Shown one piece after another: positions 1-32,000 of a stretch of DNA of 32,000 nucleotides (the first letter of the stretch is position 1; each line of letters starts with the position of its first letter). A program made the translations under genes and the position numbers. This DNA is from Kiritimatiella glycovorans. Lineage in GTDB: Bacteria > Verrucomicrobiota > Kiritimatiellia > Kiritimatiellales > Kiritimatiellaceae. Below the pieces are notes generated by a model. The model was not told the origin of the DNA. It was given only the letters and a program-made list of their open reading frames with translations, and did no database searches. The stretch is taken from contig NZ_CP010904.1 in assembly GCF_001017655.1 (NCBI RefSeq), positions 2,880,001 through 2,912,000 of the forward strand. The letters run 5' to 3'.

Positions 1-31
1 CACCTCCCGACGGCGCGGCCCGCGCCTCGGG

Positions 32-499
32 GTGTGGCTGCTGCTCTTTCTCTTGGTCGCCGTGGTCTGGATCGGGTTCCGGCGGCCGGAATGGATCGAG
101 CCGGGGCGCCGCGCGTTCGTGGCGACGTACCGCTGGGCGCGCGAGGCCGTCAACCCCGTGCCGGAGGTTTCCGGGGAGGATCCCGTCGCGCCCGAACCCG
201 CGTCCTCCGCAGACCGGGCGGAGCCTGATGACCGCGCCGCGGGATCGCGGCGCGCGGAGATTCAGGACAGACTCAACCGGAAGTATCCCCCGCTGGTACC
301 CGGGGAATCGGCCACTTTTGAACTGGACGACGGCACCACGTTCCGCGGCGAGTTTCGAGGATTGGAAGGCGATCAGGCCGTGATCAAACGCGAGGACGGC
401 CGCCTCGTGCGGGGGCCGCTGAACCGTCTCTCCCGCGAAACCCGCCTGCGCTGCGACCCGCAGGCGCGGGCGCAATGGGTGGAGGAGAGGGTTCGTTGA
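32..499 (+). CDS. hypothetical membrane-anchored protein; GTG start in the track, and the frame stays open to the window edge, so it may be 5'-partial
   Basis: 155-aa ORF. Hydrophobic N-terminus WLLLFLLVAVVWIGF, then a Pro/Asp/Glu-rich linker and a small C-terminal domain. No family motif recognised. Confidence 0.4.
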   Translation: MWLLLFLLVAVVWIGFRRPEWIEPGRRAFVATYRWAREAVNPVPEVSGEDPVAPEPASSADRAEPDDRAAGSRRAEIQDRLNRKYPPLVPGESATFELDDGTTFRGEFRGLEGDQAVIKREDGRLVRGPLNRLSRETRLRCDPQARAQWVEERVR

Positions 500-538
500 G
501 CCGGGAACCTGAAGGCTGAGTATCCTGACGGGATAGAC

Positions 539-681
539 CATGAAGGCCATGAAGGTTGGTTCGGGGGAGGAGGAATCAGAGTCGGGATCGGGATTTGTAC
601 TCGTACGCGTACGTTGGGATGCGGGCGGATTTCGGGTCCGGCCAGATCTTACTCAGGTCTCAGGTTTCAGCCCTCCCACTC
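539..681. repeat. mosaic intergenic repeat, copy B
   Basis: CATGAAGG..CATGAAGGTTGGTT module also occurs at 28937-28970. GTACTCGTACGCGTACG hexamers at 597-613. The 79-bp stretch 603-681 matches 2247-2325 with 2 mismatches by eye. Confidence 0.75.
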
Positions 682-716
682 ATGATATACAGTCTTCACC
701 CGCAAGGGTTTCGGCT

Positions 717-1946
717 CTACTGCCAGAGGCATGATACAGGCACGGCCCTGAGATTTGCTCCGAACGGAATGATCTCACGACCCGTATACAGAAGGACTCC
801 GCCGGTGAACCTCGCCCCGGCGTCCTGCGCCAGGGAATTCAGACCGCGGAAATCGTTCCGCTTAAGTGTTTGCGCAAGCTTCACCTCCACGCCGCAGATC
901 CGCCCTCCACTCTCGAGCACGAAATCCACTTCGGCACCGCCGCCGGTTCTATAATGGAGGAGTGCAGGCCGGTTCCGGCTCCACTCGATCTGCTTGATGA
1001 GTTCGCCGCCGACGAAGGTCTCAATGAATCGTCCGGCCAGGGTGGGATCACTCATCCATGAGGTCTCCGAAGCATTGAGGAGGTGCGTCATGAGACCGGT
1101 GTCGCCGAGCATCAGTTTCGGGGATTTGACGAGACGCTTCCCGAGGTTTGCGGCCCATGGCGGAATCCGATGGATCAGGAACGTGGTTTCAAAGAGCGAC
1201 AAATAACGCTGGAGCGTTGAGTACGGCACGACCGCGTTGCGTGATACCTCGGCAGCATTGAGCAAAGATCCGGATCGTGCCGCCAGCAGCGCCATGAGTC
1301 CGGGGGCCTGGGTGAGGCCTTCAATATGGGAGAGATCGCGAATATCCCTCTGCAGAACGGTGGTCAGATACGAGGCAAACCAGCTTCGCCGCCGGTCATC
1401 CGCCCTTCGAAGGGCTTCCGGATATCCGCCCCTGCTCACGCGCGCCGCCAGGTCCGCCCGACACACGGGCGCGGCGGGCTCGCAGGACGGTTTACCGCTC
1501 ATCAGGCGCTCTACGAATCCATCGCGGCGTTTTTCCTGTTCGCCCTGGGAAAAGGGACGCAGGGTGATGATCTCCATGCGCCCGGCCAGAGATTCCGAGA
1601 GCTTGGGCAACATCAGCACGTTGGCGGATCCCGTGAGAAGAAAACGCCCGGGCCGCCGATCTCGGTCCACACAGAGTTTGATGGCGGGGAAGACCTCCGG
1701 CGCCTTCTGCACTTCATCAAGAACCACCATGCCCTCAAGGCCCTCGATGAACCCCTGGGGATCATTGGCCACCGCCGCCATGACGCCTGCATCATCGAAT
1801 GTCAAATAAGTCGATCTTCCGGAGACCTCTTTCGCCAGCGCACGCACCAGCGTGGTCTTTCCCGTCTGCCGCGCCCCGTTAATCAATACCACCGGGGTGT
1901 CGGACAGGGCTGCCTTAACTCGATCTTCAATATTTCTTCTTATCAT
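717..1946 (-). CDS. AAA+ ATPase, DUF4143-type ATP-binding protein
   Basis: 409 aa. Walker A GARQTGKTT, Walker B-like VVLDEVQ. Overall architecture matches the widespread AAA_14/DUF4143 ATPases. Confidence 0.85.
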   Translation of the reverse strand: MIRRNIEDRVKAALSDTPVVLINGARQTGKTTLVRALAKEVSGRSTYLTFDDAGVMAAVANDPQGFIEGLEGMVVLDEVQKAPEVFPAIKLCVDRDRRPGRFLLTGSANVLMLPKLSESLAGRMEIITLRPFSQGEQEKRRDGFVERLMSGKPSCEPAAPVCRADLAARVSRGGYPEALRRADDRRRSWFASYLTTVLQRDIRDLSHIEGLTQAPGLMALLAARSGSLLNAAEVSRNAVVPYSTLQRYLSLFETTFLIHRIPPWAANLGKRLVKSPKLMLGDTGLMTHLLNASETSWMSDPTLAGRFIETFVGGELIKQIEWSRNRPALLHYRTGGGAEVDFVLESGGRICGVEVKLAQTLKRNDFRGLNSLAQDAGARFTGGVLLYTGREIIPFGANLRAVPVSCLWQ

Positions 1947-2001
1947 GGTTAAAATATAACTACATCATGGTGAATATGCAAGGTAATGTTGGATCTGCCC
2001 T

Positions 2002-2101
2002 GCTCGGAGCGCCGCAAGCGCCCGAAGGGCCAAGGCGCGTGAAAGATAACGGCCCTTGTCCGCTGCGCGGACCTGCGGGCCTACTACGAGCGTAAGAGAG
2101 A
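2002..2101. repeat. structured repeat motif M2, copy 1 (candidate ncRNA or REP-like element, strand unknown)
   Basis: Shares the cores AGGCGCGTGAAAGATAACGGCCC and CCTGCGGGCCTACTACGA.CGTAAGAGAGA with 29236-29342. The two intervening hairpins differ in sequence but both still pair. Confidence 0.6.
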
Positions 2102-2174
2102 CCACGGATTACCGATAATACGGATGGGGTCTCGAAATCCGAATCGAAGTCGGGATTCACAGAGAACATGATTC

Positions 2175-2325
2175 GTACTCCTACTCGTACTCGTACGCGT
2201 ACGCGTACTCGGAGCGCCGCAGGCGCGATTTTTTCCGGGAACCTGAGTACGCGTACGTTGGGATGCGAGCGGATTTCGGGTCCGGCCAGGTCTTACTCAG
2301 GTCTCAGGTTTCAGCCCTCCCACTC
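2175..2325. repeat. mosaic intergenic repeat, copy A (hexamer array, long palindrome, T module)
   Basis: Six tandem hexamers GTACTC/CTACTC/GTACGC at 2175-2210. Arm CGTACGCGTACTC (2198-2210) is the reverse complement of GAGTACGCGTACG (2245-2257), and the two arms flank the inner hairpin GCGCC-GCA-GGCGC. 2247-2325 repeats 603-681. Confidence 0.8.
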
Positions 2326-2340
2326 CTACACCCACTCCTC

Positions 2341-2482
2341 AGCGATTCTCATTATGGCTTCACCCTTTTCGGTCGGGGTGGCACCCGACCCTCCCAGTGC
2401 CCGAAAATGCGTCGGATATCGACTCGGGAGGGACGGCTGCCACGCCGTCCGCGGTCGGAATGCGGCCATAATGAGAACTGCT
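2341..2482. mobile_element. 142-bp MITE-like element, copy 1
   Basis: Terminal inverted repeats AGCGATTCTCATTATGGC / GCCATAATGAGAACTGCT. Flanked by the direct repeat CCCACTCCTC (2331-2340 and 2484-2493). Near-identical copy at 18874-19015. No ORF fits inside. Confidence 0.75.
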
Positions 2483-2501
2483 GCCCACTCCTCACTCGCA
2501 A

Positions 2502-2530
2502 TTGACACGCTCCCCCCCTGACCCTATATT
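2502..2530 (+). promoter_or_regulatory. sigma70-like promoter for thrS
   Basis: TTGACA (2502-2507), exact 17-nt spacer, TATATT (2525-2530), about 50 nt upstream of the thrS ATG. Confidence 0.5.
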
Positions 2531-2580
2531 GATGCCCCTGTTTGATTTCTCGCAGCCGAGGATAGTAGAATCAGAGCCTG

Positions 2581-4317
2581 ATGAGTCGGGAGCCGCATGA
2601 AAAACTGGAGGTCGTACGACACAGCGCCGCGCATGTGATGGCCGCTGCCGTGTGCCGTCTGTACGACGAAGTGCGTTTCGACATCGGACCCGCGACCGAA
2701 CAGGGATTCTACTACGATTTCGATCTCCCGGAACGCATCACCTCCGACGACTTTCCGCGGATCGAAGAAGAGATGCGTAAGATCGTGGGTGAGGACCACC
2801 CCTTCGAGCGCGTGGAGATGTCGCGGGAAGAAGCGGTCGAATGGCTCGAACAGCGCAACCAGACCTATAAGCTTGAACGCCTCGCCGAAATCCCGGAAGG
2901 CGAGACGATCACCTTCTACCGCACCGGCGATTTCATGGACCTCTGCCGGGGACCGCACGTCGAGTCCACCGGAAAAATAAGCGCCTTCAAACTGCTCAGC
3001 GTAGCGGGTTCCTATTTTCACGGCATCGAGACGAACCCGATGCTGCAGCGCGTCTACGGTACCGCCTTCACGAACCCCAAAGAGCTGCGCAAACACCTGC
3101 AGCAGCTCGAGGAGGCGCGCAAACGGGATCATCGCCGGCTCGGCCGCGATCTCGATCTGTTCAGCATCCGGGAGGACGTCGGTCCGGGCCTGGTGCACTG
3201 GCATCCCCGCGGCGCGCGCATCCGGGTGCTGATCGAGAACTTCTGGCGCGACGAGCATTTCCGCAACGGCTACGAGTTGCTCTTTACCCCGCACATCGGC
3301 AAGGCCAACCTCTGGGAGACTTCGGGACACCTCGGATTCTACCACGAGAGCATGTACGCGCCGATGGAGATCGACGGGCAGGAATACTATATCAAGCCGA
3401 TGAACTGCCCCTTTCACATCGCGGTCTACTCCTCGCAGACGCGCTCCTACCGCGACCTGCCGCTGCGCTGGGCCGAGCTGGGGACCGTGTACCGGTACGA
3501 GAAGGCCGGCGCGCTGCACGGCCTGCTGCGGGTGCGCGGATTCACACAGGACGACGCGCACATCTTCTGCACCCCCGACCAGGTCGAGGACGAAATCCGC
3601 GAGGTGCTCCGGTTCTCCACGGCCATCTGGAAGACCTTCGGTTTCGAGGATATCCGGGCCTATCTCTCCACGCGTCCGGAAAAGGCCGTCGGCGATCCCG
3701 CGCGCTGGGAGCAGTCCACCGCCGCGCTCGAGCGCGCGGTCGAGGCCGAGGAGCTTCCCGTGGAGCGCGACGAGGGCGGAGGGGCCTTCTACGGACCCAA
3801 GATCGATCTCAAGGTGCGCGATGCGATCGGACGCGAGTGGCAGATGAGTACCATCCAGTTCGACCTCAATCTGCCCGAACGATTCGACATTAATTTCGTA
3901 GGCTCCGACGGGCGCGAACACCGGCCCTACATGATCCATCGCGCCCTGTTCGGCAGCCTGGAACGCTTTTTCGGCATCCTGACCGAACACTACGGCGGGG
4001 CGTTTCCCGTCTGGCTGGCTCCCGAGCAGGCCAGGATCCTTCCGATCACCGACCGCCAGCTCCCGTACGCGAACGAAGTCGCGGCGGCCTTCCGCCGCGA
4101 GGACGTGCGGGTGACCGTCGATGCCCAGCAGGAGAAGATGGGGGCGAAAATACGGCGCGCCCAGCTCGGGAAAGTGCCGTATATGCTCGTGGTCGGCGAG
4201 CAGGAAGAGGAGGCCGGCGCCGTGGCCGTCCGCAGCCGGTCCGGGGGGCGCGAGGGCCAGGTGCCCTGGCGCGACTGCCTGGACAGGATACGCGCAGAGG
4301 CCGCTGAACGCCGGTAA
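2581..4317 (+). CDS. thrS: threonine--tRNA ligase (no N-terminal TGS domain)
   Basis: 578 aa. Begins directly at the editing-domain motif RHSAAHVMA. Class II core and anticodon-binding domain are recognisable. In-frame TAG at 2566-2568 rules out an N-terminal extension. Confidence 0.95.
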   Translation: MSREPHEKLEVVRHSAAHVMAAAVCRLYDEVRFDIGPATEQGFYYDFDLPERITSDDFPRIEEEMRKIVGEDHPFERVEMSREEAVEWLEQRNQTYKLERLAEIPEGETITFYRTGDFMDLCRGPHVESTGKISAFKLLSVAGSYFHGIETNPMLQRVYGTAFTNPKELRKHLQQLEEARKRDHRRLGRDLDLFSIREDVGPGLVHWHPRGARIRVLIENFWRDEHFRNGYELLFTPHIGKANLWETSGHLGFYHESMYAPMEIDGQEYYIKPMNCPFHIAVYSSQTRSYRDLPLRWAELGTVYRYEKAGALHGLLRVRGFTQDDAHIFCTPDQVEDEIREVLRFSTAIWKTFGFEDIRAYLSTRPEKAVGDPARWEQSTAALERAVEAEELPVERDEGGGAFYGPKIDLKVRDAIGREWQMSTIQFDLNLPERFDINFVGSDGREHRPYMIHRALFGSLERFFGILTEHYGGAFPVWLAPEQARILPITDRQLPYANEVAAAFRREDVRVTVDAQQEKMGAKIRRAQLGKVPYMLVVGEQEEEAGAVAVRSRSGGREGQVPWRDCLDRIRAEAAERR

Positions 4318-4343
4318 CGGAACCAGGAACCAGGAGGACGAAG

Positions 4344-4928
4344 ATTAGCCCGAAACCTCAGAGTCGAAAAAACCAGCGGGAACGCCCGCCGCGCATGAAT
4401 CGTAATATCCGCGTGCCGGAAGTCCGGCTCACGGGGGTCAAAGGGGAACAGATCGGGGTGGTCCAGACACGGCAGGCCCAGCGCATGGCCGACGACGCCG
4501 GGCTGGATCTCGTGGAGATCGCCCCCACCGCCCGCCCGCCGGTGTGCCGGATCATGGATTACGGCAAGTATAAATACGAGCAGGACAAGAAGCGCAAAGA
4601 GGCGAAGAAGAGCCAGTCGCAGACCAAGGTCAAGGAGGTCAAGTTCCACGTGAACGTCGGGGATCACGACTACGAGACCAAACTGCGGCACGCGCGCGAG
4701 TTCATCGAGGACGGCAATCGCGTCAAGGGCTCGCTCTATTTCCGCGGGCGCGAAAACGCGCACCGCGATCTCGGCTTCGACGTGATGAACCGCTTCGTGG
4801 AGGATCTCAGCGACATCGGTACGCCGGAACAGAAACCGAGGCTGATGGGACGCCAGATTATCACGCTTATCGTCCCCGCCAAAAAGAAGGGCGGCGGAAA
4901 GGGCAGGGAGTCCGGAAAAGGGGAGTAG
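4344..4928 (+). CDS. infC: translation initiation factor IF-3, predicted ATT start
   Basis: IF-3 sequence (VRLTG..GEQIGVV, PPVCRIMDYGKYKYE). AGGAGG at 4332-4337 lies 6 nt before an in-frame ATT at 4344, with no stop between it and the ATG at 4395. The extension ISPKPQSRKNQRERPPR resembles the basic N-terminal tail of IF-3. Confidence 0.85.
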   Translation: MSPKPQSRKNQRERPPRMNRNIRVPEVRLTGVKGEQIGVVQTRQAQRMADDAGLDLVEIAPTARPPVCRIMDYGKYKYEQDKKRKEAKKSQSQTKVKEVKFHVNVGDHDYETKLRHAREFIEDGNRVKGSLYFRGRENAHRDLGFDVMNRFVEDLSDIGTPEQKPRLMGRQIITLIVPAKKKGGGKGRESGKGE

Positions 4929-4931
4929 CAC

Positions 4932-5714
4932 ATGAATATCGTCGTCTGCATCAAGCAGGTGCCGGATACGGACAAGGTCACCATCGACCGCGAAACAAAC
5001 CGGCTCAACCGCGCCGGCGTACCCAGCATTATCAATCCGTTCGATGAAAACGCGCTGGAGATGGCGGTCGGGCTCAAGGAGAAGTACGGGGGCAAGGTGA
5101 CCGTCCTCACCATGGGTCCCCCGCAGGCGGAATCGGCGCTGCGCGACGCGCTGGCCGTGGGCGCGGACGAGGCCGTGCTTCTGACCGACAAGAAATTCGC
5201 GGGCGCGGATACCTGGGCCACCTCCTACACCCTCAGCGGCGCGATCCGTAAGTTCGAGGCCTTCGACCTGCTGCTCTTCGGCAAACAGGCGGTCGACGGC
5301 GACACCGCGCAGGTCGGCCCCGGCGTGGCCCGGTACCTCGACCTGCCCATGGTGACCTACGCGCGCGAGATCGAGGCGGACGACGGCACCTTCCGGGTCA
5401 AACAGGTTACGGAAGACGGATACGACGTGTGGGACGTCCCCGCCCCTGCCGCCTGTACGGTGGTCAAGGAGGCCAACACGCCGCGCATGCCCTCGCTCAA
5501 ACTGAAAATGCGCGCCAAGAAGGCGGACATCCCCGTGTGGTCGGCCGACGACCTCGAAGCCGATTCGGAAAAGATGGGGCTCAAGGGATCGCCCACCAAG
5601 GTGGTGAAGATCTTCCGTCCGCCGGTGAAGATGAACAAGGAGAAGCTGGAGGGCGAACCCTCCGAGATGGCGACGAAACTCATTCACCGCCTGAAAGAGA
5701 GGAAGCTGCTATGA
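4932..5714 (+). CDS. etfB: electron transfer flavoprotein, beta subunit
   Basis: 260 aa. MNIVVCIKQVPD N-terminus typical of EtfB. Its stop overlaps the etfA start (ATGA). Confidence 0.9.
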   Translation: MNIVVCIKQVPDTDKVTIDRETNRLNRAGVPSIINPFDENALEMAVGLKEKYGGKVTVLTMGPPQAESALRDALAVGADEAVLLTDKKFAGADTWATSYTLSGAIRKFEAFDLLLFGKQAVDGDTAQVGPGVARYLDLPMVTYAREIEADDGTFRVKQVTEDGYDVWDVPAPAACTVVKEANTPRMPSLKLKMRAKKADIPVWSADDLEADSEKMGLKGSPTKVVKIFRPPVKMNKEKLEGEPSEMATKLIHRLKERKLL

Positions 5715-6715
5715 GCGCGGAAATCTGGGTCTTTGCCGAACAGCGGCGCGGGGCACTCGCGCCCGTAGCGCTTGAACTGCTCACCGAAGGACGCGTCCTC
5801 GCCGAAAAATCGGGCTACACCCTGTGCGCGGTGCTCCTCTCCGCAGGCGACGACGACATCCCGCAGGAGCTGTTCCGGTACGGGGCGGAAAAGGTCTACC
5901 GCCTGGCCGATCCGGCGCTGGCGGAGTTCAACAACGACCTCTATGCCCCGGCGCTCTGGAATCTCATCGAGAAGGAAATGCCGGAGATCGTGCTCTACGG
6001 CGCCACCGCCGTGGGCCGTACTCTCGCGCCCACGGTCGCCGTGATGGGCTACGCCGGGCTGACGGCCGACTGTACGGAACTGGATTTCGACACCGAAAAG
6101 AACATCCTGCTCCAGACGCGGCCGGCGTTCGGCGGCAATATCATGGCCACCATCACGTGCGAGAACCATCGCCCGCAGATGGCGACGGTACGCGCGAACG
6201 TGTTTAAGAAGGAGCCGCTGGAAAATCCGGCCGGGGACGAGGTGGTGGAGGTGCCCGTCGATACGGGGGGGCACGGCGACCGGATGAAGAGGGTCGAGTC
6301 GGTTCAGGAGGTGGCCGAAGATGTCGACCTCAATGCCGCCCAGTTCATCGTCTCCGGCGGACGCGGGGTCGGCAAACCGGAGAACTTCAAGATCATTCAC
6401 GAACTGGCCGAGGAACTGGAAGGCGCCGTGGGCGCGTCGCGCGCGACGGTCGACGCCGGCTGGATCTCGCACCACCACCAGGTCGGACAGACCGGCAAGA
6501 CGGTCTGCCCCGTCGTGTACATCGCCTGCGGTATCTCCGGCGCGATCCAGCACCTGGCGGGCATGCAGAGTTCGGACGTGATCATCGCGATCAACAAGGA
6601 TCCGAACGCGCCGATCTTCGACGTGGCCGACTTCGGCCTGGTCGGCGATCTGCACGAGATTGTTCCGGAGTTCACCCGCCAGATACGCGAGATCAAGGGC
6701 CGCTCCGGGAACTGA
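5711..6715 (+). CDS. etfA: electron transfer flavoprotein, alpha subunit
   Basis: Start moved from the track's 5429 to ATG 5711 (MSAEIWVFAEQ). C-terminal FAD-binding signature YIACGISGAIQHLAGM. Confidence 0.9.
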   Translation: MSAEIWVFAEQRRGALAPVALELLTEGRVLAEKSGYTLCAVLLSAGDDDIPQELFRYGAEKVYRLADPALAEFNNDLYAPALWNLIEKEMPEIVLYGATAVGRTLAPTVAVMGYAGLTADCTELDFDTEKNILLQTRPAFGGNIMATITCENHRPQMATVRANVFKKEPLENPAGDEVVEVPVDTGGHGDRMKRVESVQEVAEDVDLNAAQFIVSGGRGVGKPENFKIIHELAEELEGAVGASRATVDAGWISHHHQVGQTGKTVCPVVYIACGISGAIQHLAGMQSSDVIIAINKDPNAPIFDVADFGLVGDLHEIVPEFTRQIREIKGRSGN

Positions 6716-6719
6716 ACCC

Positions 6720-7559
6720 ATGTCCGCAGGACCCACCAGGCGCCGGATGCTCGCAGGGGCGGCGGCACTCGCACTGAGCATGCCCGGCGCCGTCCGCGCG
6801 GTCCGCCGTTGTGTGCTGGATCCCTGTCTCGGCGCCGTGCTGATGGACGCCGCCGACGGCGCCCTGCTGTACGAGAAGAGGGCGCGCCTGCGCGGCCGCC
6901 CCGCCAGCCTCACCAAGATGATGACCCTGCTGGTGGTGCTCGAGGCCGTCCGGCGCGGAGAGGCCTCGCTGGAGGACGAGGTCGCCGTCACGGCCGAAGC
7001 GGCCGGCATCGGCGGGTCGCAGGTCTATCTCGCGGAAGGCGAGCGGTTCCGGCTCGACGACATGCTCTACGCGCTGATGGTCAAGTCGGCGAACGACGTC
7101 GCCCGCGCGCTGGCCCTTCACTTCGCCTCCACGCGCGAGGCGTTCGTCGCGCGCATGAACGCGCGAGCGGGCGAACTGGGCCTCGCCGGCACGGAGTTCC
7201 ACACCGAACACGGCCTACCTCCGGGCCGCGGGCAGGAGCCGGACGTCAGTACGGCCCTCGACATGGCCCGGCTCGCGCGGGAACTGGTGAAACACCCGGA
7301 CACGCTGCGATACACCTCGACCGAAGCACGCGGATTCCGCAACGGCGAATTCATGCTCCGCTCCCACAACCCGCTGCTCGGATCGTATGAGGGATGCGAC
7401 GGGCTCAAGACGGGCTACACCTGGATCGCGGGCTGGTCGATCGCCGCCACGGCGGAGCGCGACGGCCGGCGCCTCATCGCCGTCGTCCTCGGCAGCCCCC
7501 GGCGCGAAACCCGCAACCGCGAAGCGCGCCGCCTCCTCGATCTCGGGTTCGGCGCGTAG
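6720..7559 (+). CDS. D-alanyl-D-alanine carboxypeptidase (S11 family, low-molecular-weight PBP)
   Basis: Signal-like N-terminus from ATG 6720 (RRRMLAGAAALALSMPGAVRA). SxxK (SLTK), SxN (SAN) and KTG motifs are present. Confidence 0.85.
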   Translation: MSAGPTRRRMLAGAAALALSMPGAVRAVRRCVLDPCLGAVLMDAADGALLYEKRARLRGRPASLTKMMTLLVVLEAVRRGEASLEDEVAVTAEAAGIGGSQVYLAEGERFRLDDMLYALMVKSANDVARALALHFASTREAFVARMNARAGELGLAGTEFHTEHGLPPGRGQEPDVSTALDMARLARELVKHPDTLRYTSTEARGFRNGEFMLRSHNPLLGSYEGCDGLKTGYTWIAGWSIAATAERDGRRLIAVVLGSPRRETRNREARRLLDLGFGA

Positions 7560-7578
7560 ACGGGAAACATCCGGGGAA

Positions 7579-7609
7579 AGTAGAGATCGCGGAGAGCACG
7601 ATTCTTACT
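7579..7609. terminator. weak imperfect hairpin between convergent genes
   Basis: AGTAGAGATCG..8 nt..CGATTCTTACT gives about 11 bp with G-U pairs and one mismatch. No clear U-tract. Confidence 0.2.
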
Positions 7610-7623
7610 CCGGCGCTTCCTCC

Positions 7624-8358
7624 TCATGCTCCCCCCTCCCGAAGCCCGCGCGGGATCAGCAGCCGGCCCAGCAGTTCGCAGCCGCGGTCGGCCAGCAGCG
7701 CGATCAGCGTGGTGGGCAGCGCTCCGGCGAGCAGCTTTTTCGGCGAGTCCATGGCGATCCCCGTAAAGATGAGATCGCCGAGCCCCCCGGCTCCGATAAG
7801 GTAGCACAGCGCGGCGGTCCCGATGTTGATCACCAGCGCGACCCGGAATCCGGTCAGAATCACCTTCATCGCATTCGGAAGCTCCACTTCCAGGAGAATC
7901 CGGGCGTCCGTCATGCCCATCCCCCTCGCGGCGTCGATCATCGGGGCCGGAACGGAGGTGATCCCCGCAAGCGTATTGCGCGCTATGGGCAGGATCGAAT
8001 AGATGAAGAGCGCGAACAGCGCCGTCTGAACTCCGATCCCGAGCACGCTCATCATCAGGGCGAGCACGGCGATCGAGGGCAGGGTCTGCCCGAGACCGAC
8101 GATGTACATCACTACACCGGCCGCGCGACGGAACGGACGGCGGGTCAAAAGTATGCCGACCCCCAGACCGACCGTGGTCGCCAGCGCCATGCTGATCCCG
8201 ACGAGCATGAGATGACGCCGGATCAGCCCCAGCAGATACGGGACCTCGTAGGGGTCGGTAAAGTACGCCACCAGCCCGATGCGCTCCGCAAATATCCCGG
8301 CGGCGAGCAGCAGCGCGGCGAGCAGCAGGCGGTATACGGTGGTTCCCCAGCGCTTCAC
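7624..8358 (-). CDS. ABC transporter permease, glycine betaine/choline (OpuB/ProW-like) family
   Basis: Multi-span membrane protein with an EAA-like loop (ARGMGMTDARILLEVELPNA). I set the start at a GTG that overlaps the upstream stop (GTGA at 8355-8358). Confidence 0.8.
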   Translation of the reverse strand: MKRWGTTVYRLLLAALLLAAGIFAERIGLVAYFTDPYEVPYLLGLIRRHLMLVGISMALATTVGLGVGILLTRRPFRRAAGVVMYIVGLGQTLPSIAVLALMMSVLGIGVQTALFALFIYSILPIARNTLAGITSVPAPMIDAARGMGMTDARILLEVELPNAMKVILTGFRVALVINIGTAALCYLIGAGGLGDLIFTGIAMDSPKKLLAGALPTTLIALLADRGCELLGRLLIPRGLREGGA

Positions 8359-9020
8359 GATCCCTTCACCCTGCGCTCCACCCGGAGCCCCTTCGGCGTC
8401 ATGATCCTCTCCAGCAGCGCCATGGCGCCGTCGACCCCGATCGCGAGCAGCGACACACACAGCGCGCCGCAGAGGATCATCTCGTCGTAGACGCGGTCGA
8501 TCCCCTGCTGGATGTAGACCCCCAGGCCTCCGGCGCCGATGTAGGCGGCGATGGCGGCGATCCCGATGTTCATCACGGCCGCCGTGCGCAGCCCGGCAAG
8601 GATCACCGGCGCCGCCAGCGGGATCTCGACTTCGCGCAGTAGCTGCATGGTGCCCATGCCCATGCCGCGCCCGGCATCGACCACCGCGGGAGGTACGTTG
8701 CGGATCGCGACGTACGTGTTCCGGATAATGGGAAGCTGGCTGTAGAGCACGAGCGCCGCCACGGCGGGAACTTTGCCGAGGCCGTGGCCGAAGACCGCCA
8801 GCACGGGGAGCATCAGACCGAAGAGGGCGATCGAGGGGATGGTCATACAGATGTTGGCACCGTTGATCACCCGGCCGGCCAGGTCACGGCGGCGGGTGAT
8901 GAGGATGCCCAGCGGCACACCGATCGCGGAGGCGATCAGCAGCGACAGCCCGACCAGCGTACAATGCTCGAGGGTCAGCGCCCCGATCTCCGCCGCGTTG
9001 TCCCTGAAAAATCCGATCAT
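8355..9020 (-). CDS. ABC transporter permease, glycine betaine/choline (OpuB/ProW-like) family
   Basis: 221 aa, paralogous to the neighbouring permease (GRGMGMGTMQLLREVEIPLA). Confidence 0.85.
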   Translation of the reverse strand: MIGFFRDNAAEIGALTLEHCTLVGLSLLIASAIGVPLGILITRRRDLAGRVINGANICMTIPSIALFGLMLPVLAVFGHGLGKVPAVAALVLYSQLPIIRNTYVAIRNVPPAVVDAGRGMGMGTMQLLREVEIPLAAPVILAGLRTAAVMNIGIAAIAAYIGAGGLGVYIQQGIDRVYDEMILCGALCVSLLAIGVDGAMALLERIMTPKGLRVERRVKGS

Positions 9021-9038
9021 AATTCAGCAGGCCCGGAT

Positions 9039-10031
9039 CTACCGGTCCGTCTCCCCGTCGCGCTCCGCCATCCCCGAGAGTTTCGACTGGATGGCGCGGT
9101 AGGTGATGACCGCCTCGCGGTTTCCCTCCTCGTCCAACACCGGAAGCTCGGTCTCCTCGTGCAGCAGCATCACCGACAGGGCCTCCCGCAGAAGATCCTC
9201 CCGGTGCAGCGAGGGCCCCTCCTCTCCGGGCTCCGGCCCGGCCGTATCCGGCGCCTCCATCACGTCGCGCACCCGCAGGAGCCCGAGTACCTTCAGCGCC
9301 CGGTCGGCACCCACGAATTCAGCGGTGAAGCGGTCCTTCGGCCGGGTCAGCAGGGCCTCCGGCGTGTCGTACTGCGACAGGCGGCCTTCCCGGAAGAGCG
9401 CGACGCGGTCTCCCATCTTCACGGCCTCGTGGATGTCGTGCGAGACGAAGAGCACCGTCTTTTTCAGCCGCGCCTGCAGCGCCAGAAACTCGTCCTGGAT
9501 GCGGGCGCGGTTGATCGGGTCGACGGCCCCGAAGGGCTCGTCCATCAGGAGCACCTCCGGGTCGTGCGCGAGACCGCGCGCGACCCCGACCCGCTGCTGC
9601 TGTCCGCCCGACAACTCGGCCGGATAACGGTCGCGGAACGTCCCCGGCTCGAGATTGACCATCCGGAGCATCTCATCGACCCGCTCTTCGATACGGCTCT
9701 TCGGCCATTTGAGCAGGCGCGGAACCTGGGCGATATTCCGGGCGATGGTCTGGTTGGGGAAGAGTCCGATCTCCTGGATGACATAGCCCATTCTGCGGCG
9801 CAGACCGACCGCGTTCATCCCGCCGATATCGCGGCCCTGCAGCAGAATGCGCCCCGAGGTCAAACGCTCCAGCCGGTTTGTAAGCCGCAGCGTGGTCGTC
9901 TTCCCGCAGCCGGAGGGTCCCAGCAGGACCACCACCTCGCCTTCGGGGACCTCGAACGACACCTCGCGCAGTGCATGGACCGCCGTGCGGCCGGCCCCGA
10001 ACGTCTTGGTTACGGATTCATAGGTAATCAT
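9039..10031 (-). CDS. ABC transporter ATP-binding protein with C-terminal CBS-like region (OpuBA/ProV-like)
   Basis: Walker A GPSGCGKTT, signature LSGGQQQRV, Walker B LLMDEP. Extended C-terminus as in osmoprotectant-uptake ATPases. Confidence 0.9.
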   Translation of the reverse strand: MITYESVTKTFGAGRTAVHALREVSFEVPEGEVVVLLGPSGCGKTTTLRLTNRLERLTSGRILLQGRDIGGMNAVGLRRRMGYVIQEIGLFPNQTIARNIAQVPRLLKWPKSRIEERVDEMLRMVNLEPGTFRDRYPAELSGGQQQRVGVARGLAHDPEVLLMDEPFGAVDPINRARIQDEFLALQARLKKTVLFVSHDIHEAVKMGDRVALFREGRLSQYDTPEALLTRPKDRFTAEFVGADRALKVLGLLRVRDVMEAPDTAGPEPGEEGPSLHREDLLREALSVMLLHEETELPVLDEEGNREAVITYRAIQSKLSGMAERDGETDR

Positions 10032-10073
10032 GGAAGCTCTATATAAAAGCTTCGCCGCGGCTTCTTCAATGTT

Positions 10074-13000
10074 TCATGGCGATTCGAGGTCCAGCTTGCG
10101 CAGATCGGAACGCGCGTGCCCGGTCGGGTGGTCTTCCAGACTTTTCTCCAGATAGAAGCGGGCCTGCTCGCGATTGCCGAGCACGCGATGGATGCGGCCG
10201 AGCGTGTGCCGAAGTTCGGCGCGGACGCGATCGTTGTCGGAAGAAATGCGGCACGCCTCCTCGGCCGCCGGCAGCGCGTCGTGAGGCCGGTCCAGTTCCT
10301 CGAGCCGCAGCCAGGCGAGATCGTTATGGTAATGGGGATTCCCGGGATGCTCGCGCACGAGCGTCTCCAGCTCCTGTTCGGCGTCGGCGGGCCGCCCGGC
10401 CGCAATCAGGGCCGCGGCGCGTTCCGCACGCAGGCGTTCCTCCAGCCATTCGGGAAGATCCTCACTCTCCAGCGCGCGGGTCAGCGGGGCCACGGCCGCG
10501 GAAGCACGACCCGAGTCCGTCAAGGCGCGCCCCAGTGACCAGCCCGCCGCCGGATCGCCGCTGCCGGACCACCATGACTTCAATACCGCCACCCGGTCGC
10601 CGTCTTCGAGGTGGCTGCGCAGCATGGCCGTCGCGTCCAGCAGCGCCGCCCGATCCGTGGTCGCCCTCAACGCGGCTACCAGTTCCGCGCGCCCTTTCGC
10701 CGCGCGCCCTTCGGCGGCAAGCACAATGCCGTACATCAGCCTGAGCGCGGGGTTCTCCCGCACCGTCTCCGCGTTTGACTCCATGGCCCGCAGGGCCCCG
10801 CCGGGATCGACCGTGATCAGCGCACGCACCCAGGCGTTCAACGATACGGCATCGCCCCTGCGCTCCCACGCCTCGCGCAGCGCCGTCAGCGCCTCGTCGC
10901 GACGGCCTTCCCGCCACGCGGCTTCGGTCCGTATTTCCTTCCACGATTCCGCTCCGGGAAACTGCTCCCGCGCGGTATCCAGAAGCTGCTCCAGTTCGCT
11001 CTCGCGCCCGCGGCCCAGGAGCAGCGACGCCAGCACCCGGTAGGCGCGCGGGTCGCCGGGATGGCGGCGGATCAGGCTGCGGAGTTCCGCCGCCGCCTGT
11101 TCGGGGCGGTCGACGGCGGGATTGAGATAGAAGGAGGCCAGCGCGAGCTGCGCGTCCGCGAAGGCAGGCTGCAGCCTGAGCGCCTTTTTCAGGTCGCTCT
11201 CCGCCCGCTCCATCCAGGAGCCCTTTTCGTTGCGGACGAAGAAGCGGGCGCGCTGGAGGTACATGTTGGGATTCCAGGGGGCCTCTTCCGCGGCGCGGTT
11301 GAACTTGTGTTCCGCGCCTTCGAGGTCGCCGCGCTTTTCCTGCAGCCGGCCCTCGAGTACGAGTGCGGCCGGTGTGAGACCGAAGCGTCGTCGAAACTGC
11401 GCCAGGGCCTCGCCGGCGCGATCCGCCTGATCGAGCTGCAGATGCAGATCGATGACTCTCAGCGCCGCCTCCCGGTCGCCGGCTGCGGCGGCCGCGCGGT
11501 ACCGCGCCAGCGCCGCAGCCGGATCGCCCCTTGCATTCAGCCACCCGCCGAAGGCCCTGAGCGACGCGGAGGATCCGTCACCGGCCGCCTCGACCGCGTC
11601 CTCGAACGCGGCCCGCACACGCGACGCATCCGCGAACCCCGCCAGGTAACGGGCCCGCGCAATGCGGGCCTGCACAGTGTTGCCCCGCCCGTCCTGAATC
11701 CACCGGTCCCAAAGGGCCACGCCCTGTTCGTATTCGCCCGCCGCGGCGTGGACCGCGGCCATCACTTCGACGTCCTCGTACTCCGTCGCGCCCGATTCCA
11801 TCCGCGGCGCCATGATTTCGCGCGCCTTCTCCGTCTGTCCCTGCCGGAGGTGAAGCCGGGCGAGGGCGTGTACGTTCTCCGCGCGGCCGGGTTCGTCCCG
11901 CCGCCAGGCCTCGCGGCCGCGTATCGCCTCGCGGACCTTCCCCGCACGGGCGAGATCGTCGAGATACACATGCCGGAAAAAGGGTCGTTCGTCGAAGCGG
12001 CCTATCGCCTGCTCCATGAGCCGGACCGCCTCGGCGTAGTTTCCCCGTTCGGTGTAAAGGGTGCGAAGCGACCACACCGCGGCCGTATACTGCGGCCGCA
12101 GCTCCAGCGCGCGCCGGAACGCCTTCTCCGCGGCATCGGGCTGGCCGTTGCCGCGTCGCGCCTCGCCGTACTCCTTCCACAGGCGGGGCGAGACCGGCAT
12201 GCGTTCGACCGCCAGGTCGAACTGATGCACCGCCTCGGGATAATCCTGCCGCGCCAGCGCGATGCGTCCGCGCCAGGCCGCGCCCGAGGCAAGATCGAGA
12301 TTATCTTTCTCCGCGGCGACGGCCAGGCTCCCGGCGCGGTTCCACTCTTCCGATTCCAGGGCGCGCCGGAAGTCCTCGCGCAACACGGCCTGCGAATCGG
12401 GGCGGCGCTGCTTCAGCCGGGACCACAAGAGCGACGCCGCGGATTCCTCGCCTCGTTCCAGGCGCCATCCGTAAAGTTTCCACAGATCGTCGACACGGTT
12501 TTCCGCGGCCAGCACGGCGTCCTCGAACGCCTCCATCGGCGCGGGATCGCCGGTAAGCCTCACCTTTGCCGCCAGGGCGGGGAAGAAGTCCGGCTGCCCG
12601 GCCAGCACCTCCTCGACCCACCCCCGCGCGGCGTCCGCGCCCGCGTGCCGCTCTTCGATCCGGAGCCGTTCCGCGAACGCCGTCCGGTCGGAGGGCGCCT
12701 GCGCGCGCCGCTCGCGCAACAGCTCGCGGGCCGCACCGAGCCGGCCCGCGGCCTCCAGCGTGCGCACGGCGGCGGCGAGTCCCCTGCCGCGCTCCACGGC
12801 CGCGCTCCGCAGCCGTTCGACGATTTCGAGCGCCGGTTCGGGCCCATGCTCCGCCTGCGACTCCCCGCGTCGTCGATCGAGCGCGCGCAGGTAGAGGATG
12901 TCGAGCGGCTCCGAATCCGGGAACCGCTTCCGGGCGTGTTCGAGCACACGCAGGGCGTCGGCGGTGCGCCCCTGGCGCAGGGCCACCTCGACCCGGTCGG

Positions 13001-14465
13001 CGTGCACACGCTCCATCTCCAGGGCGCGCGGGTGGCGGGCCAGCCGCTCCAGCCGCGAGCGGGCCGCGCCGTAATTACCGGCCTGCATCATAGCCCGGGC
13101 CGCCAGGTACACGACGTCCACCGGCGGGTTCTCGTACCGTCGTTCCGCCTCGTGGAGCGCGAGCGCCGCCTGGCGCACCTCGCCGGCGATGAGGTGTCGC
13201 TTTCCGCGCAGCATGGGCAGCAGGCCGTCGCGGCGGTTAAACCGCGCCAGCGACTGAAGCACCTCGTCGGCGCGGCGCAGGCGCCGCTGCCGCTCTTCCG
13301 CGTCGGGAGCGCGCTCCGCGAGGCGGAGGTGCAGATCGGCCAGTCGACTGCCGGCCACGGGCCGTACATGGGCGGCGATCATCGCGGGCACGCCCGGCCG
13401 GATCGCACGGCGCTGGCGCCACAGCTTGAGCAGGTCCTCTTCGGTGTCCCCGCCGCCCCGGCGGTCCGAGATCTCGACCAGCATCAGCCGGCTCAGCAGG
13501 TCGTCGGGGTGGCGGTCGACCGCGCGCCGGAGCAGTTCCTCCGCCGTCCATTCGAGGTTCAGGGACTCGTCGCGGCGGTCCTGAAGCGAAAGGTACAACC
13601 GCGCCGCGCGGCGCAGCGTCTCGTTATCCTCCGCGCCGCCCAGGCGCCGGTCGAGTTCCACCCGGGCCGTGGCGGCGGACGGACCCGGCTCCGGGTTCGT
13701 CCACAGCGTGCGGACGTACCCGATACGCAGACGAAGGTCGTCCGGGCTCGAAGCCACCGCATCGCGGAGGAGGGACTCCGCGCGATCCAGTCTTTCCCCG
13801 GCCCGGACAGGCTGGCCGGCCATCTGCCAGCGACGCGCCAGCCGCCGGTGGTATTCGGCGGCCTGCATCAGCACGAGGCGGTCGTCGGGGAAGCGGGTGA
13901 CCAGATCCTCGACCGTCTTTCCGATACGGCGTTCGGCCTCTTCCACCGGCACCGGCTCGCCGGTCTTCAGTTCCGCCACGCCGCGGTACTTGAGGGTGAG
14001 GGGCGACGGTTCACGGCTCATGATCCGCGCGGCGGCCACGGACTCGTGGGCGGCCTCCTTGAGATGCTGCCACACGGCGCGGTCGCGCACGGCCACGGCC
14101 CATTCGAAATAGAAATCCAGCAGTCGACGCCGCGCGGGTCCGTGCATCGGATCGATGTCGAGCACGCGGTGCAGGCTGCGCAGCATGAAGCGGCTGTGGT
14201 CGAGGGCGCGGTCGATGCTCAGCGGCGGGAGGGATTCGACGGCCCGGACCGCCTTCATCCGCAGCTCCGGATTCCCCGGCTCGCTGCGGAGGGCGCGCAT
14301 GTAGAGGTCCAGGGCCGCTTCGGCCGAGCCTTCCTCCAGCAGCGCATCTCCCCTGTGTTCGAGTGCGTCGGGCGACTGCTGACGCTGCAGCAGGGTCACC
14401 CCGGTGACGACGGCGGCCACGACCACCAGAAGCGGGATCAGTACACGGTAATTGATTTTTTTCAT
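10074..14465 (-). CDS. giant TPR-repeat protein with one N-terminal transmembrane anchor (PrsT-like exosortase-system partner)
   Basis: Start moved to ATG 14465 (MKKINYRVLIPLLVVV), which has AGGAGG 7-8 nt upstream. About 1463 aa of degenerate TPR-like helical repeats. Lies immediately downstream of the EpsI and exosortase genes. Confidence 0.75.
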   Translation of the reverse strand: MKKINYRVLIPLLVVVAAVVTGVTLLQRQQSPDALEHRGDALLEEGSAEAALDLYMRALRSEPGNPELRMKAVRAVESLPPLSIDRALDHSRFMLRSLHRVLDIDPMHGPARRRLLDFYFEWAVAVRDRAVWQHLKEAAHESVAAARIMSREPSPLTLKYRGVAELKTGEPVPVEEAERRIGKTVEDLVTRFPDDRLVLMQAAEYHRRLARRWQMAGQPVRAGERLDRAESLLRDAVASSPDDLRLRIGYVRTLWTNPEPGPSAATARVELDRRLGGAEDNETLRRAARLYLSLQDRRDESLNLEWTAEELLRRAVDRHPDDLLSRLMLVEISDRRGGGDTEEDLLKLWRQRRAIRPGVPAMIAAHVRPVAGSRLADLHLRLAERAPDAEERQRRLRRADEVLQSLARFNRRDGLLPMLRGKRHLIAGEVRQAALALHEAERRYENPPVDVVYLAARAMMQAGNYGAARSRLERLARHPRALEMERVHADRVEVALRQGRTADALRVLEHARKRFPDSEPLDILYLRALDRRRGESQAEHGPEPALEIVERLRSAAVERGRGLAAAVRTLEAAGRLGAARELLRERRAQAPSDRTAFAERLRIEERHAGADAARGWVEEVLAGQPDFFPALAAKVRLTGDPAPMEAFEDAVLAAENRVDDLWKLYGWRLERGEESAASLLWSRLKQRRPDSQAVLREDFRRALESEEWNRAGSLAVAAEKDNLDLASGAAWRGRIALARQDYPEAVHQFDLAVERMPVSPRLWKEYGEARRGNGQPDAAEKAFRRALELRPQYTAAVWSLRTLYTERGNYAEAVRLMEQAIGRFDERPFFRHVYLDDLARAGKVREAIRGREAWRRDEPGRAENVHALARLHLRQGQTEKAREIMAPRMESGATEYEDVEVMAAVHAAAGEYEQGVALWDRWIQDGRGNTVQARIARARYLAGFADASRVRAAFEDAVEAAGDGSSASLRAFGGWLNARGDPAAALARYRAAAAAGDREAALRVIDLHLQLDQADRAGEALAQFRRRFGLTPAALVLEGRLQEKRGDLEGAEHKFNRAAEEAPWNPNMYLQRARFFVRNEKGSWMERAESDLKKALRLQPAFADAQLALASFYLNPAVDRPEQAAAELRSLIRRHPGDPRAYRVLASLLLGRGRESELEQLLDTAREQFPGAESWKEIRTEAAWREGRRDEALTALREAWERRGDAVSLNAWVRALITVDPGGALRAMESNAETVRENPALRLMYGIVLAAEGRAAKGRAELVAALRATTDRAALLDATAMLRSHLEDGDRVAVLKSWWSGSGDPAAGWSLGRALTDSGRASAAVAPLTRALESEDLPEWLEERLRAERAAALIAAGRPADAEQELETLVREHPGNPHYHNDLAWLRLEELDRPHDALPAAEEACRISSDNDRVRAELRHTLGRIHRVLGNREQARFYLEKSLEDHPTGHARSDLRKLDLESP

Positions 14466-14498
14466 CGACGTCCCCCTCCTGCTTTCGTGATCCAAAAC

Positions 14499-15227
14499 TC
14501 AGGGTGCACGGTGCTTGTCCGGCGGCCACGCGGGCATGCACGCCTCGACCGCGGGCAGCACGGCGTCCAGGAATTCGGAGGCCACCCGGCGCGCCAGGGG
14601 GCCGCGCCGCACCCCGATCGTCTGCACCTCGACCTTGCACCAGTACGAATAGCGGTCGTCGAGATTCAGATCGAGCAGACGAACCCCGAGCGGCGTGCCG
14701 AAAACTTTGCCGTTCCCCAGAAAGAAATAGACCACCGATTCGGTCCGCTCGTCGCCGGGCCGCCGGTAGCGGAAGAGGGTGGCGGGGATTTCGCGCTCGA
14801 CGCCGTCCGCCCCGAGCCGCAGCCGGACCTGCTCGCCGGACACCGTTTCGGCCCCCGCCGCCGTGTAACATATCTCGGGCCGGTGGCCTACGGAGGTATC
14901 CGTCATCCCGCTGTAGTAGGCCAGGTGAAGCCGGATCCAGGCTCCCGGCTCCTGCGGCCGGAAGCGGCGGTCGCGGTAGAGGCGGGTGAGGTGCGCATCG
15001 GCGTTCAGCGAGGCCTGCACCGCCTCGGGCAGTTCGCGCGACTCCTCGCGACAACGATAATTCCCCGTCTCGATCGGAATGGTCTCGAACGATCTGCGCA
15101 GCGGCAGCTTCTCCTTGTCGAACACGCGGCCGAACGACTGCAGCACCATGCGCGACCCCGCCGCGCCGATCAGCAATACGACCGCGGCCAGCAGCCACGC
15201 CGTTCCGGTACGGCGATCAATCTTCAT
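14499..15227 (-). CDS. EpsI-family exosortase-associated protein
   Basis: 242 aa. N-terminal TM helix, then LYRDRR..IRLHLAYYSG..GHRPEICYTAAG, matching the EpsI-family pattern as I remember it. Overlaps the exosortase stop by 11 nt. Confidence 0.7.
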   Translation of the reverse strand: MKIDRRTGTAWLLAAVVLLIGAAGSRMVLQSFGRVFDKEKLPLRRSFETIPIETGNYRCREESRELPEAVQASLNADAHLTRLYRDRRFRPQEPGAWIRLHLAYYSGMTDTSVGHRPEICYTAAGAETVSGEQVRLRLGADGVEREIPATLFRYRRPGDERTESVVYFFLGNGKVFGTPLGVRLLDLNLDDRYSYWCKVEVQTIGVRRGPLARRVASEFLDAVLPAVEACMPAWPPDKHRAP

Positions 15228-16104
15228 GGGGACCCTCCGGGGCGGGGACGAACAGCCGGTCCAGCAGCGCCAGGAGCCCGAGGAAGAGCACCAGCCCCAG
15301 CGCGATCATCGCCACGCCGGTGGCCGTATGCGCGCCGCCCTCGATCCATTCCGGGCGCACCAGTGCGAGCAGTCCGAACGCGGTGACGCGGGCGATGTTG
15401 GTGGCGACGGCGATCGGGACCGCGGCGACGAACAGCGTCAGCCGCAGCCAGTTCGGCCGGGACGTGGAGAGCCAGGCCACGGCCGCGCCCATCGCGAGAA
15501 ACGCCATCAGCATACGCAGACCGCTGCACATGCCGGCGACGTTGAGTTCGCCGAGGCGGTCGATCCCGCTCCACAGCACCACCGTGGCGCCGCGGGACGA
15601 CGCCTCCACTCCGAAGGCGCGCAGCAGCAGGGCCGAAGAGCCCGCGGCCAAGTGCTGGAGCGGCTGTGCCAGCGCGGTCCAGATTCGATCGCCGACGCGA
15701 ACGGCGAAGACGAGGTACGCGACGGGGAACCACAGCACACGCATCATCGGCCCCGTCAACAGCCACAACAGGCCGCCGAGCCCGAGAATCGCCCCGTAGC
15801 CGCGCAGCATCGCGTGGCTGACCGGATAGACCCCGAACCAGTGGATCAGGAGGCCCGCGATCAGGAGGATCAGTCCGCGCAGGTCGGGAGCGGCCTCCAT
15901 GGCCCGCAGGCGGTCGCGATACATGTATACGGCATAGAGGCTTATGAGCGGGACAAAAGGCGCGTGCGACCAGTTGGCATCCGTGGCCGCATAATGGGAC
16001 ACATCGATCGCGAAGCGGTAGAAACTGGCCAAATAGAGCCCGGCCAGCGCAAGGGCGCCGAAGATTCTTCCGGTTTTCATTCCGGCGGCTTCGGCCGATT
16101 CCAT
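15217..16104 (-). CDS. exosortase (Xrt/EpsH family)
   Basis: Polytopic membrane protein with the conserved Cys (NVAGMCSGLR), Arg (ATNIARV) and His (GGAHTATG) regions. Start trimmed from the track's 16278 to ATG 16104 (16080 is an alternative), because the longer form overlaps the sulfatase gene. Confidence 0.8.
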   Translation of the reverse strand: MESAEAAGMKTGRIFGALALAGLYLASFYRFAIDVSHYAATDANWSHAPFVPLISLYAVYMYRDRLRAMEAAPDLRGLILLIAGLLIHWFGVYPVSHAMLRGYGAILGLGGLLWLLTGPMMRVLWFPVAYLVFAVRVGDRIWTALAQPLQHLAAGSSALLLRAFGVEASSRGATVVLWSGIDRLGELNVAGMCSGLRMLMAFLAMGAAVAWLSTSRPNWLRLTLFVAAVPIAVATNIARVTAFGLLALVRPEWIEGGAHTATGVAMIALGLVLFLGLLALLDRLFVPAPEGPHED

Positions 16105-16256
16105 GATGCCAATCGCCTCCCGTAGAGATGATCGAACTATACGGCCGGCGTCAGGCCGATGCAAACGGTTATCGGGGGGGCGGAAAGGATGTCGATCCCG
16201 GAGTCCGACCCGGAGCGACGGCGGATATTCAGGCGGGTCGCGCGGGCCGACCCGGC

Positions 16257-17795
16257 TCAGGTTTGCGCCCGCGCCCATGCGCGGGCGGCCTCGATCGGCC
16301 GCGTTTCGGGAACTCCCTCCGCCTCCGGGTCCCAGAAGTCGATGTACGGCTTGCCGTTGCGGTCGGCGGGATCGATGACGGCGTCCCGCAGTTCGACATA
16401 GGGCATGAAGGGGTCGTCAAAATGCGCCATCCAGTCCTGCGTGATGCGGTGCATCCGCTCCTGCGTCTCCCGGTATCCGGGCATGCCATAGAGATTGTTC
16501 AGGCACTGCGGATCGCGTCTCCGGTCGTAGAGTGCGTTGGTATCGTGCGGCCACCCTCCGGGGCCGCGGTAGCGCGGGTCGTACGAATAGATCCAGTCGC
16601 GCGTCGCCGCGCCCCGCCACTCGGTGCAGGAACACATGAACATCGGGACCGAAGCCCGGTCGTCGCCGTCGCCGCCGCGAAGCAACGCCTGCGAAAGATC
16701 GCGGCCGTGGCAGCTCGGCGGCGGCGAGACCCCCATCAGCGAGAGCAGCGTCGGCATGATATCCAGCGTCCCGAACGGGAGATCGGTCCGTTCGCCGGGC
16801 CGGAACCGACCCGGCCAGCGGATCATGAACGGAACCTGCGACGACTGGGATTCGGCGTGTGATTTGATGAAATAGCGCCCGTCCTGCTTTTTGAGCATAT
16901 CGCCGTGGTCGGCGGTGTAGACGACGATGGTGTCCTCGTCCATGCCCCGCTCCCTGAGCTTGTCCATCAGCATCCCGAAACAGTCGTCGATGCTGCTGAC
17001 CAGGGCCATATAGCCGTGCATCATCCGGCGGTTTTCCTCCGTGTCCGGCGTACCCTCACGGACGCGGACGGCCTCGTACTCGTAGCGGTCGAGATACTCG
17101 CGCGGTGCGCTGTAGGCGTAGTCATGATCCGGACTTCGGGTGCGGTGATTATGCGGCGGATGCCACGAGACGAAGAGGGTCCACGGCTCGTCCGCCTTGA
17201 CCCGGTCGAGAAAGTCGAGCGCCTGGCCGGTCTGCCCGAACGGCTCCCACTCACCGAATTTGATCCGCTCCCCGCTCTCGGGATGGAAGTAGAAGGCGTT
17301 GCCCGGCGTGTAGTTCAGATCGCAGTTGTTCGTGAGGAACAGGTCGTCGAACCCGTAGCGAAAAGGGCCGGCGGGAACCGGCTGATACCAGTACCCCCCA
17401 TAGAGGTGCCATTTGCCCACATAGGCGGTGGTGTAGCCCCGGCGTTTGAGGACCTCGGCAAAGTAGTCCCCGTTCCCGGGGCGCATCTGCACGCAGTTGT
17501 CGAAGGCGCCATTGTGGAGCGGGTGCTGACCGCTCAGGAGCGCGCCGCGCATCGGCGTGCAGAGGGGGGAGATCGAGAAGCAGCTGTCAAGGCTGAGCCC
17601 CTCGCGCGAAAAGGCGTCGAAGCGGGGTGTCTTCACCTGTTCACACCCGTTGCATCCCAGTATGTCGTACGAGTGCTGATCGGCGAACACGAACAGCAGA
17701 TTCGGCCTCTTCTTCATGCTCCCCCCCGCTCCCGCGCGCGCAGCGAGCCCGAGTCCGGCCGCCGTGCTTTTTTGTATGAAGGTTCTCCGTCGCAT
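16257..17795 (-). CDS. formylglycine-dependent sulfatase with twin-arginine signal
   Basis: MRRRTFIQKSTAAGLGLAARA signal. CxPxR maturation motif in SPLCTPMRGALLSG. ATG 17795 preferred because GGGAG lies 4 nt upstream; the track uses GTG 17801. Confidence 0.9.
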   Translation of the reverse strand: MRRRTFIQKSTAAGLGLAARAGAGGSMKKRPNLLFVFADQHSYDILGCNGCEQVKTPRFDAFSREGLSLDSCFSISPLCTPMRGALLSGQHPLHNGAFDNCVQMRPGNGDYFAEVLKRRGYTTAYVGKWHLYGGYWYQPVPAGPFRYGFDDLFLTNNCDLNYTPGNAFYFHPESGERIKFGEWEPFGQTGQALDFLDRVKADEPWTLFVSWHPPHNHRTRSPDHDYAYSAPREYLDRYEYEAVRVREGTPDTEENRRMMHGYMALVSSIDDCFGMLMDKLRERGMDEDTIVVYTADHGDMLKKQDGRYFIKSHAESQSSQVPFMIRWPGRFRPGERTDLPFGTLDIMPTLLSLMGVSPPPSCHGRDLSQALLRGGDGDDRASVPMFMCSCTEWRGAATRDWIYSYDPRYRGPGGWPHDTNALYDRRRDPQCLNNLYGMPGYRETQERMHRITQDWMAHFDDPFMPYVELRDAVIDPADRNGKPYIDFWDPEAEGVPETRPIEAARAWARAQT

Positions 17796-17901
17796 CAGCA
17801 CTCCCGTGAACTTGTCCCGCCCATTTCTGTGCGTGTATACTGGACGATGCGTCCGGAATCCGGAATGGACAGATGTCCGAGATTCATGTCATTTTGTCCA
17901 C

Positions 17902-18771
17902 ATGGCGCGGGAACGCACATACGCCGAAATTGAATTTCGCGGCTACGAGTCGGTCGATTTCGGGCTGGACCGCGAAAATCGCCCCCCGAATCTCATCTAT
18001 CATTTCACGCGGCAGCACCGGGGACCTCACATGCGGATCCGGACACGGGACCGCATGGGCTTCTGCGCGGCGCTGATCACCGACGGCGAGGCGGTCTTCC
18101 GGCATCTGGGCCGCGAGGCCCCGCTTCAGCGCGGATCGGTCTTTCTGCGACGCCCGAACGAGCCCTACGAATTTTTCAAGCGGGACCCGCACGATCTGCA
18201 TCTGATCATGATCATGTTCGACCCCGCGATCGACCGCGTGTGGGATGATCTGATCGATCCGGGAAGGATCGCGGTACAGCTCTGTGATGCGGGCGAGGTT
18301 ATCGATTTCACCTCGACGTTTTTCGATCTGCTGCAACGAACGTCGGACGACCGGATCACGCTGGCCAACCCCTTTGCCGAACTCTTTCTGCGCACCGTGC
18401 TCGGCGAAGACCTGAGGGGTCATTCTCAGGCGGACGGGGAGCGGTGGCGCACGGAACGCTGCCTGCGCTATGTGAAGAAGCATTACCGCGAACTGCGCAG
18501 CATCGAGGAAATCGCCGGGGCCTGCGGCTGCAGCAGGAGCCGACTCTACACCCTGTTCGGGAAACACGCGGACTGCACACCCAAAGAGTACCTGGAACGG
18601 CTCAAGATCCGCAGCGCCTGCGATTTCCTGATGCGTACCGACTGGACGCTCGAGCACATCGCCGGGGAAGTCGGTTATGCCGACGGTCCCACGTTCTCCA
18701 AAGCGTTTAAACGACGCACCGGCACCTCCCCGAAAGGATGGCGTCAGCGCATCCGGTCCCTGGCCCATTAG
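17902..18771 (+). CDS. AraC-family transcriptional regulator
   Basis: C-terminal double HTH (IEEIAGACGCSRSRLYTLF .. IAGEVGYADGPTFSKAFKRRTG). Start trimmed to ATG 17902. Divergent from the sulfatase gene. Confidence 0.85.
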   Translation: MARERTYAEIEFRGYESVDFGLDRENRPPNLIYHFTRQHRGPHMRIRTRDRMGFCAALITDGEAVFRHLGREAPLQRGSVFLRRPNEPYEFFKRDPHDLHLIMIMFDPAIDRVWDDLIDPGRIAVQLCDAGEVIDFTSTFFDLLQRTSDDRITLANPFAELFLRTVLGEDLRGHSQADGERWRTERCLRYVKKHYRELRSIEEIAGACGCSRSRLYTLFGKHADCTPKEYLERLKIRSACDFLMRTDWTLEHIAGEVGYADGPTFSKAFKRRTGTSPKGWRQRIRSLAH

Positions 18772-18827
18772 GAGCGGGGCCGCGTCCGTCACCCCTGAGT
18801 TCCACATGGGGACACCCGGGGGAATAT

Positions 18828-19062
18828 CGTACTCGTACTCGAATTCCTTGAACAGGGGGAGTGGGATCGCGCCAGCGATTCTCATTATGGCTTCACCCTT
18901 TTCGGTCGGGGTGGCACCCGACCCTCCCAATGCCCAAAAAGGCGTCGGATATCGACTCGGGAGGGACGGCTGCCACGCCGTCCGCGGTCGGAATGCGGCC
19001 ATAATGAGAACTGCTGGGATCGCGCCTTCGGCGCTCCGAGTACGCGTACGAGCAGGAGTACG
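18828..19062. repeat. mosaic palindromic repeat, copy C, split by the MITE
   Basis: Arm CGTACTCGTACTC (18828-18840) faces GAGTACGCGTACG (19038-19050). GAATTCCTTGAA and GGCGCGATCCC/GCGCC-TTC-GGCGC match copy D in the opposite orientation. Confidence 0.75.
18874..19015. mobile_element. 142-bp MITE-like element, copy 2
   Basis: Same 142 bp as 2341-2482, with a few central substitutions. Flanked by a perfect 11-bp direct repeat GGGATCGCGCC (18863-18873 and 19016-19026). Confidence 0.8.
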
Positions 19063-19135
19063 AAAACGGCGGACGGCCTTCTGCTGTACTGCAGAATCCC
19101 TACCCTCACGCACGGGTTCGGCTTGCGTCTCTCGG

Positions 19136-20083
19136 TTAGGGCGTGCTCTCCGAGCGCGCTGCCGGGAACGGCAGCGACATCCCGCCGTCATCGTCCGCGG
19201 GGAAATCGTCGAGTCCGTGTCGTTCGTCTTCCGAGCGGCGGTAGGCCGTGGGGGTGACGCCGGTGATCTCCCGGAACAGCTGCGAGAAGTAATTGCTGTC
19301 ATTGAATCCCGAAGCGTAGGCGGCCTCGGTCACCGTGCAGCGCCGCTCGCGCAGCAGCGAAGCGGCATGTTCGATCCTGAGCCGCCGGAGGTATTGGGTC
19401 GGGGTGGTATCGAGGGCCTCCCGGAAGAGCCGCTGGAGGGTCCGCACCGACGTGTGCTCCGCATCGGCGAGTTCCCGGACCGAGAGCGGATTCCGGAAAT
19501 GCTCTTCCATAAAACCGATGGCGCGGCTGATCCTGAGCAGGGCTTCCGACGAGGGTTCCTCCTGTTCCTCGTAGCAGCGGCCGAGGAAGGCGGCGAGTTG
19601 CATGAAGCGTCCGAACGCGGCCACGCGAAAGCCGGGGCGTTCTTCCTCCAGTTCCTCGTTTAATGCGCGCAGGTGGATCAGGGCCTCATGGAGGCGGTGG
19701 GCGGTGAGGTGCAGCCGGCCGCGGAATTCATTGCGCTCCCGCGCCGCGGGCTCCAGCGCGAAGAGCGCCCGGAAGCCGGGCAGGTCGCGCGCGTCCCAGT
19801 TCGCCATGCCCATGTGATCGAAGTCGTAGAGCACGTTGTACAGGGTGACCCCTTCCATATCGCGATAGGCGTGGCGCATCCCGCGGGGCACCACGAACAC
19901 GTCGCCTGCTGCGAACCCGTAGTCCGTGCCGCCCGCTTCGTGTCGGCCCTCTCCGCAGGCGATCAGCACGAGTTCATCGAACTCGTGCGCGTGCGGCTCC
20001 ATGTCGGGATGCTCCGTCTCCACGGCACACGCGAGAGGAGATTCGCGGAACAGATCGAGATACGCGCGGTCAAAGTGCATCAC
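19136..20083 (-). CDS. AraC-family regulator with N-terminal cupin sensor domain (RhaS/RhaR-like architecture)
   Basis: Cupin motif HAHEFDELVLI..GDVFVVPRGMRHAY, followed by a C-terminal AraC HTH. Confidence 0.9.
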   Translation of the reverse strand: MMHFDRAYLDLFRESPLACAVETEHPDMEPHAHEFDELVLIACGEGRHEAGGTDYGFAAGDVFVVPRGMRHAYRDMEGVTLYNVLYDFDHMGMANWDARDLPGFRALFALEPAARERNEFRGRLHLTAHRLHEALIHLRALNEELEEERPGFRVAAFGRFMQLAAFLGRCYEEQEEPSSEALLRISRAIGFMEEHFRNPLSVRELADAEHTSVRTLQRLFREALDTTPTQYLRRLRIEHAASLLRERRCTVTEAAYASGFNDSNYFSQLFREITGVTPTAYRRSEDERHGLDDFPADDDGGMSLPFPAARSESTP

Positions 20084-20100
20084 GGGTTGATTCTAACCTC

Positions 20101-20778
20101 TTACGCGAAACATTCAATGCCGTCCATGATCAGCCTGAGCGGCTCGCCCCAGCGCCGGTATCCGTCCGGCGGCTCGAAGAAAAACATAATGAACTCGAAC
20201 GCCGCATCGTCGATCGAACCGCGATCGTCGTCCTCCCGCCCGGTGCGCATCATCGCGTCGCGTTCCAGGTCGACCTCGTAGGGGATCCACCCGCTTCCCC
20301 CGGGCGGCAGGGGTTTCGCTCCCGAATCGTGGGGTCGGCCCGGCCTGCTCTCCGCGCCGCCGGAGGAGCCGTAATACGGCGCGCGCCACACTTTCCTTTT
20401 TGTCGTCCGCAGCACCGATCTGAAATAGACGGGGTGTTCCGGTCCGTTCGGATTGAACAGGGCGGTGCGCAGGCGCGTGAAATGGACCGGCGAAAGATCC
20501 CAGAACAGGGTAGCCCGCCTGAAACGCTTCGAGAACCGGAGGGTCATTTCGAGCGAGCGCGCTCCGCGTCGCGAGGGGGATTTGACGCGCCGCCATCCGG
20601 TCAGGTCGTGCATGTGGCGGAGGTAGAGGTCGAGACCGCCGGGCGGGGTGAAGAAATCCGAGAAGACCGGGCGTTCCTCCGCAGCAAAGCTCCCTGCAGC
20701 CGCCGCCGCGGCACATCCCATCGTCATCAGGCTCTTCCTCCGGCTCATGGTTCTTTCGGGCCGATCGGTCATGCTCAT
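20101..20778 (-). CDS. hypothetical secreted protein (Tat/Sec-like signal), last enzyme-side gene of the GH13 operon
   Basis: 225 aa. SRRKSLMTMGCAAAAAAGSFA signal-like N-terminus. ATGA start/stop overlap with the upstream 743-aa gene. No family recognised. Confidence 0.55.
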   Translation of the reverse strand: MSMTDRPERTMSRRKSLMTMGCAAAAAAGSFAAEERPVFSDFFTPPGGLDLYLRHMHDLTGWRRVKSPSRRGARSLEMTLRFSKRFRRATLFWDLSPVHFTRLRTALFNPNGPEHPVYFRSVLRTTKRKVWRAPYYGSSGGAESRPGRPHDSGAKPLPPGGSGWIPYEVDLERDAMMRTGREDDDRGSIDDAAFEFIMFFFEPPDGYRRWGEPLRLIMDGIECFA

Positions 20779-23006
20779 TCTCCCACCCGGTGCAGTACGC
20801 CGTCCGGGCTCAGTATCCAGCGTCCTTCCGCGGGAATCCGCCAGTGCGTCTTCCCGTTCGCTTCGCTCGAGGCTGCCTCTTCGCGACCGCGTTCAATCCG
20901 CAGGGCGTACTCCTCCCCCGCGTAGCGGTACGCACGGATCCCGGCGTAGTTCCATTCCGCCGGCAGAGCGGGCGTGATAAGCAGTCCCTGCGCGGCGGGA
21001 CGCAGTCCGAGGATCCCGTTGACGAAAAAAAGAGGGACCAGGCCCGATTCGGGGAATTCGCGGAGTATGCCGAGCAGGTGGGTACTCCCATGCTGATTGC
21101 AGGGTTGGCGGCGGAGCTGGTCCTGATGAAATTCCTCGAGGATTGCCTCCATGCGGCGCATCGCATCGCCGATCCCGCGAACCCGCAACCGCGACATCAG
21201 ATCGTAGTAAGAGACATAAAAGATGACGCCGCCGTTCTGAATCTGCCTGCCGTATTCACCGATTTCACCTTCGCCGACCTTCATCGTCCAGTTGTCCCAC
21301 CACGTCGGTCGCACGGCCTCCGCCGCCAGCGTGTTCGCGCGGGGGGCGATGCGAAAGTGATAGATGTCGCTTCCCGTAGAGGTGTCGCCCTCGACGATTC
21401 TTTCGCCGTCCAGCCATTCGAGCACGGCTTCGGCGTGTTCGTCGGAAGCCACGCCGGTGGCGACCGCCTCAAGGTTCACGAAGCTGAATCCGTAATCGTG
21501 GCGATTCCCTTCCCGGTCGACCGCGCCGATGAAACGGCCGCGCTCTTCGGACCAGAAGATCTCGTTGAAGCGTTCGCGAACGAGGCGGCTCAGGGCGTGG
21601 TACTCCTCCGCTTCCGTACTCCGGCCGAGCGCGTGTTCGAGCCTCGCCATCCAGAGGAGCGAATCGTAGAAGCGGGCATTCGCGTAGGCGGACTGATAGC
21701 CGAAGCGCCACCCGTCCCAGTAGTTGCTGCTGCGCCCGTGCACCGTGCCGTCGTTTTCGGGGTCCTTGATCGTCAATACGCCGGAGCGGCCGTCCATGGA
21801 CTCCACCTGGAAGGTCATGGCGCGTCTCATCCGCTCGAGCTGGGTCGGTTCGCCGGGGCCGGCGCGCTGCTCCAGAAACGCGCGATCGAGATTGGTGAGA
21901 TACCACCGCGCGAGACCGGCGATATAGATCGCGGGCGTAACGTAATGCTTCGAGTGGCCCAGGTGGCGGAAGCTGTTCGGGGCGACGCCGAGAAACCCGT
22001 TTTCGTCCTGGGGATAGGTGGTGACGATCTCCTCGTAAAATGCGCGGTCGTGCTCCCGCGCGGTCCAGGCCAGCTTCATCGCGTTCCAGTGCGCCCAGAT
22101 GGTGCTCCCGATGCCCGTCATCCCTCCGCAGTCCGGACGATCGGTGGGCCACCAGCCCGAAAAATTCCCGTGCACCTCCGCATCCGCCGTGCCGTAGATC
22201 GTCCACAGGTTGTTCCAGTCCGCGCGGACCTGCGCCGGCGCGTCCATCTCGAAGAGCGTATGTTCGTCGCCCCGCGCCCGCATTGCGCCCAGCCGCAGGG
22301 CGAAGGCCCCGTTTTCGAGTTCCGGAGGGCGGGGGGTCATGACGCGCACGCCGCGCACAGCGAGCCGGTGCAGGGGGATGCGTACGGTACGGCCGTCGGG
22401 ATCGGGGAAGTGCACGAAGCGCGCCGAAGGCACGGGATACCAGGTGGCGCCGCGGTCCGTGCAGTACTGCACCTCGAAATCCGGCGGGAACGGGTGGTCG
22501 GGATGCGCGTCGAGTTCCAGCGCGTCCAGCGCCACCACGCGGTCGAACCAGAGGCCGCTGCACTGCACCGCATACGGCGACTGCGACGCTTTCGGATCGG
22601 GACCCTGTTCCGCCGGTCCGTCCAGCGTATCGTGGTGAAAGGACGCCGCGTCCCCGATCGCCCGGGTTTCCGCAACGGAACGCCCGCGGACACGGAACGT
22701 GCGGGAAGGCGACTCGTAAATGCGTCCTGAAAGGCTGACGGCGCGCGGCGTCACTTCGTACACCCCCGGTTCTGCCCAGGAGAGCGAAAGGCGCGGCGCG
22801 GACGTGCCCGCGCCGCGCGCGGTGGTGCACAAGGTTCCGTCGCCGCGGTCAACCGCGTAATAGACCATCTCTTCGCTGCCGCAGGGTTCCGGCTTGAAAA
22901 CAGCGCGTTCGCCGCAGCGCACGGTTTTGAGTTCCATGGCTTCCGTCTCTACCGCCAGAACCGCCGCCAAGACGGCCAGCATGACGATCGGTTTATGCAA
23001 TTTCAT
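20775..23006 (-). CDS. secreted multidomain glycoside-hydrolase-like protein (beta-sandwich domains plus an (alpha/alpha)6 six-hairpin-like domain)
   Basis: 743 aa with a signal peptide (MKLHKPIVMLAVLAAVLA). The central and C-terminal regions (YWDGWRFGYQSAYANARFY, GILGLRP..LLITPALPAEW) resemble GH15/GH63/GH78-type six-hairpin enzymes. The family cannot be assigned by eye. Confidence 0.65.
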   Translation of the reverse strand: MKLHKPIVMLAVLAAVLAVETEAMELKTVRCGERAVFKPEPCGSEEMVYYAVDRGDGTLCTTARGAGTSAPRLSLSWAEPGVYEVTPRAVSLSGRIYESPSRTFRVRGRSVAETRAIGDAASFHHDTLDGPAEQGPDPKASQSPYAVQCSGLWFDRVVALDALELDAHPDHPFPPDFEVQYCTDRGATWYPVPSARFVHFPDPDGRTVRIPLHRLAVRGVRVMTPRPPELENGAFALRLGAMRARGDEHTLFEMDAPAQVRADWNNLWTIYGTADAEVHGNFSGWWPTDRPDCGGMTGIGSTIWAHWNAMKLAWTAREHDRAFYEEIVTTYPQDENGFLGVAPNSFRHLGHSKHYVTPAIYIAGLARWYLTNLDRAFLEQRAGPGEPTQLERMRRAMTFQVESMDGRSGVLTIKDPENDGTVHGRSSNYWDGWRFGYQSAYANARFYDSLLWMARLEHALGRSTEAEEYHALSRLVRERFNEIFWSEERGRFIGAVDREGNRHDYGFSFVNLEAVATGVASDEHAEAVLEWLDGERIVEGDTSTGSDIYHFRIAPRANTLAAEAVRPTWWDNWTMKVGEGEIGEYGRQIQNGGVIFYVSYYDLMSRLRVRGIGDAMRRMEAILEEFHQDQLRRQPCNQHGSTHLLGILREFPESGLVPLFFVNGILGLRPAAQGLLITPALPAEWNYAGIRAYRYAGEEYALRIERGREEAASSEANGKTHWRIPAEGRWILSPDGVLHRVGE

Positions 23007-24627
23007 ATACGCCGTAGGTGCGGGGCGGAACCTTCATACTCAACACCCGGTCGCGCAGATCCAGCGGCCCGGCGGGTAAGGCCGCGCCGTGCCTCCCCGA
23101 CCGGAGGCCGGCGCGGTACGGCCGCCGCCGTTTTCCGAGCACCCCGGAAAGGTCCAGCCGCATGCCCCGCCCGCGCGCATCGCCGTTCACCACCACCAGC
23201 AGGACCTGGCCGCCGCCCCGCCGGAGATATACGTACAACGGATCACGGGTGCGAGCCCGCAGCGTGATCTTTTCCGCCGCGCTCGACAAGGCCGGCGCGG
23301 TTCTGCGAAGTGCGATCAGCGCCTTCACTTCCTGCAATACCGAGCCCCCTTCTTTCAATTGATTTTCCACGTTTCTTCGCCGCCAGTCCGGGTGCAGAGG
23401 AAGATAGAGATCGCGCTTGCGCGCCTCGCTGAAGCCCGCGTTGCGGCCCGCGTTCCAGGGCATCGGACAACGGTACGGGGCCTTGAACGACGCCCCTTCG
23501 TGGGAGGGGGCGGCGGGATTGACTTCGAGGCCGATCTCGTCGCCGTAATACAGAAACGGAACCACGTTGCTGGTGAGGTTGATCGCCAGCGCCAGCATCG
23601 TCAGGTCGTCGTCGCCGCAGCTTCCCGTACTCGGGCGGGGAAGGTCGTGGCTCCCGGTCTGCATGGCGATCGCTCCGTCCGACCGCCGGAGATTTCCGGT
23701 CTGCAGGTGGAGGTGCCGGTCGAACTCCACCGGATCGTGCGCCTCGCCGTCGCGGATAAACTGCCGGTTTTCGGAAAACAGCGTGTCCCGCGGGGTCGAG
23801 ATCATGCAGAAGTTCTTGGTGAACTGCAGATGGAAGCCGAGTTCGTTGACCGCCTCCGACGCATCGTCCCACATCTCCGCGACCATCACACGGTCCCCGT
23901 AGGCGTCGACCGCCTCCCGGATGTAATTCCAGAAGGCGCGGTTGAGACCGGGCTCGTGACAGCAGGCCTTGGTGCCCACGCAGTTGGGCACATCGCACCG
24001 GAACCCGTCCGCTCCCTGGTCCAGCCAGTAACAGACCACGTGGCGCATCTGCTCCCAGAGCCGCTTTACGCCCGGGTCGTCCGGCGAATTGCCGTACCCG
24101 TCCCGGAGCACGGGGAGTCCGAAGTTGAGATCGACCTGATCCTGATGAAATGTGGACAGCACGCTGTCGTGTCGCCCCTCGAGATTCGTCAGCCACTTCC
24201 CCGGAAGCGCGGCGGCATTCCACGCGTTGAAGTTCCATACGTACCAGTTCGAGTACGGGTTCTTTTCCATCCGGCGCGATTCGAGGAACCACGGGTGCCG
24301 GCGGGAGGTGTGATTCAGCACCAGGTCGAGAATCACGCGCATGCCGCGGTCGTGGGCCCTGCCGACGAGCCTGCGAAAGTCCTCCCGGGTACCGTACCGG
24401 GGATGAATGCGATAGTAGTCCGTGACGTCGTACCCGGCATCGAGCATCGGCGACTCGAAAATCGGGTTCAGCCACAGCGCGTCAACCCCCAGGTCCGCGA
24501 GATAATCCAGCTTGCTTTCGATCCCCTTCAGATCTCCGATGCCATCCCCGTCCGAGTCGCAGAAGGTCTGGGGATATATCTGATAAAAAACCGCATCCAG
24601 ATACCATGGACGTGCTTTCCGAGCCAT
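22993..24627 (-). CDS. GH13 alpha-glucosidase / oligo-1,6-glucosidase-like enzyme
   Basis: All four GH13 regions are present: VILDLVLNHTS, DGFRCDVPN, MVAEMW, GSHDLPR. No signal peptide. Confidence 0.9.
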   Translation of the reverse strand: MARKARPWYLDAVFYQIYPQTFCDSDGDGIGDLKGIESKLDYLADLGVDALWLNPIFESPMLDAGYDVTDYYRIHPRYGTREDFRRLVGRAHDRGMRVILDLVLNHTSRRHPWFLESRRMEKNPYSNWYVWNFNAWNAAALPGKWLTNLEGRHDSVLSTFHQDQVDLNFGLPVLRDGYGNSPDDPGVKRLWEQMRHVVCYWLDQGADGFRCDVPNCVGTKACCHEPGLNRAFWNYIREAVDAYGDRVMVAEMWDDASEAVNELGFHLQFTKNFCMISTPRDTLFSENRQFIRDGEAHDPVEFDRHLHLQTGNLRRSDGAIAMQTGSHDLPRPSTGSCGDDDLTMLALAINLTSNVVPFLYYGDEIGLEVNPAAPSHEGASFKAPYRCPMPWNAGRNAGFSEARKRDLYLPLHPDWRRRNVENQLKEGGSVLQEVKALIALRRTAPALSSAAEKITLRARTRDPLYVYLRRGGGQVLLVVVNGDARGRGMRLDLSGVLGKRRRPYRAGLRSGRHGAALPAGPLDLRDRVLSMKVPPRTYGVYEIA

Positions 24628-24726
24628 GTTTGAACCGCCTCTCCCCGTTCCTGCGCAACCGCCTGATCCGATCCCCCGCTTAAAATCGGGCCGATTGAAG
24701 CGGAAACTAAGCGATAAATAAAGTCT

Positions 24727-24755
24727 TTGTTACTTTGCAGAAAATATAGTAACAA
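24727..24755. promoter_or_regulatory. candidate operator: perfect 8-bp inverted repeat
   Basis: TTGTTACT (24727-24734), 13 nt, AGTAACAA (24748-24755), in the AT-rich divergent control region. Confidence 0.3.
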
Positions 24756-24810
24756 TGGACCGGCTTTTTGTGCACGGCCAGAATATCCGGCTCTGCCGCA
24801 GAGCGTGCGC

Positions 24811-24842
24811 ACGAAATGTTGAAACGAAATGATAATAACATT
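24811..24842. promoter_or_regulatory. candidate regulator-binding repeats
   Basis: Direct repeat ACGAAATG at 24811-24818 and 24824-31. Inverted repeat AATGTT (24815-24820) / AACATT (24837-24842). Confidence 0.25.
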
Positions 24843-24924
24843 GCACTTTATATATCAATAAGTTTTATTCTTCTCCGAAAGCGGGAACGTGACGGATTCC
24901 CGCCTTAAACGCGAGAGGAGACTC

Positions 24925-26151
24925 ATGGCGGTATCGAACAACAGAACGGAGCGTCCGTGCGCTTTTTCGGCGCGTCCCCGCGTGCTGATGGCCCTTGAGT
25001 GGTACGACCCGATGATCCATGAAGGCATTGCGCAGTACGCCAAGGAGGCGGACTGGGTACTGGACGTCAGCATGGCGCGCACCAATACGATGCCCGAGCA
25101 CTGGGAGGGCGACGGGGTCATCTCGCTGTTGAACGAGGAGCAATCGCAGCTTCTCCGCTACGTGGAGGCTCTCGACCTCCCGACGGCGGGAATCGGGTAT
25201 GTCCTTCAGGACCGTTACCCGATCATTCTCGGCGACCACGCCCGGGTGGGCGAGCTGGCGGCGGAACATTTTCTGCAGCGCAAGTACCGGGATTTCGCGT
25301 TCGTGTTCTTCGATCACGGAACGCTGGAACACGAACGCTGCGAAGGGCTTGAGCAAGCCCTGCAGAGAACGGGCACGGACTACCGGCTGCAGCGCTGGAT
25401 GAGCCCGCGGAAGGGACGCGTGCGCTCCTACCGCCAGGTGCGCGACTGGCTCGTGAGCAAGCTCGAAGAGGCCTCGACCCCGCTGGCGATCATGGCCCAG
25501 AATGACGACTCCGCGATCCTCGTGCTGTACGCATGCATCGAAGCGGGCATCCGCGTACCGGAACAGGTGGCGGTGCTGGGGGCCGACAATAATCACCTGA
25601 TCTGCGATTTCGCGCCGATCCCGCTTTCGAGCGTGGACGGCAATCTCTACGGGCTGGGATACGAGGCGGCACGCGTACTCGACCGGATCATCAACGGCGA
25701 AGCACCCCCGGAGGAACCGGTCCGCGTCTCACCCCGTGACGTGCAGCTCCGGCGCTCGACCGACATGCTGGCGATCGAACAGCCCGCGATCGCGGGCGCC
25801 CTGCGCTACATCTGGGACCACTTCGCGGACCGAATCAACGTACTCGACGTCATCGCCCGAACCGGCATGTCCCGATCGTTCGTATACCAGGAATTCGACC
25901 GCGCGCTCGGACATTCGATCGCCAAGGAGATCACCCGCTGCCGCATCGAACACGCCTGCCGCATGCTCCGCGAAACGGAAAACAGCGTGAACGAAGTCGC
26001 CATCGAAAGCGGGTTCGGCAGCGTGGTTTCGTTCTGCCGCGCCTTCGCACGGGAGACCGGAAAAACGGCCACCGAATTCAGAAAGTGTGAGGATGCGGAA
26101 ATCATGTCCCACTTCACCTATACCGGAAAGGAGAACCCCGCACCCGTATGA
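24925..26151 (+). CDS. XylR-like hybrid regulator: periplasmic-binding-protein (LacI-type sugar-binding) domain fused to an AraC HTH
   Basis: Start trimmed to ATG 24925, preceded by GAGAGGAG. The N-terminal 270 aa or so are PBP-like (AIMAQNDDSAILVLYACIEAGIRVPEQVAVLGADN). C-terminal AraC HTH. Confidence 0.85.
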   Translation: MAVSNNRTERPCAFSARPRVLMALEWYDPMIHEGIAQYAKEADWVLDVSMARTNTMPEHWEGDGVISLLNEEQSQLLRYVEALDLPTAGIGYVLQDRYPIILGDHARVGELAAEHFLQRKYRDFAFVFFDHGTLEHERCEGLEQALQRTGTDYRLQRWMSPRKGRVRSYRQVRDWLVSKLEEASTPLAIMAQNDDSAILVLYACIEAGIRVPEQVAVLGADNNHLICDFAPIPLSSVDGNLYGLGYEAARVLDRIINGEAPPEEPVRVSPRDVQLRRSTDMLAIEQPAIAGALRYIWDHFADRINVLDVIARTGMSRSFVYQEFDRALGHSIAKEITRCRIEHACRMLRETENSVNEVAIESGFGSVVSFCRAFARETGKTATEFRKCEDAEIMSHFTYTGKENPAPV

Positions 26152-28691
26152 GTACCCGGACCGCACCTCAATGGATCTGGACCCGGCCCGACGACCCCGC
26201 TCCCTGCAATCGCTTCCACTATTTCCGGAAAGTGTTTGAACTGGAGTCGGTCCCCGACGATCCGCGCCTCCGCTTCGCAGCGGACACGAACGCGCAGGTA
26301 TGGATCAACGGACGGATCGTCCGGCGCAAGGTCTCCCGTTACACCGAAGAGGCGATCAGCGCCGAAAACATCCACGCCGGCCCGCACCTGCACGGGGGGC
26401 GCAACACGATCGTGGTGCTCCACCACAACTGGGGCGACGTGCCCTGTTTCATGCGCGACGCCAACCGCCACGCGGGCCTCTACGCCGAAGCCCCCTGGCT
26501 GCAGTCCGATACGAGCTGGAAGTGGACGCCCGCCCCCGAGTTTCTCCCGCACGAAGAACAGATCATCGGCATCGTCGGCGAATCGAAGAGGCTGCGTTAT
26601 CCGGTTCTGATCGACGGCGCCCGCGCCCCCGGCAAGATCCACGATCCCGATTTCGATGATTCCGCCTGGGAGTGCGCCTGCGCGGTCGAGGACGGCCCGT
26701 GGCCGCGGCGGCCGGTGGAACAGGAGACGCCGGGGCAGCGCGAACACCCCGTCCGGCCCCGCACCGTCCTCGCCGCCGGCACGGCCGAACGGCCCGAAGC
26801 CGCCGGGCCCGCCGAATTGAGCCGCGCGATCGTTTCCGCAAAGCTCTCGCCGGACGAGAACACCCGCACCTCCGTCGAGGATCTTCTGCGCGGCCGGCCG
26901 TGCACCCTCACCGGACGCGCCGGCGAAACCCTGTACCTCACCGTCGATTTCGCCCTGCCCTCGCACGGATTCCCCTTCCTGGAAGTCGAAACCTCCATCC
27001 CCGGCATCACGATCGACCTCGGATACGGAGAGATTGCGCGCACCCTCTACGAGGACAAGACGCTGGTCCGGGAGGACGGCTGGATCGATACCGAGGGCGT
27101 GGCGGGAACGCACTACGCGGACCGCTACATCGCCGGAACGGGCCGCAGGTACGCGGAAGTCCCCGACGAACGGACTCTGCGCTGGTGTACGCTGCACGTC
27201 ACCTTCCCCGAAGAAGGCAGCCTCACCCTGCACGATTTCGGTTTCATCAAGTCGCAGTACCCGATCGAGCGGTACGGTTCCTTCCACTGCGGCGACGAGA
27301 CCGTCGAACAAATCATGAAACTCTGCATGGCGCACGCTGAGGTGGCCATGACCGACGCCTACGTCGACACCCCCGGCCGCGAAGACGGCCAGTGGATCGA
27401 AGACGCCCAGCCCCGCGCGAAGCTCGCGGCGTCGTGGTTCAACGATACACGCCTGCGCCGTTTCCTCATTCGCACCTTCGCCGAAGGCCAGGACGAGCAG
27501 GGCGATTTCCACCCCTTCTGGCCCGCCAAGTGGCCCATCATGATGCCCGGCAACTTCGACTGGTCCGTCCAGTGGGTCTGCACGCTGTACGATGAGTACA
27601 TGTGGAGCGGCGACACCGAACTGGTCCGCCGCTACTGGGACCACGTGATCCGGTTCTGGAACAACGTCGCAGAGTTCGTCGATGAACAGGGTCGTTTCGT
27701 GACCTACCGCACCTACGGAGACCTCCGCATGGGCTACGACTGCACCCATACGCAGTCGAACGGGCTGGTCACGCCCTGGCTGATCGAGCGGCTGGGGTTC
27801 TCGATGGAGATGGCCGCGGCGATCGGCGACCGGGATCAACAGGGGGAATGGAAGCAGCTGCATGACCGCATGCTGGAGGCCTTTCACCGCGATCATGTCG
27901 TCCCCGCCCGCGACGGCGTGCCCGCCCATGTAGCCTCGCGATTCGAGACGACGGGCGAGGAGATCGACCGGGGCTTCAGCCAGTCGGGCCAAACCGTCGC
28001 GACCACGGCGGGCCTCCTGCCCCGTGAAACGGCGGAGGCTGCCGTGGATTACGCCTTTTCCGAACCCTGCGGCGACCCCCCGGAGGGCGTGCGGCGCTGG
28101 AACAACCCCACCTACGGATACCGCTGCCTCCGCACCCTCAGCTATCTCGACCGCTCGGAACGCGCCGTCCGCCACCTGAAAGAAAGATTCGCCCCCTACC
28201 TTCCGGGTCATCCGGACAACAGGATATCCCACGCCCTGCAGGGCTGTTACGGCGGACCGCTTCCCGAGTACTGGATGAGCCGCGAGGACGCGGGTCTGGC
28301 CGAGGGCGAACCCAACCCGCATCAGCCGCACGACGAAACGGGCTCGCACGGCTGGTGCGCTACGCCCCTGCTCTGGATGCACGACTCACTGCTGGGCGTG
28401 AGGGTGCTCGAACCCGGAGGGGGGAAGATCGCCCTCGAACCCGATTCCGGCGGACTGCCCTACGTGGCGGGTCATGCCATGACGCCCCGCGGCGGAGTCT
28501 ACCTGTACTGGGACCCTCAGCAGTGGCGGCTTCGGGTGAGCATCCCCGCAGACGTGCGCGCCGAACTGACGCTGCCCCCGGAGGGCCGGGGCCGCAGAGT
28601 ACGCACCGAACGCGCTGACGGGACAGCGGAACGGGAGGGTGACCTCTTCCGGCTCGAAGGCGCGGGAGAGTATGCGTTCCTGATCTGGTGA
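26148..28691 (+). CDS. GH78-like (alpha-L-rhamnosidase-type) six-hairpin glycoside hydrolase
   Basis: 847 aa. N-terminus QWIWTR..FHYFRKVFEL..AQVWINGRIV is typical of rhamnosidase N-terminal domains. DTPGREDGQWIEDA resembles the DCPxRE..W.GD catalytic-domain motif. ATGA overlap with the regulator gene. Confidence 0.6.
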   Translation: MSTRTAPQWIWTRPDDPAPCNRFHYFRKVFELESVPDDPRLRFAADTNAQVWINGRIVRRKVSRYTEEAISAENIHAGPHLHGGRNTIVVLHHNWGDVPCFMRDANRHAGLYAEAPWLQSDTSWKWTPAPEFLPHEEQIIGIVGESKRLRYPVLIDGARAPGKIHDPDFDDSAWECACAVEDGPWPRRPVEQETPGQREHPVRPRTVLAAGTAERPEAAGPAELSRAIVSAKLSPDENTRTSVEDLLRGRPCTLTGRAGETLYLTVDFALPSHGFPFLEVETSIPGITIDLGYGEIARTLYEDKTLVREDGWIDTEGVAGTHYADRYIAGTGRRYAEVPDERTLRWCTLHVTFPEEGSLTLHDFGFIKSQYPIERYGSFHCGDETVEQIMKLCMAHAEVAMTDAYVDTPGREDGQWIEDAQPRAKLAASWFNDTRLRRFLIRTFAEGQDEQGDFHPFWPAKWPIMMPGNFDWSVQWVCTLYDEYMWSGDTELVRRYWDHVIRFWNNVAEFVDEQGRFVTYRTYGDLRMGYDCTHTQSNGLVTPWLIERLGFSMEMAAAIGDRDQQGEWKQLHDRMLEAFHRDHVVPARDGVPAHVASRFETTGEEIDRGFSQSGQTVATTAGLLPRETAEAAVDYAFSEPCGDPPEGVRRWNNPTYGYRCLRTLSYLDRSERAVRHLKERFAPYLPGHPDNRISHALQGCYGGPLPEYWMSREDAGLAEGEPNPHQPHDETGSHGWCATPLLWMHDSLLGVRVLEPGGGKIALEPDSGGLPYVAGHAMTPRGGVYLYWDPQQWRLRVSIPADVRAELTLPPEGRGRRVRTERADGTAEREGDLFRLEGAGEYAFLIW

Positions 28692-28936
28692 GCACCGCGG
28701 GATGCGCGGACCGGAACCCTGCTCCGGGACACAGGCTTCAGCACGCTGAGTCTGACCCCGCCCCTCCTGACTTCAACATTGCCCGAAGACGCGCTCGAAT
28801 CCCCCTGTGAACATTGAAGTGAGTTTTGAATCAGGGTGTCCCGGCGGAAAAAAAGGTTATTCGTGGATTTTTATGGAAGGGTTCCCGGGAAAGGTGGGAT
28901 GCGGCAGATCGGAGGGGGAGAGAGCATGGGATTCAC

Positions 28937-29089
28937 CATGAAGGACCTGAAGAGCATGAAGGTTGGTTGAGGAGGGGGACATATACTCGTACTCGCACTC
29001 GTACGCGTACTCGGAGCGCCGAAGGCGCGATCCCCTCCATCGATTCAAGGAATTCGAGTACGCGTGCGTTGTGACGCAAGCGGATTTCT
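28937..29089. repeat. mosaic palindromic repeat, copy D (uninterrupted, the empty site for the MITE)
   Basis: Hexamers at 28983-29012, GGAGCGCCGAAGGCGCGATCCCCTCC at 29013-29038, GAATTCGAGTACGCGTGCG at 29050-29068. Confidence 0.75.
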
Positions 29090-29235
29090 AATCCAGCCGC
29101 TACGATTTCAGTAGTTCTACAAAAATCCGGTTCTTCGTAGATTTTTGTGGTGGAGCCGTTCGGGGAAGAGGCGGGATGGGGATTCACCACAACGGTCACA
29201 GATCATGCCGGGGTCGGGATGGGAGACGACAAACA

Positions 29236-29342
29236 TTCGTAGTAGCGCCGCAAGCCTGCCCCCCGGCAGGCCAGGCGCGTGAAAGATAACGGCCCTGATC
29301 CTGCTTCGCAGGCCTGCGGGCCTACTACGAACGTAAGAGAGA
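29236..29342. repeat. structured repeat motif M2, copy 2
   Basis: Outer stem TTCGTAGTAG (29236-29245) / CTACTACGAA (29322-29331). Hairpins GCCTGCC-CCCC-GGCAGGC and CCTGC-TTC-GCAGG. Cores identical to copy 1. Confidence 0.6.
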
Positions 29343-29498
29343 ACGCACCATTTCTTTGCCTGTGCTCTTCTCATTCATCTTTGCGATCTCTGCGCCTTGG
29401 CGAGAGACCTTTCTTGTGTTTTCGGCCAGTAGAGTAGAGAGGGAGCCACGGGATGAGAGGCTTAGAGCCAATGACCGCGGACTGCCCTCCCCCTCGTC

Positions 29499-29531
29499 GA
29501 ACCGGACATGCGGATTTCCCGCATCCGGCTC
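29499..29531 (-). ncRNA. group II intron domain V
   Basis: - strand reads GAGCCGGATGCGGGAAATCCGCATGTCCGGTTC. It has the AGC triad, the GAGCCGG/CCGGTTC basal helix with G-U, the ATGCGG/CCGCAT upper helix, a GAAA-type loop and a 2-nt GT bulge. Confidence 0.8.
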
Positions 29532-29557
29532 TCGCGGAAGGCATTTGTTGGATGGTT

Positions 29558-30490
29558 TCACAGGTAGATCAGTCCCATGTTCTTGAAATGCGCGTAGTAG
29601 CTCATACCTTCAGGGGGCCAGTAGCCGCGCTGACTGCGTCGTTTCGCATGTCGCGTGAGACGCTGTCGCACGTATCCATTGACGTGGCGGAATGCCACAC
29701 GCGGATAACCCAGCGAGAAGTAGTTTGCCCATCCTCGCATTTGCATGTTGAGTTCGTCGATCACCGTCGGCAGAGGTTTGAAGCATTGTTCCGGTCCGGT
29801 CATCTCCCGAAGCCGATCACGTTCCCGTTGGAGCGCTTTCCGCGACGGTGTCAGGTTCCAGTACCGGCACGGGCGTCCGCCGAGGTCCCGGTCATAGCGG
29901 AAGCTATATCCGAGAAAGTCCAGCGTCTGCCCCGGTTCCCGAGCATCGAGTATCCGGGTTTTCTCCCGGTTAATCTTCAGCCCGAGCCACCCTTCTATCT
30001 TGGCTTCGATGAACGCTTCGAGTTGCGGACCGATATACCGGGCGAGGACCACGAAGTCATCGGCGTACCTCACCAGTTTGGCCTTCGCCCACCGTGCCGG
30101 TCCGTCTTTGCGGTAAAACACCGCATCGAACCAGTGCAGATAGATGTTGGCCAGAAGCGGCGAAATGACCCCGCCTTGCGGCGTGCCCTTGTCGTTGCGC
30201 TTCACGGTCGGCGGTTTGCCTTTCTCCGTTTCCTCTACCGGCGCTTTCAGCCACATTCGGATCAGCTTCAGCACGGACCGGTCGGTGACACGCATCTGCA
30301 CACAAGCGATGAGCTTGTCGTGTGGAATACTGTCGAAATAGCCGGCCAGATCCGCATCATAAACCGCACACCGCCCTTGCCGGAGCTCCTGTCCAATCGC
30401 CTTCAACGCATCATGCGCCGAGCGCTCAGGCCGGAACCCATGGGAGCAATCCTTGAAGTCAGCTTCAAAGATCGGTTCCAATATCGCTAC
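29558..30490 (-). pseudogene. group II intron reverse transcriptase/maturase, N-terminally truncated
   Basis: Begins mid-RT at (VAI)[30 protein letters not shown] active site ([10 protein letters not shown]). Maturase X motif RGWANYF. No endonuclease domain. RT domains 0-2 are missing. Confidence 0.85.
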
Positions 30491-30524
30491 GTGTCAACGC
30501 GAATGAGACACTTTTCTTGGCCGG

Positions 30525-31526
30525 TCACCCGGCCACTTCGAGTTCCTTCGGCTTGTTGATCCACACCTCCTCGGGCACGTGCCGTGGCGACGGCTCGCCC
30601 CGAACGAACCGCTCCGGATGCCGCTCGTAGGCGGCCAGGAGGGTCTGCTTCCGCTCCAACCAGCGCTCGTCGGCTCGGCCGGCATGTACGTCGGCCGGCG
30701 TCATCATGGCCAGGCCGGAGTGCCGGTGCTCGTCGTTGTACCAGCGGAAGAACTCCCGCAGGTACTGACGCGCATCCTCCAGCGACCCGAACCGCTCCGG
30801 GAACGTCCAGTGGTACTTCAGCGTCTTGAACTGGGCCTCGGAGTACGGGTTGTCGTTCGACACATGCGGCCGGGAGTAGCTGCGCGCCACGCCCAGCTCG
30901 ATGAGCAGGTCGATGAACCGGTTTGAACGCATCGCCTTGCCCCGGTCCGAGTGCAACGTCACCTCGTCGCGCCCGATCGCCTGCTGCTCGCAACAGTGGG
31001 TCACCAGCGCCTCGGCCTCCTCGCCGGATTCGGTCTCGCTGATCATCCAGCCGACCACGTAGCGGCTGAACACGTCCAGCACGACGTAGAGGTGGTAGAA
31101 GATCCACGACTTCGGTCCCTTGATCCGGGTGATATCCCACGACCATAGCTCGTTCGGGCGTGTCGCGAGCAGCTCCGGCTTCGTATAGGGCGGGTGGACG
31201 CGCTGGTCTCGGCGTTCGCGGACCTCCTCACGGCGCTTCAGCACACGGTACATCGTGCGCACGCTGCACACGTACTTGCCCTCGTCCAGGAGCGTGGCAT
31301 GCACTTCCGGGACGGCGTAGTCGCAGAACCGCTCGCTGTTCAGTTCGTCGATCACGTCCTGTTCCTCGTCCTCGCTGAGCCGACGATGCGAGATGCGCGG
31401 CGCGGGTGGCGGGGGCGGATCTTCCTTGCGCTTCCGCCACCGGTAGTACGTCGCGCGACTCACGCCCAGGGCTTCACAGGCCGCCTTCACGGAGAGCTTC
31501 TTGCCGTTGTCATCTACGGTCTGCAT
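30525..31526 (-). CDS. IS3-family transposase OrfB (DDE integrase core)
   Basis: 333 aa. HTH at the N-terminus. DDE residues in WSWDIT, HSDRG and NPYSEAQFKTLK. Confidence 0.9.
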   Translation of the reverse strand: MQTVDDNGKKLSVKAACEALGVSRATYYRWRKRKEDPPPPPAPRISHRRLSEDEEQDVIDELNSERFCDYAVPEVHATLLDEGKYVCSVRTMYRVLKRREEVRERRDQRVHPPYTKPELLATRPNELWSWDITRIKGPKSWIFYHLYVVLDVFSRYVVGWMISETESGEEAEALVTHCCEQQAIGRDEVTLHSDRGKAMRSNRFIDLLIELGVARSYSRPHVSNDNPYSEAQFKTLKYHWTFPERFGSLEDARQYLREFFRWYNDEHRHSGLAMMTPADVHAGRADERWLERKQTLLAAYERHPERFVRGEPSPRHVPEEVWINKPKELEVAG

Positions 31527-31528
31527 GC

Positions 31529-31996
31529 TCAGCTCTCGCTCTGCCCGGCGTCGCTGAGATCCTCCAGCAGTCGGGAGACTTTTTTTTGAAGCTCGATGAG
31601 CCCTTCGGCGCGGCGCAGCTTGGTCTTCAGCCGCTCGTTCTCGCGTTCAAGGCGCTTCATCTCGTTGCGCATCGAGCGCTTGCTCTTGCCGTCCGGGGTG
31701 ACATCGAAGCCCTTCTCGTCCATCGTGCGCCTCCATTGCATCCACTTCGTGAGTGTGCAGGAGTATAGCCCTTCCCGACGAGCCAGGGCAGCCAGTTCCC
31801 CCTTCCGGTGCTTACACTTCTCGGCCTCCTCCGCGATCCGCAGCTTGTACGCCACGTCCCATCGTTTTCGTTTCGCGACTCTCGGTGTCGCGGCTTCAGG
31901 ATCGGCGAGCTGTCCTGCCCGCGATCGGCGCGAGCCCCCCATGGGGGGCTCCTGTCCCTGGGACTGCTCCTCTACAACCAACGCCTCTGCCTTCAT
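31529..31996 (-). CDS. IS3-family transposase OrfA (HTH plus leucine-zipper-like coiled coil)
   Basis: 155 aa. KRLERENERLKTKLRRAEGLIELQKK coiled coil just before the slippery site. Confidence 0.85.
   Translation of the reverse strand: MKAEALVVEEQSQGQEPPMGGSRRSRAGQLADPEAATPRVAKRKRWDVAYKLRIAEEAEKCKHRKGELAALARREGLYSCTLTKWMQWRRTMDEKGFDVTPDGKSKRSMRNEMKRLERENERLKTKLRRAEGLIELQKKVSRLLEDLSDAGQSES
31580..31587 (-). other. programmed -1 ribosomal frameshift site (A8; A AAA AAA G)
   Basis: On the - strand: CTT CAA AAA AAA GTC within orfA. The -1 frame is open from here through the orfB ATG (..KKSLPTAGGSQRRRAERELSMQTV). A CTCAGC..GCTGAG stem lies downstream. Confidence 0.7.
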
Positions 31997-32000
31997 CCAA

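What the first reader, a model, noticed from the sequence alone, without database searches (positions are those of the whole stretch)
18863..19026. 142-bp MITE with terminal inverted repeats, site-specific flanking duplications, and both a filled and an empty site in the same window
The same 142-bp sequence occurs at 2341-2482 and 18874-19015. The few differences are central (CCCAGTGCCCGAAAATGC versus CCCAATGCCCAAAAAGGC). Its ends are inverted repeats (AGCGATTCTCATTATGGC ... GCCATAATGAGAACTGCT, 16/18). Each copy has its own flanking direct duplication. One is GGGATCGCGCC at 18863-18873 and 19016-19026 (11/11). The other is CCCACTCCTC at 2331-2340 and 2484-2493 (10/10, with a 1-nt offset). Different duplications at each site are the signature of transposition rather than segmental duplication. 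The 18.9-kb copy splits a palindromic intergenic repeat at ..GGCGCGATCCC.., and the uninterrupted version of that repeat is at 29013-29038. No ORF fits inside and no transposase with matching ends is in the window, so the element is non-autonomous and its partner is unknown. The IS3 element's inferred end, TGTCAACGCG.., does not match.
Basis: seen in the sequence. Interest (0 to 1): 0.7.

Follow-up and report, generated by a model that had tools for sequence, protein, structure and literature searches.

The report
MITE of a Tn5-like insertion sequence
The repeated sequence is a genuine 144-bp non-coding "hitch-hiker" transposon (MITE) in Kiritimatiella glycovorans; its ends are those of a widespread Tn5-like insertion sequence, so it is an ordinary kind of element with one odd feature in its interior.

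Summary
The element is 144 bp (2340-2483 and 18873-19016, 98% identical). It has 19-bp terminal inverted repeats, CAGCGATTCTCATTATGGC / GCCATAATGAGAACTGCTG, and 9-bp target-site duplications (not 10-11 bp). After excision, the 18.9-kb site aligns across the junction with an uninterrupted paralogous repeat at 28987-29068.

The unknown partner is identified as a family. The same ends flank 1.44-1.64 kb insertion sequences that encode a ~430-aa transposase. NCBI calls it an "ISNCY family transposase", and its predicted fold matches only Tn5 transposase. Those insertion sequences also make 9-bp duplications. The exact 18-mer end occurs in at least 120 genome loci whose record titles name about ten phyla. 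Among them are 55 small elements of 48-533 bp, and 33 of these have 9-bp duplications. No transposase copy lies in this window, and the rest of the genome could not be searched.

One twist is unexplained. The 80-bp core consists of two REP-like hairpins around a CTCCC/GGGAG stem. It recurs in metagenomes inside collinear MITE-like elements with different ends, and its hairpins show compensatory changes.

Verdict: a real MITE and a new member of a known kind (probably Nezha/ISNpu3-like). Interest is modest.

The parts
2340..2483 (+). MITE copy A (144 bp). It lies between the DUF4143 ATPase gene (717-1946, minus strand) and thrS (2581-4317, plus strand).
   Evidence: Direct repeat family D1; sequence; neighbouring genes.
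2340..2358 (+). Left terminal inverted repeat of copy A: CAGCGATTCTCATTATGGC.
   Evidence: family consensus.
2465..2483 (+). Right terminal inverted repeat of copy A: GCCATAATGAGAACTGCTG.
   Evidence: It is 19/19 identical to the right end of the 1437-bp insertion sequence in L149-L156.
2331..2339 (.). Left copy of the 9-bp target-site duplication of copy A: CCCACTCCT.
   Evidence: The 9-bp length is set by the family.
2484..2492 (.). Right copy of the 9-bp target-site duplication of copy A: CCCACTCCT.
2371..2450 (+). Core of copy A. Hairpin H1 is GGTCGGG-GTGGCA-CCCGACC (2371-2390). CTCCC (2391-2395) pairs with GGGAG (2426-2430) around a variable insert. Hairpin H2 is GGACGGC-TGCCAC-GCCGTCC (2431-2450).
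   Evidence: covariation.
18873..19016 (+). MITE copy B (144 bp). It lies between the 3' ends of two convergent AraC-family genes (17716-18771 plus strand; 19136-20083 minus strand).
18873..18891 (+). Left terminal inverted repeat of copy B.
   Evidence: (pair I25).
18998..19016 (+). Right terminal inverted repeat of copy B.
   Evidence: (pair I25).
18864..18872 (.). Left copy of the 9-bp target-site duplication of copy B: GGATCGCGC.
19017..19025 (.). Right copy of the 9-bp target-site duplication of copy B: GGATCGCGC.
18904..18983 (+). Core of copy B (H1 18904-18923, H2 18964-18983).
18828..19068 (-). Host intergenic repeat split by copy B. It consists of GTACTC/GTACGC hexamers, a GGAGCGCCGAAGGCGC hairpin, and TTCAAGGAATTCGAGTACG.
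   Evidence: Inverted pairs I1-I3; alignment.
28987..29068 (+). Uninterrupted paralog of that repeat, serving as a paralogous 'empty site'. The single target GCGCGATCC lies at 29025-29033.

Best explanation
The two 144-bp sequences are copies of a non-autonomous transposon (a MITE) in Kiritimatiella glycovorans.

Shown: each copy carries the 19-bp ends of a widespread insertion-sequence group and a 9-bp target-site duplication. NCBI names that group's ~430-aa transposase 'ISNCY family'. Its predicted fold is that of Tn5 transposase.

Inferred mechanism: a transposase supplied in trans binds the two 19-bp ends and pairs them. It excises the element by DDE-catalysed cleavage, probably through DNA hairpin intermediates as in Tn5 and Tn10. 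It then inserts the element at cuts staggered by 9 bp, and gap repair produces the 9-bp duplication. The 98% identity of the copies and their intact duplications point to fairly recent movement.

The interior is not a deletion remnant of the known autonomous elements. It is an 80-bp module of two REP-like hairpins flanking a CTCCC/GGGAG stem, and the whole unit transposes together.

Copy B landed in an intergenic palindromic repeat between two convergent genes. Copy A's right-hand duplication ends 10 bp upstream of the -35 hexamer of the likely thrS promoter. Neither copy interrupts a gene.
For: Anatomy: 144-nt repeat at 98% identity with unrelated flanks. 19-bp inverted ends. 9-bp duplications that differ between the two sites. 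Restored site collinear with the uninterrupted paralog.

About 119 of 127 matches are preceded by C. There are 55 small elements of 48-533 bp. Of these, 33 have at least 8 of 9 matching 9-bp flanks, against 5 of 5000 in a mismatched-pair control.

Partner: L016 carries a 1453-bp insertion sequence with a 434-aa ORF. Eight identical 1437-bp copies (L149-L156) have a right end 19/19 identical to the window's. Six of them have perfect 9-bp duplications and one has a 10-bp duplication. Plasmid pNPUN02 of Nostoc punctiforme carries a 1641-bp insertion sequence with ends CAGCAATTCTCATCATGAG / CAGCAATTCTCATTATGAG and an annotated 'ISNCY family transposase'. At least 7923 homologues score E <= 1e-10, mostly on contigs of 1.4-1.9 kb.

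Enzyme: weak DDE_Tnp_1 and IS4 profile hits. The AlphaFold model has pLDDT 88.9. Its only significant matches in the PDB are Tn5 transposase and the Tn5 transposase inhibitor protein (E 5e-11 to 5e-8, probability 1.0). D127, D216/D217 and E336 are invariant, the last within RWKIENETFNxLK. From established knowledge, Tn5/IS50 and IS10 make 9-bp duplications.
Against: No transposase homologue lies in the 32-kb window. The rest of the K. glycovorans genome could not be searched, so a resident partner, the copy number and current activity are all unknown.

The 'empty site' is a paralog, not an orthologous locus, and no close relative exists in the protein collection (the next AraC homologue is about 55% identical).

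Beyond the 19-bp ends, the element has no similarity to the subterminal sequence of the autonomous elements examined. Its origin is therefore not explained by simple internal deletion.

Transposition was not observed, and the hairpin-intermediate step is inferred from fold similarity to Tn5 only.
Confidence: 0.9

Rival explanations
1. The 144-bp sequence is a structured non-coding RNA gene present in two paralogous copies, with a long closing stem and a cloverleaf core. The inverted ends would be an RNA helix rather than transposase binding sites.
For: Both strands fold far better than shuffled sequence (z = -8.2). The core hairpins show compensatory changes across metagenomic relatives: 97.5% of cells are paired, hairpin H2 has 5 of 7 covarying pairs, and 0 of 500 shuffles reach the observed values.
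Against: No Rfam family matches, in the window or in loci that carry the core. The 'closing stem' is base-for-base the end of a DDE insertion sequence. Both copies carry 9-bp target duplications, and the paralog shows a precise empty site. An RNA gene does not predict either feature. Both strands fold equally well, as expected of a DNA palindrome.
Confidence: 0.03
2. The mobile unit is a REPIN (a doublet of REP hairpins) spread by a RAYT tyrosine transposase. The outer inverted repeats would be incidental.
For: The core is two inverted, individually palindromic, GC-rich hairpins of about 20 nt. Related hairpins form tandem or mosaic arrays in metagenome contigs L144/L126, L145 and L132.
Against: The repeated unit in the window is exactly the 144 bp including the insertion-sequence ends. 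It is flanked by 9-bp duplications, which Y1/RAYT transposition does not make (established knowledge). The hairpins occur in the window only inside the two MITE copies. No RAYT gene was seen in the window, but no specific search for one was made.
Confidence: 0.03
3. The two copies arose by segmental duplication or gene conversion between intergenic repeat mosaics, not by transposition.
For: The window is rich in other intergenic repeats that recur at 0.6, 2.2, 18.9 and 29 kb (families D2, D3, D8, D14 and pairs I1-I3).
Against: Homology ends exactly at the element termini, and the flanks are unrelated. Each copy has its own 9-bp duplication. The same ends and duplication length recur in dozens of unrelated genomes.
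Confidence: 0.01

Closest known systems
Nezha MITE and its proposed partner ISNpu3 (cyanobacteria; Zhou, Tran and Xu 2008, as summarised in PMC3184786)
   Same: Nezha is described as a 130-170 bp non-coding element with terminal inverted repeats, flanking direct repeats and a stable hairpin fold. Its ends are reported to be shared with ISNpu3 of Nostoc punctiforme. Here I found a 1641-bp 'ISNCY family' insertion sequence in N. punctiforme PCC 73102 whose ends match the window's in the first 13 bases and beyond. Its transposase is about 43% identical to that of L016.
   Different: I could not read the Nezha paper. It is therefore not verified that the N. punctiforme element found here is ISNpu3, or that Nezha has these exact ends. 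The host is a Kiritimatiellota bacterium, not a cyanobacterium. The interior (a REP-like doublet) is unrelated to the cyanobacterial small elements recovered here.
Tn5/IS50 and IS10 (IS4 family)
   Same: The partner transposase has a Tn5-like fold and a DDE triad with an R-x3-E...K motif. Both have roughly 19-bp ends that serve as the only cis requirement, and both make 9-bp target duplications.
   Different: There is no detectable sequence similarity to Tn5 transposase. Profile hits to IS4 lie below the curated thresholds. The tyrosine of the YREK signature is not evident. NCBI files the protein under ISNCY ('not classified yet'). The ends start CAGC rather than CTG.
REP / REPIN / BIME elements
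   Same: The core is two inverted GC-rich hairpins, each maintained by compensatory changes. Related hairpins occur in arrays elsewhere.
   Different: Here the doublet is cargo inside an element that carries terminal inverted repeats and target duplications. No stand-alone copies and no RAYT gene were seen in the window.
Classical bacterial MITEs (Correia, RUP, ERIC, MaeMITE, Chunjie)
   Same: Size, inverted ends, duplications, intergenic location and hairpin potential.
   Different: The cognate transposase family and the end sequence differ. The 19-bp end is unusually conserved, being found in genomes whose record titles name about ten phyla.

Membership tests
MITE (non-autonomous DDE transposon) | Small (under about 600 bp) and without coding capacity | tested here: met
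   The element is 144 bp. The only ORFs crossing it are long ORFs on both strands with no Pfam hits.
MITE (non-autonomous DDE transposon) | Terminal inverted repeats | tested here: met
   19-bp ends matching at 17 of 19 positions.
MITE (non-autonomous DDE transposon) | Target-site duplication of fixed length, with a different sequence at each copy | tested here: met
   The 9-bp duplications are CCCACTCCT and GGATCGCGC. A 9-bp length is the family norm.
MITE (non-autonomous DDE transposon) | Ends shared with an autonomous element that encodes a transposase | tested here: met
   L016, L149-L156 and L148.
MITE (non-autonomous DDE transposon) | Filled versus empty site | tested here: inconclusive
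   A precise paralogous empty site exists. An orthologous empty site could not be tested because no close relative is available.
MITE (non-autonomous DDE transposon) | Multiple copies in the genome and a cognate transposase in the same genome | not testable with these tools
   There are two copies in 32 kb and no transposase in the window.
Insertion sequences with the 'ISNCY family' Tn5-like transposase | End sequence CAGCAATTCTCATTATGGC | tested here: met
   The left end differs at 1 of 19 positions. The right end is 19/19 identical to that of L149-L156.
Insertion sequences with the 'ISNCY family' Tn5-like transposase | 9-bp target duplication | tested here: met
Nezha MITE | Ends identical to ISNpu3; size 130-170 bp | tested here: inconclusive
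   The size fits. The identity of the ends rests on a review's description and on an N. punctiforme insertion sequence that I could not confirm to be ISNpu3.
REPIN / REP | Doublet of short palindromic hairpins | tested here: met
   The core hairpins H1 and H2 are supported by covariation.
REPIN / REP | Spreads without target duplication, with a RAYT gene and many stand-alone copies | tested here: not met
   The mobile unit has 9-bp duplications. There are no stand-alone hairpins in the window.
Known structured RNA (Rfam 15) | Match to a covariance model | tested here: not met
   There is no hit at gathering score, and only chance-level hits at E <= 10.

The most novel reading that the evidence does not exclude
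The 80-bp core may be a selected functional module rather than filler. It consists of two REP-like hairpins with complementary loops around a CTCCC/GGGAG stem. The same core, with collinear arms of nearly the same length (31/33 nt against 32/34 nt), sits in metagenomic MITE-like elements whose ends are different (CATGGTCTTTCCTTTTGRCC). Several of those elements also have flanking duplications of about 9-10 bp. A further set of elements carries the core inside a third kind of outer inverted repeat. The hairpins are kept by compensatory changes, while the arms are only about 50-60% identical. This would mean a conserved structured cargo that has been re-armed with the ends of different transposases, or that promotes its own mobilisation or retention.
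Probability: 0.2. Interest if true: 0.55.

Novelty: new member of a known kind. Interest (0 to 1): 0.33.

Why it matters
The result explains a repeat in the only cultured Kiritimatiella genome and names the enzyme family that moves it. It shows that one 19-bp transposon end, with its 9-bp duplication, is shared by insertion sequences and dozens of MITE subfamilies in genomes whose record titles name about ten phyla. That end is a useful marker for annotation and for tracing horizontal spread. The work also flags a conserved hairpin module that travels inside MITEs with different ends. For the biology of the host the effect is probably small, because both copies are intergenic. Copy A's right-hand duplication ends 10 bp upstream of the -35 hexamer of the likely thrS promoter.

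Tried and rejected
- Rfam at gathering and E-value thresholds on the window and on six loci carrying the core found nothing relevant.
- Exact-protein look-ups for ThrRS, the DUF4143 ATPase, the rhamnosidase and the NCBI AraC protein P0121 all returned 'not on record'. I therefore could not walk along the K. glycovorans genome.
None of those loci was K. glycovorans or contained the window's interior.
- A literature search for the end sequence as text gave only unrelated primer matches.
- The Nezha paper is not held in the library.
- A sequence search of the transposase against PDB chains found nothing. Only the comparison of folds worked.
- The idea that the family targets palindromes, as copy B might suggest, was rejected. 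Restored target sites of 35 elements have a mean folding z-score of -0.3.
- The extended single-hairpin fold of the core was rejected in favour of local hairpins (82% against 97.5% of cells paired).
- Derivation of the element from an autonomous copy by simple internal deletion was rejected, because nothing beyond the 19-bp ends is similar to L016, L148 or L149.
- A sigma-70-type outward promoter inside the element was not found by the consensus scan.

Full report
**What is there**

The window contains one 144-nt direct repeat, at 2340-2483 and 18873-19016, with 98% identity. The only differences are three central substitutions.

The similarity stops at the element ends. The 100-nt flanks of the two copies share only 10-nt chance matches. 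The ends are inverted repeats (pair I25). The 18-mer AGCRRTTCTCATTATGGC matches four times in the window, once at each end of each copy, against 0.06 expected by chance.

Both strands fold into a long imperfect hairpin far more stable than shuffled sequence (z = -8.2), as expected of a DNA palindrome. Rfam has nothing for it.

**Boundaries and duplications**

Relatives fix the termini as CAGC...GCTG. The element is therefore 144 bp, with 19-bp terminal repeats CAGCGATTCTCATTATGGC / GCCATAATGAGAACTGCTG.

On that definition both copies are flanked by a perfect 9-bp duplication:
- CCCACTCCT at 2331-2339 and 2484-2492.
- GGATCGCGC at 18864-18872 and 19017-19025.

**Filled and empty site**

Copy B lies between two convergent AraC-family genes (17716-18771 on the plus strand, 19136-20083 on the minus strand). 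It sits inside another intergenic repeat made of GTACTC/GTACGC hexamers, a GGAGCGCCGAAGGCGC hairpin, and TTCAAGGAATTCGAGTACG.

I removed the element and one duplication copy in silico. The restored sequence (reverse complement) aligns across the junction with 28987-29068 over 83 nt at about 88% identity. The target GCGCGATCC is present once there, at 29025-29033. This is a precise empty site, but it is a paralogous one.

Copy A lies between a DUF4143 ATPase gene and thrS. Its right-hand duplication ends at 2492, 10 bp upstream of a strong promoter-like site: TTGACA, 17-nt spacer, TATATT, at 2502-2530. Neither copy disrupts a gene.

**The partner**

The record titles name Kiritimatiellia, Victivallales/Lentisphaerae, Verrucomicrobiota, Planctomycetota, Alpha- and Gammaproteobacteria, Desulfobacterota, Chloroflexota, Cyanobacteriota/Melainabacteria, Omnitrophota, Desantisbacteria and Eubacteriales. 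Many matches lie at contig ends, as expected of an assembly-breaking repeat.

These are mostly metagenome-assembled genomes, so individual taxonomic assignments of short repeat contigs should be treated with caution. By my own estimate, roughly 70 chance matches to an 18-mer with two purine-degenerate (R) positions are expected in 596 Gb. These hits are not chance:
- About 119 of 127 are preceded by C.
- 64 have the opposite end within 5.4 kb.
- Of the 55 distinct small elements (48-533 bp, mode about 120-134 bp), 33 have at least 8 of 9 identical 9-bp flanks. Eighteen of those are perfect. The mismatched-pair control gave 5 of 5000.

Autonomous elements carry the same ends:
- L016 (Thermohalobaculum) has a 1453-bp insertion sequence with a 434-aa ORF.
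- A homologue of that protein at 63% identity (P0044) lies in eight identical 1437-bp copies in one long-read assembly (L149-L156). Their right end is 19/19 identical to the window's. Six of the eight have perfect 9-bp duplications and one has a 10-bp duplication.
- Nostoc punctiforme plasmid pNPUN02 has a 1641-bp copy with ends CAGCAATTCTCATCATGAG / CAGCAATTCTCATTATGAG. Its gene is annotated 'ISNCY family transposase'.

The protein family is very large. At least 7923 proteins score E <= 1e-10, and most lie on contigs of 1.4-1.9 kb.

**The enzyme and the likely mechanism**

Profile hits are weak: DDE_Tnp_1 at E = 0.0016 and an IS4 model at E = 1e-5, both below the curated cut-offs. No PDB sequence matches.

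An AlphaFold model built from 42 homologues is confident (pLDDT 88.9, pTM 0.89). Its only significant structural matches are five Tn5 transposase structures and the Tn5 transposase inhibitor protein (E 5e-11 to 5e-8, probability 1.0, about 430 aligned columns for the best matches). D127, D216/D217 and E336 are invariant, the last within RWKIENETFNxLK.

From established knowledge, Tn5 and IS10 need only their roughly 19-bp ends in cis. They cut and paste through DNA hairpin intermediates and make 9-bp duplications.

I therefore infer the following. A transposase of this group, supplied in trans, pairs the two 19-bp ends of the 144-bp element. It excises the element and inserts it at a 9-bp staggered cut.

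The ends, the duplication length and the fold are shown. The chemistry and the in-trans supply are inferred.

**Host**

The AraC protein encoded at 17716-18771 is 100% identical to an NCBI protein of Kiritimatiella glycovorans on a 2,949,723-bp contig. The genome paper reports 2.95 Mb, 63.3% G+C and 75 transposase genes, and does not mention MITEs.

I could not reach the rest of that genome. Copy number, and the presence of a resident partner, are therefore open. No homologue of the transposase lies in the window.

**The odd interior**

Beyond the 19-bp ends, the element does not resemble the subterminal regions of the autonomous copies. It also does not resemble the interiors of the other small elements with these ends. 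Those interiors fall into many unrelated clusters. One cluster spans loci whose record titles name Lentisphaeraceae, Kiritimatiellae and Proteobacteria.

Instead, the central 80 bp has this layout:
- Hairpin H1: GGTCGGG-GTGGCA-CCCGACC.
- A CTCCC...GGGAG stem around a variable insert.
- Hairpin H2: GGACGGC-TGCCAC-GCCGTCC.

A metagenome scan with the H1 20-mer gave 27 loci. About twenty of them have the full H1 / CTCCC / GGGAG / H2 architecture but lack the ISNCY-type ends.

On an alignment of 15 distinct versions, the local-hairpin structure is 97.5% paired. Five of the 7 H2 pairs show changes on both sides (stems GACGGC, GCCGGC, GCGCGG, GCCGCC, GACGGG), and 0 of 500 shuffles reach the observed values. 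A single extended hairpin is only 82% paired. H1 is invariant by construction of the search, so it carries no information.

Seven loci (L122, L124, L125, L127, L128, L137, L147) carry the core inside elements that are collinear with the window's MITE from end to end, without indels. Their arms are 32/34 nt against 31/33 nt here. Their ends are different (CATGGTCTTTCCTTTTGRCC), and the arms are only about 50-60% identical to the window's. Five of the seven have flanking duplications of 8-10 bp; for example, L128 has ACAAGGCAAC on both sides. An eighth locus (L121) has the same left arm but is cut off by the end of its contig.

Another set (L138, L140, L143, L129, L133) has a third kind of outer inverted repeat. 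L144/L126, L145 and L132 hold tandem or mosaic arrays of related hairpins.

In the window, the hairpins occur only inside the two MITE copies.

The core thus looks like a REP doublet carried as cargo. I cannot explain why it is better conserved than the arms, or how the same core came to be framed by different ends.

**Comparison with what is known**

This is a bacterial MITE in the classical sense. The nearest described case is probably Nezha. A review describes it as a 130-170 bp cyanobacterial MITE sharing its ends with ISNpu3 of N. punctiforme (PMC3184786). The N. punctiforme element I found has the same ends as the window's MITE. I could not confirm that it is ISNpu3, nor read the Nezha paper, so membership is a strong lead and not a test result.

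The transposase works like Tn5 in fold and duplication length. It is not a demonstrable IS4-family member by sequence.

The REPIN reading fails for the mobile unit because of the duplications. It remains a fair description of the core.

**Verdict**

This is a new member of a known kind. The breadth and conservation of the 19-bp end, and the shared hairpin core, are worth a note. They do not change the picture of what a MITE is.

Noticed in passing
window 29429-32000 (minus strand): A group II intron is interrupted by an IS3-family element. Rfam matches intron domains V/VI at 29429-29533, and an RT/maturase ORF at 29558-30481 starts at position 32 of the RVT_1 profile. The IS3-family element has an rve ORF at 30525-31526 and an HTH_Tnp_1 ORF at 31529-31996. 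Its end, ...TCATTCGCGTTGACA, abuts the truncated RT ORF at about 30487-30505.
   Followed up: partly
window 541-681, 2032-2325, 18828-19068, 28948-29342: A mosaic of other intergenic repeats is present. (GTACTC/GTACGC)n runs with a GGAGCGCCGMAGGCGC hairpin lie at 2172-2229 and 28984-29034, and in inverted orientation at 19016-19068. A 79-nt repeat occurs at 603-681 and 2247-2325 (97% identity). A repeat of about 70 nt occurs at 2032-2101 and 29272-29342 (90-93%). The order of the modules differs between loci, and their nature is unknown.
   Followed up: partly
window 2502-2530: A near-consensus sigma-70-type promoter (TTGACA, 17-nt spacer, TATATT; 11 of 12 positions) lies upstream of thrS. It starts 10 bp after the right-hand duplication of MITE copy A, so the insertion displaced whatever lay upstream of the -35 hexamer.
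   Followed up: no
L144 7845-7926 and 10679-10825; L145 6525-6705; L132 2928-3100: Tandem or mosaic arrays of REP-like hairpins related to the MITE core occur in metagenome contigs, with periods of 27 nt and 72 nt. Their loops are GTGGAA/TTCCAC instead of GTGGCA/TGCCAC. The 27-nt array lies within a mechanically listed 1346-aa ORF (L144 6445-10485), so it may be coding.
   Followed up: partly
L004, L014, L031, L037, L056, L078, L099, L111, L117: Nine small elements of 121-134 bp with the same 19-bp ends share interior sequence with one another. Their record titles name Lentisphaeraceae, Kiritimatiellae and Proteobacteria, or an unclassified bacterium. This suggests horizontal spread of one MITE subfamily, or contamination from binning.
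   Followed up: partly
L050, L091, L096, L108 (downstream of a solo left end): Single ISNCY-type left ends with no right end within several kb are followed directly by runs of another short repeat (GTCATTCTGCGCGSAGCGAAGC). L011 holds a 48-bp mini-element that is little more than the two ends.
   Followed up: no
L030 3589-3688 and 6208-6308: Two 100-bp elements with the same ends but a 28% G+C interior lie in a 45% G+C genome. The interiors of this MITE family track host composition, while the 19-bp ends stay constant.
   Followed up: no
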